DNA from: Verrucomicrobiota bacterium
GTDB lineage: Bacteria; Verrucomicrobiota; Verrucomicrobiia; Limisphaerales; CANJXF01
Direction of reading: 5' to 3'
DNA: 57,340 nt
Assembly: GCA_038214755.1 (NCBI GenBank)
Contig: JBBQRQ010000022.1
Coordinates: 1 to 57,340, forward strand
Shown here in pieces: positions 1 through 57,340 of this stretch. A program made the translations under genes and the position numbers. The notes beneath the pieces were generated by a model, which worked only from the letters and a program-made list of their open reading frames with translations, had not been told where the DNA came from and did no database searches. Numbering within the stretch: position 1 is the stretch's first letter; the number at the start of each line of letters is the position of its first letter.

Positions 1-243
1 CTGGCGCAACTGGAAGTTGTCGCGCTCCAGTTGGGCCAGACGCAGGCGCAGCGCCTCGATGGTTTCGGGCGGTTGCAGCTGCGGCTGGAGGCGGCGCTTC
101 CAATCGCGCAATTGCCAGCCGGGTAATCCCAGCTCGCGGGCGATTTGGGCCAGCGGCCGGCCGCTGGTGTTGAGGAGTTGCACGGCTTGCTTCTTGAACT
201 CAAGATCGTGCGTCGTTCGTTTGGGTTTCGTATTGCTGGACAT
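1..243 (-). CDS. IS3-family transposase OrfA (HTH), partial
   Basis: Manual translation MSSNTKPKRTTHDLEFKKQAVQLLNTSGRPLAQIARELGLPGWQLRDWKRR...LAQLERDNFQLRQ shows the HTH_Tnp_1 pattern plus a leucine zipper. The frame is open to the window edge. Confidence 0.85.
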   Translation of the reverse strand, partial: MSSNTKPKRTTHDLEFKKQAVQLLNTSGRPLAQIARELGLPGWQLRDWKRRLQPQLQPPETIEALRLRLAQLERDNFQLRQ

Positions 244-300
244 GGCGGTTTTCCTTTCTCAGGTTCTCCGCCCCTTGTCCACCGTTTCGGGGGAACTTCA
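1..300 (-). mobile_element. IS3-family insertion sequence, left end (runs off window)
   Basis: The minus strand starts TGAAGTTCCCCCGAAACGGTGGACA at 300, resembling an IS3-type IRL (5'-TG). An RBS and an OrfA-like ORF follow. Confidence 0.8.
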
Positions 301-1190
301 TGTTCAAGCCCGAGTGTTTTTTCGAGGATGCGCAAATTGCGTTTCAAGACAGGCAGCGCTTTTTCATATTCAGCGAGTCCCTGATAAGCCAAACCAAGTG
401 TATTGAGAGTTTGCCCCAGAATCGGGTGCTCCGGTCCAAGCAACCTTTCGAGAATTGCCAGACTTTCCTCGCACGAAGATACGGCCTGAGCATAATCGCC
501 CTGTTTCCATTGAATCATCGCCAGCAGATTTAGGTTTTGCGCACGAAGGACATTTTCTCGGTCCAAACTTTTTTGGAGAATATCAGAACTACGATTTATA
601 GAAGCTATGGTATCCGTGTATTTGCCTTCGGAGAAATAGAGCAGCCCCTGGGTTTGGAGAGTGAGGGAAAGCGCGGGATGTTCAGAGTCGTATATCTTCC
701 TTTGAATGGAAAAGCACTTTGCCAATAATGACGGCGCGTCGGACAACGATCCTTGTAACAGACTTGCCAAGGCTTGATCTTTCCAGATGCGGGCGATTAG
801 CGGTTGGTCTTTTGTCGTGTCGTTTCGACAAAAACCGAGTGCGCGGTTCAATATCTCAGTAACTTTTTCCGCGTCACCAAATGTCAGATAAGCTTCAGCC
901 GAAGTGGTCAGGAGTATTGCCAAATCCCTCTTCTTTGTTTTGGAAAACTGCTCTGCATCAGAAATGGCTTTATCAAGCTTTTGCGTAGCTGCGGAAAAGT
1001 TCCCAACATAGTAAAGCTCCATCGCCTCTTCGTGTAGTTTTTGACCCTTGGGCCAGGAGATCAGCAATTCCGAGCCGAAAAGCTCGTGAATATATGGACG
1101 CTGAGAAGAAGCTGTCAGACAAACGACGGTCGTCAGAAGACAACACAAGGGCAGAATTAGAGTCCTGCAAAGAAAACCCCTTGATCGCAT
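301..1190 (-). pseudogene. TPR-repeat (kinesin-light-chain-like) protein interrupted by IS3
   Basis: Manual translation from ATG 1190 gives a hydrophobic N-terminus and repeats such as GDYAQAVSSCEESLAILERLLGPEHPILGQTLNTLGLAYQGLAEYEKALPVLKRNLRILEKTLGLEH, cut at the IS end. It is missing from the ORF track because the frame stays open to the edge. Confidence 0.8.
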
Positions 1191-1268
1191 GAACGGAGTT
1201 AGGAGTCTGACACCGGACAAAGTCAAGGGACTCGTGAGAGGTTTGGTATTGTCGTCAGACTTCACTCG

Positions 1269-1991
1269 TTACGCGACAAGCTGAATCGAACAATAATCGG
1301 CCATTTGTTTGAGGAATGCTCTGTCTCCAGAAAGGATCTTCGCGCCCAAAAATAAAGCGTTCTGAATCAGAGCGGTGTCCCCAAAGAGATTGGATGCGTT
1401 GTTGGAAAATTTCTGCCTTTCTCTGTGCGACTGCTGGCGAATCTCCAGCAGCGCCAACGCATGGCAATAATCAGCTACAAGACAGCTTTGGTCGAAGTTT
1501 CGGAAACAAGCCTGAACGTTGGACGCGACATAACCGTGTAATCTCTCAGAAGAATCATTCATCAGGTTCTTAACGGAATCCCTCAGCCTCTCCCTCTTTA
1601 TCGGGCAATTCCACTTGTTCGGGTCGCCTGCGTTAGGGCCTGACCGCGGGGGTATCGGGCCAGAGAATATCTCTGGCAAGTGTGCATCTAGACGATGAAT
1701 CACAAGCCCTATGCTGCAATCCTTTATCTTCTCCACACCGAACAGAAAAACATTGCTTCGTCCGCCTCTAATTTTCTCGTTGAACAATTCTCCGTGAAGG
1801 TTGTTTCGCTCATCAACGATCGTTTTGCCCAAAATAAAAGCCAGCTGAGGCTGTGCGAGTGAGCGTTTCTTCCACTCGCAGTTATCCACAATGATACGTT
1901 CACCGGAACAAATAACGTGGAATAAATCTTCGCCGGTGGAAGACCCCAGGAAATTCGATTTGAAATCGTAAACTGAAAAGGAGTGCTTCAT
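1269..1991 (-). CDS. hypothetical protein, possible PIN-like C-terminus
   Basis: Likely start MKHSFSVYDF at 1991 within the 359-aa ORF. C-terminus is GDTALIQNALFLGAKILSGDRAFLKQMA. Confidence 0.55.
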   Translation of the reverse strand: MKHSFSVYDFKSNFLGSSTGEDLFHVICSGERIIVDNCEWKKRSLAQPQLAFILGKTIVDERNNLHGELFNEKIRGGRSNVFLFGVEKIKDCSIGLVIHRLDAHLPEIFSGPIPPRSGPNAGDPNKWNCPIKRERLRDSVKNLMNDSSERLHGYVASNVQACFRNFDQSCLVADYCHALALLEIRQQSHRERQKFSNNASNLFGDTALIQNALFLGAKILSGDRAFLKQMADYCSIQLVA

Positions 1992-2068
1992 ATTTGCTCT
2001 TAACCCGTTCACCGAGGATACTCTGGCACCCCTCGGCAATGCGTCAACCAAACCGGACGATTCAGAAT

Positions 2069-2416
2069 TCAAGGCCGGAATTGTGGGAATGGACCACACA
2101 GCGGTTTCGGCATGTAGTCGCCGGTGTAGGGGCGCGGCATGGTGTCGAGTTTGTAGTTGCCGTAGCTCGGCAGGGGCAGGGTGCGACTCGAACTGGAATC
2201 CAGGCCGTAGCTGCGGGGCGAGACGTAGCCCGGTTGCTGCGACGGATAGCCGCGATAGCTGAGGTTGTCGTAGGGCGTGCCGTTGGCTGGCGTGCGGTAA
2301 TACGGCTGCACATAGGTTCCGCTGCTCCGTTGATAACCGCTCACCCATTCAGCTTGGGCGACAGCGGAGGTCGTGAGAATTGCGACGGCGAGGGCGAGTT
2401 TGGTCAGAGTTTTCAT
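2069..2416 (-). CDS. small secreted protein with VSGYxRxxGTYVxPYxRT motif
   Basis: Signal peptide MKTLTKLALAVAILTTSAVAQA followed by EWVSGYQRSSGTYVQPYYRTPANG. Confidence 0.75.
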   Translation of the reverse strand: MKTLTKLALAVAILTTSAVAQAEWVSGYQRSSGTYVQPYYRTPANGTPYDNLSYRGYPSQQPGYVSPRSYGLDSSSSRTLPLPSYGNYKLDTMPRPYTGDYMPKPLCGPFPQFRP

Positions 2417-2604
2417 AGTTTTGATTTTTTGTTTGTTGTTGTTGGCGTTTCGTTCATTCGAACCGCCTTCACTCACTCCATCGCAAACGGGGAAATGTTT
2501 CTTACAACTATTTTTGGACAGGGATTGCACGGATGAATTTCCCGCGAAAGAACACAAAGAACGCAGAGGAAGAATTCACCGAGTGGAATTTAAGAAAAGA
2601 AGGG

Positions 2605-2785
2605 AAACCACAGATGGACGGGCAAGTGTCATCTGATGTTGGTCAGGGAAGTGTCATCTGATCTAGGTCAGATGACACTTGCCCGATGGACACAGATGAA
2701 CACAGATCAGAAAGAGTTGCGCAAGAACAGCAGATCAACCGGGAAGTGAATATGTTTTCGGAAAATCTGTGTCCATCTGTGGTTT
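2605..2785. repeat. 9-mer-type palindrome (AAACCACAGATGGACACAGAT / ATCTGTGTCCATCTGTGGTTT), left arm interrupted
   Basis: The right arm at 2765-2785 is the exact reverse complement of the left arm once the insertion and one copy of its target duplication are removed. Confidence 0.8.
2620..2684. mobile_element. 65-bp MITE-like hairpin insertion with target-site duplication
   Basis: 17-bp terminal inverted repeat GGGCAAGTGTCATCTGA / TCAGATGACACTTGCCC, flanked by GATGGAC at 2613-2619 and 2685-2691. Confidence 0.7.
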
Positions 2786-2999
2786 TCGACTGCTCTTTTT
2801 AGGATGAACAATTTGCCACGAGAACAAGCTGAAGCTTTGACTCCAACAATTGAATTTACGAACGGCGCACACGGAGTGACGCGCCCTACCTTGGATTTCC
2901 CTTTCGTGTCGTTCGTGTGTTTCGCGGTGAAAATTCTTTGCGCTCCCGTGGGTTCTTTCGCGGCTTGCCGCAGATAAATCGTTGGACTAGGCTGCGGCC

Positions 3000-3221
3000 A
3001 TGATAACGGTGGAAACAACGGAGGCAGACGTGCGGGTGACGATTTCCAAGGATGCCGTGCCGCCGGAGCAGCTTGATGCGTTTCTGAACTGGTTGCGGCT
3101 GGAGGAGATTGTCCAGCGGAGCCGCCTGACCGAGGAGGACGCCAACCGCATCGCCGATGACATCAAGGCGGAGTGGTGGGCAGCCAACAAGGACAGATTT
3201 ATTCCGCCGAGCGACCAATGA
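3000..3221 (+). CDS. putative antitoxin
   Basis: 73-aa acidic protein overlapping (ATGA) the downstream PIN gene. Confidence 0.7.
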   Translation: MITVETTEADVRVTISKDAVPPEQLDAFLNWLRLEEIVQRSRLTEEDANRIADDIKAEWWAANKDRFIPPSDQ

Positions 3222-3652
3222 ACGCGGAGTGCGTCATTGTTGACGCGAACATCGCGTTTAAATGTCTGCGCGCCGGACGACGTGATTTGCGCGGGCGCAT
3301 CGGGCCGGGCGGCCATCCCAATTTCTTCAGTCCACGTTTTCTTTTCGTCGAGTTATTCAAACACAAGGAGCGGCTGGCACAGGCGAGCGGGCTGGCGGAG
3401 GCGGATTTGTTGGAAGGTCTCTACGCGGTGGTAAGCCAGTTGGAGTTCGTGAGCGAAGCGAACATTCCGATGGGAACATGGTTGGAAGCGTATCGACTCT
3501 GCAAAGAGATTGATAAAGATGACACGCCCTATGTGGCGCTCACTCTGCATCTGGACGGGCGTTTGTGGACGGAAGATCGCGAGTTGAAAGCCGCTTTGCG
3601 GGCAAAAGGATTTGATCGGTTTTTCGAGCCGCAATCCCTGCCATTCACATGA
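3218..3652 (+). CDS. PIN-domain (VapC-like) toxin
   Basis: Acidic PIN motifs VIVDANI...FVELFKH...DKDDTPYVALTLHLDGRLWTEDREL. Confidence 0.85.
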   Translation: MNAECVIVDANIAFKCLRAGRRDLRGRIGPGGHPNFFSPRFLFVELFKHKERLAQASGLAEADLLEGLYAVVSQLEFVSEANIPMGTWLEAYRLCKEIDKDDTPYVALTLHLDGRLWTEDRELKAALRAKGFDRFFEPQSLPFT

Positions 3653-4254
3653 ACCCTCCTGCCCTCAAATTGCTGCAACAAGGCGATGCCGCTGCCTGGG
3701 ACGAGGCGTTTCACTGGTTGTGGCCAACCGTTTTTGCGGTGGCGCAATTGAAACTGCAACCGTTTCTTCCCTCAGACATCGAGGATGTGGCGATGGAATC
3801 GCTTGAAGAATTGGTGGAAAAAGTTCGCGAGATTAAAACGGTTGAGGAATTAAAACCGCTGGCGGCGAGCATTGCGCACCATCGGGCGGTCAGCCGGTTG
3901 CGGGAACAATTTGCCGCCAAGCGTGGCGCGGGAAAAACCGAAAGTTTGAATGCGCTACTAGGCAACGAGGAAAATCCGTTTGATCCAGCCAGCGGCGATT
4001 CTACTTTGGCAAAGTTGGGGCAAACGGAATTGGCTCGTTTGCTCGGAGAACTCCAATCGGAAATAAAACCGGAACAACGCGCGATCATCACCGATTTCTT
4101 TTTGCATGGGTTGAGCTACGAACAGATTTCCGCCAAACACGGCGTGGCCATCGGAACGGTCGGAGTTTATTTGAAGCGCGGATTGGAAGCGATGCGGCGC
4201 GCGGGAGAGCGGCATCCGAAATTGTTGAAAGAACTGGAGGCGTTTCTGCGATGA
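3649..4254 (+). CDS. ECF RNA polymerase sigma factor
   Basis: Region 2 (DAAAWDEAF...DIEDVAMESL) and region 4 (GLSYEQISAKHGVAIGTVGVYLKRG). Confidence 0.9.
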   Translation: MNPPALKLLQQGDAAAWDEAFHWLWPTVFAVAQLKLQPFLPSDIEDVAMESLEELVEKVREIKTVEELKPLAASIAHHRAVSRLREQFAAKRGAGKTESLNALLGNEENPFDPASGDSTLAKLGQTELARLLGELQSEIKPEQRAIITDFFLHGLSYEQISAKHGVAIGTVGVYLKRGLEAMRRAGERHPKLLKELEAFLR

Positions 4255-4982
4255 ATACCATGAATGACGAACGCTTTTTTGATCTGGCTATGAAGGTCAT
4301 CGCCCAACAGGCAACAGACGCCGAGCGCGCGGAATTGAATTCGTCGCTGGCCGAAGATCCGAAATTGAAAGTGGAGTTTGAGCGATTGCAGGCTGAGACG
4401 AAACTTGCCAAAGAAGTTGTCCCTTTGCTGGCCGCGACGGAATCGACGGCTGGAGAATTTCCGGCGTATGCGCGCGGGCGTTTGCAAACGAAAGTCCGGG
4501 AAACGCTCGGCGCTCACAGAACGCCGCTACAAGACGCGGAGAAGAAATCGGCCTGGCGCTGGCAATGGATTCTTGGTTTGGCAACCGCAACGGCGGTGAT
4601 GCTGTTTCTGCTTATTCCCGTTTTCACGCCATCGGACAAAATGATTGTGCAAGTTGCGATGTTGGATACGGCTGGTTCAACCCGAGGCGCGAACGCAAAT
4701 GAAATCACGGCTCTGCAAAAACTTGGGACAGGCTCGACGGTGCAGAGTTTTTCTCAGAGCAATGAATTAGCGGTATGGGAAAATGATTGGCCGCGGAAAG
4801 AGAAGCAGCCCATTGCCAAAATTATTTATGATCGGGCGGCGGGAGAAGTTCGCGTTTTGGGCCGCTGGGATGGCAAACCGTTTCAAAAAACGTTTCTGGT
4901 CGAGCGCGATTTGGAAACGACTTTGAGGGAAGCTGAAACGTTTATTCTTGAACAGACTGGCGGAGGACACAGGAAAAACTGA
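4251..4982 (+). CDS. putative membrane-anchored anti-sigma factor
   Basis: Overlaps the ECF stop. N-terminal helical anti-sigma-like region and a single TM segment (WQWILGLATATAVMLFLLIPVF). Confidence 0.7.
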   Translation: MNTMNDERFFDLAMKVIAQQATDAERAELNSSLAEDPKLKVEFERLQAETKLAKEVVPLLAATESTAGEFPAYARGRLQTKVRETLGAHRTPLQDAEKKSAWRWQWILGLATATAVMLFLLIPVFTPSDKMIVQVAMLDTAGSTRGANANEITALQKLGTGSTVQSFSQSNELAVWENDWPRKEKQPIAKIIYDRAAGEVRVLGRWDGKPFQKTFLVERDLETTLREAETFILEQTGGGHRKN

Positions 4983-4983
4983 T

Positions 4984-5586
4984 TCAGCTAAATTCACGCC
5001 GTCCTTCCAACGCCCGGCTCAATGTAATTTCATCGGCGAATTCCAGGCCGCTTCCCGCGGGCAAACCGTGAGCGATGCGGGAAATTTTCACCCCTTTTCC
5101 AGCGAGACGTTTTGCCAAATAAAAACTAGTGGCGTCGCCTTCCACATCGGTGCTCAACGCGATGATGATTTCTTTAATCGGCTCTTTGGTGACGCGCGCT
5201 TCCAATTCGGCGATGCGCAAATCTTCCGGCTCAACTCCATTCAGCGGAGAAATTTTTCCGCCGAGCACGTGAAATTTGCCGCGAAAAGTTCCGGCTTTTT
5301 CGATGCTGAGGATGTCCACCGGACGCTCCACCAGACAGATCAAACTAGCGTCGCGTCGCGGATCGTCGCAGATGGCGCAAGGATTTTTTTCGGTGAGAGC
5401 GCCGCAGATTTGGCAGAGTTGAATTTTCTCGCGAGCAGTGACGAGGGAATGGGCGAGTTGCCGAACTTCGCCCATTTCGCTTTGCACGAGATGCAACGCG
5501 AGTCGCTCGGCGGAACGCGGGCCGATGCCGGGAAGTTTTCCGAGCGCGGCGGTCAATTGCAAAATGGGTTCAGGAAGAGAACGCAT
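4984..5586 (-). CDS. recR: recombination mediator RecR
   Basis: LPGIGPRSAERLA HhH, CxxC..CxxC zinc finger, Toprim domain, ending ALEGRREF. Confidence 0.97.
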   Translation of the reverse strand: MRSLPEPILQLTAALGKLPGIGPRSAERLALHLVQSEMGEVRQLAHSLVTAREKIQLCQICGALTEKNPCAICDDPRRDASLICLVERPVDILSIEKAGTFRGKFHVLGGKISPLNGVEPEDLRIAELEARVTKEPIKEIIIALSTDVEGDATSFYLAKRLAGKGVKISRIAHGLPAGSGLEFADEITLSRALEGRREFS

Positions 5587-5590
5587 GAGG

Positions 5591-5680
5591 AATTTACGAT
5601 TTGTGATTTACGATTTACGAACCAATTTTGCCGGGCGGTTCCGTTCGCATTCGTAAATCGTAAATCGCCATTCGTAAATT
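5591..5680. repeat. GATTTAC heptamer-repeat palindrome
   Basis: AATTTACGATTTGTGATTTACGATTTACGAA ... TTCGTAAATCGTAAATCGCCATTCGTAAATT. Confidence 0.85.
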
Positions 5681-5681
5681 T

Positions 5682-5993
5682 CTACGTCATCCCCGGCAAA
5701 TTAAATCCCGCGGTCGCTTTTCCCATTTCCGCGTCGGAAATTTCCTTAGCCTGGGTGAGCGCCTGATTTGTCGCTCCGAGAATCATGTCTTCGAGCAATT
5801 GCGCGTCGGTTGGGTTGAGCGCTTGCGGATCGATTTTGATCGAAGCGAGTGTGCCGTCGCATTTTGCGACGACTTTCACCGCGCCGCCTCCGCTGGTCGC
5901 TTCAACCGTGCGGGCGGCGAGGTCGGCTTGAATTTTCCCCATCTGTTGCTGCATGCGTTGCGCTTGCTTCATTAATTTTCCGATGCTGGACAT
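5682..5993 (-). CDS. ybaB: nucleoid-associated protein YbaB/EbfC
   Basis: MKQAQRMQQQM...SGGGAVKV...LLEDMIL motif and position between dnaX and recR. Confidence 0.95.
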   Translation of the reverse strand: MSSIGKLMKQAQRMQQQMGKIQADLAARTVEATSGGGAVKVVAKCDGTLASIKIDPQALNPTDAQLLEDMILGATNQALTQAKEISDAEMGKATAGFNLPGMT

Positions 5994-6023
5994 ATTTTTG
6001 ATTTACGATTTTGGATTTTCGAT

Positions 6024-7802
6024 TTACGAGCGGACTTCGACGATTTGGCCCTTGAAAATTTCCAATGCTTTTTGGATCAGCGGATCGTTTTTGAAATCGT
6101 CTTTGTTGAACGGAACGGATTCGGTTTTGGTTTTCGCAGCTGTAGGAATTTCACGCGCAGGCGACAAAGGAAGGGAAGGTCGCGAAAGACTTTCGGCGCT
6201 GACCGCAGGGGAAAGGCGTTCGGACGCGGGTTGAATATTGGGCAAGGCGCGATTGGTCGGGGCTTCGGCCTTGATGAATTTTACCTGCGAATTTGGAAAA
6301 CCAAGTTCGCTCAACTTCGTTTGAACGAGCGAGTGATTTCGCGCGTTGTCCACGAGGGGCAAATGATCGGCGAATTCAGGGTCGAAGCCGATGGTCAAAA
6401 TATTTTTCGCAAACGAAACCGGATGCGCTTCGACAAAATAGGTTCGGACAAACGGGCTGGCGCGACCAACGGAATCGACGAGTTGCGTCCAAAGTTTTTC
6501 CAAATCTAAATCGGCGGTCGGAACCGAATCTGTGGCCGGCGTGGCGGGAGCGGCGGTTTGGGTTTGCGAAACCGGTGTGGAAATTTTTGCAGGAGGATGC
6601 GCGGGCAGGATGGCCGCAGAGGCGGGCTGGAAGCCTGCCCCACTAGCAGGAGCGGAAACCGTTCCGCTGCGTAAATTTTGCAGTTGTTTCAAAACCGTGT
6701 CGAGGCTGACGGCGCTTCTCGCCTCTATGGCCTTGAGCAACGCCACTTCGATCAAAATCTTTTTCGACGCGGCGTCGCGCAATCGGCCTTCGCAATCGGT
6801 CAAAACTTCCATGATGCGAGTCAGCGCGTCCGCACTCAACGGGGCGGATTGCTCTTTCAACACGGCGGCTTCGGCTTCGGAGACTTCGAGGATGCGCATG
6901 TCGCCGCGCGAAACCTGGAAAATGAGCAGGTTGCGAAAATGATTTAGCAGTTCGGAAAGCAACCGCGCCAAATCTTTTCCTTGCTTCGACAAGTCATTTA
7001 ACTCGCGCAACGCCGGTTCGATTTCTCCAGCGAGAATTGCTTGGGCGAGCGAATAAATCTGGCTCTGCGCGGTCAACCCAAACATCGACAAAACATCTGC
7101 CTCGGCAATTTCCTCTCCGCAAAAGCTGATCAGTTGATCGAGCGTCGATTCGGCGTCGCGCATTCCGCCGTCGGCACCCCGGGCAATGGCGTGGAGCGCG
7201 GCGGCGTCGATTTTCACGCCTTCTTTTTTCGCGATGTAAGCCAGATGTTCGACGATGAGTTTCGCCGGAATTCGCCGCAGGTCAAAACGCTGGCAGCGCG
7301 AAAGAATCGTGGGGAGGACTTTCTCCGGCTCAGTCGTGGCGAACATGAATTTCACGTGCGCGGGCGGCTCTTCCAAAGTTTTCAAAAGCGCGTTGAACGC
7401 CTCCTTCGTCAGCATGTGAACTTCGTCGATAATGTAGATTTTAAACTTGGAACCGGCCGGAGCATATTTGGCCGTCTCCCGCAGTTCACGGATTTCATCA
7501 ATGCCGCGATTGCTCGCGCCGTCGATTTCCATGACATCGAGCGAACGGCCTTCGGTGATTTCGTTGGCGCGCGGATCGTCGTCGGGAAAGTCTATTTTTG
7601 GACCGTCAGTGCAGTTCAAACATTTGGCAAAAATTCTCGCGATGGTTGTTTTGCCCGTGCCGCGCGGCCCGACGAAAAGATAGGCGTGCGCAATGCGTTT
7701 TTGTTCGATGGCGTTGGAAAGAGTTTGCGTGACGTGCTCCTGACCGACGACGTCGGCGAAACGTTGCGGGCGATATTTTCTGGCGATGACCTGGTATGAC
7801 AT
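6024..7802 (-). CDS. dnaX: DNA polymerase III subunit gamma/tau
   Basis: ARKYRPQRF, GPRGTGKTT, IIDEVHML, SRC motif. Confidence 0.98.
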   Translation of the reverse strand: MSYQVIARKYRPQRFADVVGQEHVTQTLSNAIEQKRIAHAYLFVGPRGTGKTTIARIFAKCLNCTDGPKIDFPDDDPRANEITEGRSLDVMEIDGASNRGIDEIRELRETAKYAPAGSKFKIYIIDEVHMLTKEAFNALLKTLEEPPAHVKFMFATTEPEKVLPTILSRCQRFDLRRIPAKLIVEHLAYIAKKEGVKIDAAALHAIARGADGGMRDAESTLDQLISFCGEEIAEADVLSMFGLTAQSQIYSLAQAILAGEIEPALRELNDLSKQGKDLARLLSELLNHFRNLLIFQVSRGDMRILEVSEAEAAVLKEQSAPLSADALTRIMEVLTDCEGRLRDAASKKILIEVALLKAIEARSAVSLDTVLKQLQNLRSGTVSAPASGAGFQPASAAILPAHPPAKISTPVSQTQTAAPATPATDSVPTADLDLEKLWTQLVDSVGRASPFVRTYFVEAHPVSFAKNILTIGFDPEFADHLPLVDNARNHSLVQTKLSELGFPNSQVKFIKAEAPTNRALPNIQPASERLSPAVSAESLSRPSLPLSPAREIPTAAKTKTESVPFNKDDFKNDPLIQKALEIFKGQIVEVRS

Positions 7803-7804
7803 TG

Positions 7805-7883
7805 ACGATTTACGAATGACGATTTACGAGCCGGACGAAGATTGGAGCGACAATCGTAAATCCGAAATCATAAATCGTAAATT
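7805..7883. repeat. GATTTAC heptamer-repeat palindrome
   Basis: GACGATTTACGAATGACGATTTACGA ... TCGTAAATCCGAAATCATAAATCGTAAATT between ffs and dnaX. Confidence 0.8.
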
Positions 7884-7887
7884 AACG

Positions 7888-7984
7888 AAGCCAGGGTAAC
7901 CACGGCGGACGCGGAGCAAACTACCGTTGCTGCATTCCTGCCCTGGCGGGGTTCGTAAGTCCTCGTTCCATGGCCCCTGGCAAA
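7888..7984 (-). ncRNA. ffs: signal recognition particle RNA (small bacterial SRP)
   Basis: The minus strand has the domain IV motif CAGG-GCA-GGAA-TGC-AGCA, the GCCAGGG/CCCTGGC ends pair, and it lies upstream of dnaX. Confidence 0.9.
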
Positions 7985-8051
7985 TTCGCGCGTCAAAATA
8001 ATCTCGTCACCGGAACGCATCAAGTTTTATTGCCGGAGTCAAACAGCGCGG

Positions 8052-8222
8052 GGGTAGCATCTGCCTCCGGCGGGTGCGACGAAACCAATTCGATGTTCGA
8101 CGTCCGATGTTGGATGTTGGATGTTCCGCGTCCGATGTTCGATGTGGAAATTTAACAGGACATCGAACATCCAACATCGAGATAGGAAATGTGTTCGCAC
8201 CCGCCGGAGGCAGATGCTACCC
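8052..8222. repeat. REP-like palindrome GGGTAGCATCTGCCTCCGGCGGGTGCG enclosing GATGTTC heptamer repeats
   Basis: 27-bp inverted arms at 8052-8078 and 8196-8222. The same family occurs at 17559-17743 and 25966-26103. Confidence 0.9.
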
Positions 8223-8226
8223 GCCA

Positions 8227-9537
8227 CTAGAGAACCGTTCCATGAGGGATGATGGCGTTTTTTGGAATGATGACAATTCCATCGCGAATATAGTAAAGGG
8301 CGTGATCCATTTGGTCCGGTTTGCCAGCGGGAGAGAGAACGCAGTCTGATCCAATGCGGGCGTTCTTATCGATGATGGCGTTTTCGATACGCGTATTTTT
8401 TCCTATACCGATTCGCGGAATGCCTTGGTCTTCGTATTGCCGGATCGACGCGTCAGATTCGTAGTAATCACAACCCATCAAAATCGTGCGCGTTAATTGA
8501 CAACCTTCGGCCACGGTGCTGCGGATTCCGACCAGGCTGTGACTGATTCGGGCGTGATTGATGATGCAGCCATCGGAAATAATCGCGTGATTAATTTCGG
8601 CCCCGTTGATTTTCGACGCCGGCAAAAAGCGTGGGCGCGTGAAAATGGGCGCGCTCATGTCAAAAAAATTGAAGCGCGGCAGTTCGGAAACCAAGTCCAG
8701 GTTCGCCTCGAAAAAAGAGCGGATGGTTCCGATGTCCTCCCAGTAACCTTGGAAGACATAGGAAAAAACGCGGTGCGATTCAATGGCGCCGGGAATAATA
8801 TGTTTGCCAAAATCGGTGAAGTCGTTGTCGAGCAGACGCAGGAGAATCTCGCGATTGAAAACGTAAATGCCCATGGAGGCCAGGAACAATTCTTCCTCGG
8901 ATTGCATTTTGAATTTGGAATACAAATCACGTTCCAGTTTCAACGAGTCGAGCAGGGCCGGCTCCTTGGGTTTTTCGACGAACCGCGTGATTCGCCGCTC
9001 TGCATTGATTTGCATGATGCCGAGGGATTGTGCCTGGGACCGCGGCATCGGGATGGTGGCGATGGTGACATCGGCATTGGTTTCCAGATGTTGCGCGACG
9101 ATTTGCCGGAAATCCATTCGATACAATTGGTCGCCGCTGAGAATCAGCAGGTACTCGAAATCGTGGTTGAGAAAATGGGTGAGATTTTTTCGAACCGCAT
9201 CGGCCGTCCCTTGATACCACGAGGTGTCGCCGAAAGTTTGTTCCGCCGCCAGAATCTCCACAAAGCCGCCGGCGAAATGATCGAACTTGTAACTCTGAGA
9301 AATGTGGCGATGCAACGAAGCGGAATTAAACTGGGTTAACACATAAACGCGGCGGAGGTCCGAATTGATGCAATTGGAAATGGGAATATCGACGAGGCGA
9401 TATTTCCCGGCCAGCGGCACGGCGGGTTTGGCGCGGTCTCGTGTCAAGGGGAACAGGCGCAATCCCTGGCCGCCGCCCATAATGACCGAGAGGACCTTGC
9501 TTGTCTTGGGAGACATGCGCGTGGTGTTTTCTGCCAT
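8227..9537 (-). CDS. glgC: glucose-1-phosphate adenylyltransferase
   Basis: GGGQGLRLFPLTRDRAKPAVPLAGKYRLVDIPISNC, WYQGTADAVR, ASMGIYVF. Confidence 0.97.
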   Translation of the reverse strand: MAENTTRMSPKTSKVLSVIMGGGQGLRLFPLTRDRAKPAVPLAGKYRLVDIPISNCINSDLRRVYVLTQFNSASLHRHISQSYKFDHFAGGFVEILAAEQTFGDTSWYQGTADAVRKNLTHFLNHDFEYLLILSGDQLYRMDFRQIVAQHLETNADVTIATIPMPRSQAQSLGIMQINAERRITRFVEKPKEPALLDSLKLERDLYSKFKMQSEEELFLASMGIYVFNREILLRLLDNDFTDFGKHIIPGAIESHRVFSYVFQGYWEDIGTIRSFFEANLDLVSELPRFNFFDMSAPIFTRPRFLPASKINGAEINHAIISDGCIINHARISHSLVGIRSTVAEGCQLTRTILMGCDYYESDASIRQYEDQGIPRIGIGKNTRIENAIIDKNARIGSDCVLSPAGKPDQMDHALYYIRDGIVIIPKNAIIPHGTVL

Positions 9538-10162
9538 AATCCTTTTTCGCCAAAAATTCGGGCTGACCGTTTCTATACCTTGCGAGAGTGCGAGGGCAAG
9601 CTACTTCAGAAATGACACTCTCACAGAAGCCACTTACAAAGAATTCAAGCGGAACGTGTTTGCAGTCGATTCTGAAAACTACGACGGTGAAGACGTCGGT
9701 CCCTTTGAATATGCAATTCGCCGGGGGAAATTTGAAGAAGCTAAATTGCAACGGCTCATGGCCTTGGCGGAGCAGACGGATTTCTCCACGGCGAAACGAA
9801 AAGTAGCAGGCTGGCGGCGGCAATTGCAACGGACTCGGGGGATCATCATGCGGCTGGAAGGTCGAAAAAAGGAAGCGCGAGTGATCAGCAAATGGGGCGA
9901 AGCGTTGGGAGGGTTTCTACTGCGTGTGTCAAATCCCGGGATTTGAGGTGGACCAGTTTTCAAAGGAAATAATATGTTTCCGAATCCCGAATCGCACGAT
10001 CTCGGTTTGTGATTTCAAATTCAATTTGCGCATGAAACGGGCGTGATGAGTGCGATGATTTTTTTCATAATATGGGTTGGAAAGAATTTCTGCCGGCCAG
10101 AAAAAATTGAGTTTTCATTTCGCAAAGTCCGGATCCGGCGCGCGATTCGAGCTTAAGCTGGG

Positions 10163-11212
10163 CTACATATTGCGAATTCGAGCCAGCGCTTTAGCCGCCG
10201 CTTCACGCACCCAGTATTCCTCGTTATCCAATCCGGCTTCGAGCAAGGGGACCATTTTTTGCGCTTCTTCTGAAATGCGCCATTCGAAATTAATTATTTG
10301 CAGCGCGTTGGCCGCGGCATGGCGCACGACACTTTCCCGGTCGATGAGTGTTGCGATCAATTCCCTGACCGAGCGCGGGTCGCGTAATTGAGTGAGACTC
10401 TCCACGGCTTTTTTTCGCACATCGGTGTCTTTGTCCTTCAACATCGAGATAATCGGGTCGAGCACATCGGGACTTTTTATGTAGTCCAAAGCGGTGATGG
10501 CCGCCACACGCACTTCGTAGCTCGGGTCCTTCAACAGCGGCAGAATCACCGGCAAATATTCCAACTTCCCGGTTTTGCCAATCGCTTCCACCGCTGAAGC
10601 GCGAATGTGCGGCACTTCGTTTTTAAATGATTTTAGCATCGGCGCGATCCTCCGCTCATCCGTCGAACTGGTCAGGGCGTGCAACGCCGCCACCCGCACC
10701 GGCAGGTCGGCGTCAGTCAATAAATCGATGAACGGTTCGATGAAACGCGGATTCTCTTTGCGCGTTTGAAATCGTTCGAGGGTTTCAGTCACGCCCAGGC
10801 GCACCGCGGGCGAACCACTTTTCAACAGGGGCAACAAAAGATCCACCGCCGCTTCTTCACTCAGACTAATTGAGTCAAAGTTTTCCTGCGCGATGGCCTT
10901 GAGCACTCGCTCTTCTGAGGTGTGCGGTTCCCAACGCAACAAGTCCAGGGCGTCCGCTGCGTTTCGGCGCACCGTAAAATCTGAATTCCGGAGTGAAGGC
11001 AAAAGCGCGGCGATACAGGGCGCCGGATCGGTTTCCCGCAAGATGCCGACGGCGTTGAGCGCCGCAGTCCGAACACCGGCGTCTTCGTCGTGCAATGCTT
11101 GCGCGAACAAATGAATTTCTTTGATTACCGCGTGGTGACTCAGGGCGTTGATCGCTCTGATTCGAGTCTTGGCGTCGTTAGATTTGAGACGCGAGTGATT
11201 TAACCAGCGCAT
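10163..11212 (-). CDS. HEAT/PBS-lyase repeat protein
   Basis: Many LxDxDxxVRxxAxxAL repeats. Confidence 0.9.
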   Translation of the reverse strand: MRWLNHSRLKSNDAKTRIRAINALSHHAVIKEIHLFAQALHDEDAGVRTAALNAVGILRETDPAPCIAALLPSLRNSDFTVRRNAADALDLLRWEPHTSEERVLKAIAQENFDSISLSEEAAVDLLLPLLKSGSPAVRLGVTETLERFQTRKENPRFIEPFIDLLTDADLPVRVAALHALTSSTDERRIAPMLKSFKNEVPHIRASAVEAIGKTGKLEYLPVILPLLKDPSYEVRVAAITALDYIKSPDVLDPIISMLKDKDTDVRKKAVESLTQLRDPRSVRELIATLIDRESVVRHAAANALQIINFEWRISEEAQKMVPLLEAGLDNEEYWVREAAAKALARIRNM

Positions 11213-11303
11213 ATGTTAATTTCGTTGCATGATGACAAATCGGCAGTGGTGTGAGAAGCATTTCACAAACCAAAAATTTTAAAAAGCTTTTTTCAGACGC
11301 GCC

Positions 11304-11362
11304 GGTTGGAGTTCAAGCTTTGGCTTGCGGACGTGGAACAAGCTAAAGCTTGAACTCCAACC
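11304..11362. repeat. REP-like palindrome GGTTGGAGTTCAAGCTTT / AAAGCTTGAACTCCAACC
   Basis: Perfect 18-bp inverted arms. A degenerate right arm occurs near 2824-2846. Confidence 0.75.
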
Positions 11363-11438
11363 AAGGCTCCGTTTCTCCTCGGCTCTCCGCTCATTTTCCT
11401 TTTGCCTCTCCTTTCTCTTGTCCAATACTCCCGCCGTG

Positions 11439-12674
11439 ATGCTCATTGCCGCATTTGCCGTTCTTCTCTTTTTTGCGGTCGCGAGTTTTTTCTTCGCCCT
11501 GGCGGAGGCGGCGCTTTTTTCACTCGGCAAATGGCAAATCAGACAGTTGGTCGAAAACTCTCCGCAGTCTGGCTCCATCGTGGCCAGGTTGCTCGCGCAG
11601 CCGCAGGATTTGCTGGCGACCATCGTCATGGGCAACACCTTCGCCAACGCTGGAATCGTCGGCACCGTGCTGTGGCTCGATTGGTTGGAAGACTGGCCGT
11701 TGTTGCCCTCGCTGGCCGGGCTGTTGATTTTTATTTTGTTGGGAGTGGAAATCGCGCCCAAGGCCTTCGCCGTGCGCGCGCCCGAATTGTGGTCGCTCCG
11801 TCTGGCCCAGCCCATGTCTCTTTTGCAAAAGTCCATCCGGCCTCTGCGAGAAGTTGCGCAAAAACTGAACAACTTGATTTTGCGCGCTGTCCCGAAATCG
11901 GTCAAACCGCAGACCACGATGTCCGACGAGGAATATCAAGAGCTTCTCGAACTGGCCTATCAACAGGGCACGCTCGCCCGCTCCGAGAAGGAAATTATTT
12001 TGGAAATCATTCGGCTGGATCGCCGCACCGCTAAAGACGTGATGCGGCCCCGTTCGCAAATGGCCTGCATACCCGACGATTTGTCGCTTGAAGAAATGAT
12101 GGCTGCCGCGCGGAAATTCAAACATCGTCGCTTGCCCATGTACGATGAAACGCCCGACACCATCGTCGGCGTGCTCAACACCCGCGTTCTTTTGCTCGAC
12201 CCGCAAATTGATCTGGTGGACGCGATTGAATTTCCCTCCTTCGTTCCCGAGAGCATGAATCTTTTTCTGCTGCTAAAAAGTTTGCAACGCCAACAACGCG
12301 GCATCGCCATCGTCCTCGACGAATTTGGCGGCACAGCGGGACTCGTGACGATGGAAGATATTTTGGAAGAGATGATCGGTGAAATTCGCGGCGAAGATGA
12401 AGCCCACGGTTTTGTCATGGAGAAATTGGGCGCGGGGCGCTGGCGTGTGGCGGGCACAATGCGCATCGAAGATTTTCGGCGCGAGTTTCCACAGCTCGGT
12501 GAAGTGGACGTGGCCGAAACGCTCGGTGGATTGCTCCTGAACCAATTGGGCGTGGTGCCTGCGGCGGGGGAGTCGGCGAGTTTTCGTGGATTGCGTCTCA
12601 CTGCGCAAAGCGTGGACGAACGCCGCGTCAAAGAACTTTTGGTGGAAGCGACCAACCGAAGGGGCACGTCTTGA
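11439..12674 (+). CDS. CNNM/CBS/CorC hemolysin-family protein
   Basis: DUF21 TM region (FFFALAEAALFSL), tandem CBS (AKDVMRPR, IVLDEFGGTAGLVTMEDILEE) and a CorC-type C-terminus. Confidence 0.9.
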   Translation: MLIAAFAVLLFFAVASFFFALAEAALFSLGKWQIRQLVENSPQSGSIVARLLAQPQDLLATIVMGNTFANAGIVGTVLWLDWLEDWPLLPSLAGLLIFILLGVEIAPKAFAVRAPELWSLRLAQPMSLLQKSIRPLREVAQKLNNLILRAVPKSVKPQTTMSDEEYQELLELAYQQGTLARSEKEIILEIIRLDRRTAKDVMRPRSQMACIPDDLSLEEMMAAARKFKHRRLPMYDETPDTIVGVLNTRVLLLDPQIDLVDAIEFPSFVPESMNLFLLLKSLQRQQRGIAIVLDEFGGTAGLVTMEDILEEMIGEIRGEDEAHGFVMEKLGAGRWRVAGTMRIEDFRREFPQLGEVDVAETLGGLLLNQLGVVPAAGESASFRGLRLTAQSVDERRVKELLVEATNRRGTS

Positions 12675-12696
12675 AAACGTGTTGTCCAAACCAACT

Positions 12697-12956
12697 AGGA
12701 GCGCGGACGTTCTCGTCCGCGTGTTTCAAAACGGATAAAACTCCCGCGATTTCGCCCCTTCCGATTAACGCGGACGAGAACGTCCGCGCTCCTTTCCATT
12801 TGGGCAACACGCCCTTGAGAGGCCGTTGCCCAAATCAAGATGACGCGGAAGGAGCGCGGCGTTTACGCCGCTTCAGCGCTGGCGCGTCAGAGTTTCGTGA
12901 CTATTCTTGGAAATTTTCTCCTCGCGTGAGGCGAAGCGGCGTGAACGCCGCGCTCC
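12697..12956. repeat. two adjacent GGAG-type REP-like palindromes
   Basis: AGGAGCGCGGACGTTCTCGTCCGCG arms at 12697-12793 and GGAGCGCGGCGTTTACGCCGCTTC arms at 12851-12956. Confidence 0.85.
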
Positions 12957-12996
12957 CGCCTTCGGGCAAGAGGCGCCCCAACCGGAGACAGCCCCG

Positions 12997-13989
12997 ATGA
13001 ATAATTTGAACACAACCCTTTTTTTTGTTTTCGGATTTTGTCTGGCGCTCTCTTTCCTTTTTTCGGGAATGGAATCTGGCGTGTTCGCGCTGAATCGACT
13101 GCGCATTCGGCAACTGATGCGCGCGGGCAATCGACGCGCCACGGTTTTGCACGGCTATCTGGAGAATTCTGAAAATTTTCTTTGGACCATTTTTGTCGGC
13201 AACACCGTGGTCAATGTCACGCTCTACACCCTGATCGCGTTGAGTCTGAATCATTGGTTGCAAAATCATCCTGCCGTTGAACTTTTTTTGTTTCTCCTCG
13301 CCATCTTTTTATTTTTTATTTTTTGCGAACTGCTGCCCAAGACTTTGTTCCGCCTTTTTCCAAATCGGCTCTGCCTTTTTTTGGCGCGGCCATTTCGCGT
13401 GATTCACGTGGCGCTCCGTCCGCTGGTCGCGCTGGCCTCGTGGTTCTCGCGCAAACTTCTGCCATGGACCGGAGGAAAAGTTTTTACCGGACGACTTTCG
13501 GGAGGTCGTGAAGAACTTCGTTTTGTCATGCAGGAATCGTCTCACAGCCTGAGCGCCGAGGAAAAAAAAATGATCAACCGCGTGCTCGATTTACAAAATT
13601 TAACCGTCTCCCAAATCACCGTCCCGTTGGCGGACACCGTCACCGTCACGACAAAAACTTCGATGGAAGAAGCCCTGAAAATCTCGCGTGAAAAAAATGT
13701 CACCCGCCTGCCCGTGATGGAAAAGCAATCGGGCCGCGACCACATCATCGGCGTGATTAGCCTGAAAAAAATCCTTTATCGCGATGATTTGGATTTGGCG
13801 AAAACGGCGGAGGATTACGTCAACCCCGCTCTTTATCTACGCGAAGATTTGCGGCTGGAAGAAGCGTTGCGGCGGATGCAGCGCAGTGGCCGGCGTCTGG
13901 CCATCGTCCTCGGCCCGAATCAAAAAGAAATTGGCGTCATCAGTTTGCAGGATATTCTCAAAGTAATTTTTGGAGAGGTCAGTCTTTGA
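12997..13989 (+). CDS. CNNM/CBS domain protein lacking the CorC C-terminal domain
   Basis: SFLFSGMESGVFALNRLRI, ELLPK and a CBS pair, ending IFGEVSL. Confidence 0.88.
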   Translation: MNNLNTTLFFVFGFCLALSFLFSGMESGVFALNRLRIRQLMRAGNRRATVLHGYLENSENFLWTIFVGNTVVNVTLYTLIALSLNHWLQNHPAVELFLFLLAIFLFFIFCELLPKTLFRLFPNRLCLFLARPFRVIHVALRPLVALASWFSRKLLPWTGGKVFTGRLSGGREELRFVMQESSHSLSAEEKKMINRVLDLQNLTVSQITVPLADTVTVTTKTSMEEALKISREKNVTRLPVMEKQSGRDHIIGVISLKKILYRDDLDLAKTAEDYVNPALYLREDLRLEEALRRMQRSGRRLAIVLGPNQKEIGVISLQDILKVIFGEVSL

Positions 13990-13990
13990 A

Positions 13991-15325
13991 ATGCACTTCG
14001 ATCCTTCCATTCTCCTGAAATTATTCGCGGTCGTTTTCCTCGTGCTCCTGAATGGATTTTTTGTCGCCGCCGAATTTGCGCTGGTAAAAATTCGCGACAC
14101 GCAACTGGACGCGTTGGTCAATCGCGGTCATCGCGCCGCCAAACTGGTGCGGCACATCCTCGCCCACCTCAACGCGTATCTCAGCACCACTCAACTTGGA
14201 ATTACCATGGCCAGTCTCGGGTTGGGTTGGATCGGTGAACCCGTTTTTTCCGCCGTGCTCAAACCGGTTCTGTCGCTGATTTCAATCCCCGAGCGCAGCC
14301 AACATTACATTTCTTTTGTCGTCGGATTTTCCGCGATCACTTTTCTTCACATCGTCGCTGGCGAACTCGCGCCCAAATGGTTTGCCATTCAAAAGCCTTT
14401 GCCCGTTTCACTCTGGGCCGCGCTCCCGCTCAAATGGTTTTATCTTGCCTCCTATCCAATCAATCGAACGCTCAATGTCACCGCGCAATGGCTGTTGCGC
14501 CGCTTTGGCATCGAGCCGGTCAGCGAATCCGAAATCATCCACTCCGAGGAGGAATTGCGTTTGATGGTGCTGACGTCGCAAAAGCAAACCGGCGCGAGCC
14601 AACTCGGTCGCGCGATTGTTTTAAACGCTTTGGATCTAAGCCGCCGCGTCGTGCGGGATGTGATGCGTCCGCGCAACGAAATGATTTCGTTTGATACCGA
14701 CGCGACGATTGCGGAGTGCATTGACGTTGCGGAAAAATCCCGCTACTCCCGTTTTCCTTTGAGCGAAAGTGGGAACATCGACAAGACCCTCGGCGTGGTT
14801 CACATCAAAGATTTGTATGCCATGCGGTTAAAAACTCGGACCGCCGCCGAGTTGAAACCGGTCGCGCGCAAGTTGATTTATGTTCCCGAAACTTCACGGC
14901 TCGAAAAGTTGTTGCAGCTTTTTCTCGACCGAAAATCGCATTTCGCCATCGTGGTGGACGAATACGGCGGGACGGTCGGGATGGTGACGCTCGAAAATAT
15001 TCTGGAGGAACTGGTCGGACAAATTCAGGATGAGTTCGATCAGGAACAGCCGCTGTTAAAAAAGCAAGACGACCGCACCTGGGAAATTTTGGGCGCGTTG
15101 CCGCTCCACGACCTTTCGGATTTGGTTGGAGAAATGTTGCAGGAGGAAGGCGTCACCACGACAAGCGGCTGGGTCACGCATCAGCTCGGCGGATTTCCTA
15201 AAGCCGGCGAAACGTTGCCCGTGGGAAATTTCGATTTGCGCGTGGAAGAAATGGATGGTTCGCGCGTGGCGCGGCTGAAGTTGACGGAAAGAGAAAACGG
15301 GGAAAGGGAGAAAGGGGGAAAGTGA
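13991..15325 (+). CDS. hemolysin-family (CNNM/CBS/CorC) protein
   Basis: LNGFFVAAEFALVK, QLGITMASLGLGWIGEP, GELAPK, VVDEYGGTVGMVTLENILEELVGQIQDEFD. Confidence 0.93.
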   Translation: MHFDPSILLKLFAVVFLVLLNGFFVAAEFALVKIRDTQLDALVNRGHRAAKLVRHILAHLNAYLSTTQLGITMASLGLGWIGEPVFSAVLKPVLSLISIPERSQHYISFVVGFSAITFLHIVAGELAPKWFAIQKPLPVSLWAALPLKWFYLASYPINRTLNVTAQWLLRRFGIEPVSESEIIHSEEELRLMVLTSQKQTGASQLGRAIVLNALDLSRRVVRDVMRPRNEMISFDTDATIAECIDVAEKSRYSRFPLSESGNIDKTLGVVHIKDLYAMRLKTRTAAELKPVARKLIYVPETSRLEKLLQLFLDRKSHFAIVVDEYGGTVGMVTLENILEELVGQIQDEFDQEQPLLKKQDDRTWEILGALPLHDLSDLVGEMLQEEGVTTTSGWVTHQLGGFPKAGETLPVGNFDLRVEEMDGSRVARLKLTERENGEREKGGK

Positions 15326-15630
15326 GAAAGGGAGCGACGGAACGCTGATCTCCTGATCGGCTCGTCGAAAATGTGGAGCGTTCCAATGCCGATCAGGAGA
15401 TCGGCGTTCCGTTATTTTGCGCGTCTTGCCAAATGGAAGGAGCGCCGACGTTCTCGTCCGCGTGAATCGGGAGGGACCAAATCGGAAGGGTTTTATCCGT
15501 TTGAAAACGCGCGGACCCGCCGTGAAGAATTGGGCGAAGAAAGGGGGAAAGTGAGAAAGGGAGCGACACGATTCTCCCTTTCTCCCTTTCCCACTTTCTC
15601 CCTTTCTCACCCCCTCACTTTCTCCCTTTC
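15309..15630. repeat. composite repeat: 30-bp direct repeat, REP-like palindromes and purine/pyrimidine octamer arms
   Basis: AGAAAGGGGGAAAGTGAGAAAGGGAGCGAC at 15309-15338 and 15538-15567, a GGAACGC..GATCTCCTGATCGGC palindrome at 15337-15412, and a CTCCCTTT-type tract at 15572-15630. Confidence 0.85.
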
Positions 15631-15684
15631 CAAGAACTCCGGCTTGACTATATTCGCGCAGCAAATTTCAGTGAGTTTCAAATT

Positions 15685-16317
15685 ATGAAAAAATACGCGC
15701 TCGGTTGTGGTGGGATCTTAATTCTGCTTGTTCTGATTTTCGGAATGAGCGGATGCAACAGTTACAACCGGCTGGTCAGTCTTTCCCAGAACGTCGATAA
15801 AAAATGGGCGGACGTGCAGGGTCAATACCAGCGCCGCTTGGATCTAATTCCCAATCTGGTGAAGACGGTCGAAGGCGCGGCCAACTTCGAGAAATCCACT
15901 CTCACGGAAATCACCCAAGCCCGCGCTTCGGTTGGCCAGGTAAAACTCGATCCGAGCAAAGCGCCGGATGATCCCGAGCAACTGAAAAAATTCCAACAAA
16001 CCCAGGACCAACTCTCCGGCGCGTTGTCGCGATTGCTGGTGGTGGCCGAACGCTATCCAGAATTGCGGGCCACTTCAAATTTCCGCGATCTCCAGGCGCA
16101 ACTGGAAGGAACAGAAAACCGAATCGCCGTGGAACGAAGTAATTTCAACGAAGCGGTGCAGAGTTATAACACCGTCGCGCAACGGTTCCCCGGAATGATT
16201 TTCGCCCGGCTTTTTGGCTACAAACCAAAACCGTATTTTCAGGCGCAAGCAGGATCGGAGACTGCGCCGAAGGTAAATTTTGAGTTTGGGAAACCCGCCA
16301 CACCTCCTGCCAAATGA
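15685..16317 (+). CDS. lemA: LemA family protein
   Basis: YNRLV..QYQRRLDLIPNLV..ERYPELRA..LEGTENRIAVER. Confidence 0.95.
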   Translation: MKKYALGCGGILILLVLIFGMSGCNSYNRLVSLSQNVDKKWADVQGQYQRRLDLIPNLVKTVEGAANFEKSTLTEITQARASVGQVKLDPSKAPDDPEQLKKFQQTQDQLSGALSRLLVVAERYPELRATSNFRDLQAQLEGTENRIAVERSNFNEAVQSYNTVAQRFPGMIFARLFGYKPKPYFQAQAGSETAPKVNFEFGKPATPPAK

Positions 16318-16319
16318 TA

Positions 16320-17117
16320 ATGGCGCGCGTGAAAAATCTTTCTTTGGGGAAATTTTTTCCGCTGCTGATCCAATTCTCGTTTTGCTTCGCGCTGGGAAAC
16401 GTGGTTGACGCGGCCGAAGTAATCCCGCCGAAACCCGCCCGCTATTTCAACGATTACGCCAGCAAGATTTCTCCCGGCGTCGCTTCGCAATTAAATTCCA
16501 CGCTGGAAGATTTTGAACGAAAAACTTCCAGCCAGATTGTCGTCGCAGTTTTTCCAAAGATGCAAAGCGATTCCTCGCTGGAAGATTATGCGCAAAGAAT
16601 TTACCAGGCTTGGGGCATCGGACAAAAAGGCACCAACAACGGCGCGCTCCTCCTCATTTTTCTCGCAGACCGAAAAATGCGGATTCAGACGGGCTACGGT
16701 TTGGAAGGCGCGTTGCCCGACGCGATTGGCAAACGAATCATCGAAGACGAGATCAAACCGCATTTTCAAAAAAGCGATTTCGATGGCGGATTAATCGCCG
16801 GCGTGAATGCGATTCTGCTCGCGACCAAAGGCGAATACAAAGGCAGCGGACGAACGGTCGCCGAAAGGGGCGGAGCGAGACGCAATTCTTCCAGTCTAGT
16901 TTTTTCGCTGCTTTTCGCGTTTTTCGTTTTGATGACGCTCTTGCGCTTGGTGCGTCGAAGCGGGGTGGTTTACGGTCGGCGCGGAAGAACTTATCTCGGC
17001 GGCTTTCCCATGGCAGGCTGGGGCGGATCGTCTGGTTTTTCCGGCGGCGGAGGTGGCGGAGGTTTTTCGGGCGGCGGAGGGAGTTCCGGCGGCGGAGGCG
17101 CCAGCGGGAGTTGGTAA
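16320..17117 (+). CDS. TPM-domain (DUF477) membrane protein with Gly-rich tail
   Basis: WGIGQKGTNNGALL, IQTGYGLEGALPD, GGGSSGGGGASGSW. The start could instead be 16314. Confidence 0.92.
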   Translation: MARVKNLSLGKFFPLLIQFSFCFALGNVVDAAEVIPPKPARYFNDYASKISPGVASQLNSTLEDFERKTSSQIVVAVFPKMQSDSSLEDYAQRIYQAWGIGQKGTNNGALLLIFLADRKMRIQTGYGLEGALPDAIGKRIIEDEIKPHFQKSDFDGGLIAGVNAILLATKGEYKGSGRTVAERGGARRNSSSLVFSLLFAFFVLMTLLRLVRRSGVVYGRRGRTYLGGFPMAGWGGSSGFSGGGGGGGFSGGGGSSGGGGASGSW

Positions 17118-17118
17118 T

Positions 17119-17553
17119 ATGAAACCAAAACAATTCATCAGCCAACTGGACGAGAAAAAAATCGTCGCCGCCATTGCCGAGGCGGAAAAGAAAACGTCTG
17201 GAGAAATTCGCGTTTACATCTCGGACAAGAAACGCGACGACCCATTGACTGCGGCGAAAAACCGTTTTGAAAAGTTGGGCATGACGAAAACCCGTTTGCG
17301 AAACGGCGTCTTGATTTATATCGCGCCGGTCAGCCAAAAATTTGCCATCGTCGGCGATTCTGGAATCAACGAAAAATGCGGGGAAAAATTTTGGCGCCGG
17401 TTGAGCGCCGAGATGAGCGAACTGCTCAAAGAAGGAAAGTTCACCCAAGCGATCGTGCAAACGTTGAATGAAGCCGGAGCAATGTTGGCCCGCTATTTTC
17501 CCGCCGCGCCAGATGACAAGAACGAATTGCCCAATAAAATCCTTCGCGACTGA
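17119..17553 (+). CDS. TPM-domain protein
   Basis: AIAEAEKKTSGEIRV, RNGVLIY, GDSGINEK, DDKNELPN. Confidence 0.92.
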   Translation: MKPKQFISQLDEKKIVAAIAEAEKKTSGEIRVYISDKKRDDPLTAAKNRFEKLGMTKTRLRNGVLIYIAPVSQKFAIVGDSGINEKCGEKFWRRLSAEMSELLKEGKFTQAIVQTLNEAGAMLARYFPAAPDDKNELPNKILRD

Positions 17554-17558
17554 GAATC

Positions 17559-17743
17559 GGGTAGCATCTGCCTCCGGCGGGTGCGGGTTCTGAAGTCCGG
17601 GTAGCATCTGCCTCTGGCGGGTGCGGATTCTGAAGTTCAAGGAACGCCGATCTCTGATCGGCCATCAAACAGAAAATCTTTTGCGAGCCGAGAGATCGGC
17701 GGTCCAGAAGCGAATCCGCACCCGCCTGAGGCAGATGCTACCC
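17559..17743. repeat. nested REP-like element with a tandemly duplicated left arm
   Basis: GGGTAGCATCTGCCTC arm twice (40-bp tandem), an inner GGAACGCCGATCTC palindrome, and the right arm at 17717-17743. Confidence 0.85.
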
Positions 17744-17752
17744 AAAGATTGA

Positions 17753-18559
17753 GTGAAGCCAAAATCCACAAATCAAATTCTTCGCTGGACAGCGGGTTCG
17801 CCACCGGTGAAATGCGACGACGAATTTGCCACCGAAGAGCCGCTGGAAATTCGCGTGGATAATCAGCCGGTGAGCGTGACCATGCGCACGCCGGGACACG
17901 ACGAAGAATTGGCCGCTGGATTTTTGGTCACGGAAGGCTTGATCAAAAAACGGAGCGACATTTTGAAAATCGAACCGCACCCGCGGAATCGAGACAAAAA
18001 TGTGGTCAATGTTTTTTTGTCGCCGGATGTCTCCGTGGATTTTAAGCAACTCACCCGGCATGTTTTTGCGTCGTCGAGTTGTGGTTTGTGCGGCAAGGCG
18101 ACGATTGCCGCGGTGCATCAACATTTTCCGGGAATAAAATCCAAAGTGTCAATGAGCGCGAAAATCATTTTGGGTCTCTCCAAAAAACTGCGCGCGGCGC
18201 AAGAGACATTTGCACGCACCGGCGGCCTGCATGCCGCCGCGGTTTTTGATCTGGAGGGAAATTCAATGGCGCTCCGTGAGGATGTCGGTCGTCACAATGC
18301 GGTGGACAAAGTTTTGGGCCACGGTTTTCTCGAAGGCAATTTTCCTTTCGAGAAAAAAATCCTTCTCGTCAGCGGGCGGGCCTCGTTTGAAATTTTACAA
18401 AAAGCGTTGGCGGCGCGGATTCCAATCGTCTGCGCGGTGTCTGCGCCGTCGAGTCTGGCCGTGGAATTCGCGCGAGAGAGCGGACAGACATTGGTCGGGT
18501 TTTTGCGCGAAGATCGGATGAATATTTATTCGCACCCAGGGCGAATAAACTTTGGCTAA
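17753..18559 (+). CDS. fdhD: formate dehydrogenase accessory sulfurtransferase FdhD
   Basis: EEPLEI, TMRTPGHDEELAAGFL, SSCGLCG, TGGLHAAA, EDVGRHNAVDK. Confidence 0.96.
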   Translation: MKPKSTNQILRWTAGSPPVKCDDEFATEEPLEIRVDNQPVSVTMRTPGHDEELAAGFLVTEGLIKKRSDILKIEPHPRNRDKNVVNVFLSPDVSVDFKQLTRHVFASSSCGLCGKATIAAVHQHFPGIKSKVSMSAKIILGLSKKLRAAQETFARTGGLHAAAVFDLEGNSMALREDVGRHNAVDKVLGHGFLEGNFPFEKKILLVSGRASFEILQKALAARIPIVCAVSAPSSLAVEFARESGQTLVGFLREDRMNIYSHPGRINFG

Positions 18560-19743
18560 TTATTTTGCAGCCAGTGATTGTTGCCCCAGCGTTTGTAATA
18601 TCTAAAAGCCCGCTCCCCCAGTGCGTCCTTAATCGTATGTTCCAGTTCCTCCTGATACCCTCGCAACGCCGTTTCTTTTTGATCGGAACTCAGCGAGGCG
18701 TCGGATTGAACTTGCTCTGACCTCTCACGCAGCAGTTTATTTTTTTCAAAAATCTTCGTCGCCGATTCTTCGGGCAAATCATATTGCCGGGTCAGACGAA
18801 ATAAATTCTGGAACTCATCGCTCATCGAGCGGTCGTATTCGCCATAACGCTGCTCGCCTAGAATATTTTTTAACTGCTCGTTGATTTGGTTCAACTCCCC
18901 GCGCTTTTGCTGGTGCGCGGCGGCATCAGACGGATCCATGAAGGCAAATTTATCGTCGTGCTCCTTTAGCAGTCCAAAAATCTCGCGAAATTCCTCCGCG
19001 CCCGGATGAAACCCAACGAGGCTGCGCCGGAGATTTTCGGCCGTCTCATTGTTTCGCAATTGATATTCCTGCAACTCGGCGGAGGAGAGCAGGCGCGCCA
19101 ATTCCGCTTCCCGCTCGTCGCGCAACTGCTTTAATTTTTTCCAATCGGGTGGCGCGGAGGGATCCTCCGTTTCGTTGAAAAGGGCATCATGCTCCCGGTG
19201 ATATTTTTCCAAAAGCGATTTAACCTTTTCCCGTTTTCCCGGCGGGAGAAAACTCAGACGCTCGGAACTTTCATTTTCTGCCAGCGCATATTTTTGGAGT
19301 TCCTGATCGATATCAATGCCGAGCAATTGAACAATTAAATCGCGTTTTTCACTGTCCAGCTCTTTGAGCTGGCGTTCTCTTTCAACCTGCGCCCGCGTTG
19401 TCAGCGGTTCACTCGTCTGCCACCAAAATTTGGAACGTCCGCCGCCGATCAGTTCGCTGCGCCGCGCGCCATACAATTTATTGACGTCGGCAATGATGAT
19501 GTCGCGAATGGTTTCTTCCGGGCAACCAACCGAGCGCAAGTTGGCGATGTAGGTCCGGTAATCTTCAGACTCAACTTGTCGCCAATGAAAATTATTCGAG
19601 GACGATTTTTCAACCGATCCAATTTTCTTTTCGATGGTTGGGGAAGCATTCTTTGCCGTCGAGATTGCCGGACGCGTTTTCAGAAGATAAATCACGAACG
19701 CGAGCAAAACCAAATTGAGCACAAATGGTGCGGCTTGTTTCAT
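18556..19743 (-). CDS. membrane-anchored helical hypothetical protein
   Basis: N-terminal TM, then FHWRQVESEDYRTYIANLRSVGCPEETIRDII and repeated helical units. Confidence 0.8.
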   Translation of the reverse strand: MKQAAPFVLNLVLLAFVIYLLKTRPAISTAKNASPTIEKKIGSVEKSSSNNFHWRQVESEDYRTYIANLRSVGCPEETIRDIIIADVNKLYGARRSELIGGGRSKFWWQTSEPLTTRAQVERERQLKELDSEKRDLIVQLLGIDIDQELQKYALAENESSERLSFLPPGKREKVKSLLEKYHREHDALFNETEDPSAPPDWKKLKQLRDEREAELARLLSSAELQEYQLRNNETAENLRRSLVGFHPGAEEFREIFGLLKEHDDKFAFMDPSDAAAHQQKRGELNQINEQLKNILGEQRYGEYDRSMSDEFQNLFRLTRQYDLPEESATKIFEKNKLLRERSEQVQSDASLSSDQKETALRGYQEELEHTIKDALGERAFRYYKRWGNNHWLQNN

Positions 19744-19745
19744 AA

Positions 19746-21008
19746 TCACTGCTCGACGAGGTGGAACTCGACGCGAAAAAATTCATCCCTCTCGCGCGCG
19801 ACGATGCGGAGTGAATCCGAGCCTTCAAAAACTAATTTGCTGCCGCGCACAAAAGTCTCGAACTCTTTGCTTTCGATTTCATCCACCACGATGAAAACTT
19901 TTCCGCCGCGTTTGGCCGCGAACGCCAGCCGGCCTCCCTCAGGACTAAAAGCCAAAGTGCCTTCCAGAATTTCATCGTATTGTTTTCCTTCCAGACTATT
20001 CGCCATGATCAATTGTTTGCCAGCGCGCGTGGCAGGGAAGGCGAGTTGTTTGCTGTCAGGACTGAAAAGAAAATTCTTATTTGAAATGGCGTCGAATTCT
20101 TTGCTTTCAATTCCATCGAGCACCGGCAGACGGTTCGTTCCGCGCGCCACGACGCAAGCGAAACGTTTGCTGTCCGGACTAAAAATCATCTGCCCAATTC
20201 CTCCGTAATTTTTTTGCTCAATTCCGTCGAGCACGACAAATTTACGCGCGCCTCTTACGGCGGAAAATGCGAGACGCTTGCTGTCCGGACTAAAAACAAA
20301 TGCGCCAAACCCGTTGTATTCGGCCCCTGGCACGCCATCGAAAACAATTCGCTGCTTCGCCTCTTTGCCTACAGTAAAAACAAGATGCTCGCCGTCGGGG
20401 CTGAAATGAAGCGAGCCGATTTCCTCGTAGCTGTCGCCATCCTTTCCGTCCACGACCACGAATTGTCCGCTGGCTTTGGCGGCGGCGTAAGCGAGGTGAT
20501 TTCCGGTAGGGCTAAAAGTGAGCGTGTCGCCGACGATGCCATCGTAGGCGCGCTGTTCCGTGGTGTTGACGACGATAAATTGTTTTCCATCGAGCGCCGC
20601 GCCGTAAGCAACTTTTTTGTTGTCGTCGCTGAAAATGAGCGAGCGCGCCCCGATCAAGTCATATTCCTTTCCGGCCACGCCATCGAGCACGACAAACTGT
20701 TTTCGGCCGCGACGCGCGCTGTAAGCCAGACGGTTTCCATCGGGACTGAAACGAATATTGCCGGGGTTGATGCCGTCGAAAATCGCCCCTTCTTTTCCGT
20801 CGAGCACAACAAATTGTTTTCCATCGCGTGCCGCGCCGTAGGCGATGTGACGGTTGTCCGAACTGACGATGAGGGTTTCTTCAGAAATTCCAGAAATTTT
20901 TTCCCCTAGAGAAAATTGTTTCGCTTCGATTTTGAAATTTGTTTCCGCAGCGAAAGCTGAAAATAAATTCGACCCAAGAAATAAAATGGAAAGTGCAGTG
21001 GCATTCAT
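19746..21008 (-). CDS. secreted beta-propeller (TolB/PD40-like repeat) protein
   Basis: About 8 repeats of FSPDxxxLAYxAxxxxKQFVVxDG and a signal-peptide-like N-terminus. Confidence 0.85.
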   Translation of the reverse strand: MNATALSILFLGSNLFSAFAAETNFKIEAKQFSLGEKISGISEETLIVSSDNRHIAYGAARDGKQFVVLDGKEGAIFDGINPGNIRFSPDGNRLAYSARRGRKQFVVLDGVAGKEYDLIGARSLIFSDDNKKVAYGAALDGKQFIVVNTTEQRAYDGIVGDTLTFSPTGNHLAYAAAKASGQFVVVDGKDGDSYEEIGSLHFSPDGEHLVFTVGKEAKQRIVFDGVPGAEYNGFGAFVFSPDSKRLAFSAVRGARKFVVLDGIEQKNYGGIGQMIFSPDSKRFACVVARGTNRLPVLDGIESKEFDAISNKNFLFSPDSKQLAFPATRAGKQLIMANSLEGKQYDEILEGTLAFSPEGGRLAFAAKRGGKVFIVVDEIESKEFETFVRGSKLVFEGSDSLRIVARERDEFFRVEFHLVEQ

Positions 21009-21071
21009 GCTCAATAAAAAAGCGGTCTCAACCTTCGGCTCAGTCAAGACCGCTCTAACTCTGTGAAAAAC

Positions 21072-22004
21072 TTACGGTAAAGTCTGCAGGTTGTAAGTGC
21101 TTTCGAAGTGGATCAAATCGGTGTCCGAAACGAGCATTCCATTAAAACCCCAGCCGTAGCTGACGAAGCCGGAGAAGGCGCAATTATGCGCAGCCGTGCT
21201 GCGCGCGCGAAGTGCGTTGTCCCACCCGGCATAAGAAGCTCCAGAGCGTCCCCACCCCGTATCGGTGACGGTGTGGGCAAAATCTTCGCCCAGATAAATT
21301 TTCGCCGTCGAAACGCCGCGATCCACGTAACTGTTTTTCGCATTTTGATATTGGGTCTGGCACCAACTGATCGAGTTGCCCTGCGCGTTGATTTCCTGAC
21401 CGCTCAAATAAACTTCCACCACGATGTAGGCGTAACTGGACACGCGCTGCCAATCGGCGTCGTTCGAGATGGTGTTTGGAAAGGGCGAAAAGAGCATCAC
21501 CTCGTGGCCGTAAGTATTTTTCAGTCGCGCGCAGAGGTCGCCCACCCAGGTGCGGTAGGTTTGGTTGTTCGGCCAGATGCCAAAAGAAATTTCATTCATC
21601 AAGATCCAAGTCGGTTTCACTCCGGTGACGGTAAAGAGCGGGATGATGTAATTGTTCTCGATGTCGTCGGCTTTCGCTGAGCCGCTCATGGTGGTCCAAC
21701 CCGTGTTCAGATCGTTGTAATAAGCGCCCATGAAATTTCCATTGCTATTGATTTCGGCGCGATGCGTGTCGCTGCCCATGAGAAGCATGTGGCCGTTCTT
21801 GGAGTTGGAATTGGTCCTCCAATTCAACGTGTCAAATTGAGCCTGGCAAAAATGCTGGCCCGGAGTGCAGGGGCAACAAAAGGTGGCGACGTCGAAGCGT
21901 TTGTTAAAAACAGCGTGGGCGGTGCCGTGGGTGCAAGCGAACAATCCAGCCAGACAGGCGACGCGCACAATTCCATTGAGGAGATGAGGCACGGGATTTT
22001 TCAT
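21072..22004 (-). CDS. secreted hypothetical protein, paralog of adjacent gene
   Basis: Signal peptide ending AHA, then RFDVATFCCPC...HFCQAQFD, WILMNEIS, WGRSG. Confidence 0.8.
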   Translation of the reverse strand: MKNPVPHLLNGIVRVACLAGLFACTHGTAHAVFNKRFDVATFCCPCTPGQHFCQAQFDTLNWRTNSNSKNGHMLLMGSDTHRAEINSNGNFMGAYYNDLNTGWTTMSGSAKADDIENNYIIPLFTVTGVKPTWILMNEISFGIWPNNQTYRTWVGDLCARLKNTYGHEVMLFSPFPNTISNDADWQRVSSYAYIVVEVYLSGQEINAQGNSISWCQTQYQNAKNSYVDRGVSTAKIYLGEDFAHTVTDTGWGRSGASYAGWDNALRARSTAAHNCAFSGFVSYGWGFNGMLVSDTDLIHFESTYNLQTLP

Positions 22005-22026
22005 ATTTTTAATTTTTGATTTTGAA

Positions 22027-22950
22027 TCAAGGCAACGTTTTCGCCGTGTAAGTATTTTCAAAATGGATCAGGTCCGTGTCGGAAACGAGCATGGCGTTTT
22101 TGGCCCAGGCGTAACTGCAAAATCCGGCGAAGCCGACATTGTGCGCGGCGGTGCTGCGAGCGTTGATGGCGTTGTCCCAGCCGACGTAAGAGCAGCCGGA
22201 ACGCCCCCAGCCGGTGTCAGTCACGGTTTGTCCGAAATGTTCCACTAAATAAAGTTTCGTCGTCGAGACGCCGCGCGCCACATAACTGTCTTTGGAACTT
22301 TGATATAAGTTTTGGCACCAAGTGATGGAGTTGCCGTTGGCGTTGATTTCCTGGCCGCTCAAATATCTTTCGATGGCGATGTAGGCGTAACTCGAGACGC
22401 GTTGCCAATCCGCGTTATTCGCTCCCGGATTCGGAAAAGGTGAAGCGACAATCACGGTGTGAGAATAAGTATTTTTCAGCGACGAACATAAATCGCCGAC
22501 CCACGTTCGGTAACTTTGGTTGCCTGGCCAGGTGCCGGCGGAAATTTCATTGAGAAAAATCCAGGTCGGTTTGACGCCGGTCGTGGTGAACAACGGAATG
22601 ACGTAATTGTTTTCGATGTCCGCCGCTTTTTGCGCGCCGGTCATGGTCGTCCAATTGTCATTCATGGTGTTGTAATAAACGCAAAGAAAGTTGCCGTTGT
22701 TGTTCACCTCCACTCGATGCGTGTCAGACCCCATCGCCAGAAAATGTCCGTTCGGCCGGGTCGCATTGGTTTTCCAATTCAGCGCGTCAAATTGAGCCTG
22801 GCAAAAATGATCGTCTGGAAAACACGGACAACAAAAGGTCGTCACATCGAAGCGACGATCGGCGATAGCGTGGGCCTTGTGAGAGGCGGCCACAGATAAA
22901 AGAATCAGGCAGCCAATGCGAACGGACGCGGACAGTATTTTGGAGCGCAT
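22027..22950 (-). CDS. secreted hypothetical protein, paralog of adjacent gene
   Basis: Signal peptide ending AHA, then RFDVTTFCCPC...HFCQAQFD, WIFLNEIS, WGRSG. Confidence 0.8.
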   Translation of the reverse strand: MRSKILSASVRIGCLILLSVAASHKAHAIADRRFDVTTFCCPCFPDDHFCQAQFDALNWKTNATRPNGHFLAMGSDTHRVEVNNNGNFLCVYYNTMNDNWTTMTGAQKAADIENNYVIPLFTTTGVKPTWIFLNEISAGTWPGNQSYRTWVGDLCSSLKNTYSHTVIVASPFPNPGANNADWQRVSSYAYIAIERYLSGQEINANGNSITWCQNLYQSSKDSYVARGVSTTKLYLVEHFGQTVTDTGWGRSGCSYVGWDNAINARSTAAHNVGFAGFCSYAWAKNAMLVSDTDLIHFENTYTAKTLP

Positions 22951-23188
22951 AAGTTTGAAGGTTTGATTTCTCCCAATGTGAAGCACCGGATCAAAACAAG
23001 ATTGACCAATGGGCGATGCCAGAGGAATTGGGAACGCAAAGAGACTAGCCAATTTGATGAGTGAGGGACAGAAAAATAAACTCGTTGGGAATGAAATGAT
23101 TTGAAGGCGGTTTTGGCAAATGGCTTGAGTCGTAGCACGGCTGACATTTTTATTTCCTTTGGAAAATCAAATTTATAACGTCTCCGCC

Positions 23189-24013
23189 ATGACAAAAATT
23201 CCTCTGGAAGATAATTTCGCCGATGTCATCGGCAAGGCGCAGCGCGGTTTGAAAATCAGCGATGACGATTTGAGCAGGCGCGCCGGAATTTCTGTCCCGG
23301 ATTTGAATCGATTGGCAGCCGGCGAATTTGATGAAGCAGTGGCGCGAAAAGTTGCGCCGATCCTCAGCCTCTCCGCTGATGCGCTGGTGGAACTAGGAAA
23401 AAAATCGTGGTATCCCCCGCAGCACGAGGTCAACGGACTCGCTGCGTTCAACACGAGATTCGGCGACGATATGACGGTCAATTACTATTTGATTTTCGAT
23501 CCCCAAACCAAAGAGGCGGCGGCGTTCGACACGGGAACCGACACCGCTCCGATATTGGAATTCGCGAAAAACAATTCGCTCCAGATCAAAATGATTTTGC
23601 TCACCCACATTCATCCCGATCACATTGCGAAATTGGAACAGTTGAAAAAAGAGACTGGCGCAACGGCGCATGTTTGCCAATTGGAGACGACGCCCGGCGC
23701 GGAAGTTTTCCAACCCGGAAAAGTTTTTTCGCTTGGCAATTTGAAAATTGAATCGCGCCAGACCAGCGGACATGCGCGCGGCGGCGTCACGTTTTATGTG
23801 ACTGGATTAGAGAAGCCAATCGCGGTGGTGGGCGACGCAATCTTCTGCTGCTCGATGGGCGGCGGCGCGGTTTCCTACGAAGAAGCGTTGCGGACGAATC
23901 GCCAGAATATTTTCAGTTTACCGGATGAAACAATTCTTTGTCCGGGGCACGGTCCGCTCACCACTGTCGGCGAACAAAAACGGCACAATCCATTTTATCC
24001 GGAGTTCGCGTAA
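23189..24013 (+). CDS. MBL-fold metallo-hydrolase with N-terminal HTH-like region
   Basis: THIHPDH, GH, GD and PGHG motifs. N-terminal AQRGLKISDDDLSRRAGIS resembles an XRE HTH. Confidence 0.88.
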   Translation: MTKIPLEDNFADVIGKAQRGLKISDDDLSRRAGISVPDLNRLAAGEFDEAVARKVAPILSLSADALVELGKKSWYPPQHEVNGLAAFNTRFGDDMTVNYYLIFDPQTKEAAAFDTGTDTAPILEFAKNNSLQIKMILLTHIHPDHIAKLEQLKKETGATAHVCQLETTPGAEVFQPGKVFSLGNLKIESRQTSGHARGGVTFYVTGLEKPIAVVGDAIFCCSMGGGAVSYEEALRTNRQNIFSLPDETILCPGHGPLTTVGEQKRHNPFYPEFA

Positions 24014-24117
24014 CGCAGTTTTGCAAGCTGCTGTATCGCCGGTTTGCAACCGGCAGACGTCGCGACATTCAGCGGGTTGCAACCCCGCGATGCGGCAGGT
24101 TAAAAACCCGCGCTACG
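24009..24117. repeat. GTAG-type REPIN-like element (second copy 34184-34293)
   Basis: Near-identical ~109-bp copies CGTA(A/G)CGCAG...TTGCAACCGGCAG...GCGCTACG with internal hairpins. Confidence 0.85.
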
Positions 24118-24207
24118 GCTCGAAGGCAAAATCCCGACTAAATTTTTCATTGACCCGCACCGCGCATTTTTTAAGCTCGTGCCCCGTTCAACTCTAAATA
24201 AAAAAAT

Positions 24208-24651
24208 ATGAATACAACTGTTCCTCTTATTAGTTCCGGCACAGCCGGTCCGCTCGGCGTTCTCCATTTGCCCCGACTTTGGCTCAAAGTTTCGCTCGAA
24301 TCGCGCGGTAAACTGGCGGCGGGTTATCCTGGCGCGGGCAAGGGCTACGATCAAATGGTCATCGACGGTCTCGGCTTGAATCGCGACGCGGTCATCAATT
24401 ACATCAAAACTGAAAAACCGACTTACACCCAATTTGAAGCGTGGGTCAAAAAACAGCCCGGCGTGAAGTTGGACAAGGGCAGTATCGAAAAATTAAACTC
24501 CGCCATCAAGGGCTATCAACATGACGACGACACCCGGAAAGGAATTTTCGGAGCCTGCGGTTTTGGCGACAGCGATTGCTCGTTCCGCGACGCGGTGAAT
24601 TTGAACAACCTCGACGACTGGAATGAATTCCACGCTGCGAACTTGAAATAG
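24208..24651 (+). CDS. DUF5069-like protein
   Basis: GPLGVLHLPRLWLK...GYDQMVIDGLGL...LNNLDDW. The family assignment is from memory of the motif. Confidence 0.7.
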   Translation: MNTTVPLISSGTAGPLGVLHLPRLWLKVSLESRGKLAAGYPGAGKGYDQMVIDGLGLNRDAVINYIKTEKPTYTQFEAWVKKQPGVKLDKGSIEKLNSAIKGYQHDDDTRKGIFGACGFGDSDCSFRDAVNLNNLDDWNEFHAANLK

Positions 24652-24667
24652 AAATCGAAATGTCTCG

Positions 24668-24700
24668 AACCGGCGTTGAAATTCAGCGCCGGTTTTTTTT
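24668..24700 (+). terminator. intrinsic terminator
   Basis: Hairpin AACCGGCGTTGAA-A-TTCAGCGCCGGTT followed by a T-run. Confidence 0.75.
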
Positions 24701-24765
24701 CGCGCATCTTGGAAGTTCCGCCACAGATATAACGACGAGGAGTTCGGATCACGCGCGCCAGCGTC

Positions 24766-24840
24766 TTGGACTGCGGCAGCCCTCTGCCGCTTTAGGCGTG
24801 GGCCGAAGTTCCAAAGCGGCAGAGGGCTGCCGCAGTCCAA
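24766..24840. repeat. REP-like palindrome TTGGACTGCGGCAGCCCTCTGCCGCTTT (related copy 42913-42986)
   Basis: 28-bp inverted arms. Confidence 0.85.
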
Positions 24841-24901
24841 AACCTCGCGGATTTTCCGTCGAAACTTTTTCTGGAGATTCAGCGTGAACAAAATGTTTTG
24901 T

Positions 24902-25804
24902 TCAATTTTTCCAAAGTTTGCCCGCGTTCTTCCATTCCAACAACAACTCGCGGAACCGTTGCAGCGGCGGCGCGTCTTCATCTTCCTGCCAGACCAACAC
25001 CAGCGGGACGGTTTGCACGGGCTTTAATAAAATAAAACGCAACGCGACGCTCGGCGCGACGACCGATTCCGTCACAACACCGATGCCCGCGCCTGCCTCC
25101 ACATAACTCATCACCGTGCCGATGAGGCTCGGCGTATGCGCGAGTCGCGGCGTCACTCCCGCGCGCCGACATCCCGCGATGACCGCATCGTGCAAGCCCA
25201 TGCCTTCGCGGCGGGCGAGGACGATCAGAGGTTCGCGCGCGAGCGCAGTCCACGCAACGAACCGGCGTTTTGCCAATGGATGAATTGCGGGAACCACGAT
25301 TCCAAGTTTTTCCTCGCGCAGCACGAGCGTGCGCAAGCCGAGAGATTGATGAGTAAGAACGGGGCGGGTAATTGCGGCGGACAAGCGACCTTTGACGACC
25401 ATTTCCCAGACGCGTTCAGGCGTCCGTTCTTCGAGGTGAATGGAAACGAGTGGAGAACGTTTCCGATATTCGCCGAGCAACCGGCCCAGAAAAGGTTGTG
25501 TAGGCGGGCCGATGTAGCCAAGACGAAGTTCGCCTTCTTCTCCGGCAGCGGTGCGGCGAACGCGGCGCAGCGATTCTTCAAAATGCTGGAGCAACAAAGC
25601 CGTTTCGCCCAGCAGAACAACGCCAGCGGGAGTCAATCGGACATGATGGCGAGACCGTTCGAAAACCGCCGCGCCCAGGACGGCTTCCAATTGTTGGACG
25701 GCGCGGCTCAATGCAGGTTGCGCAATGTGCAACCGGCGCGCCGCGCGCGAGAAGCTCAAATCCTCGGCCACGGCCTGAAAATATTTAAGGTGCCGCAGTT
25801 CCAT
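24902..25804 (-). CDS. LysR-family transcriptional regulator
   Basis: MELRHLKYFQAVAEDLSFSRAARRLHIAQPALSRAVQQLE. Confidence 0.96.
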   Translation of the reverse strand: MELRHLKYFQAVAEDLSFSRAARRLHIAQPALSRAVQQLEAVLGAAVFERSRHHVRLTPAGVVLLGETALLLQHFEESLRRVRRTAAGEEGELRLGYIGPPTQPFLGRLLGEYRKRSPLVSIHLEERTPERVWEMVVKGRLSAAITRPVLTHQSLGLRTLVLREEKLGIVVPAIHPLAKRRFVAWTALAREPLIVLARREGMGLHDAVIAGCRRAGVTPRLAHTPSLIGTVMSYVEAGAGIGVVTESVVAPSVALRFILLKPVQTVPLVLVWQEDEDAPPLQRFRELLLEWKNAGKLWKN

Positions 25805-25816
25805 GCGAATCGATTC

Positions 25817-25837
25817 GTGATAACAACAAAGCATCAC
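25817..25837. promoter_or_regulatory. putative LysR binding box (T-N11-A)
   Basis: GTGAT-AACAACAAAGC-ATCAC dyad just upstream of the LysR start, in the divergent region. Confidence 0.6.
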
Positions 25838-25965
25838 GCTGATAGCGAGGCTTTATTTCCGTAACAACGATGGCCAAGGCTAGACTGGGGTATCAGCAGA
25901 TTCGAAATGAACCAAGATTGCATGGCGGAGACTAAAGGATTCGGGGTAGCACTGTGGCGACGGCA

Positions 25966-26103
25966 GGGTAGCATCTGCCTCCGGCGGGTGCGAGTTCCGA
26001 TTCGATGTTGAATGTTGAATGTTCGATGTTCGACGTTTGGAACCACTAACATTGACTACTAAACATAGGATCAATTCGCACCCGCCGGAGGCAGATGCTA
26101 CCC
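25966..26103. repeat. GGGTAGCATCTGCC palindrome enclosing GATGTT(C/G) heptamers
   Basis: Same arms as 8052-8222. Confidence 0.88.
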
Positions 26104-26166
26104 GTTGATAACGCGACGCAAATTATGACGCATTGTCGGACGCGCTCTGAGAAGAAAGAAAGAAAG

Positions 26167-27276
26167 ATGAAAACTACCAAATGGATTGTGACCCTACTCG
26201 TGGGCGGATTAGTCGCGACGAGTTGTAAAAAAAAGGACGAAGCTTCGACCGCCGAAACTACGAAAGTTCGTGTCGGTTACATTGGCCTTACCTGTGAAGC
26301 TCCTATCTTCACCGCCGTTGAGAAAGGTTTTTTCAAGGAGGAAGGACTCGATGTTTCACTCGTGAAATGCGAGTGGGCCAATTATAAGGACGTCCTTGCT
26401 CTGGGCGGATTCGACATCACGCATCATCTCATCATGTATTTCCTCAAACCCATTGAACAAGGATTGGACGTGAAGTTCACCGGCGGTATCCATCGAGGTT
26501 GTTTGCGCGTTCAAGCTGGAGCCAACGGAAATATCCGGACCGTCAAAGATTTGCGCGGCAAGCGAATTGGAATTCCGGGAATGGGAACGCCTCCATTCAT
26601 TTTCGCCACTCGCGTGCTGGGCGCTAACGGTATTAATCCCAAGACTGAGATCACGTGGCTGGTATTTCCAGCGGGCGAGTTGGGGTTGGCCTTGGATAAA
26701 GGAGAGGTGGATGCCGTCGCGGATTCGGAACCTATCGGTAGCATGTTGCTGGCGCAGGGAAAGGTCCGGAACATCGCGGACCAGGCTGAGGATATGCCTT
26801 ACAAAGACGAGTATTGTTGCGCGGTGATTGTGAATGGAAAATACCTTGCCAAAAATCCCAAGGCAAGCGCTGCTGCTACTCGTGCTTTATTGAAGGCAGC
26901 AAAATGGGTTGAAGCAAATCCTGTTGCTGCCGCCAAACTTTCTGTAGAAAAAAAATACCTCGCTTCCACGGTGGAACAGAATGCGGTATCGATTTCGAAG
27001 CTTCGCTATGTCCCGAGTGTTTCGGGCGCAGAAGACGCGGTGAAACAAGCCTCTGCGGAAATGAAGAAGGCCGGGATGCTGAGTCCGACAACCGATGTAG
27101 CTGATTTGGCCAGGCGCGCGTTCGTACATCTCGAAGGAGTCACCGATGAATGGCTCAACTCGCTCAAGGTCGATACAGTTGCTGACAGTCAAGTGCCGCG
27201 GAGTTGGGTTAATCGCGTCTATGCCATGAGTAATCCGCAGGACTTCTGTGGGCCGTGTGGACTATCGATTCAATGA
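26167..27276 (+). CDS. ABC transporter substrate-binding lipoprotein (NitT/TauT/SsuA-like)
   Basis: Lipobox-like VATSC, AVEKGFFKEEGLDV, DLRGKRIG. Confidence 0.9.
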   Translation: MKTTKWIVTLLVGGLVATSCKKKDEASTAETTKVRVGYIGLTCEAPIFTAVEKGFFKEEGLDVSLVKCEWANYKDVLALGGFDITHHLIMYFLKPIEQGLDVKFTGGIHRGCLRVQAGANGNIRTVKDLRGKRIGIPGMGTPPFIFATRVLGANGINPKTEITWLVFPAGELGLALDKGEVDAVADSEPIGSMLLAQGKVRNIADQAEDMPYKDEYCCAVIVNGKYLAKNPKASAAATRALLKAAKWVEANPVAAAKLSVEKKYLASTVEQNAVSISKLRYVPSVSGAEDAVKQASAEMKKAGMLSPTTDVADLARRAFVHLEGVTDEWLNSLKVDTVADSQVPRSWVNRVYAMSNPQDFCGPCGLSIQ

Positions 27277-28310
27277 ATCCCTCTACTCAGGAATTTAAAG
27301 AAATAGGTCGTATCCAGAACGCCGACGGAGAAATGTCTCGACCTTTGGATACGGTCACAACTCTTCGCATTCCACTACGAATCCTGTTAGCGGTTCCAAT
27401 AGTGACGGTAATCGGTTTTGCTGTTCACTTATGGGCTTCAAAAAATCAATCCGCCATCGAGACACGTTCGTATTCCATCTTTCTCGGAATAGTTTTTGGT
27501 TTAACCCTGGTTGCCACGTCGGTTCAGCCCTTTTGGTCCTACCTTCGGAAATGGATGCGACATACTTGTCCGCTTATTACCGCCGCGCTGTTATTCTTGT
27601 CCTTTTGGGAGATCATCACTTCTGGATTGCGATGGCTGCCTATGCCGTACTTTCCGGGTCCGCCGGGAGTTTTGCAAAGTCTTTTGACTGACCGCGCGCT
27701 TTTATTCGATAGCACTTGGAATTCTCTCATTCTTCTCCTCTCCGGGTATGCGCTGGGAGTTGCGATCGCGCTCATCACTGGCGTTTGTATAGGTTGGTTC
27801 GCGACCGCGCGCTACTGGGGAATGCCCTTGTTAAAAGTAATCGGACCCATCCCGGCTACAGCTTGGATACCACTGGCTATGGTCGTATCTCCCGACTCGA
27901 GGTATTCCGCTATCGGACTGATTGCACTGGCGGTTTGGTTCCCTGTGACCATGCTGACTGCATCGGGTATCTCCAATACTCGCGCCTCTTATCTTGACGT
28001 TGCTCGCACCCTCGGCGCCAGCCCATCCTATCTTATCTTCCGAGTGGCTATTCCGGCCGCCATGCCGAATATCTTCATCGGTTTGTTCATGGGACTGGGA
28101 GCGTCATTCCTTACCTTGGTGGTGGCAGAAACGGTGGGAGTGAAGTCAGGATTGGGATGGTATCTGAGTTGGGCACAAGGTTGGGCTGAATACGGAAAGG
28201 TCTATGCCGCATTAGTAATCATGGCGGCGTTCTTCTCCACGATCATGACCCTGCTGTTCAAAGTGCGCGACCGTATTCTGGTTTGGCAAAAGGGAGTGAT
28301 TAAATGGTAG
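27273..28310 (+). CDS. ABC transporter permease (NitT/TauT/SsuC-like)
   Basis: Multiple TM segments, DVARTLGAS, LVVAE..G..SGLGW. Confidence 0.92.
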   Translation: MNPSTQEFKEIGRIQNADGEMSRPLDTVTTLRIPLRILLAVPIVTVIGFAVHLWASKNQSAIETRSYSIFLGIVFGLTLVATSVQPFWSYLRKWMRHTCPLITAALLFLSFWEIITSGLRWLPMPYFPGPPGVLQSLLTDRALLFDSTWNSLILLLSGYALGVAIALITGVCIGWFATARYWGMPLLKVIGPIPATAWIPLAMVVSPDSRYSAIGLIALAVWFPVTMLTASGISNTRASYLDVARTLGASPSYLIFRVAIPAAMPNIFIGLFMGLGASFLTLVVAETVGVKSGLGWYLSWAQGWAEYGKVYAALVIMAAFFSTIMTLLFKVRDRILVWQKGVIKW

Positions 28311-29107
28311 CAATGCCTGATAACATTGTTAGCACCGAAGGCGCTTCTCTTCGTGTCGTTGAAGTAAGCAAAGACTTCTCTACTCCTGGCAATTTGAATG
28401 TCCGAACCGTAGCTCTGGAGAATGTAACTCTCACCGTCGAGCCAGGTGAACTGGTGTCTCTCATTGGCCCAAGTGGTTGCGGCAAGTCCACCCTCCTTCG
28501 TTTGAGCGCAGGGCTGGATACTCCTACTTCCGGCCAGCTTTGGATGGGTGAAGAGTTAATTAATGATCCCAGCGCCGAACGCGGTCTGGTCTTTCAAGAC
28601 CCCAACCTGTTCCCGTGGCTCACGGTTCGTGGTAACATTCAGTCCGGTCTGGTCGCGCGCGGCAAGCTGCACGAGAAACGACATGAAGTAGATGACTTCA
28701 TGCGCCTGGTTGGACTGGAGCCCTTCGCCAATGCTTATCCCCATCACCTTTCCGGCGGCATGGCTCAACGGGTGGCTTTGGCGCGGGCTTTGATCAATCA
28801 CCCCAAAGTTCTCCTGCTCGATGAACCTCTGGGCGCGCTCGATGCATTCACGCGGATGCGGATGCAGGATGAGGTCCTGCGTCTCTGGCAAGCCCGCAAC
28901 ACTACGATGCTGTTAGTTACCCATGACATTGATGAAGCGATCTACATGAGTGATCGCATTGTTATTATGACTCCAAGTCCGGGCCGTATCGAACAAACCA
29001 TTCCTATAACCCTGGGTCGTCCGCGCCAACGCAACAGTTCAGAATTCCTTCGGCTGCGAGGCCACATCCTGGAACTTCTCCACTTCGCCGGTGCCTCGCT
29101 TAAGTAA
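28304..29107 (+). CDS. ABC transporter ATP-binding protein
   Basis: GPSGCGKST, LSGGMAQR, LLLDEPLGALD. Confidence 0.95.
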   Translation: MVAMPDNIVSTEGASLRVVEVSKDFSTPGNLNVRTVALENVTLTVEPGELVSLIGPSGCGKSTLLRLSAGLDTPTSGQLWMGEELINDPSAERGLVFQDPNLFPWLTVRGNIQSGLVARGKLHEKRHEVDDFMRLVGLEPFANAYPHHLSGGMAQRVALARALINHPKVLLLDEPLGALDAFTRMRMQDEVLRLWQARNTTMLLVTHDIDEAIYMSDRIVIMTPSPGRIEQTIPITLGRPRQRNSSEFLRLRGHILELLHFAGASLK

Positions 29108-29175
29108 TGGCTTTGAAGGCGAGAAAAAAATATGCCAACATAGGCCGACGGCTTTCTATAGTAACAGGTAAGATA

Positions 29176-30363
29176 CTACTGGGGTAAAACAGTCACTCGA
29201 TAAAAGACATTTGAACCGCCGGGGGTGACGATGGCGGAGTTAGTCGTCAAAACATCCCCTTCATCGTGCCAATCACCCCCAAGCCAGAAAGAATGCTGCA
29301 ACTGATAACGTCCTGTTCCGCCAATCCAGCGCATAAATATCTGTCCATCTTTGATGCTTGGCGGGGAAACCAGCACAGGAACACGACCGGCCAAAATCTC
29401 TCCAAGTCCGCGGGAGCGAACGAAAAGGCCACCAACTGGGGTAAGTGCGATTCCCTTTTCCCCCGGACTATAGCTGGCAAACCCATCTGAATACTCCTGA
29501 ATGATCGCTCCGTCCGAAACCCGGAAAAACAGGATATTCGTCCCGACGGATACGAGCACATTTCCGTCCGCGCTAAACGCCATTGCATAGGCTGGCACCG
29601 GGAATGTTCGCAACAACGTGCCGTCTAAAACTCGCCACGACTGCATCGGCCCGGAATACAAATAGGCGCTGCCTGTGAGGACTTGAAGACCGTCAGGCGA
29701 AAACACAACTCGACCTATGCCGTAAGTCTGAGCCGTCGGCACAGACCGAAGCAAAGCACCACTTGGGACTGCCCAAATCTTAAGAGAGGTATCTATTCCC
29801 CGAAATCCCGCGCCGGAGGCGAGCTTGCTGCCGTCAGGCGAAAATGCCAACGCTGCCATCTTGCCAGTCGTTGCAATCCAACTGTGGAATAGCGCACCAT
29901 TAGTGGCACGCCGCAGTTCAATTGTCGTGCCACTGCCGATGGCAAGCGTAGCTGAGTCCGGCGAGAACGCCACTGGAGGCCCTTGACTGATACTGGATAG
30001 GGAATAGGCGAGTGACCAGTCCGCTGTGCGCCAAACTCGAACACTGTTATCGCCGCTGCCTGAAGCCAAATACACTCCGTTGGGAGAAAAAGCCAAATCC
30101 CCAATCCAAGAAGTATGTCCCGATAGAGCGCGCAAAGGAACACCGTTACTCATCCGCCAAATCTGGACTGTATTGTTCGTCCCAAGCGCTGCTGCAATAC
30201 CACCGTCTGGTGAAACTGCAACGGGATTCAGGATGTAGTTGTTGATGGCTGTCGACTGCCACACAATGTCGGGCGTGGCCTGTGCGAACGCAGTGGCGCA
30301 CACGCCAATTGACAAAAGAAAACAAAGTCCGAAACTCCTGCCTGACTTAAGAGTTGTTTGCAT
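29176..30363 (-). CDS. secreted WD40-repeat protein with short C-terminal beta domain
   Basis: Signal peptide, LSGHTSWIGDLAFSPNG..LASGSGDNSVRVW, and C-terminal ..MRW..YQLQ..W..VFYRV. Confidence 0.88.
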   Translation of the reverse strand: MQTTLKSGRSFGLCFLLSIGVCATAFAQATPDIVWQSTAINNYILNPVAVSPDGGIAAALGTNNTVQIWRMSNGVPLRALSGHTSWIGDLAFSPNGVYLASGSGDNSVRVWRTADWSLAYSLSSISQGPPVAFSPDSATLAIGSGTTIELRRATNGALFHSWIATTGKMAALAFSPDGSKLASGAGFRGIDTSLKIWAVPSGALLRSVPTAQTYGIGRVVFSPDGLQVLTGSAYLYSGPMQSWRVLDGTLLRTFPVPAYAMAFSADGNVLVSVGTNILFFRVSDGAIIQEYSDGFASYSPGEKGIALTPVGGLFVRSRGLGEILAGRVPVLVSPPSIKDGQIFMRWIGGTGRYQLQHSFWLGGDWHDEGDVLTTNSAIVTPGGSNVFYRVTVLPQ

Positions 30364-30535
30364 GATGACTAATCACGCTGCGGATCGGCCAAGTCGACCT
30401 GACAGAAATTGGGCACCGCGTTTTTTTGCAGCCTATCCAGTTTCATGGCAGGACAGTAATTGCGCTCCAAGTTTCTGTCGAGCACGGGTTTTGTTTCGCA
30501 ATGAAAGTCGAACACGGGCGCTCCTCGCAGATAAC

Positions 30536-30602
30536 CTCCGCACTCTGCGTTTCTGCGTCTCTGCGGTGGCGGAAAAACGGAACAGCCGCAGAGACGCAGA
30601 GA
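30536..30602. repeat. 9-mer-type palindrome (TCTGCGTCTCTGCGG / CCGCAGAGACGCAGA)
   Basis: Inverted arms made of 9-bp units related to the CACAGAGG family. Confidence 0.65.
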
Positions 30603-30643
30603 AGAAAAGTGGAATGACTCAAAGCTGCCGCAACTGGCCGCTC

Positions 30644-31024
30644 CTAAATTCTCTTTGTTCTCTTTAACAACCATACGAGCGCGCAAAAAGATGCGCATAA
30701 CGTCAGCGCCAAAATAATTTCATTCGGCTTTGGCGAAAAAATCAGAACAAAATTTCTTCCCTTCACCAGCGCCGCGAAGCTCGAAACAAAAAACGGCATC
30801 AGAAACAATCGGATGATTTGCCAGCGCTCCAGTTTGTTTCCGTGCGTGGTTGAACTGAGATAGAGAGCGATTCCGATAATCACACTAAGTCCCACGGAAG
30901 TAAGCCAGAGTCGCGGGGCCGGATCGAAGTAGCGCGCCAGCACCACGAGATACCAGATCAGGTAACACCATAAAATAATTCTACTCGTGGAAAGGGTGGC
31001 CAGGTATCGCAAAATTTTTTTCAT
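30644..31024 (-). CDS. small integral membrane protein
   Basis: Four hydrophobic segments in about 126 aa. Confidence 0.75.
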   Translation of the reverse strand: MKKILRYLATLSTSRIILWCYLIWYLVVLARYFDPAPRLWLTSVGLSVIIGIALYLSSTTHGNKLERWQIIRLFLMPFFVSSFAALVKGRNFVLIFSPKPNEIILALTLCASFCALVWLLKRTKRI

Positions 31025-31137
31025 GACCAATGGATTGCAAAATCGTCATTGATTTTGAACAGGAGGTAACAAAGGGAACAAACAAAAATCTCAGGTATCT
31101 TCTTTTAGGGCGCATTTTTGTGGACGTTGCCATTCTA

Positions 31138-31288
31138 CTCTCATTAACACCCTGCTTCAGCGAGGTGTTAAAGGCTGACCATAGCTCATAACCGCTTCAG
31201 CGGTTTTAGGCGCAGGGCAAACCGTTGAAACGGTTGAGGCCGTCGCTGTTTCACTCATCACCCCGCTGAAGCAGGGTGTTAATGAAAG
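31138..31288. repeat. REPIN-like element CTCTCATTAACACC...GGTGTTAATGA (second copy 51466-51622)
   Basis: Terminal inverted arms with inner AACCG(C/T)TTCA(G/A)CGGTT hairpins. Confidence 0.85.
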
Positions 31289-31506
31289 GGCCGCCAAGGC
31301 CACGGATTCTCATCGAGCCGCACTACTCAAAACTGAGATGCGTTCCTCCGTTTACCCATTCAAGTTCTCCAGTTACCGCTTTATCTCAGCACAATTAAAT
31401 CCGGTGAAAACACGGATGAACTGATTTTCTAAGATGGCCAGTCGATATTTCACGAGGAAAAATCTCGCACGCCTGCGTGGATTAGTATCTGCTGTTTCGA
31501 CACCTT

Positions 31507-32613
31507 ATGGCTTATAAAGAACAACAATTGACCGACATCTCCCGACAATTCCAGATTTACGGTGAAATCCTTCACGCGGAAACCTGCAAGATCGGTCACA
31601 TCAACGAAACCTATTCCGCCACTTACGATCAAGGCGGCATGCGCGTCCGTTACATTCATCAAAAAATAAACCAGAACGTTTTTAAAAAACCTTCCGCCGT
31701 GATGAACAACGTCCTGCGCGTCACCAATCACTTGCGCAAAAAACTTCAGGACCACAAAACCAATCACATTACCCGCCGTTGCCTGACGATTGTTCCTACT
31801 CGAAAAGGCGACTGTTTTTTCCGTGATCGCGATGGAAATTTCTGGCGCACCTTTGTCTTTGTCGAAGGCGTCGAGACGTTTGAATCCGTGCAATCGCCGC
31901 AACAAGCCTTTCAAGCCGGCCAAGCCTTTGGCTGTTTTCAAAGTCTTCTCGTCGATCTGCCCGGCGAACGATTGCACGAGACCATTCCCGATTTTCACAA
32001 CACGCGAAAACGTTTCGACGCTTTGATCAAAGCCATCGACAAAGACCATTTCAATCGCGCGCAGGAAGCGGCGACGGAAATTCAATTTGCGTTGAAGCGC
32101 GAAAAAATTGTCAGCGTCATTCTCGACGCGCTTAAAAAAAAGAAAGTTCCCGAACGCATCACGCATAACGATACGAAATTCAACAACGTCATGCTCGACG
32201 TCGCGACGGGCGAAGCGATGTGCGTGGTCGATCTGGACACGGTGATGCCCGGCTGCGCGCTCTACGATTTTGGAGATATGGTCCGCACCACGACCAGCCC
32301 CACGCTCGAAGACGAACCCGATTTATCGAAAGTGAAAATGCAAATGGCCATGTTTAAAAAACTGGCGGAGGGTTATTACTCGATGGCGGGAAACTTTTTG
32401 ACGAAACAGGAAAAGACGCTGGTCGCGTTTTCGGGAAAGTTGATCACCTTTGAAATCGGCCTTCGTTTCCTGACCGATTTTTTGAGTGGCGACACCTACT
32501 TTCGCATCCATCGCGCCGGGCACAACCTTGACCGTTGCCGCACGCAATTCAAGCTCGTCGAATCCATTGAGCAACAGGAAGCGGCCATGCAGAAATATGT
32601 GGACACACTGTAG
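31507..32613 (+). CDS. aminoglycoside-phosphotransferase-family kinase (N-acetylhexosamine 1-kinase-like)
   Basis: GHINETY, HETIPDFHNT, THNDTKFNN, VVDLDTVMPG, YDFGD. Confidence 0.88.
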   Translation: MAYKEQQLTDISRQFQIYGEILHAETCKIGHINETYSATYDQGGMRVRYIHQKINQNVFKKPSAVMNNVLRVTNHLRKKLQDHKTNHITRRCLTIVPTRKGDCFFRDRDGNFWRTFVFVEGVETFESVQSPQQAFQAGQAFGCFQSLLVDLPGERLHETIPDFHNTRKRFDALIKAIDKDHFNRAQEAATEIQFALKREKIVSVILDALKKKKVPERITHNDTKFNNVMLDVATGEAMCVVDLDTVMPGCALYDFGDMVRTTTSPTLEDEPDLSKVKMQMAMFKKLAEGYYSMAGNFLTKQEKTLVAFSGKLITFEIGLRFLTDFLSGDTYFRIHRAGHNLDRCRTQFKLVESIEQQEAAMQKYVDTL

Positions 32614-32680
32614 CGGCGCGTCTGTGACCGCCGCATTTTTTTCATTCAACAACAGCGGCGGTCATAGACGCGCCGCTACA
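32609..32680. repeat. GTAG-type palindrome between convergent genes
   Basis: TGTAGCGGCGCGTCTGTGACCGCCGC / GCGGCGGTCATAGACGCGCCGCTACA. Confidence 0.85.
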
Positions 32681-32690
32681 TGTTCCAGGA

Positions 32691-33929
32691 TTATTTCCTC
32701 TCCACCCGCTGATAAATCTCATCGAAAACTTCGCCCTTGTCATTGATGGCAAGAATGTCGCGTTGGTCGGAATAGAGCGTGACCAAATAAAAATGACGCA
32801 CGGTTCCTGTCTTTGCGATGTACCAACGCGGGCCATCCGGTTCGCTCGTGCGCAATCGCACGCCCCATGCGCCATCGCCGAGATAAATGATACCTTTCGG
32901 ATTTATTTTTCCAGCGAGGAGCGGCTTGGTTCGTTTGTAGGCGTGGTCGTGATGTTCGAAAGAAACTTGCACGCCATATTTTTCAAAAAGCGGACACCAA
33001 TATTTTCGGACCTGTTGCGTAAGGTCGCTATTCTCGCCCACTTCGTCATTGCGCGCCGATGGGTAGGCCGGGACATGGTATAAAGGAAAAAGGTGCGGAA
33101 CATTTTGGCGTTCGGATAAAATTTTTTCCAGCCACTCCGTTTGCGCGCCGTCGATGGGATGCGTGTGACCGGAGTCGAGCAAGACGAGCGAAAGATAATT
33201 TCCAAAATCCAGATGGTTGTAGCCCTGTTTTCCGGGCATGGAAAACAGCGCGTAAAAACCGGGCGCGCTTTCCGGTGGTTTGCCCCAGAAGCCTTTCACC
33301 TCGTGATTGCCAATCGTGCAGAGCAGGGGGAGCAGTCGGCCATCGGGCGCGACCGCATGTTTCTTCCACGAATCAAAGAAATCATACCAGCGTTGCACGT
33401 TTTCAATTTTGTTGCTGACGATGTTGGCGTAAGCCAGATCGCCGCCGATGAACACGAACGCCGGATCAAATTTCGCGGCGAGCGCGTTCATGTTGTCCAT
33501 CCAATCTTTTTGATGATAGACGTCGCCGCCTTCGATGAATCGCAACGGTTGCGCTAAATCTTTCGGCATCGTGCGAAATTTGAATTGCTTGGATTGCTCG
33601 CCGAAACGAAAGAGGTAATCGGTTTTCGGCTTTAGTCCGGTCAATTCAATGGTGTGAATTCTTCGCCCGGAATCGGTGTCAGGCATGAGAACGCTGGAAC
33701 CTTTTGCGTCGCTCCACTTCTTTTGTTTGCTCTCGCGGAATTGCAAAGCGGATTCGGTTTGATTCGTCGTGTGCCAGTGAATCGTCATCGTCGTCGTTGG
33801 GTCGCGCTGCCATTGGAGGTAGAGCGCGGGCGGATCAAAGAGATTTGTGTTTTGGTCTTGAGAAAAACCGGGCGCGACGGAAAGCAACCAACCGGCGAGC
33901 GCGCTGAAAACGATTCGAGTGAAAGACAT
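32691..33929 (-). CDS. secreted purple-acid-phosphatase-like metallophosphoesterase
   Basis: Signal peptide, FN3-like N-domain, and GD, GGDLAY, GNHE, HxP, HHDH motifs. Confidence 0.9.
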   Translation of the reverse strand: MSFTRIVFSALAGWLLSVAPGFSQDQNTNLFDPPALYLQWQRDPTTTMTIHWHTTNQTESALQFRESKQKKWSDAKGSSVLMPDTDSGRRIHTIELTGLKPKTDYLFRFGEQSKQFKFRTMPKDLAQPLRFIEGGDVYHQKDWMDNMNALAAKFDPAFVFIGGDLAYANIVSNKIENVQRWYDFFDSWKKHAVAPDGRLLPLLCTIGNHEVKGFWGKPPESAPGFYALFSMPGKQGYNHLDFGNYLSLVLLDSGHTHPIDGAQTEWLEKILSERQNVPHLFPLYHVPAYPSARNDEVGENSDLTQQVRKYWCPLFEKYGVQVSFEHHDHAYKRTKPLLAGKINPKGIIYLGDGAWGVRLRTSEPDGPRWYIAKTGTVRHFYLVTLYSDQRDILAINDKGEVFDEIYQRVERK

Positions 33930-34042
33930 TTGGCAGCTTATTTTTTGTAGGCAGGAAAAGTCAAAATTCTTTTCCAAAAGCGATTCGATCTGGGCGCATC
34001 CACTAGATTGCAGGTTTCAAATTTTCGGAAAGAGGCGGCTAC

Positions 34043-34293
34043 GGAACGCCGATCTCCTGATCGGCATTGGAACGTTCCACCTTTTCCAACGAGCCGATCG
34101 GGAGATCGGCGTTCCATTATTTTGCAAGAAATTGAAATGCGCTCGTTCGATGAAATCGTCGTGCGAATTTCCTAACGCCAAATCGTAGCGCAGCTTTGCA
34201 AGCTGCTGTATCGCCGGTTTGCAACCGGCAGGGCGTCGCGACATCCAGCGGGTTGCAAACCCGCGATACGGCAGGTTAAAAACCTGCGCTACG
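34043..34293. repeat. two adjacent REP-like elements
   Basis: 34043-34115 is an inverted near-copy of 15339-15410, including the spacer. 34184-34293 is a copy of 24009-24117. Confidence 0.85.
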
Positions 34294-34706
34294 TTGCGTT
34301 GCGTTTTCGGCGACGCTTTGTTTTCTCAAAAATACTTTGTCGGATTTCTCCATTGTGCGCCGATATACTTCTGAAGATAAACAGCAAGCGTCGTTGGCAG
34401 ACCTCCTGGACAAAGCCCATATGATGAATTCGGAATGGTACACGCAACAAGAACTCCTTGAATTGTTGAAACAAATTGCCGCGCGGGATCAGAATGTTTA
34501 TCGCTCGTTCGTTGGAAAACTGTCAGAAGTCGAACCCGGCCTGACAAACTTGTTTGGCCCGGGTACAACCAAATAGGCGAATTTTTGAGGTCGCAAGTAA
34601 GTTTACCCAACCATTTTTCCGCGATGTCACGGGGAAGGGTGTGCCTTCGAAATTGCTCGTCTCCTTTCCCTGTCCGGTTTGCGCAGCGGCGGTTACTATT
34701 CAATGA

Positions 34707-36383
34707 GTGAACAGTTTGACCGACCAACAGCTTTTGCGCGATTACACCGAGCGCCGATCCGAGACGGCATTTTCTGAACTGGTGCGACGGCATATTGACT
34801 TCGTCTATTCCGCCGCACTGCGCATGGTTCGCGATACGCATCTGGCCGAAGACGTAACGCAAGCAGTGTTTTTGGCATTGGCGGAAAATACGCGGCAACT
34901 CACGGAACATCCCGTTTTGTCCGGTTGGTTGCATCGCACCGCCCAAAACCTTGCCGCCAACGCCGTCCGCTCCGATGTGCGCCGTCGCGCCCGCGAACAG
35001 GAAGCCGCCACTATGAACGAATTGTTTTCCACGGAACCCGACGCCACTTGGGAACACATCGCCCCGCATCTCGACTCGGCCATTGGCGACTTGAGTGACA
35101 CTGATCGCGATGCGGTTTTGCTGCGCTACTTTCAACGCAAGTCCGCTCATGAGATCGCGAAAATCCTGGGTCTCAGCGATGAGGCGGCGCAAAAGCGAGT
35201 GAGCCGCGCGGTCGAGCGGTTGCGAGAATATTTTTCCAAAAGCGGAATTGCCATCGGCAGTGGTGGATTGGTGGCGTTGCTTTCGATCAATGCGGTGCAA
35301 TCCGCGCCGATGGCTTTGAGCGGGACGATTTCAGCGGCGGCAGCGGTGGGAGTAGCGGTAAAAACGACAGGAACAATGGCAGCAGGAAAAACTTTGATTA
35401 TGACAACAACTCAAAAGGCTTTGATCGCGACCGCGCTCGCTGCGGCATTGGCAACGGGCGTTTACGAACTGGCGCAAAATTCGCGACTGCAAAATGATCT
35501 TCAGCGGGTCGAACAAAAATTGAAACCGCTGGCCGAGCAGAATGAGCAGTTACGCCGCGAGCGGGACGGGATGCAAAAACAACTCTTGTCAGCGCAGCAA
35601 GATGCCGAGCAAGGGAAGCGTCAAATCTCGGAGCTTCCGAAGTTGCGCGGCGACGTGGCGCGCTTGCGTGCGAGCGAGCGTGAGTTGGCGGAATTGCGAG
35701 GAGCGGATGCGGAAACTACAGCGCAACGTGAAATGAAATCATGGTTGATACGCGTTGACCAACTCAAGAAACGACTGGAGGAAAATCCAGATCAGAAAAT
35801 TCCCGAACTGCAATTTGTGACGGAGCAAGATTGGTTGGATGCCGCCCGTCGCAAATTTAAAACGGACAAGGATATTCGCGGGGCACTCAGCCAATTACGA
35901 CGATCAGGCGAAAGCGCATTCGCAAATATGTTGGACTCCGCTTTGAGAAAATACCTGGAAGCCAACAATGGAAAATTTCCGAATGAAGTGTCGGCATTGC
36001 AAAACTATTTCAAACCGCCAATCGACGCCGCTCTTTTGCAACGCTACGAAGTTGTTCCACCAAAAATTTCTCCAGACGGCAAAATAAAACAGGGGAATCA
36101 AGGAAAGGTTACGCAGAGCTTTCCGATCGATGACGAGTTTGATACGCGTTTTACAATCAACGCCGACGGGGTGAGTAGCGCTTATCCAGCTTGGAGAAAA
36201 AGAACGGGAGAAGACTCTAATTGGGATATAATATCTCCGGCTACGAAGGCATACAAAGCGGCTTACGGAATAAGTATGCCGACTGACCTATCGTTGCTCC
36301 GTCCCTTTGTTACAACGCCCGAACAAAAAGCCGCGCTGGAAAAAGTAATTCAGGCGACGAAAGAAGAATCTGATAAAAAATAA
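34707..36383 (+). CDS. ECF sigma factor with long C-terminal extension
   Basis: TDQQLLRDY..AFSELVRRHIDFVYSAALR..AEDVTQAVF..AAQKRVSRAVERLR, followed by hydrophobic segments and a coiled coil. Confidence 0.92.
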   Translation: MNSLTDQQLLRDYTERRSETAFSELVRRHIDFVYSAALRMVRDTHLAEDVTQAVFLALAENTRQLTEHPVLSGWLHRTAQNLAANAVRSDVRRRAREQEAATMNELFSTEPDATWEHIAPHLDSAIGDLSDTDRDAVLLRYFQRKSAHEIAKILGLSDEAAQKRVSRAVERLREYFSKSGIAIGSGGLVALLSINAVQSAPMALSGTISAAAAVGVAVKTTGTMAAGKTLIMTTTQKALIATALAAALATGVYELAQNSRLQNDLQRVEQKLKPLAEQNEQLRRERDGMQKQLLSAQQDAEQGKRQISELPKLRGDVARLRASERELAELRGADAETTAQREMKSWLIRVDQLKKRLEENPDQKIPELQFVTEQDWLDAARRKFKTDKDIRGALSQLRRSGESAFANMLDSALRKYLEANNGKFPNEVSALQNYFKPPIDAALLQRYEVVPPKISPDGKIKQGNQGKVTQSFPIDDEFDTRFTINADGVSSAYPAWRKRTGEDSNWDIISPATKAYKAAYGISMPTDLSLLRPFVTTPEQKAALEKVIQATKEESDKK

Positions 36384-36395
36384 TTCTTCAGCGAA

Positions 36396-36455
36396 TCACG
36401 TTGGCGACAAAAGCAACCTCATATTCGTCGGCCCAATGTCGGCCAATTCTTTTCC
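36396..36455 (-). repeat. degenerate duplicate of the rmuC 3' end
   Basis: 36428-36455 matches 37771-37798 at 27/28 nt. It reads GKELADIGPTNMRLLLSPT* versus rmuC GKELADIAPMGATLRLPPGI*. Confidence 0.8.
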
Positions 36456-36525
36456 ATTCTGCCGCAGAATAGACAAAAACCCTTTGCAGATTGCCTCACG
36501 CTCGGGAACCACATAATTTACCAGC

Positions 36526-36738
36526 ATGAGAAATCGTTACACCGCGATCGTTCAGCGTGACGGAAAATGGTTGATCGCTTTCTGCCCCGAAGTTCCCGAA
36601 GCCAACGGCCAAGGCAAGACGCGGGAGGAATGCCTGGAAAGTCTGGCGGCGGCGATTGAACTTGTCCTCGAATACAAACGCGAGCAGGGATTGGAAAACG
36701 CCGCCCGAGGCGCGGAGCAAACTTCGATTTTGGTTTGA
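36526..36738 (+). CDS. HicB-family antitoxin
   Basis: YTAIVQRDGKWLIAFCPEVPEANGQGKTREECLESL..AI. Confidence 0.9.
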   Translation: MRNRYTAIVQRDGKWLIAFCPEVPEANGQGKTREECLESLAAAIELVLEYKREQGLENAARGAEQTSILV

Positions 36739-36779
36739 TGAAACGCCGCGATTTCTTCCGCCGTTTGTCCTCGCAGTAA
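36738..36779 (+). pseudogene. truncated HicA-like toxin start
   Basis: TGATG overlap with the HicB stop. MKRRDFFRRLSSQ* resembles HicA N-termini (MKRRDL..L). Confidence 0.55.
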
Positions 36780-36806
36780 ACGAGGCCGCCTAAAAAATCG
36801 GCTGAC

Positions 36807-36968
36807 TTAAAACTCCAAGCCAAGTTCCGTCTTCACGGTTTCCCAGTCCGTCCCTGGCTTGTCTGCGTTTTGCTTTTTGGCTCGGGCCAAATCACGGCGA
36901 TTCTCCAAATCTTCCACCGTGTCGCGTAGTTGACGAAGAATGGTTTTGGCTTGAGTAACCTGCTCGTC
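36807..36968 (-). pseudogene. 5'-truncated antitoxin-like fragment
   Basis: ..LRDTVEDLENRRDLARAKKQNADKPGTDWETVKTELGLEF*, with an in-frame stop upstream and no ATG. Confidence 0.55.
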
Positions 36969-37078
36969 TCAGTCGGAACGATTCAGTTGAAACGGCCACG
37001 TCCGAAGACTGGAGCGCGAAATTTATTCCGCTTCGACTCGATCACGACTTGCCATCATCGCGCACCGAACCCTGAACC

Positions 37079-37148
37079 GTAGCCGCCGACGTGAGGAGGC
37101 GGAGTTGGGCTGGCACGCGAGTCTCCGCCTCCTCCCGTCGGCGGCTAC
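37079..37148. repeat. GTAGCCGCCGACGTGAGGAGGCGGA palindrome
   Basis: Inverted arms. Same family as the outer arms at 42820-43127. Confidence 0.85.
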
Positions 37149-37490
37149 AGCCGAGTTCATGGGGAGGGAGAATATTATGCAGTGCTGGAAAAGGTTCACC
37201 GTTAAGACTGATGGCGCGTCCTGACGGCAAGGCTCCCTCCCCAGGCACCGAACCGAAAAATTCAGACAACCTTTTGTTGCATATGCAACAAAAGTTTGTA
37301 CTCGCCGGTTCTTGGGTTCAATTCACGAAAAAACATTTCGGGGAAATCCCTCCACTGGGGAAAAGGGTGAAGGTGAGGGCGAAGTAACCTTCCTGGACTG
37401 AATCGCCCCGGCTAAATTCGTTGAAATTCGGCGATGTCCTTCTTGTTCTGCTCAACATCACGCAGGAGAAACAACGCCTGTCGGCTTAAA

Positions 37491-37697
37491 TCAAAAAGCT
37501 GCTTGAACACGTCGAATGATTTTCCAGGTTTCGGCTTGTTTTCGGCGAGTCGATGCTTGCAAGCGGTGAATTTCAGCGTCCGTTTTTTTCATGTTTTTAC
37601 GGATGGCCGTCATTTCTTTCAAGCATTCATCCAGCGCGGCCAAGTATCTGGGAGCGTCCTGCTCTTCCAAAGTGGCGGTGGCGGTTTTCATTGGCAT
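37491..37697 (-). CDS. small hypothetical coiled-coil protein
   Basis: MPMKTATATLEEQ..., overlapped at its end by a short GTG-start ORF (37510-37412) that may be a truncated partner. Confidence 0.5.
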   Translation of the reverse strand: MPMKTATATLEEQDAPRYLAALDECLKEMTAIRKNMKKTDAEIHRLQASTRRKQAETWKIIRRVQAAF

Positions 37698-37735
37698 TGA
37701 AGTTAGTCGAGAGGAAATAAGCATTGCAATCGCTT

Positions 37736-39100
37736 TCAAATTCCAGGCGGCAAACGCAACGTCGCACCCATCGGCGCAATGTCGGCCAATTCTTTTCCGC
37801 TCGTGCCGCCGCTGAGTTTGGAAAGTTTTTCGCCACTGGGACGGACCATTCTTTCATAGCTGCCGACCGCATCGTTGTAGGCGGCGTTGGCGCGTTCCAA
37901 GCCGCTGCGGATTTTTTCAAAATGTTCGGTGAACTTGGCGACGCGATTGAAAAGTTCCTGGGCAGCTTCGGCAATTTCCCGCGCATTTTCCGTTTGCGCA
38001 TGTTGCTGCCAACTGACGCTGACCGAGCGGAGAATCGCGATGAGCGACGACGGTGTCGCCACGATGATGCGTTTATTCTGCGCCCAAATCATAAGGTCGT
38101 GATCGCCTTCGAGCGCCGCGCTGAAAAGTGATTCAGCAGGCAAAAACAAAACGACGTAATCGAGCGAGTTGGGGAACTGCCGACAATAATCGCGATCGGC
38201 CAAACCTTTAATTGTGGATTTAAGTTTGGTCGCGTGCGCGAGGAGCGATTCGGCGCGTTTGGTTTGGTCGGCGGAATCAATCGCGGTGAGAAAATCCAAG
38301 TCCGGAACTTTCGCATCGACGATGATGACGCGATCTCCGGGAAGGCGAACGATGAGATCGGGCTTGCTGTCGCCGCTCTGAGTTTGCTCGGAAAAATCGC
38401 AGTGCGCGCTCATGCCGGCAGCTTCGACGACGCGGCGCAAAGTCTCTTCACCCCAACGTCCGCGTGCCTGGTTGGATTTCAGCACCATTCTAAATTGCTG
38501 CGTCTCGCTGGCGAGGGATTGGCTGTGCTGCGACAAAGTTTCCAACTGTTTCTTTACTTCACCCAGCGTGGCGGACTGCGTCGTTTCACTTTGCGCCAAA
38601 CGCCGCTGATAAGTTTCGAGCTGTTGCTTCAACGGCTCAACCAAAGTAGCGATGGCTTGCTGCCGCTGCGACAAATCGCCTTTGGCCGTCTCCTGGAATT
38701 TCGCGAGCGTTTCGTTAGCGAGGCGAAGAAACTCGGGATGAGTTTGTTTCAGGGCATCGGCGCTCAATGCTTTAAAGGTGTCGCGCAAATCGGCTAGAGC
38801 TTTGTCTTGCGCTTCTTTGGCCGAGCGCAAATTTTCTGCGAAATTGTTTTTCGTTTCTGCGAGCAAACGTTGTGTGGCGTCGCGATTGGCTTCCGCAGTG
38901 GCGAGAGAAGTTTTTGTTTCGGACAATTGTTGGCGGGACTCTGATAAATCTTTTTCGCGCTGCTGGAGTTGCGCGCGCAGTTCGCCTTCGAGGCGATTGT
39001 CACTCGGTAGAACAGGTTTTTTATTTTGCAAAAAACCAATCAGCCAGCCGACGAAGCCGCCAATAGCGAAAGCGATGAAAAGTTGAATCGCGAGAGACAC
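37736..39100 (-). CDS. rmuC: DNA recombination protein RmuC
   Basis: RGRWGEETLRRVVEAAGM, KPDLIVRLPG, IVDAKVP, VVLFLPAES. Confidence 0.95.
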   Translation of the reverse strand: MSLAIQLFIAFAIGGFVGWLIGFLQNKKPVLPSDNRLEGELRAQLQQREKDLSESRQQLSETKTSLATAEANRDATQRLLAETKNNFAENLRSAKEAQDKALADLRDTFKALSADALKQTHPEFLRLANETLAKFQETAKGDLSQRQQAIATLVEPLKQQLETYQRRLAQSETTQSATLGEVKKQLETLSQHSQSLASETQQFRMVLKSNQARGRWGEETLRRVVEAAGMSAHCDFSEQTQSGDSKPDLIVRLPGDRVIIVDAKVPDLDFLTAIDSADQTKRAESLLAHATKLKSTIKGLADRDYCRQFPNSLDYVVLFLPAESLFSAALEGDHDLMIWAQNKRIIVATPSSLIAILRSVSVSWQQHAQTENAREIAEAAQELFNRVAKFTEHFEKIRSGLERANAAYNDAVGSYERMVRPSGEKLSKLSGGTSGKELADIAPMGATLRLPPGI

Positions 39101-39106
39101 AAAAAA

Positions 39107-39598
39107 TTATTTAAACCACAGAGGCACAGAGGCACAGAGAAAAGAGAGGAGGCGGAAAACAAAGCTGCGGCGTCCGGTTTCTTCCTTGAACAATTCGCCG
39201 CAGGCCACGCGTTTCACACCTTGTTTCAGAACTGGCACGTTGAAGTTAATGAGCAGGCCGAGTTCTTTTTTATCCAGTTTCAAATAAGTCAATAGTTGTG
39301 CCTCGTGAATCGGATGAAGTTCGGTGACAGCTTTAATCTCGATGATGAGTAGATCTTCAATGACGAAATCGAGACGATAGCCGCAATCAAGTTGCACTTC
39401 TTTATAATGAACGGGTAAAGCTCTTTGACGTTGGATTCGCAATCCAGTTTTGGAGAGTTCGTAAGCCAAGCATTCTTCGTAAGCAGTTTCGAGCAAGCCC
39501 GGTCCCAGTTCGCGATGAATCTCAATACAAGCGCCAATCACTTTGCCGCTTAACTCATTCAGTTTTTGTCTCTGTGTTTCGAGGTTTTGGGGGTTCAT
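39107..39598 (-). CDS. GxxExxY protein (PD-(D/E)XK-like)
   Basis: IHRELGPGLLETAYEECL, YRLDFVIE, IIEIKAV, HEAQLLTYLK, GLLINFN. Confidence 0.93.
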   Translation of the reverse strand: MNPQNLETQRQKLNELSGKVIGACIEIHRELGPGLLETAYEECLAYELSKTGLRIQRQRALPVHYKEVQLDCGYRLDFVIEDLLIIEIKAVTELHPIHEAQLLTYLKLDKKELGLLINFNVPVLKQGVKRVACGELFKEETGRRSFVFRLLSFLCASVPLWFK

Positions 39599-39613
39599 AA
39601 TGTTCAAAATATG

Positions 39614-39690
39614 AACCACGGAGGCACAGAGGCACAGAGGAAAAGAAGACACAACTGTTCGGTCTTCTCTGTGCCTCTGTGCCTCTGTGG
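39614..39690. repeat. CACAGAGG 9-mer palindrome upstream of GxxExxY (third arm at 39114-39140)
   Basis: CCACGGAGGCACAGAGGCACAGAG ... CTCTGTGCCTCTGTGCCTCTGTGG. Confidence 0.9.
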
Positions 39691-39704
39691 ATGAAATTCC
39701 CCAA

Positions 39705-40085
39705 TCAAAAATGGGCGATGACTTCGATTTCAACGATGGCGCCTTTTGGCAGGGCGGCGACTTGGACGGTTGAGCGCGCCGGAAAATCGCTCGTGAAATA
39801 TTTCGCGTAAATTTCGTTCATGCCCGCGAAGTCGGCGAGATTCGTGACGAACACCGTGCTCTTGATCACGTTGGCGAACGTCAATTCTTGGTCTTCGAGA
39901 ATAGCTTTTACGTTTTCCAAAACGCGTTCGGTCTGCGCTTTGATGTCGCCGCTGACGAGATTTCCGGTCGCCGGATCGAGCGGAATTTGGCCCGCGCAAA
40001 AAAGGAGATCGCCGACGCGCACCGCGTGATTGTAGGGGCCGACAGCGGTGGGGGATTTGGCGGGTTTGATGATAGTTTTTGTCAT
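39705..40085 (-). CDS. ridA: RidA/YjgF-family reactive intermediate deaminase
   Basis: AVGPYNHA, AGQIPLDP, MNEIYAKYF..FPARSTVQVAALPKGAIVEIE. Confidence 0.93.
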   Translation of the reverse strand: MTKTIIKPAKSPTAVGPYNHAVRVGDLLFCAGQIPLDPATGNLVSGDIKAQTERVLENVKAILEDQELTFANVIKSTVFVTNLADFAGMNEIYAKYFTSDFPARSTVQVAALPKGAIVEIEVIAHF

Positions 40086-40104
40086 AGTTTTAAATTCTGA
40101 AAGC

Positions 40105-40230
40105 GAACGAACATCGAACACCGAACACCGAACATCGAACATCGAACACCGAACATCGAACACCGAACATCGAACATCGAATTGACGGAACTTCGGCGTT
40201 GGATGTTCGATGTTCAGTGTTCGATGTTTT
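40105..40230. repeat. GAACA(T/C)C heptamer array with inverted arm
   Basis: About 10 tandem heptamers at 40109-40180, then GATGTTCGATGTTCAGTGTTCGATGTT. Confidence 0.9.
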
Positions 40231-40239
40231 AACTTAAAA

Positions 40240-40440
40240 TCATTTCTTCTCCTCGTACCACGCCATCTGGATATTCTCCAAAATCTTTTCATTCGAGCCA
40301 TCGGGTTTGTCAGCGAAATCTTCCAGCCCGAGAACCATCTGGTGTAGTTTCGGAAAGCTGAGCTTCAACGGATCTTGCTCGGGAAATTTATCCGCCAACG
40401 CCCACGCAATTTCTTCGTAGTCTTTCCAGGTCAATTTCAT
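40240..40440 (-). CDS. iscX: Fe-S cluster assembly protein IscX
   Basis: MKLTWKDYEEIAWALADKFPEQDP..F..LH..V..L..F.D....SNEKILENIQMAW. Confidence 0.9.
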   Translation of the reverse strand: MKLTWKDYEEIAWALADKFPEQDPLKLSFPKLHQMVLGLEDFADKPDGSNEKILENIQMAWYEEKK

Positions 40441-40545
40441 CGCGGCGCAAGATGTAGCGGCTTTGATTTGGCGGGTCAAGCAAGGTTGCCAAAACGGGGG
40501 AGACTTGCTTAGATGCTGCTGATTCAAAACCCAAACCACGCTCCC

Positions 40546-42816
40546 ATGTCCAACAATCCCACCACGCGCTCCCGCTCTTCGGAAACGGATTCGTTCGTCG
40601 AATTGGGCGAAGGTTTTCTGGTCGGCGGCGGACGCTATTCGCTTTCGCAAAGTTTGGGGCAGGGTGGGATGGGCACCGTCTGGCTGGCCAAGGACGAGCG
40701 TCTCGGACAAATGGTTGCGTTAAAATTTGTTCAATTCCAATCCAATCCGCACGTGTTGGAAGACCTTCGCCGCGAGACCGCGCGTTGCTTGAGATTGACC
40801 CACCCGAACATCATTCGCATTTTCGATTTTTACGAAGCGCCCGGAGAAGTCGCTTTCATTTCCATGGAATATATCAATGGCGCGAACTTGCATTCTCTGC
40901 GCGCGCAGCAGCCCCACGGAGTTTTTACCTGGAACTATCTCAAGCCATTCATCAAACAATTTTGTGACGCGCTCCATTATGCCCACAGTGAAAATGTCAT
41001 TCACCGCGATTTGAAACCGAGCAACATGATGGTCGATGGCAAAGGCCGGTTGAAACTGGCCGACTTCGGAATTGCCGCGGCAGTCAGCGACCCATTGCAG
41101 AATTATTATCAGCGACACGCAGCCAGCGGAACCGTCACTCACATGAGTCCGCAACAAATGGCCGGCAAGCCCGCGACCATCGCCGATGATATTTATGCGT
41201 TTGGCGCCACGCTCTATGATTTGCTCACCGGCACGACACCCTTTGAAGGCGAGGATATTGCTACCCAGGTGAAAAATAATTTTGTCGAACCGATTTCCAT
41301 TCGAATGGGAAAACTAAAATTGGTGAATGAAATTCCGCCGCACGTCGCCGCGATGATCATGGCGTGTCTCTCGAAAGATCCCGAGCCGCGCCCGCGCAGC
41401 GCTCTCGCCATTGCGGAGTGGATTGGCTTTAACGCCGGGACGAGCGTTCGACCAGCGCCGATTGCCATCGCGACCGTCACGGGCAAACCACCGCCGGAGC
41501 GCAAGACCAAAACTATTTCCCTGCCGCAAGCTCCCGCGCCCATCAAAGTCATTGAACAAACGAGTGAACCGGAGATCCTCCCGCCCCCGCGAAAAATTCC
41601 ACGCAAGAAATTGTTCAAATGGGCGGCCACGTCTGTTCTGGCGCTTTTAGTTTTTGCGACGTTGGGCTGGATCATCGGCAACCTCGTGTTTCACACGAAT
41701 TCCGGGCCGACCATGACATCGGTGCGGGACGGCTCGGCCATCCTGGACGGCGCGTTTCAAAACAAAGCGTTGATCGACGATTTTGTTCGGTGCGTCGCGG
41801 TGCAGCCTGATGGAAAAATTCTGATTGGCGGTGGTTTTAAAAATATCAATTCCCTCGACGCCAAATGCGTCGCCCGTTTGAACGGCGATGGAACGTTGGA
41901 CAAAAATTTCGTGGCGGCGGCGAACAATGTTATTTACAGCGTCGCCTTGCAGGAGGACGGGAAAATTATTTTGGGCGGCGACTTGAGCAATATCAGCGGC
42001 GTCAATTGCAAGAGCATTGCCCGCCTGACTTCCGACGGCACGGTGGACACGAGCTTTCATTTGTGGACCGACACCGATGGCACCGTCCGCTCGGTCATCG
42101 TGCAGCCCGACGGAAAAATTATTGTCGCCGGGCATTTCACAAAATTTCATGGAGCGAAAAAAAATCGGATTGTTCGGCTGAGTTCCGACGGCGATCTCGA
42201 TGAAACTTTTCGGGCCGGGGCGAACAACGTGATTTGGACAACGGTGTTGCAGGAGGACAAAAAGATTTTGATCGGCGGAGATTTTACGGTGGCGGGCGTG
42301 TTGCGGAGAAATCACATCGCGCGATTGAATCCCGATGGCGCGCTCGATAAAAATTTTGATCCGGGCGCTGGCGCCAATGGCTGGGTCTATGCCATCGCGG
42401 TGCAGGGCGACGGCCGAATTGTTTTCGGCGGCGATTTTACGGAGTTCAATGGCCGTCCCAGAAATCGCATCGCCCGGCTCGATCCGGACGGGAGTTTGGA
42501 CGCGACGTTTAATCCCGGCGCGGGGCCGGACAGTGGAATCCGAACGATTGCAATTCAGGTCGATCAAAAAATTTTGTTGGGCGGAATTTTTAAATATTTC
42601 AATGACACGGCGCTGAACCGAATCGCTCGATTGAACGTCAATGGCAGTCTCGACCAAAGTTTCGATCCGGGAACTGGATTTGATAATGCGATTCGAGAAT
42701 TGAAGCTACAGCAGGACGGAAAAATTTTGGCGGTGGGAACTTTTACAAATTACAACGGCGCGACGGTGAGTCGGATTGCGCGGCTGCGCGGAAGTTCAGC
42801 CAAGGCGAAAAAATAA
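40546..42816 (+). CDS. Hanks-type Ser/Thr kinase with TM segment and delta-60-type repeats
   Basis: LGQGGMGTVW, VALKF, HRDLKPSN, DFG, then a TM and about 7 repeats of VQPDGKILIGGxF..IARLNxDGxLDxxF. Confidence 0.92.
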   Translation: MSNNPTTRSRSSETDSFVELGEGFLVGGGRYSLSQSLGQGGMGTVWLAKDERLGQMVALKFVQFQSNPHVLEDLRRETARCLRLTHPNIIRIFDFYEAPGEVAFISMEYINGANLHSLRAQQPHGVFTWNYLKPFIKQFCDALHYAHSENVIHRDLKPSNMMVDGKGRLKLADFGIAAAVSDPLQNYYQRHAASGTVTHMSPQQMAGKPATIADDIYAFGATLYDLLTGTTPFEGEDIATQVKNNFVEPISIRMGKLKLVNEIPPHVAAMIMACLSKDPEPRPRSALAIAEWIGFNAGTSVRPAPIAIATVTGKPPPERKTKTISLPQAPAPIKVIEQTSEPEILPPPRKIPRKKLFKWAATSVLALLVFATLGWIIGNLVFHTNSGPTMTSVRDGSAILDGAFQNKALIDDFVRCVAVQPDGKILIGGGFKNINSLDAKCVARLNGDGTLDKNFVAAANNVIYSVALQEDGKIILGGDLSNISGVNCKSIARLTSDGTVDTSFHLWTDTDGTVRSVIVQPDGKIIVAGHFTKFHGAKKNRIVRLSSDGDLDETFRAGANNVIWTTVLQEDKKILIGGDFTVAGVLRRNHIARLNPDGALDKNFDPGAGANGWVYAIAVQGDGRIVFGGDFTEFNGRPRNRIARLDPDGSLDATFNPGAGPDSGIRTIAIQVDQKILLGGIFKYFNDTALNRIARLNVNGSLDQSFDPGTGFDNAIRELKLQQDGKILAVGTFTNYNGATVSRIARLRGSSAKAKK

Positions 42817-42819
42817 GTC

Positions 42820-43127
42820 GTAGCCGCCGACGTGAGGAGAACGGCAGCGGTACAAACGCATGGCATGAGGCAACGAACTTGTAATTGGGGAGCATCGAAC
42901 GTCCGCTAGGTTTTGGAGTGCGCCAGTCCTCTGGCGCTTTTGCAGCACGCTAACTTTCAAAGCGGCAGAGGACTGCCGCACTCCAAGACGCTATCGCGCG
43001 GTTCGAGACCCACACTCAATATTTGCCTGATTCGAAACGCGGGGACAAAAGGCTGTCCGCGCTTCAATTGGTTTGAGCAACACGCCTCAAGTTTTCCTCC
43101 GATCCGCCTCGTCACCTCGGCGGCTAC
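42820..43127. repeat. nested REP-like elements
   Basis: Outer GTAGCCGCCGA.GTGA arms enclose a TTGGAGTGCG palindrome at 42913-42986. Confidence 0.8.
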
Positions 43128-43133
43128 AAATCT

Positions 43134-43979
43134 TCACACCTCCTTCACCACGCCCCAGAAAACATCCAGCTTTTTTGACAGATAAAGTTGCACGCCTTTG
43201 ACCAAAGTTTTTCCTTCGAGTTTCTGTCCGGCAGCAACGATTTCTTTCAACCCCGAATTGGAACGAAGTCGCACGCTGTCCTGCGCGATGATCGGTCCTT
43301 CGTCCAGGTGCATACTCACAAAATGCGCGGTCACCCCGATAATTTTTACGCCGTGCTCATACGCCTGCCGATAAGCCTGCGGCCCGGGAAAACTGGGCAG
43401 AAGCGATGGGTGAATGTTGATGATTTTATTTTTGAAACGCCAAACGAAGTTGGGCGAAAGGATTTTCATGAACCGCGCCAGCACGATAAAATCCACTTCG
43501 TATTCATCGAGAATTTTTAGCGCGGCGGCCTCGGCGCTGTTGCGTTCTTCCCATGGAAGATAAATGAACGGCAGCTTGAATTTTTTCGCGAGCGGCTCCA
43601 AGTCGCTGCGATTGGAGACGACCGCCACCGGCTCCGCATTTTTCAACTGGTGCTTTTGGAAAGCGGCCATGAGCGCATCGGAGCAATGGGTTTCTCTCGT
43701 CACAAAAATAGCGCAACGTTGCGGGCGATTTGGATCCGTGAAACGCAAACGAATTTCCATCGCGAGGGCGACAGCCAACTTTTCCAGACCCAGCCGCAAC
43801 GCTGCTTCATCAAATTGTTTTGGTTTCCACGAAGCTTGAATCGTCATGCTGAACTGTCCGCGCGTGACCTGTTCTTCCAGCGCCTCGATGTTCGCCCGTT
43901 GTTCAAAAAGAAAACTCGTCACGCGCGCGATGACGCCGGTTTTATCAAGGCCGATGACGGTGATGGTGGCGTGGTTCAT
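43134..43979 (-). CDS. purU: formyltetrahydrofolate deformylase
   Basis: ACT domain, IVLARFMKILS, INIHPSLLPSFPG, GVKIIGVTAHFV..LDEGPIIAQD. Confidence 0.93.
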   Translation of the reverse strand: MNHATITVIGLDKTGVIARVTSFLFEQRANIEALEEQVTRGQFSMTIQASWKPKQFDEAALRLGLEKLAVALAMEIRLRFTDPNRPQRCAIFVTRETHCSDALMAAFQKHQLKNAEPVAVVSNRSDLEPLAKKFKLPFIYLPWEERNSAEAAALKILDEYEVDFIVLARFMKILSPNFVWRFKNKIINIHPSLLPSFPGPQAYRQAYEHGVKIIGVTAHFVSMHLDEGPIIAQDSVRLRSNSGLKEIVAAGQKLEGKTLVKGVQLYLSKKLDVFWGVVKEV

Positions 43980-44040
43980 AGAAAGGAGTCAGGAGTTAGC
44001 AATCAGGAGAAAACTTCGCCGCCGAATCGTGCTGGAATAT

Positions 44041-44217
44041 GAAATCCGAAATCCGAAGCCCGAAATCCGAAAGAAATCCGAAATCCGAATATCGAAAACG
44101 ACTTCCAGCTGGCACCCAAAAAACTGCTTCACCACCGGCACCATGCGGCAAATCTTTCTGCCTTCGGATTTCGGATTTCGGATTTCTTTCGGATTTCGGG
44201 CTTCGGATTTCGGATTT
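44041..44217. repeat. AATCCGA / TCGGATT heptamer-repeat palindrome
   Basis: GAAATCCGAAATCCGAAGCCCGAAATCCGAAAGAAATCCGAAATCCGAA ... and its reverse complement. Confidence 0.9.
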
Positions 44218-44383
44218 GGAATTATTCTATTCATTGGCAGCCGAGCCTAATTTCCGCCCTGAGATTTCTCAATTGAAATTCCGTCTCCCTTTCTCCCTTT
44301 CTCCTTATCCCACTTTCTTTTCTTTGACCCTGGCCGAAACTTTTCCTATCTTCGCGTGTTTCTCAGAGGGTAGAAATCCGATC

Positions 44384-46135
44384 ATGGCACTTTTATCGAT
44401 CAAAAATTTGTTGGCCGAAAGCGATCTCGCCACTCCCGCGCAATTCGATCAGTGCAGCAAAGCCTGGCGCATTGCCCTCGAGAGCGGCTCGCAGGATTCG
44501 CTCCTCACTTTCATCTCGCGCGAGCGTGGTCTCTCCGAAGAAGCCTTCTTGCAGCAACTCGCCAAGGCTTTGGGTTGGACTTATCTCGAACTGGCAAAAA
44601 TGGATCCGCAAGCCGAGGCGCGAAACAAAATTTCCACCAAAGTCGCGTTTCAATATTTCGTGCTGCCGACAAAATTTGAAGATGGAAAATTGCAAGTGGC
44701 GGTGAGCAACCCGTTTGACGCGGCGATGTTGAGCGCGGTGCAATTCGATGCGCGCGGCCCGGTGCAATTTGCCCTCGCGCCAAAACCTGAAATTGAAAAG
44801 TCGCTCAAAAAATATTACGGCGTCGGCGCGGAAACTCTCGACGAAATGTCCAAGGACGAACCGCTCGAACTGCTCATTGGCGAGGACAAGGAAATCACCG
44901 AAGGCGACCAGGAAGCGAGCGTCATCAAATTTGTAAATCAGATTATCTGGGAAGCGTTCAAAGATCGCGCGACCGATATTCATTTTGAACCGGCGGAAGA
45001 TGAACTGCGAATTCGTTATCGCATCGACGGCATTTTGCATCAGACACCGATGCCGCCGCAGTTGAAACGGTATCAAGCCTCGCTCATCTCGCGCATCAAA
45101 GTGATGAGCGGAATGAACATCGCCGAAAAACGTTTGCCGCAAGACGGACGCATCAATGTGCGAATCAAAGGGGAAGAAATTGATATTCGCGTTTCGACAG
45201 TGCCCACCGTTTATGGCGAAAGCGTTTCGCTCCGTTTGCTCACGCGCGGCAAAATATTTTTCAGTATGGAAAAACTCGGTTTCTCTCCACTGGAAGAAGC
45301 GGCCATTCGTGAAATTATTATCAAACCGCACGGCATCATGCTCGTGACCGGGCCGACCGGTTCCGGAAAATCCACGTCGCTCTATTCTTTTTTGAGCACG
45401 ATCAATTCAGTCACGAAACGAATCATCACCATCGAAGAGCCGGTCGAATATGAACTCAAAGGCATCAACCAAATCGCGGTGCGTTCGGACATCGGCCTGA
45501 CCTTTGCGATGGGGCTGCGCCATATTTTGCGGCAAGACCCGAATGTAATCATGGTCGGAGAAATTCGCGATTTGGAGACGGCGGAAATCGCCATTCGCGC
45601 CGCGCTGACCGGCCATTTGGTTTTTTCCACGTTGCACACCAACGACGCACCGAGCGCCTTCACGCGCTTGATCGACATGGGCATCGAACCGTTTCTCGTC
45701 GCGTCATCGGTCGAAGCGATTTTGGCGCAACGTCTGGTGCGCACGATTTGTCCGCATTGCAAAGTGGAACAAAAAGTTGAACGAACGTTTCTGCGCAAGA
45801 TTGGTTTTCCCGAAAACGAAATCGAGACGGCAAAATTTTGGCGCGGCGCGGGTTGCGAACTTTGCCGACAACTTGGCTATCAAGGCCGAATGGGAATTTA
45901 CGAATTGTTGATTTTGAACGAAGCGATTCGCCCTCTGGTCATGAACCGCGCGCCTGCTTCCACCATTGCTCATCGCGCGATGGAGGAGGGGATGCGCACA
46001 TTGCGCACCGACGGTTGGAATAAAGTTCGCGCGGGGTTGACGACGGTCGAGGAAGTGTTGCGCGTCACGCAAACTGAAGAACACATGAAGGCGCTGGTGG
46101 ACGACAGCCGGACAGAAATATGGGCCAAAAGTTAA
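44384..46135 (+). CDS. gspE: GspE/PilB secretion ATPase
   Basis: RATDIHFEP, IAEKRLPQDG, GPTGSGKST, LRQDPNVIMVGEIRD, tetracysteine motif. Confidence 0.93.
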   Translation: MALLSIKNLLAESDLATPAQFDQCSKAWRIALESGSQDSLLTFISRERGLSEEAFLQQLAKALGWTYLELAKMDPQAEARNKISTKVAFQYFVLPTKFEDGKLQVAVSNPFDAAMLSAVQFDARGPVQFALAPKPEIEKSLKKYYGVGAETLDEMSKDEPLELLIGEDKEITEGDQEASVIKFVNQIIWEAFKDRATDIHFEPAEDELRIRYRIDGILHQTPMPPQLKRYQASLISRIKVMSGMNIAEKRLPQDGRINVRIKGEEIDIRVSTVPTVYGESVSLRLLTRGKIFFSMEKLGFSPLEEAAIREIIIKPHGIMLVTGPTGSGKSTSLYSFLSTINSVTKRIITIEEPVEYELKGINQIAVRSDIGLTFAMGLRHILRQDPNVIMVGEIRDLETAEIAIRAALTGHLVFSTLHTNDAPSAFTRLIDMGIEPFLVASSVEAILAQRLVRTICPHCKVEQKVERTFLRKIGFPENEIETAKFWRGAGCELCRQLGYQGRMGIYELLILNEAIRPLVMNRAPASTIAHRAMEEGMRTLRTDGWNKVRAGLTTVEEVLRVTQTEEHMKALVDDSRTEIWAKS

Positions 46136-47508
46136 AAAAGTCCCGCTGGCATTCGGCCAACGTGCTCGATGTCGGCGCGCACTCCCGGCATCTCTGGCAG
46201 TTTTCTGTCAACGACGGAAAATTCAGCGTCACGCGCGATCAACCGCTCTCTCCCACTGAACCGCCCGCCGAAAAGCTCGTCGCAAAAAGTTGGAGCGAAA
46301 TCTGGCAGCCCAAATTAAATGTCGCCTGGTTGCCCGCCGAAAAAGTTTTCCTGCGCGTGCTGCATTTGCCGGCCAGCGATTTTGCGGAAACGCTTTCCAT
46401 GGTCGAGTTGCAATTGGAAAAAATTTCGCCGATGCCGGTCGCGCAAATTGTTTGGAGCGTGGAGCTTCTCCCCAAACGCGCCGAAGACACGCTGCAAACA
46501 GTGGTCATCATCGTCGTGCCACGTGATGTGGTGGAACAATTCCTTGGCCAGTTGGAAGGGCAAAAATATTTGGCGGACCGTCTGGAGCTGCCGCTGCTGG
46601 ACGAACTATTGGCGATTCAGGTTCACGAGGACGGTGTCTGGATTTTTCCGGGCGCAACGACTTCTTCCCCGTATCTGGTGGCGTGGTGGTATGGCGGACT
46701 TTTGCAGAACGTAACTTTATTTTCTTCGCCGGCCGGTGGGGAATTGGGGCCGTCGATTAAAGAACAAATTTCGCAAGTTGCCTGGACGGGAGAATTGGAA
46801 GGCTGGCTGACCTCGCCCCCGCGCTGGCATCTGGTCGCGGCGGATGAGATAGCGACGATTTGGGAATCGATGTTGAATCAAGTCGTCGATCAGCCCGTGC
46901 AATTGGTCGCGCCTCCATCGCAAACGCAAATTGCCGCGATGACCGCGCGCCGCTCTGTTCAAGCCAATGGAGCCGCGAGCTTGTTGCCGCCAGAATTTGC
47001 CGCGCGCTATCGCCAGCAATATGTGGATCGCCTTTGGATGCGCGGACTCGGCGCGGTGGTGGCGCTTTATTTAATTGGCGTGGTGATTTATTTCGGCGCT
47101 CTTCAGGTTTTAAAATTTCAACGGTATCGCGCGCAAAGCCAGGTCGCCGCCATCAGCCAGTCCTACACCAACGCCTTGAAAATGGAGGCGCGCATCCGCG
47201 TGTTGGAAGACCGGAAGAATTTGCAATACGCCGCGCTGGATTGTTGGAAAGCAGTGGCGGAATTGTTGCCCCCCGAAGTTTCGGTGGATCAAATTATTTT
47301 TCAGCGTGGAAAAACATTCGATCTTTACGGAACGGTTCCGCAGGAGAGCCAAACGGATATCACCGATTTCAACGAAGCGTTGAGTCGCCACAAAGTGAAC
47401 GGCGAACCGTTGTTCAGCGAGGTCAAGATGCAAGGACTCCGGGTCCGCGGGCCGGTGGTGGAGTGGAGATTTTCCTGCAAGTTGCGCAAAGGAGAGGAGG
47501 CCAATTGA
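46120..47508 (+). CDS. GspL / PilM-PilN-like assembly protein
   Basis: Located after the ATPase. Actin-like N-region, then a TM, a coiled coil and a ferredoxin-like C-terminus. Confidence 0.65.
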   Translation: MGQKLKKSRWHSANVLDVGAHSRHLWQFSVNDGKFSVTRDQPLSPTEPPAEKLVAKSWSEIWQPKLNVAWLPAEKVFLRVLHLPASDFAETLSMVELQLEKISPMPVAQIVWSVELLPKRAEDTLQTVVIIVVPRDVVEQFLGQLEGQKYLADRLELPLLDELLAIQVHEDGVWIFPGATTSSPYLVAWWYGGLLQNVTLFSSPAGGELGPSIKEQISQVAWTGELEGWLTSPPRWHLVAADEIATIWESMLNQVVDQPVQLVAPPSQTQIAAMTARRSVQANGAASLLPPEFAARYRQQYVDRLWMRGLGAVVALYLIGVVIYFGALQVLKFQRYRAQSQVAAISQSYTNALKMEARIRVLEDRKNLQYAALDCWKAVAELLPPEVSVDQIIFQRGKTFDLYGTVPQESQTDITDFNEALSRHKVNGEPLFSEVKMQGLRVRGPVVEWRFSCKLRKGEEAN

Positions 47509-48224
47509 GTTCCTACCTCGACAAATTAAATTTGCGTCCGCAAGAGCGCCGCCTGGTCGTGGGAATCATGGCGGTCATTTTCGTCGTGCTTAATGTGCTG
47601 ATGGTCTGGCCGCATTTCGGCGATTGGTCCTTGGTGCGGGCTGACCTCGAAAAGGCGCGCAACGATCTTTTTAAATATGAAAAAAAGATCGCCCAGGCCA
47701 AAGGTCCGAATGGTTACGAGGCGCAATTGAAAAGGTTGGAAGGAGAAGGCGAAGCGGTCGTGGCCGAACAGCAGGACATCCAATTGTTTCGCACAGTGCA
47801 AAGCAAGGTCACGGAAAATAAAGTCAGCGTGAGCGACTACGGCAAGATTACGCAAACCAGCGGGAGCCAAAGCACCAATGAATTTTTTGAAGAGCAATCC
47901 ATTTCTATCGGCGTCAATACCGGAGAAAAAGAACTGGTGGATTTTCTGCTCGATGTGGGCGCGGGCAGTTCGATGATCCGGGTGCGCGACCTGGATTTAA
48001 AACCGGCTGATCAAAATCGTTATCGTTTGCAAGGGCGCGTTACGTTGAGCGCGAACTATCAGAAAAAACCCGCCGTGAAACCGGCGGCTCCGGTGGCGAA
48101 ACCCGCCGCGACCGCCGCTGCCAAACCCGCAGCGCCATCGCCCGCAAAGCCAGCCGTTTCTCCAGCAGCGGCTAAACCAAATCAGCCGGCGAAACCGGCG
48201 CCCTCCACCGTCAAAAAAACCTAA
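47505..48224 (+). CDS. GspM/PilO-like protein with Pro/Ala/Lys-rich tail
   Basis: TTG start overlapping the previous stop. LNLRPQERRLVV plus a TM and a coiled coil. Confidence 0.65.
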   Translation: MSSYLDKLNLRPQERRLVVGIMAVIFVVLNVLMVWPHFGDWSLVRADLEKARNDLFKYEKKIAQAKGPNGYEAQLKRLEGEGEAVVAEQQDIQLFRTVQSKVTENKVSVSDYGKITQTSGSQSTNEFFEEQSISIGVNTGEKELVDFLLDVGAGSSMIRVRDLDLKPADQNRYRLQGRVTLSANYQKKPAVKPAAPVAKPAATAAAKPAAPSPAKPAVSPAAAKPNQPAKPAPSTVKKT

Positions 48225-48235
48225 CCATCGCTCTT

Positions 48236-50476
48236 GTGAAAACTATCTATTCTCTTTTTCTCGTTCTGTTGTTCGCGCCGTTGGCCGAGGCGCAAATCAC
48301 TCAGCCCGCCGCGACGAACTCGGCGTCGAACCTGCCGGTGCCGGTGCCGCGCCGCGCCATTCCCACTCGCGGCGCAGCGGGCGCGACGAATTATTTCGGC
48401 GGCGCAAAACCTTTCACCAATGCGATTGCTCCATCCATTTCCACGAATCCAAACGCAACCGTTCTTCCCTCTCTTCCCTCTTTTCCTTCTGTCGCAAATA
48501 CGAATGCCGCACCAGCCACGCTTAGAACCAATCTCGGCACTGCGACTCGGCCAACGTCTCCATCAACTCCATCCGGTCCTCCATCTATTGGAGCGCCCGG
48601 TGTTGTCGCGAAAAGTCTCCCACCTACCAACGCCGTTCCCGAAGTCGGCAGCTACCATTACGACTACCAGCAAATGGCGCTCGAACAAATTCTCAGTCAA
48701 TACTCCGACCTGGTCGGACGAACATTGCTGCGCGGGCAGGGTTTGCCCGCTGCGCAAATTACTTTGAAGACGCATGGCGATCTCACCCGCTCGGAAGCGA
48801 TTATGGCTTTGGAAACAATCCTGGCGATGAACGGAGTAACCTTCATTTCGATTGGTGAGAAATTTGCCAAGGTGGTGGTCGAGGCGCAGGCGGGACAAGC
48901 GGGCGGCAAGTTTTCCAACGCGGATCCCAGCGAGTTGCCGGACGCCGGCAAATACGTGACGCAGATCATTCAGTTGAAATATGCGCAAGGTCAGGAAGTT
49001 CTCGGCGCGCTGCAACCTTTTGCCAAGACGCCGGCGAGCATTATTTTATTGCCGACAAGCAACACGCTTATTTTGCGCGACTACTCTGAAAACATAAAAC
49101 GGATGCTCGAAATAATTGAAAAACTCGACACCATTACTCCGGTTGATATTAAACCGGAAGTCATCCCCATCAAATACGCTTTGGCGACGGATATTTCTCA
49201 AGTGCTGGGAAGTTTGACGGCGAGCGGTCCGGGTCTTTCCGTGGGTCGCAGCAATACGCGGGGAGCGGGGGTGACGCCGGGCGGTTACCAGCCGGGGGCG
49301 CCCGGAGCAAATCCAACGATCGGTCAGCCGGGAGCGAATACCTTTCAGCAGCCGGGACAATCTGGGTTGGGTGGCGCGGGCACGACGCAACGAAATAGCT
49401 TCCAGCAAAATCTGCAACGCATCGTCAGCCGCATCGCCGCTGGCACGGGTGAGTTTCAAATTCTCGGCCAGGCAAAAATTATCGCCGATGAACGAACCAA
49501 CTCTCTTCTCATTTTTGCCAACGATCAGGACATGGTCATGATCAAAACAATCATCGCTCAACTCGACGTGGTGCTTGCGCAGGTTTTGATCGAAGCGATT
49601 ATCATGGAAGTTTCTCTCGACGACACCAAGCAGATGGGAATCAGCTATCTTCAACAACCCAAGACAACTGGGAAATTCACCGGTGCCGGCGGGGTTAATA
49701 ATGGGCAAACCATTCCAACTGGAGGAACCAACGGATCGACGCTGGGCATTCAAAATTTGGCCAGCGGCTTCAGTTACTTCGGCACTTTCGGAAATGATTT
49801 TGATGTCGCAGTCAACGCGATGGCGACAGACGCGCGCGTGAACGTTCTTTCCCGCCCACGCATCCAAACCTCGCACGCCGTGCCCGCTACGTTGTTCATC
49901 GGAGACACGGTTCCTTACATCACGGGCACTTCTTCTTACTTGAGTGTGAGTGGAGGCACCAGTTCGCAGTATCAGGAAAAGCGGGTCGGCATCACGTTAG
50001 ATGTCCTTCCGCTCATCAATCCCGATGGCCTCGTCGTGATGGACATTCAGCAAAATATCCAACAGCTCGGACCCAATCAGATCATCGATGGAAATCCAGT
50101 TCCGACCACGACGGAACGTTCTGCTCAGGCCAAAGTCGCCGTGCGTGATCGCGAGACAATTATTCTCGGCGGATTCATCAGCACTACTAAAAGCAAATCC
50201 AAATCCGGCGTTCCATATCTCAAAGATATTCCCGGTCTGGGAATACTCTTCCGCAGCTCGGCCGACAGCATGAAACGCGTTGAGTTGATCGTTCTGCTTC
50301 GCCCCACTGTTCTTCCCTCGCCGGAATCTGCCGCGTTGGTGGCGGCGACGGAGCGGGATAAATTGTCCGGCGTCAAACAAGGCGAGTTCGAGATTCGCGA
50401 AATGGAACGCAAACGTCAGGAACAGCTCGACGCGCAAATGCGGAAAAAATTAGGCATCAAAGATCGCCCACTCTAA
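48236..50476 (+). CDS. gspD: type II secretion secretin GspD
   Basis: IIADERTNSLL, QVLIEAIIMEV, VLSRPRIQT, GVPYLKDIPGLG.LFR. Confidence 0.93.
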   Translation: MKTIYSLFLVLLFAPLAEAQITQPAATNSASNLPVPVPRRAIPTRGAAGATNYFGGAKPFTNAIAPSISTNPNATVLPSLPSFPSVANTNAAPATLRTNLGTATRPTSPSTPSGPPSIGAPGVVAKSLPPTNAVPEVGSYHYDYQQMALEQILSQYSDLVGRTLLRGQGLPAAQITLKTHGDLTRSEAIMALETILAMNGVTFISIGEKFAKVVVEAQAGQAGGKFSNADPSELPDAGKYVTQIIQLKYAQGQEVLGALQPFAKTPASIILLPTSNTLILRDYSENIKRMLEIIEKLDTITPVDIKPEVIPIKYALATDISQVLGSLTASGPGLSVGRSNTRGAGVTPGGYQPGAPGANPTIGQPGANTFQQPGQSGLGGAGTTQRNSFQQNLQRIVSRIAAGTGEFQILGQAKIIADERTNSLLIFANDQDMVMIKTIIAQLDVVLAQVLIEAIIMEVSLDDTKQMGISYLQQPKTTGKFTGAGGVNNGQTIPTGGTNGSTLGIQNLASGFSYFGTFGNDFDVAVNAMATDARVNVLSRPRIQTSHAVPATLFIGDTVPYITGTSSYLSVSGGTSSQYQEKRVGITLDVLPLINPDGLVVMDIQQNIQQLGPNQIIDGNPVPTTTERSAQAKVAVRDRETIILGGFISTTKSKSKSGVPYLKDIPGLGILFRSSADSMKRVELIVLLRPTVLPSPESAALVAATERDKLSGVKQGEFEIREMERKRQEQLDAQMRKKLGIKDRPL

Positions 50477-50486
50477 ACTGGACGGA

Positions 50487-51398
50487 ATGCCCGCGCGCGG
50501 AAAAATTCTGGTCATCCGAGGCGGCGCCATTGGAGATTTCATTTTGACATTGCCCGCGCTCTCGGCGTTGCGGCGGCAATTTCCCGAAATTCATCTCGAA
50601 GTTCTCGGCTATCCGCACATCGCCGACCTCGCTGTCGCCGGGAGAATCGTGGATCGGGTTCGTTCGATTGAGTCGCGAGCGCTGGCCATGTTCTTTGCGC
50701 GTGGCGGAATTTTGTCCGACGAGTTGCGCGAATATTTTTCCAGCTTCGACATCATTATTTCCTATCTCTACGACCCTGATAAAATCTTTCAAACCAACGT
50801 GGCCGCTTGCGGCAAAGCGCAATTCATCGCCGCGCCCCATCGTCCTGATGAAAATTTAAAAATTCACGCGACCAAAGTTTTTCTTCAACCGCTCGAACGC
50901 CTCGCCATTTTCGAGGCCGACTCGGTTCCGCAATTATCTCTCAACCCTCAACCAAAAACTCGCAACCAACTCGCTCTCCATCCTGGCAGCGGCAGCGAAC
51001 GGAAAAACTGGCCGCAATCCCAATGGGCTGAGTTGATCGCGCGCATCCTCGACGAGACAAAACTGAATCTGCTTTTGATTAGTGGCGAAGCCGAGTCGAA
51101 TCGATTGAAAAAATTATCCGCGGATTTGCCAAAAGATCGTTTCCAACTTGCCGAAAATCTTTCGCTGGTTGAATTGGCTTCTCGCCTCCAAAACTGCGCC
51201 GCTTTCATCGGGCACGATTCTGGAATTTCGCATTTGGCCGCGGCTCTCGGTTTGCCAGTTCTCGTTTTGTGGGGCGAAACTGTGGAAGAAATTTGGCGGC
51301 CAGAAAGTCCGCGAGTGAAAATCATTCGCACCGCGAAAGGTTTGAATGGAATTACGGCTGAGCAGGTTGCCGCAGAGTTGGCGCTTTTCTCAATGTGA
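50487..51398 (+). CDS. glycosyltransferase family 9 (heptosyltransferase-like)
   Basis: ILVIRGGAIGDFILTLP, HPGSG..KNWP, FIGHDSGISHLAAALG. Confidence 0.92.
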   Translation: MPARGKILVIRGGAIGDFILTLPALSALRRQFPEIHLEVLGYPHIADLAVAGRIVDRVRSIESRALAMFFARGGILSDELREYFSSFDIIISYLYDPDKIFQTNVAACGKAQFIAAPHRPDENLKIHATKVFLQPLERLAIFEADSVPQLSLNPQPKTRNQLALHPGSGSERKNWPQSQWAELIARILDETKLNLLLISGEAESNRLKKLSADLPKDRFQLAENLSLVELASRLQNCAAFIGHDSGISHLAAALGLPVLVLWGETVEEIWRPESPRVKIIRTAKGLNGITAEQVAAELALFSM

Positions 51399-51465
51399 AC
51401 AGCCTTTCCGCCCAAGACCTTTGGAGCCGCGTAGAAAATCAGGACCGAGGCATCTAAATTTTCTT

Positions 51466-51622
51466 CTCTCATTAACACCGTGGCTTTAGCCCGGTGTCCA
51501 GTGCGCGACGAAAGATTCAGCCGTTTCAACGGCTTGTCCATACGGACGCCGAAGCCGTTAAAACGGCTGAATCTTTTCCTATACGATTTTCCCACCGGCT
51601 GAAGCCACGGTGTTAATGAGAG
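51466..51622. repeat. REPIN-like element, family of 31138-31288
   Basis: CTCTCATTAACACCGTGGCTT ... AAGCCACGGTGTTAATGAGAG. Confidence 0.85.
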
Positions 51623-51741
51623 TGAGGCGTCAAATAGAATTTAGATGCGTTAGCTTCGGGTAAAAAAATTGAAAACCGTTGACGCATGAAAACCCGTTAC
51701 CTAGATTAGCCGGACATTTTTTTTGGGCGGAAATTTTTTTC

Positions 51742-52878
51742 ATGACTAAACCTTCAACTCGAACAGCGGGCAACGGATTGGAAGGCATCGTCGCCGCCAG
51801 CACACGGCTCAGCGATGTCAAAGGCGATGTCGGCGAACTGATTTATTGCGGCTACAACATCAATGAACTCGCCGGAAAAGTTTCCTACGAAGAAGTCATC
51901 CATCTGCTCCATCGCGGCCATCTGCCGAACGTTAAAGAATTGGCCGAATTAAAATCCAATCTCGCCGCCGAACGCGATTTGCCACAAGGCGTCATCGACA
52001 TTATCAAGAAACTTCCGCGCACCACGCCGCCGATGCACGCGCTGCGCACCATCGTCTCGGCGTTGGGCTGTTTCGATCCCGAGTGCGACAACGACTCGAT
52101 GGACGCGCAACGCGAAAAGGCGCTTAGGTTGATCGCGCAAATTCCGATCATCACGGCGTATTTTCACCGCGCGCGTCAGGATAAAACTTTGTTGCCGCCG
52201 GATCATTCGTTGAGTGAAGCGGCGAATTTTCTTTATCTCGTCGATGGCGAAAAACCTTCCGCCGAAAAAGAAAAAATACTCGACCTGTGTTACGTGCTTC
52301 ACGCCGATCACGGAATGAACGCGTCCACTTTTTCTGCACGAGTCACGATCGCCACTTTGAGCGATATGTATTCCGCGATCACCTCGGCCATTGGCACTTT
52401 GAAAGGTCCGCTGCACGGCGGCGCGAATGAGGGCGTCATCAAAATGCTCCAGGAAATTGGCAGCGTGGAAAAAGTGGATGCTTACATCGAAGAAAGTCTG
52501 GCGCAAAAAAAGAAAATCATGGGCATCGGCCACCGCGTTTATAAAACACTCGACCCGCGCGCGCCGCATCTAAAACGCATGGCGCAAATTTTGAGCGCAA
52601 AAATTGGCGAGCCAAAATGGATCCAGATGAGCGAGCGCATCGCCGAGATTATGCTCACGGAAAAACATCTCAATGCGAACGTCGATTTTTATTCAGCGAC
52701 CGTCTATTACTCGCTGGATATCCCGACGGATTTGTTCACGCCCATTTTTGCCATCTCGCGCGCGAGCGGCTGGACGGCCCATGTGCTCGAACAACTCCAG
52801 GACAATCGTTTGATTCGTCCACAGAGCGAATATATCGGGCCGGTGGGATTGAAGGTGACGCCGATTGAGCAAAGGTGA
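51742..52878 (+). CDS. gltA: citrate synthase
   Basis: HADHGMNAST, GPLHGGANE, MGIGHRVYK, NVDFYS. Confidence 0.92.
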   Translation: MTKPSTRTAGNGLEGIVAASTRLSDVKGDVGELIYCGYNINELAGKVSYEEVIHLLHRGHLPNVKELAELKSNLAAERDLPQGVIDIIKKLPRTTPPMHALRTIVSALGCFDPECDNDSMDAQREKALRLIAQIPIITAYFHRARQDKTLLPPDHSLSEAANFLYLVDGEKPSAEKEKILDLCYVLHADHGMNASTFSARVTIATLSDMYSAITSAIGTLKGPLHGGANEGVIKMLQEIGSVEKVDAYIEESLAQKKKIMGIGHRVYKTLDPRAPHLKRMAQILSAKIGEPKWIQMSERIAEIMLTEKHLNANVDFYSATVYYSLDIPTDLFTPIFAISRASGWTAHVLEQLQDNRLIRPQSEYIGPVGLKVTPIEQR

Positions 52879-52886
52879 CAATTTCC

Positions 52887-52977
52887 ATTCGATGTTCAGT
52901 GTTCGATGTTCGATGTTCGATGTTTCGCATTGAAAACAAACATCGAACATCGAACACTGAACATCGAACATCCAACG
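52887..52977. repeat. GATGTTC heptamer-repeat palindrome
   Basis: TTCGATGTTCAGTGTTCGATGTTCGATGTTCGATGTTT ... AAACATCGAACATCGAACACTGAACATCGAA. Confidence 0.9.
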
Positions 52978-52987
52978 CCCATTAAAA

Positions 52988-53407
52988 ATGCCGCCGCGCG
53001 GTGTCATGGACACCAACGTTCTTTACGCCGGACTTCGTTCGCGCCATGGGGCTTCCTTTCAACTTCTTGATGCACTTTGGCAACGCAAATGGACCCTTCT
53101 TCTCAGCCAAACCGTGCTCACGGAATACGAAGAAATCCTCAAGCGCGAATCGGTCGCGCTCAACTTAACATTTCAAAAAATTGATGCTCTGCTCGACGCG
53201 CTTTGCGCTCTAGCTGAACGCCGGCGTCTCTCCGATCTTTGGCATCCGGTATTGAGTGAATCAGAAGATGAGGCGTTCGCGCATCTGGCTGTAGAAGCCA
53301 AAGCCGGTTATCTGATCACCCATAACGTTCGGCATTTAGAACCCGTTCGGAAGCTCGGCGTAAACCTTCTTGAACCCAAAGATTTTCTCGCAATAATACG
53401 CCTATGA
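52988..53407 (+). CDS. PIN-family toxin
   Basis: VMDTNVL, EYEEIL, DEAFAHLA, LITHNVRH. Confidence 0.88.
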   Translation: MPPRGVMDTNVLYAGLRSRHGASFQLLDALWQRKWTLLLSQTVLTEYEEILKRESVALNLTFQKIDALLDALCALAERRRLSDLWHPVLSESEDEAFAHLAVEAKAGYLITHNVRHLEPVRKLGVNLLEPKDFLAIIRL

Positions 53408-53640
53408 CGATGATTCACGCGCAGGTTCCGGACTATCTCGCCGCGCTCGCGGCAGAAACGGCCGCCAAAGAAAAAACCACGCTCGACCAAATTATCGCGC
53501 TGGCACTTTGCGCACAATTGGAAGCGTGGAAAGTGCGCGACGATATGGAAGTCCGGGCCTCGCGTGGGAGCCCCGAAAATCTTCGCCAGATTCTCGATCA
53601 GGTTCCAGACGCGCCGCCTCTGCCCGGTGACGAGAAATAG
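53404..53640 (+). CDS. putative RHH-type antitoxin
   Basis: ATGA overlap with the toxin. IHAQVPDYL..A..A.KE..TLDQII..AL and C-terminal VPDAPPLPGDE. Confidence 0.8.
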   Translation: MTMIHAQVPDYLAALAAETAAKEKTTLDQIIALALCAQLEAWKVRDDMEVRASRGSPENLRQILDQVPDAPPLPGDEK

Positions 53641-53709
53641 CGTTGAGAAAATCTCGCCGACCGTACCTTCGCCAATCTTGCCGTTTGAATCACATAGCGA
53701 ATTTTTTAA

Positions 53710-54915
53710 ATGAACATTCACGAATACCAAGCCAAACAACTCCTCGCCCAATACGGTGTCACCGTTCCAGCGGGGGAAGTCTGCGATACCGCGGAGGGCG
53801 CAAAAAAAATCGCGGAAAAACTTTTTGCCGTCGGTGAAAAAGTTGTGGTGGTCAAATCACAAATCCACGCCGGTGGTCGCGGCAAGGGAACTTTTAAGAG
53901 TGGTTTTCAAGGCGGCGTTAAACTTTGCAAGACGGCCGACGACGTATTTGAAAAAGCCAAAGCCATGCTCGGCAATATTTTGGTGACAAAACAAACCGGC
54001 CCGGAAGGACGCCTTGTTTCCAAGTTGTTGATCGATGCCGCGCCGCAGATCAAAAAAGAATTTTATTGCGCCGTCCTGCTCGACCGCGCGTCGTCCCGAC
54101 CAATCATGATGGTCAGCACCGAGGGCGGAATGGACATCGAGGAGGTGGCGGAAAAACATCCGGAAAAAATCCTCAAAGAAACCATGGACCCGGCCGTCGG
54201 CATTATGCCATATCAAGCGCGCAAGCTCGCGGTGGCTCTCGGTTTGAAAGGAGATTTAATTGCGGCCGGCGCAAAATTGCTTCTCGGCATCTACAAAACG
54301 TGGTGGGAATCCGACGCCGCCATGGTGGAAATAAACCCGCTCTGCATCGTCCTCGGCGCGGACGGGAAGGAAACTTTGTCCGCCGTCGATGCGAAAATCG
54401 GTTTGGACGACAACGCGTTGTATCGTCACAAAAATCTTCAGGAGATGCGCGACCTCGCCGAAGAAGCGCCGTTGGAAATCGAGGCCAGCAAATACAATCT
54501 CAACTACATCAAGCTCGACGGTTCTATCGCTTGCCTCGTGAACGGCGCAGGCCTCGCGATGGCGACGATGGACATTATTCAGCATTTCGGCGGCAGCCCG
54601 GCGAATTTCCTCGATGTCGGCGGCGGCGCAAGCAAAGAGCAAGTGACTGCCGCATTCAAAATTATTCTCAGCGATCCGAGTGTGAAAGGAATTTTGGTCA
54701 ACATTTTTGGCGGCATTATGGATTGCAACGTCATCGCCACCGGAATTGTGGCCGCAGTGAAGGAAACGCACTTGAGCATTCCGCTCGTTGTTCGCCTTGA
54801 AGGAAACAATGTTCAAGCTGGCAAAAAAACTTTGGCGGAATCCGGCTTGAGTTTAATTACTGGCGATTCCATGGCGGACGCGGCGCAGAAGGTTGTTAAG
54901 GCTGTCGGCAAATGA
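53710..54915 (+). CDS. sucC: succinyl-CoA synthetase beta subunit
   Basis: [43 protein letters not shown]. Confidence 0.98.
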
Positions 54916-54927
54916 TAAAATTGGAAC

Positions 54928-55308
54928 ATGAAAAATCGTATGGGAACTTTTTACACGAGTTGCAAAGTAGATAACCACGTTGATCGACGGAAGTCCGTTG
55001 AAGTCTCGAAAATGCTGGTGGACTCTGGCGCGGAGTTTACTTGGATCAATGCGGAAACCCTGAAGAATATCGGCGTCAAGCGTGAGGAAAAAAATTACAC
55101 GTTCGTCATGGCCAACGGGCTGGAAATCACTCGAGCGGTCGGCTTTGCCATCATTCATGTCGGCGATGCGTTGACGATTGATGAAGTCATTTTTGGCGAG
55201 CCGGGGGATTTACAAATCCTCGGCGCTCGGTCACTTGAAGGCATGAATCTGCGCGTGGATCCGCGCGCCAAAAAACTTGTCGCCGGTGGACCAGTTTTGG
55301 CCGCTTGA
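54928..55308 (+). CDS. small clan-AA aspartyl protease-like protein
   Basis: LVDSGA catalytic motif and ILGARSLEGMNLRVDP. Confidence 0.85.
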   Translation: MKNRMGTFYTSCKVDNHVDRRKSVEVSKMLVDSGAEFTWINAETLKNIGVKREEKNYTFVMANGLEITRAVGFAIIHVGDALTIDEVIFGEPGDLQILGARSLEGMNLRVDPRAKKLVAGGPVLAA

Positions 55309-55316
55309 GTTTCCGC

Positions 55317-55409
55317 TTATGCTCAAAGTCATCGAACTCGCCTTTTGTTGTTACGCCGTCACGGACATGAAGCGCGCCACAAAAAGTTGTTTAGACTTTT
55401 GGCGACTGA
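55317..55409 (+). pseudogene. chimeric junction: duplicated VOC gene 5' end fused to a degenerate sucC 3' end
   Basis: 55317-55377 matches 55954-56014 at 58/61 nt. 55380-55409 matches 54886-54915 at 22/30 nt, ending on the same TGA. Confidence 0.75.
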
Positions 55410-55421
55410 TACTTTGACCGT

Positions 55422-55655
55422 ATGACGATGACATTGTTGAAAGAAGCAGCGAAGCTCCCACTGTCTGACCGAATCAAACTGGTCGAAGACATCTGGAACT
55501 CCATTGCTGATGAAGCAGATCATCTTCCGTTGTCCAAAGAGCAGGAACTCGAACTCGATCGGCGACTGGCGTTGATGAGAAAAAATCCGACCCGGGCAAT
55601 TCCATGGGACCTTGCCAAGCAACGGATTTTGAAACGGCGATCGCCCGCAAGATGA
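55422..55655 (+). CDS. addiction-module antitoxin (TIGR02574-like)
   Basis: LPLSDRIKLVEDIWNSI..ELDRRL..IPW. Confidence 0.9.
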   Translation: MTMTLLKEAAKLPLSDRIKLVEDIWNSIADEADHLPLSKEQELELDRRLALMRKNPTRAIPWDLAKQRILKRRSPAR

Positions 55656-55948
55656 AGCGAGAGTTGACGATCCAACCGGAGGCGGAGACCGAAGCGAACG
55701 ATGCTTTCAACTGGTATGAAGATCAGCAGTCAGGTTTGGGCAGTGAATTTTACCGTGAACTAGCGCGCTGTTTTGAATTTATTTTAGCAAACCCACTCTT
55801 GTCGCGTGCAGTGTATCGCGGCTTACGGAAAAGAAAATTAGATCGGTTCCCTTACTTGATCGTTTATCAAGTGAGCGATGATGAGATTTCGGTCGTTTCG
55901 GTGTTTCACGGCAGCCGCAATCCTGCAGTTTGGAAAAAACGCGCGTAG
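55652..55948 (+). CDS. RelE/ParE-family toxin
   Basis: PEAETE..DAFNWYE....GLG.EF, RFPYLIVY, VFHGSRNP..W. Confidence 0.92.
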   Translation: MKRELTIQPEAETEANDAFNWYEDQQSGLGSEFYRELARCFEFILANPLLSRAVYRGLRKRKLDRFPYLIVYQVSDDEISVVSVFHGSRNPAVWKKRA

Positions 55949-55955
55949 TTTTTTT

Positions 55956-56330
55956 ATGCTCAAAGTCATCGAACTAGCCTTCTGTTGTTACGCCGTCACG
56001 GACATGAAACGCGCTCGTGAATTCTACGAAGGCGTGCTGAATTTGAAGGCCACCACCGTCACGGATTCCGGCCACAACCAGTGGGTGGAATATGAATTCG
56101 GCCCATATGCGCTCGCCATCGGATGCGCGCCCGGAATGTTCAAACCAAGTCCCGACGGCTGCGCCGCCGCGCTTGAAGTCGAGGATTTCGATGCGGCCAT
56201 AAAACAATTGCGCGAGAGCAATGTGAAATTCCGCATGGAGCCGATGGATTGTCCCTCGTGTCGCATGGCGATGATTTTTGATCCCGACGGCAACACCATT
56301 TGCATTCACAAACGGAACGCGAAGGAATAG
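55956..56330 (+). CDS. VOC/glyoxalase-family protein
   Basis: YAVTDMKRAREFYEGVL, LEVEDFD, FDPDGNTICIH. Confidence 0.92.
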   Translation: MLKVIELAFCCYAVTDMKRAREFYEGVLNLKATTVTDSGHNQWVEYEFGPYALAIGCAPGMFKPSPDGCAAALEVEDFDAAIKQLRESNVKFRMEPMDCPSCRMAMIFDPDGNTICIHKRNAKE

Positions 56331-56339
56331 ATTTTTGCC

Positions 56340-56558
56340 ATGAATGCGACCTTGGAAAAAGAATTGGACGCGCTCTCACCGGAAGAAAAAACCGAGGTGA
56401 TTGACTTCCTCTTGCCGAGCGTAGTGGGCAGCGACAACGATGAAATTTCCACCGACTTGCTGGCTGAACTGGAACGCCGTGACGATGCCTATGAAGCCAA
56501 TCCCACCGGCGCGATGACGTTGCGGGAATTCGACAAGAAGTGGTTTGGCCGGAAATGA
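56340..56558 (+). CDS. addiction-module antitoxin (TIGR02574-like)
   Basis: ALSPEEK.E.I..L..S..AELERRD. Confidence 0.85.
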   Translation: MNATLEKELDALSPEEKTEVIDFLLPSVVGSDNDEISTDLLAELERRDDAYEANPTGAMTLREFDKKWFGRK

Positions 56559-56860
56559 GTTTGCAACTCATCATCACGCCCGATGCCGATCACGATATTG
56601 AAGAAGCCTGTGCCTGGTATGACGAGCAACAAGCCGGTGTGGGACTGCGATTTGTTCTGGCGGTGCGTCTGCGCTATGAGGACATTTTGCGGTCGCCATT
56701 GTTGCCGCGTCCATTCGGGCGGAAAGCGGTTCGTAAAATTCGTGTCCCGCCTTGGCCTTATTTCATTTACTATCGGATCGTCAACGATGCAGAACTTCGT
56801 GTTGTGGCCGTCATTCACGGCGCTCGCGACCCAAAATATTTAAATTACCGACTCCGGTAA
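56555..56860 (+). CDS. RelE/ParE-family toxin
   Basis: PDADHDIEEA..WYDEQQAGVG.RF, WPYFIYY, VVAVIHGARDP. Confidence 0.9.
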   Translation: MSLQLIITPDADHDIEEACAWYDEQQAGVGLRFVLAVRLRYEDILRSPLLPRPFGRKAVRKIRVPPWPYFIYYRIVNDAELRVVAVIHGARDPKYLNYRLR

Positions 56861-56865
56861 ATCTC

Positions 56866-56949
56866 ATGGCAATACTCGTCACACCCCAAACCAAAATTCT
56901 CGGCGAAGGCATTACCGGCAGCTTTGGCGCGCGTCACACCGACGGCTGA
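56866..56949 (+). pseudogene. sucD: sucD 5' fragment (27 codons)
   Basis: MAILVTPQTKILGEGITGSFGARHTDG* matches the SucD N-terminus (MSIL....TKV.VQGITG..G..HT) and lies downstream of sucC. Confidence 0.8.
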
Positions 56950-56983
56950 GAGGCTGGCATCGACTCAAATTGAAACTCTTTAA

Positions 56984-57340
56984 ATGAACCCGGCCGACTC
57001 GAAGGAAAAGCAAACGCACAATCCTGTCTCTGAGGAGTTAAATCAATTAGCCCGGCTCCGCGAGCAGCGTGATGATTCCTCGAACAAACTTCTGCGCAAC
57101 ATTAAGCAACGCTTGCCGCAACTGGAGGAATTGCTGGCACGGGTCGAAGATCACTGGGGCATTGAGGACGGCTTTTATCGTTTTTATCATCACTCTTTCA
57201 AGGTCTATCATCTTCAATATGCAACCAAAGAAATCTGCGACGCCTTGCAAGGCCTGCTACCCGACCATCCAATGAATCGGTGGTTTTCGGAAATCGTCGC
57301 GCAAGGCACCGGCATTGAATTTGAAAGCTCACACAATAAA
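56984..57340 (+). CDS. hypothetical protein, partial (runs off window)
   Basis: Manual translation MNPADSKEK...HWGIEDGFYRFYHHSFKVYHLQ...MNRWFSEIVAQGTGIEF, open to the edge. Confidence 0.7.
   Translation, partial: MNPADSKEKQTHNPVSEELNQLARLREQRDDSSNKLLRNIKQRLPQLEELLARVEDHWGIEDGFYRFYHHSFKVYHLQYATKEICDALQGLLPDHPMNRWFSEIVAQGTGIEFESSHNK

Follow-up and report, generated by a model that had tools for sequence, protein, structure and literature searches.

In a 5.1-Mb Verrucomicrobiota genome (G000), the interval between two housekeeping genes, sucC and sucD, contains a stack of small accessory genes, and leftover copies of gene ends stand between them as separators. The window, which is the whole stretch analysed, has a length of 57,340 nucleotides and comprises all of contig C22 of this genome. 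We give a probability of roughly 60% to the reading that exchangeable small cassettes stack in the sucC-sucD interval by recombination that combines a long anchor at one flank with microhomology at the other, and that a remnant of the sucC end persists as the promoter of a toxin-antitoxin (TA) pair.

Anatomy of the sucC-sucD interval

All genes of the interval lie on the forward strand and are separated by short gaps. The intact sucC (53710..54915; Pfam ATP-grasp_2 and Ligase_CoA) provides a long homology anchor. It is followed after 12 nt by an aspartyl-protease-like cassette gene of 126 aa (54928..55308; PF13975/PF13650), a copy of the start of the VOC gene (the VOC' stub, 55317..55377) and a decayed copy of the last 12 codons of sucC that contains an in-frame stop (the 'sucC stub, 55373..55409). 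A second 12-nt gap leads to the pair TA1, an antitoxin of the addiction-module component type (55422..55655; PF09720) and a ParE-family toxin (55652..55948; PF05016), and then to the intact VOC/glyoxalase gene (55956..56330; PF00903), the internal anchor of the array. Next comes TA2, for which Pfam also recognised an addiction-module antitoxin and ParE (56340..56860). The interval ends with a displaced start of sucD (the sucD' stub, 56859..56940), orfX (56984..57340 on C22, with its remainder on contig C86), which has no Pfam match, and the intact sucD, which is reached on C86; the end of C22 and C86 overlap by 141 nt. Each cassette insert is shorter than 1 kb, and Pfam identified no mobility gene among the inserts.

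The gene-end copies described in the sequence-only reading of this DNA are real, as are both of its 12-nt gaps. The VOC copy at 55317-55377 matches 55954-56014 at 58/61 positions, and its three differences (55339, 55345 and 55372) are synonymous third positions of Leu, Phe and Lys codons. The sucC copy at 55380-55409 matches 54886-54915 at 22/30 positions; when the 10.2 million positions of the two genome strands were compared, no other non-self site matched better. When a 60-nt sucC query was aligned locally, the match extended to 27/37 (55373-55409), a score attained in one of 2000 dinucleotide shuffles and in one of 2000 random genome intervals. The two stubs had been described as lying 2 nt apart; instead they overlap, and the CGCG at 55373..55376 fits both registers and marks the fusion point. 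In addition, the third stub had been overlooked, and it matches the real sucD start on C86 at 68/82 positions. It is closer to sucD of G005 and G007 (68/75) than to sucD of its own genome (62/75). The copies form direct repeats of 61 nt around TA1 and of 37 nt around the protease gene.

A strain-chimeric misassembly had been named as an objection. In run X1, a single contig spans 54602-56939 gap-free and without a mismatch; run X1 consists of contigs, not reads, and is maybe the source of this DNA, so it is not an independent witness. A chimeric assembly is unlikely because the same architecture recurs in other genomes.

Alleles in relatives and the recurrent fused scar

Twenty stretches around the best sucC matches among 40 relatives were compared. 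Twenty further stretches came from searches of 251 genomes, in which the protease gene matched 17, the antitoxin 7 and the junction DNA 46. The relatives were picked by similarity and are not independent of one another. The nine closest protease homologues were inspected, leaving out those of the other seven genomes, as were three of six antitoxin homologues.

The proposal that two alternative sucC/VOC junction alleles are stacked in tandem is supported by these relatives, in which both alleles occur singly. The order sucC-protease-VOC is present in G034 and G229, and sucC-TA1-VOC in G071, with a more distant TA pair in G027; these single-copy alleles come from other families. The protease gene lies directly 3' of sucC in all nine closest homologues examined. 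Stacking of this kind is also seen at the second junction. For example, VOC-TA2-sucD is found in G007 and G071, the latter with the full order sucC-TA1-VOC-TA2-sucD, and TA2 is also directly 5' of sucD at locus L167, while VOC-orfX-sucD, with orfX between the two genes, is found in G013 and G034. In G001, G036 and G017 nothing lies between sucC and sucD; other relatives carry a wide variety of genes there. Different cassettes thus occur between the same conserved flanking genes, as expected of a hotspot. Stacks that contain a sucC stub alone are present in G007, G013, G116 and G174. The intermediates of array growth are found together at one site, from the empty interval through both single-cassette alleles to stacks with one stub and stacks with fused stubs.

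The body of sucC in G000 is congener-like, with no long foreign tract that would mark a distant donor. The tip of sucC tracks the protease cassette: its last 13 codons have an identity of 0.83 to protease-bearing members of other families, where the gene body has 0.74, and in the remaining relatives the two values are 0.70 and 0.71. The VOC start is more conserved at synonymous codons (0.65 versus 0.50-0.61). Both observations are open to explanations besides raised recombination.

The VOC'|'sucC fusion point of G000 is shared with G127, with loci L167 and L171, which were found by motif scans, and with the unpublished genome G009, the fifth case of the fused scar. Two of three metagenome matches and one of four genome matches to the scanned pattern were attributed to chance, and two genome matches were treated as the G127 and G009 loci and counted once. 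The genes upstream of the scar differ among G000, G127, L167 and L171; G127, a member of another family, has this VOC'|'sucC-TA1-VOC composite too, preceded by another gene. In L167 the fusion is undecayed, clean and in frame, and its joint falls where VOC and sucC of the G127 type share 8/9 bases, a similarity reached by only 7 of 20,164 window pairs in the G127 alleles. The alleles of G000 itself lack this match, and the microhomology at its fusion point is 4 nt. In both cases the shared bases are GC-rich and fall within 3-10 nt.

The two stubs of G000 differ in age. The sucC stubs of G000 and G127 share derived changes that are incompatible with a working sucC, while the VOC stubs resemble the VOC type of their own lineage (51/54 in G000 and 50/54 in G127). 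Together with the in-frame stop, these comparisons show that of the two stubs in G000 the sucC stub is the older one and that a later event refreshed the VOC stub. At locus L171 the allele class of the VOC stub is not that of the resident VOC, and therefore the VOC stub is donor-derived there. A recent transfer of TA1 between the families of G000 and G127 is not supported, as the four-fold sites of TA1 (10/22 and 13/28 identical) are as diverged as those of sucC (72/156). The sucC tree, which is largely unresolved, is compatible with a single origin of each label.

The sequence-only reading had attributed the arrangement to one small circle that carried a cassette and both gene termini and integrated by a single crossover. 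Such an origin in one step conflicts with the sucC stub, whose in-frame stop and changes shared with G127 place it before the VOC stub. In addition, linear one-sided integration would give a product identical to that of a circle, and no evidence here favours the circle. A modified form, in which the donor deletes a 'sucC-cassette-VOC' segment at microhomology and the resulting circle integrates through one short terminus, is unlikely. It would yield exactly the order seen; the clean in-frame fusion in L167 has the look expected of a circle joint, and the direct VOC-start repeats that flank TA1 could excise it again. However, the crossover on this route would have only about 39-61 nt to act in, where a kilobase anchor could otherwise be used, and more rare steps would be required. 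It also meets two stubs of different age in G000, and the stacks with a sucC stub alone require no circle. No matching joint is listed among the run X1 contigs, which drop rare forms.

Genome-wide scars and possible routes of cassette gain

Copies of gene termini were sought across the whole genome using our own gene calls (4278 genes), a threshold of at least 22/30 and short repeats only. Copies of 3' ends (the last 30 nt) were found downstream of the gene in 53 of 3481 cases versus upstream in 16 of 3444. Copies of 5' starts (the first 30 nt) showed the opposite polarity, with 29 of 3444 upstream versus 12 of 3481 downstream, and far controls gave 2/3430 and 4/3409. Of 56 candidates, 13 were dropped by eye as paralogues, repeats or duplicates, which left 43 polarised scars, 30 at 3' ends and 13 at 5' ends, with a median length of 71 nt and a median distance of 762 nt from the parent copy. 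Their lengths vary from 31 to about 200 nt, and they occur at about 40 unrelated genes. The 43 scars have a pN/pS of 0.20 and a pS of 0.30, which argues against decay in situ (p ~1e-16). Because of these two values, most of the divergence probably dates from a time when each copy was still functional, and the lineages involved were probably more distant than ordinary strains.

These data bear on an in-situ tandem duplication of the segment from sucC end to VOC start, followed by decay and by the replacement of one cassette, which we consider very improbable for this locus. The microhomology at the joint would also fit slippage or illegitimate duplication, and the sucC stub is nearest to the sucC end of G000 itself (27/39, versus 18-25/39 in the relatives tested). 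Several points stand against duplication. First, the cassettes are unrelated genes. Secondly, the VOC stub is nearer to the alleles of other genomes (58/59 to G008 and G013) than to its own VOC (56/59), and it looks, as had been suggested, like a piece of a functional allele. Third, the differences in scars throughout the genome are mainly synonymous and the scars are polarised. Lastly, the L171 stub and its resident VOC fall in different allele classes. Tandem duplication is thus disfavoured as a general cause.

A dedicated recombinase acting in trans, such as the integron integrase of this genome, could also place cassettes at gene ends; we regard this as having very little chance of being correct. 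The earlier remark that no integrase is in view holds for tyrosine recombinases, none of which is encoded on C22 or C86. Five tyrosine recombinases are encoded on other contigs, and one of them, on C31, is an integron integrase that scores above the family cut-off. The cargo here, TA pairs and a glyoxalase, is similar to that of integrons, and the fusion point recurs at one place. However, attC does not fit into gaps of 5-12 nt, and a crude scan, which had no positive control in this genome, identified no attC-like site in the interval or in any of the 43 inserts (0/43). The scars are variable in length and spread over unrelated genes. The 41 other inserts contain 82 ORFs, of which 71 were scanned with Pfam; neither integrase nor transposase families were found, and TA-type families occurred at 15, counting DUF433/DUF5615, which we take to be TA families. 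Integron cassettes in the strict sense were rejected on the gap length and the attC scan, with the integrase unlinked on C31. The earlier description of the locus as integron-like, with gene ends as attachment sites, stands as an analogy; it fails as a literal account, given the small gaps and the scars of 31 to about 200 nt.

The favoured reading is recombination between a long anchor and microhomology. The DNA itself displays the stubs, both alleles with a single cassette, a fusion point that recurs, stubs of different age and a promoter-shaped geometry, and beyond this anatomy we infer every step. DNA of a relative, probably taken up by natural transformation, would pair through the long anchor on one side and be joined by microhomology inside a gene end on the other, and the displaced old gene end would stay with the old cassette. 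ComEC and DprA are present in the genome. In a first step, a VOC start and a sucC end would have become fused in an old event at GC-rich microhomology, upstream of the antitoxin-ParE pair. Secondly, the 61-nt VOC stub may have served with sucC as the second arm of a two-sided exchange, which would bring in the protease allele and refresh the stub. Such reuse of the VOC stub for the upstream slot would explain why a fresh VOC stub lies beside an old sucC stub. Third, products that lost the TA pair or its promoter would be selected against, and this may be the reason for stacking rather than replacement. Joints that cut into the next core gene would be lost. Killing of cells upon replacement has been described for restriction-modification genes in passages of PMC2993543; its extension to TA pairs is our extrapolation by analogy.

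The general kind of event is already known, and what appears to be new here is a recurrent fused scar with swappable slots and a stub that doubles as a predicted promoter. One close precedent is insertion with long target duplication (Furuta, Abe and Kobayashi 2010, PMC2853133). The relevant passages of that paper describe a small insert, imperfect direct repeats of more than 30 bp and of variable length, no mobility gene, mostly naturally competent species and selfish cargo. At our locus the repeats likewise exceed 30 bp, and the insert is below 20 kb with no other mobile element. However, long target duplication is described there for restriction-modification genes, and here the cargo is a protease and TA pairs, without R and M genes; its repeats derive from diverged alleles and are gene termini with a polarity, and among the stubs there is a fused pair and one that is predicted to act as a promoter.

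Minimal mobile elements (Saunders and Snyder 2002, as cited in passages of PMC3787668 and PMC1797815) and integrase-free hotspots (Oliveira 2017, PMC5635113) share with this locus alternative cassettes between conserved flanks, double homologous recombination and no integrase. PMC5635113 puts the share of transfer hotspots without any integrase or transposase at about a quarter. In the portions of these sources cited, cassettes are replaced, whereas here alleles stack and the stub apparently adds an exchangeable slot. The two-flank exchange model accounts for replacement but not for array growth. Homology-facilitated illegitimate recombination (de Vries and Wackernagel 2002, via excerpts of PMC6382021 and PMC8504540) is RecA-dependent, acts in competent cells and uses 3-10 nt of microhomology with a GC-rich preference. 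In those excerpts it is a laboratory mechanism of Acinetobacter, Streptococcus and Pseudomonas; here it is deduced from scars, and a gene end has been duplicated.

Integron cassette arrays show ordered gain of small cassettes and many TA pairs, likewise here, but this locus has no attC, no adjacent integrase and no fixed crossover site. A full-text literature search, whose scope excluded most subscription papers and all supplements, returned nothing on this locus, on a promoter-bearing stub or on a recurrent fused scar with swappable slots.

Predicted promoters in the gene ends

Both 12-nt gaps consist of a -10 box (TANNNT) and 6 nt before the ATG, and a TTG hexamer lies 17 nt further 5', within the Val-Val codons of sucC or their stub copy. 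The predicted leaderless sigma70 promoter of the protease gene (54893..54921; TTGTTA, 17 nt, TAAAAT, 6 nt, ATG) is therefore placed within the last sucC codons and the 12-nt gap, and it scored 9/12 in a consensus scan. The corresponding prediction for TA1 (55387..55415; TTGTTT, 17 nt, TACTTT, 6 nt, ATG) lies inside the sucC stub; it has 6/12 matches to the E. coli consensus, below the threshold of the scan, which did not list it. A third predicted promoter, that of TA2, overlaps the VOC end (56305..56333; TTCACA, 17 nt, TAGATT, 6 nt, ATG; 9/12 in the scan).

In the genome as a whole, TANNNT starts at -12 in 239 of 3558 ATG genes, compared with 18-65 genes at distances other than -12/-13. A TTG at a spacer of 16-17 is present in 128 of these 239 genes, and in at most 13 at other spacers. 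Judged from these counts, this predicted promoter class is clearly enriched genome-wide and matches the leaderless type, and the protease and TA1 sites fit it. A TANNNT motif about 12 bp before the start was read as a leaderless promoter by Zheng 2011 (PMC3160421), whose pertinent passages give the same motif, the same distance and a genome-wide peak. Compared with the leaderless genes of those passages, the predicted promoter here is written into the last codons and the stop region of an upstream housekeeping gene.

Among 38 sucC ends, TANNNT precedes 10/10 protease genes and 2/2 antitoxins but 0/23 other genes, and three ends have no ORF nearby. It is located at -12 in 10/10 of the protease alleles examined. 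Behind sucC stubs, which were judged by eye, the motif precedes 4/4 antitoxins and 0/2 other genes, and at VOC-antitoxin junctions it is present at -12/-13 in 5/5. The geometry of the stub promoter is the same in G127 and L167. The TTG at -35 is missing at the antitoxin junctions of G071, G027 and the G116 stub, and TA2 has TTC.

The sucC stub is predicted to be the promoter of the TA1 pair; the sequence-only reading had overlooked this predicted promoter in the sucC end. Its last 30 nt and the spacer match G127 at 33/42 positions, with the TTG and TANNNT positions unchanged, compared with 46% identity at four-fold sites, a lenient baseline since the stub began as coding sequence. Alternatively, the stubs may be neutral hitch-hikers whose promoter pattern was inherited from the intact allele, the cassettes being expressed by read-through from the suc operon. 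We consider this somewhat unlikely, though less so than a circle. The weak consensus match of the stub promoter, the persistence of 29 of 30 3' scars without such a promoter, and the co-oriented genes with short gaps are in keeping with it, and the conservation relative to G127 is against it.

If the promoter reading is true, cassettes must carry the housekeeping gene end because their promoter is written in it. It belongs to a wider view, in which cassettes without an integrase carry a promoter from the host gene end, the fused scar acts both as a TA promoter and as a reusable homology arm, and host recombination alone grows an integron-like array across families of Verrucomicrobiota; we put it forward tentatively, with the odds somewhat against it. 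It would offer a testable reason for keeping a dead gene end, which would serve as promoter for the cassette that follows. Confirmation would mean that 'pseudogene' stubs at sites of this type are regulatory parts, and that TA addiction is a direct driver of array growth within core operons.

Two candidate features of these promoters were rejected. An embedded promoter is not a genome-wide rule of gene-end scars, as only one of the 30 3' scars carries one. An extended -10 'TG' supplied by the TGA stop of sucC is present at most protease junctions, yet it occurs in only 28 of the 239 leaderless-type genes. In addition, the first Val codon is GTT in 8/10 versus 9/26 sucC ends (counted by eye), a weak sign of selection on the -35 element among kin that are not independent.

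The gltA-sucC interval

The interval between gltA and sucC is a further putative cassette slot. This interval is occupied in the window by a PIN-domain gene and a small partner (52988-53640), where several relatives have a gltA-sucC spacing of merely 30-140 nt. A 7-nt repeat in inverted arrays lies between gltA and the PIN-domain pair (52881-52989). Similar arrays were also present on many unrelated contigs of run X1.

The sucC-VOC slot in relatives

Several genomes repeatedly show decayed PIN-domain cassettes between sucC and VOC (loci L035, L109 and L118). In two relatives, G006 (L051, positions 1898-1975) and G043 (L109), VOC stubs of approximately 62-66 nt precede short sequences that resemble each other but cannot be clearly assigned to sucC, perhaps a second shared scar.

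Other sites and features in the source genome

Further double-stub sites were identified at C1:128461-130908 (L128), which has the order geneA, geneB' stub, cargo, 'geneA stub and geneB, and at C36:20924-24591 (L143). Three separate scars (L147, L149 and L158) each carry a single ORF6N-domain gene as cargo, and the upstream gene at one of these is presumably purB-like. An integron integrase, which scored above the family cut-off, is located close to a contig end (C31:46601-47533), and no attC site was found near it in a crude scan that had no positive control in this genome. The window also contains a type II secretion or pilus-like gene cluster (44039-50476), with ATPase and secretin-like genes, as judged on translations alone.

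Genome-wide, the Shine-Dalgarno peak is weak and a sharp signal for predicted leaderless promoters was observed, with TANNNT at -12/-13 before 349 of 3558 ATG genes.
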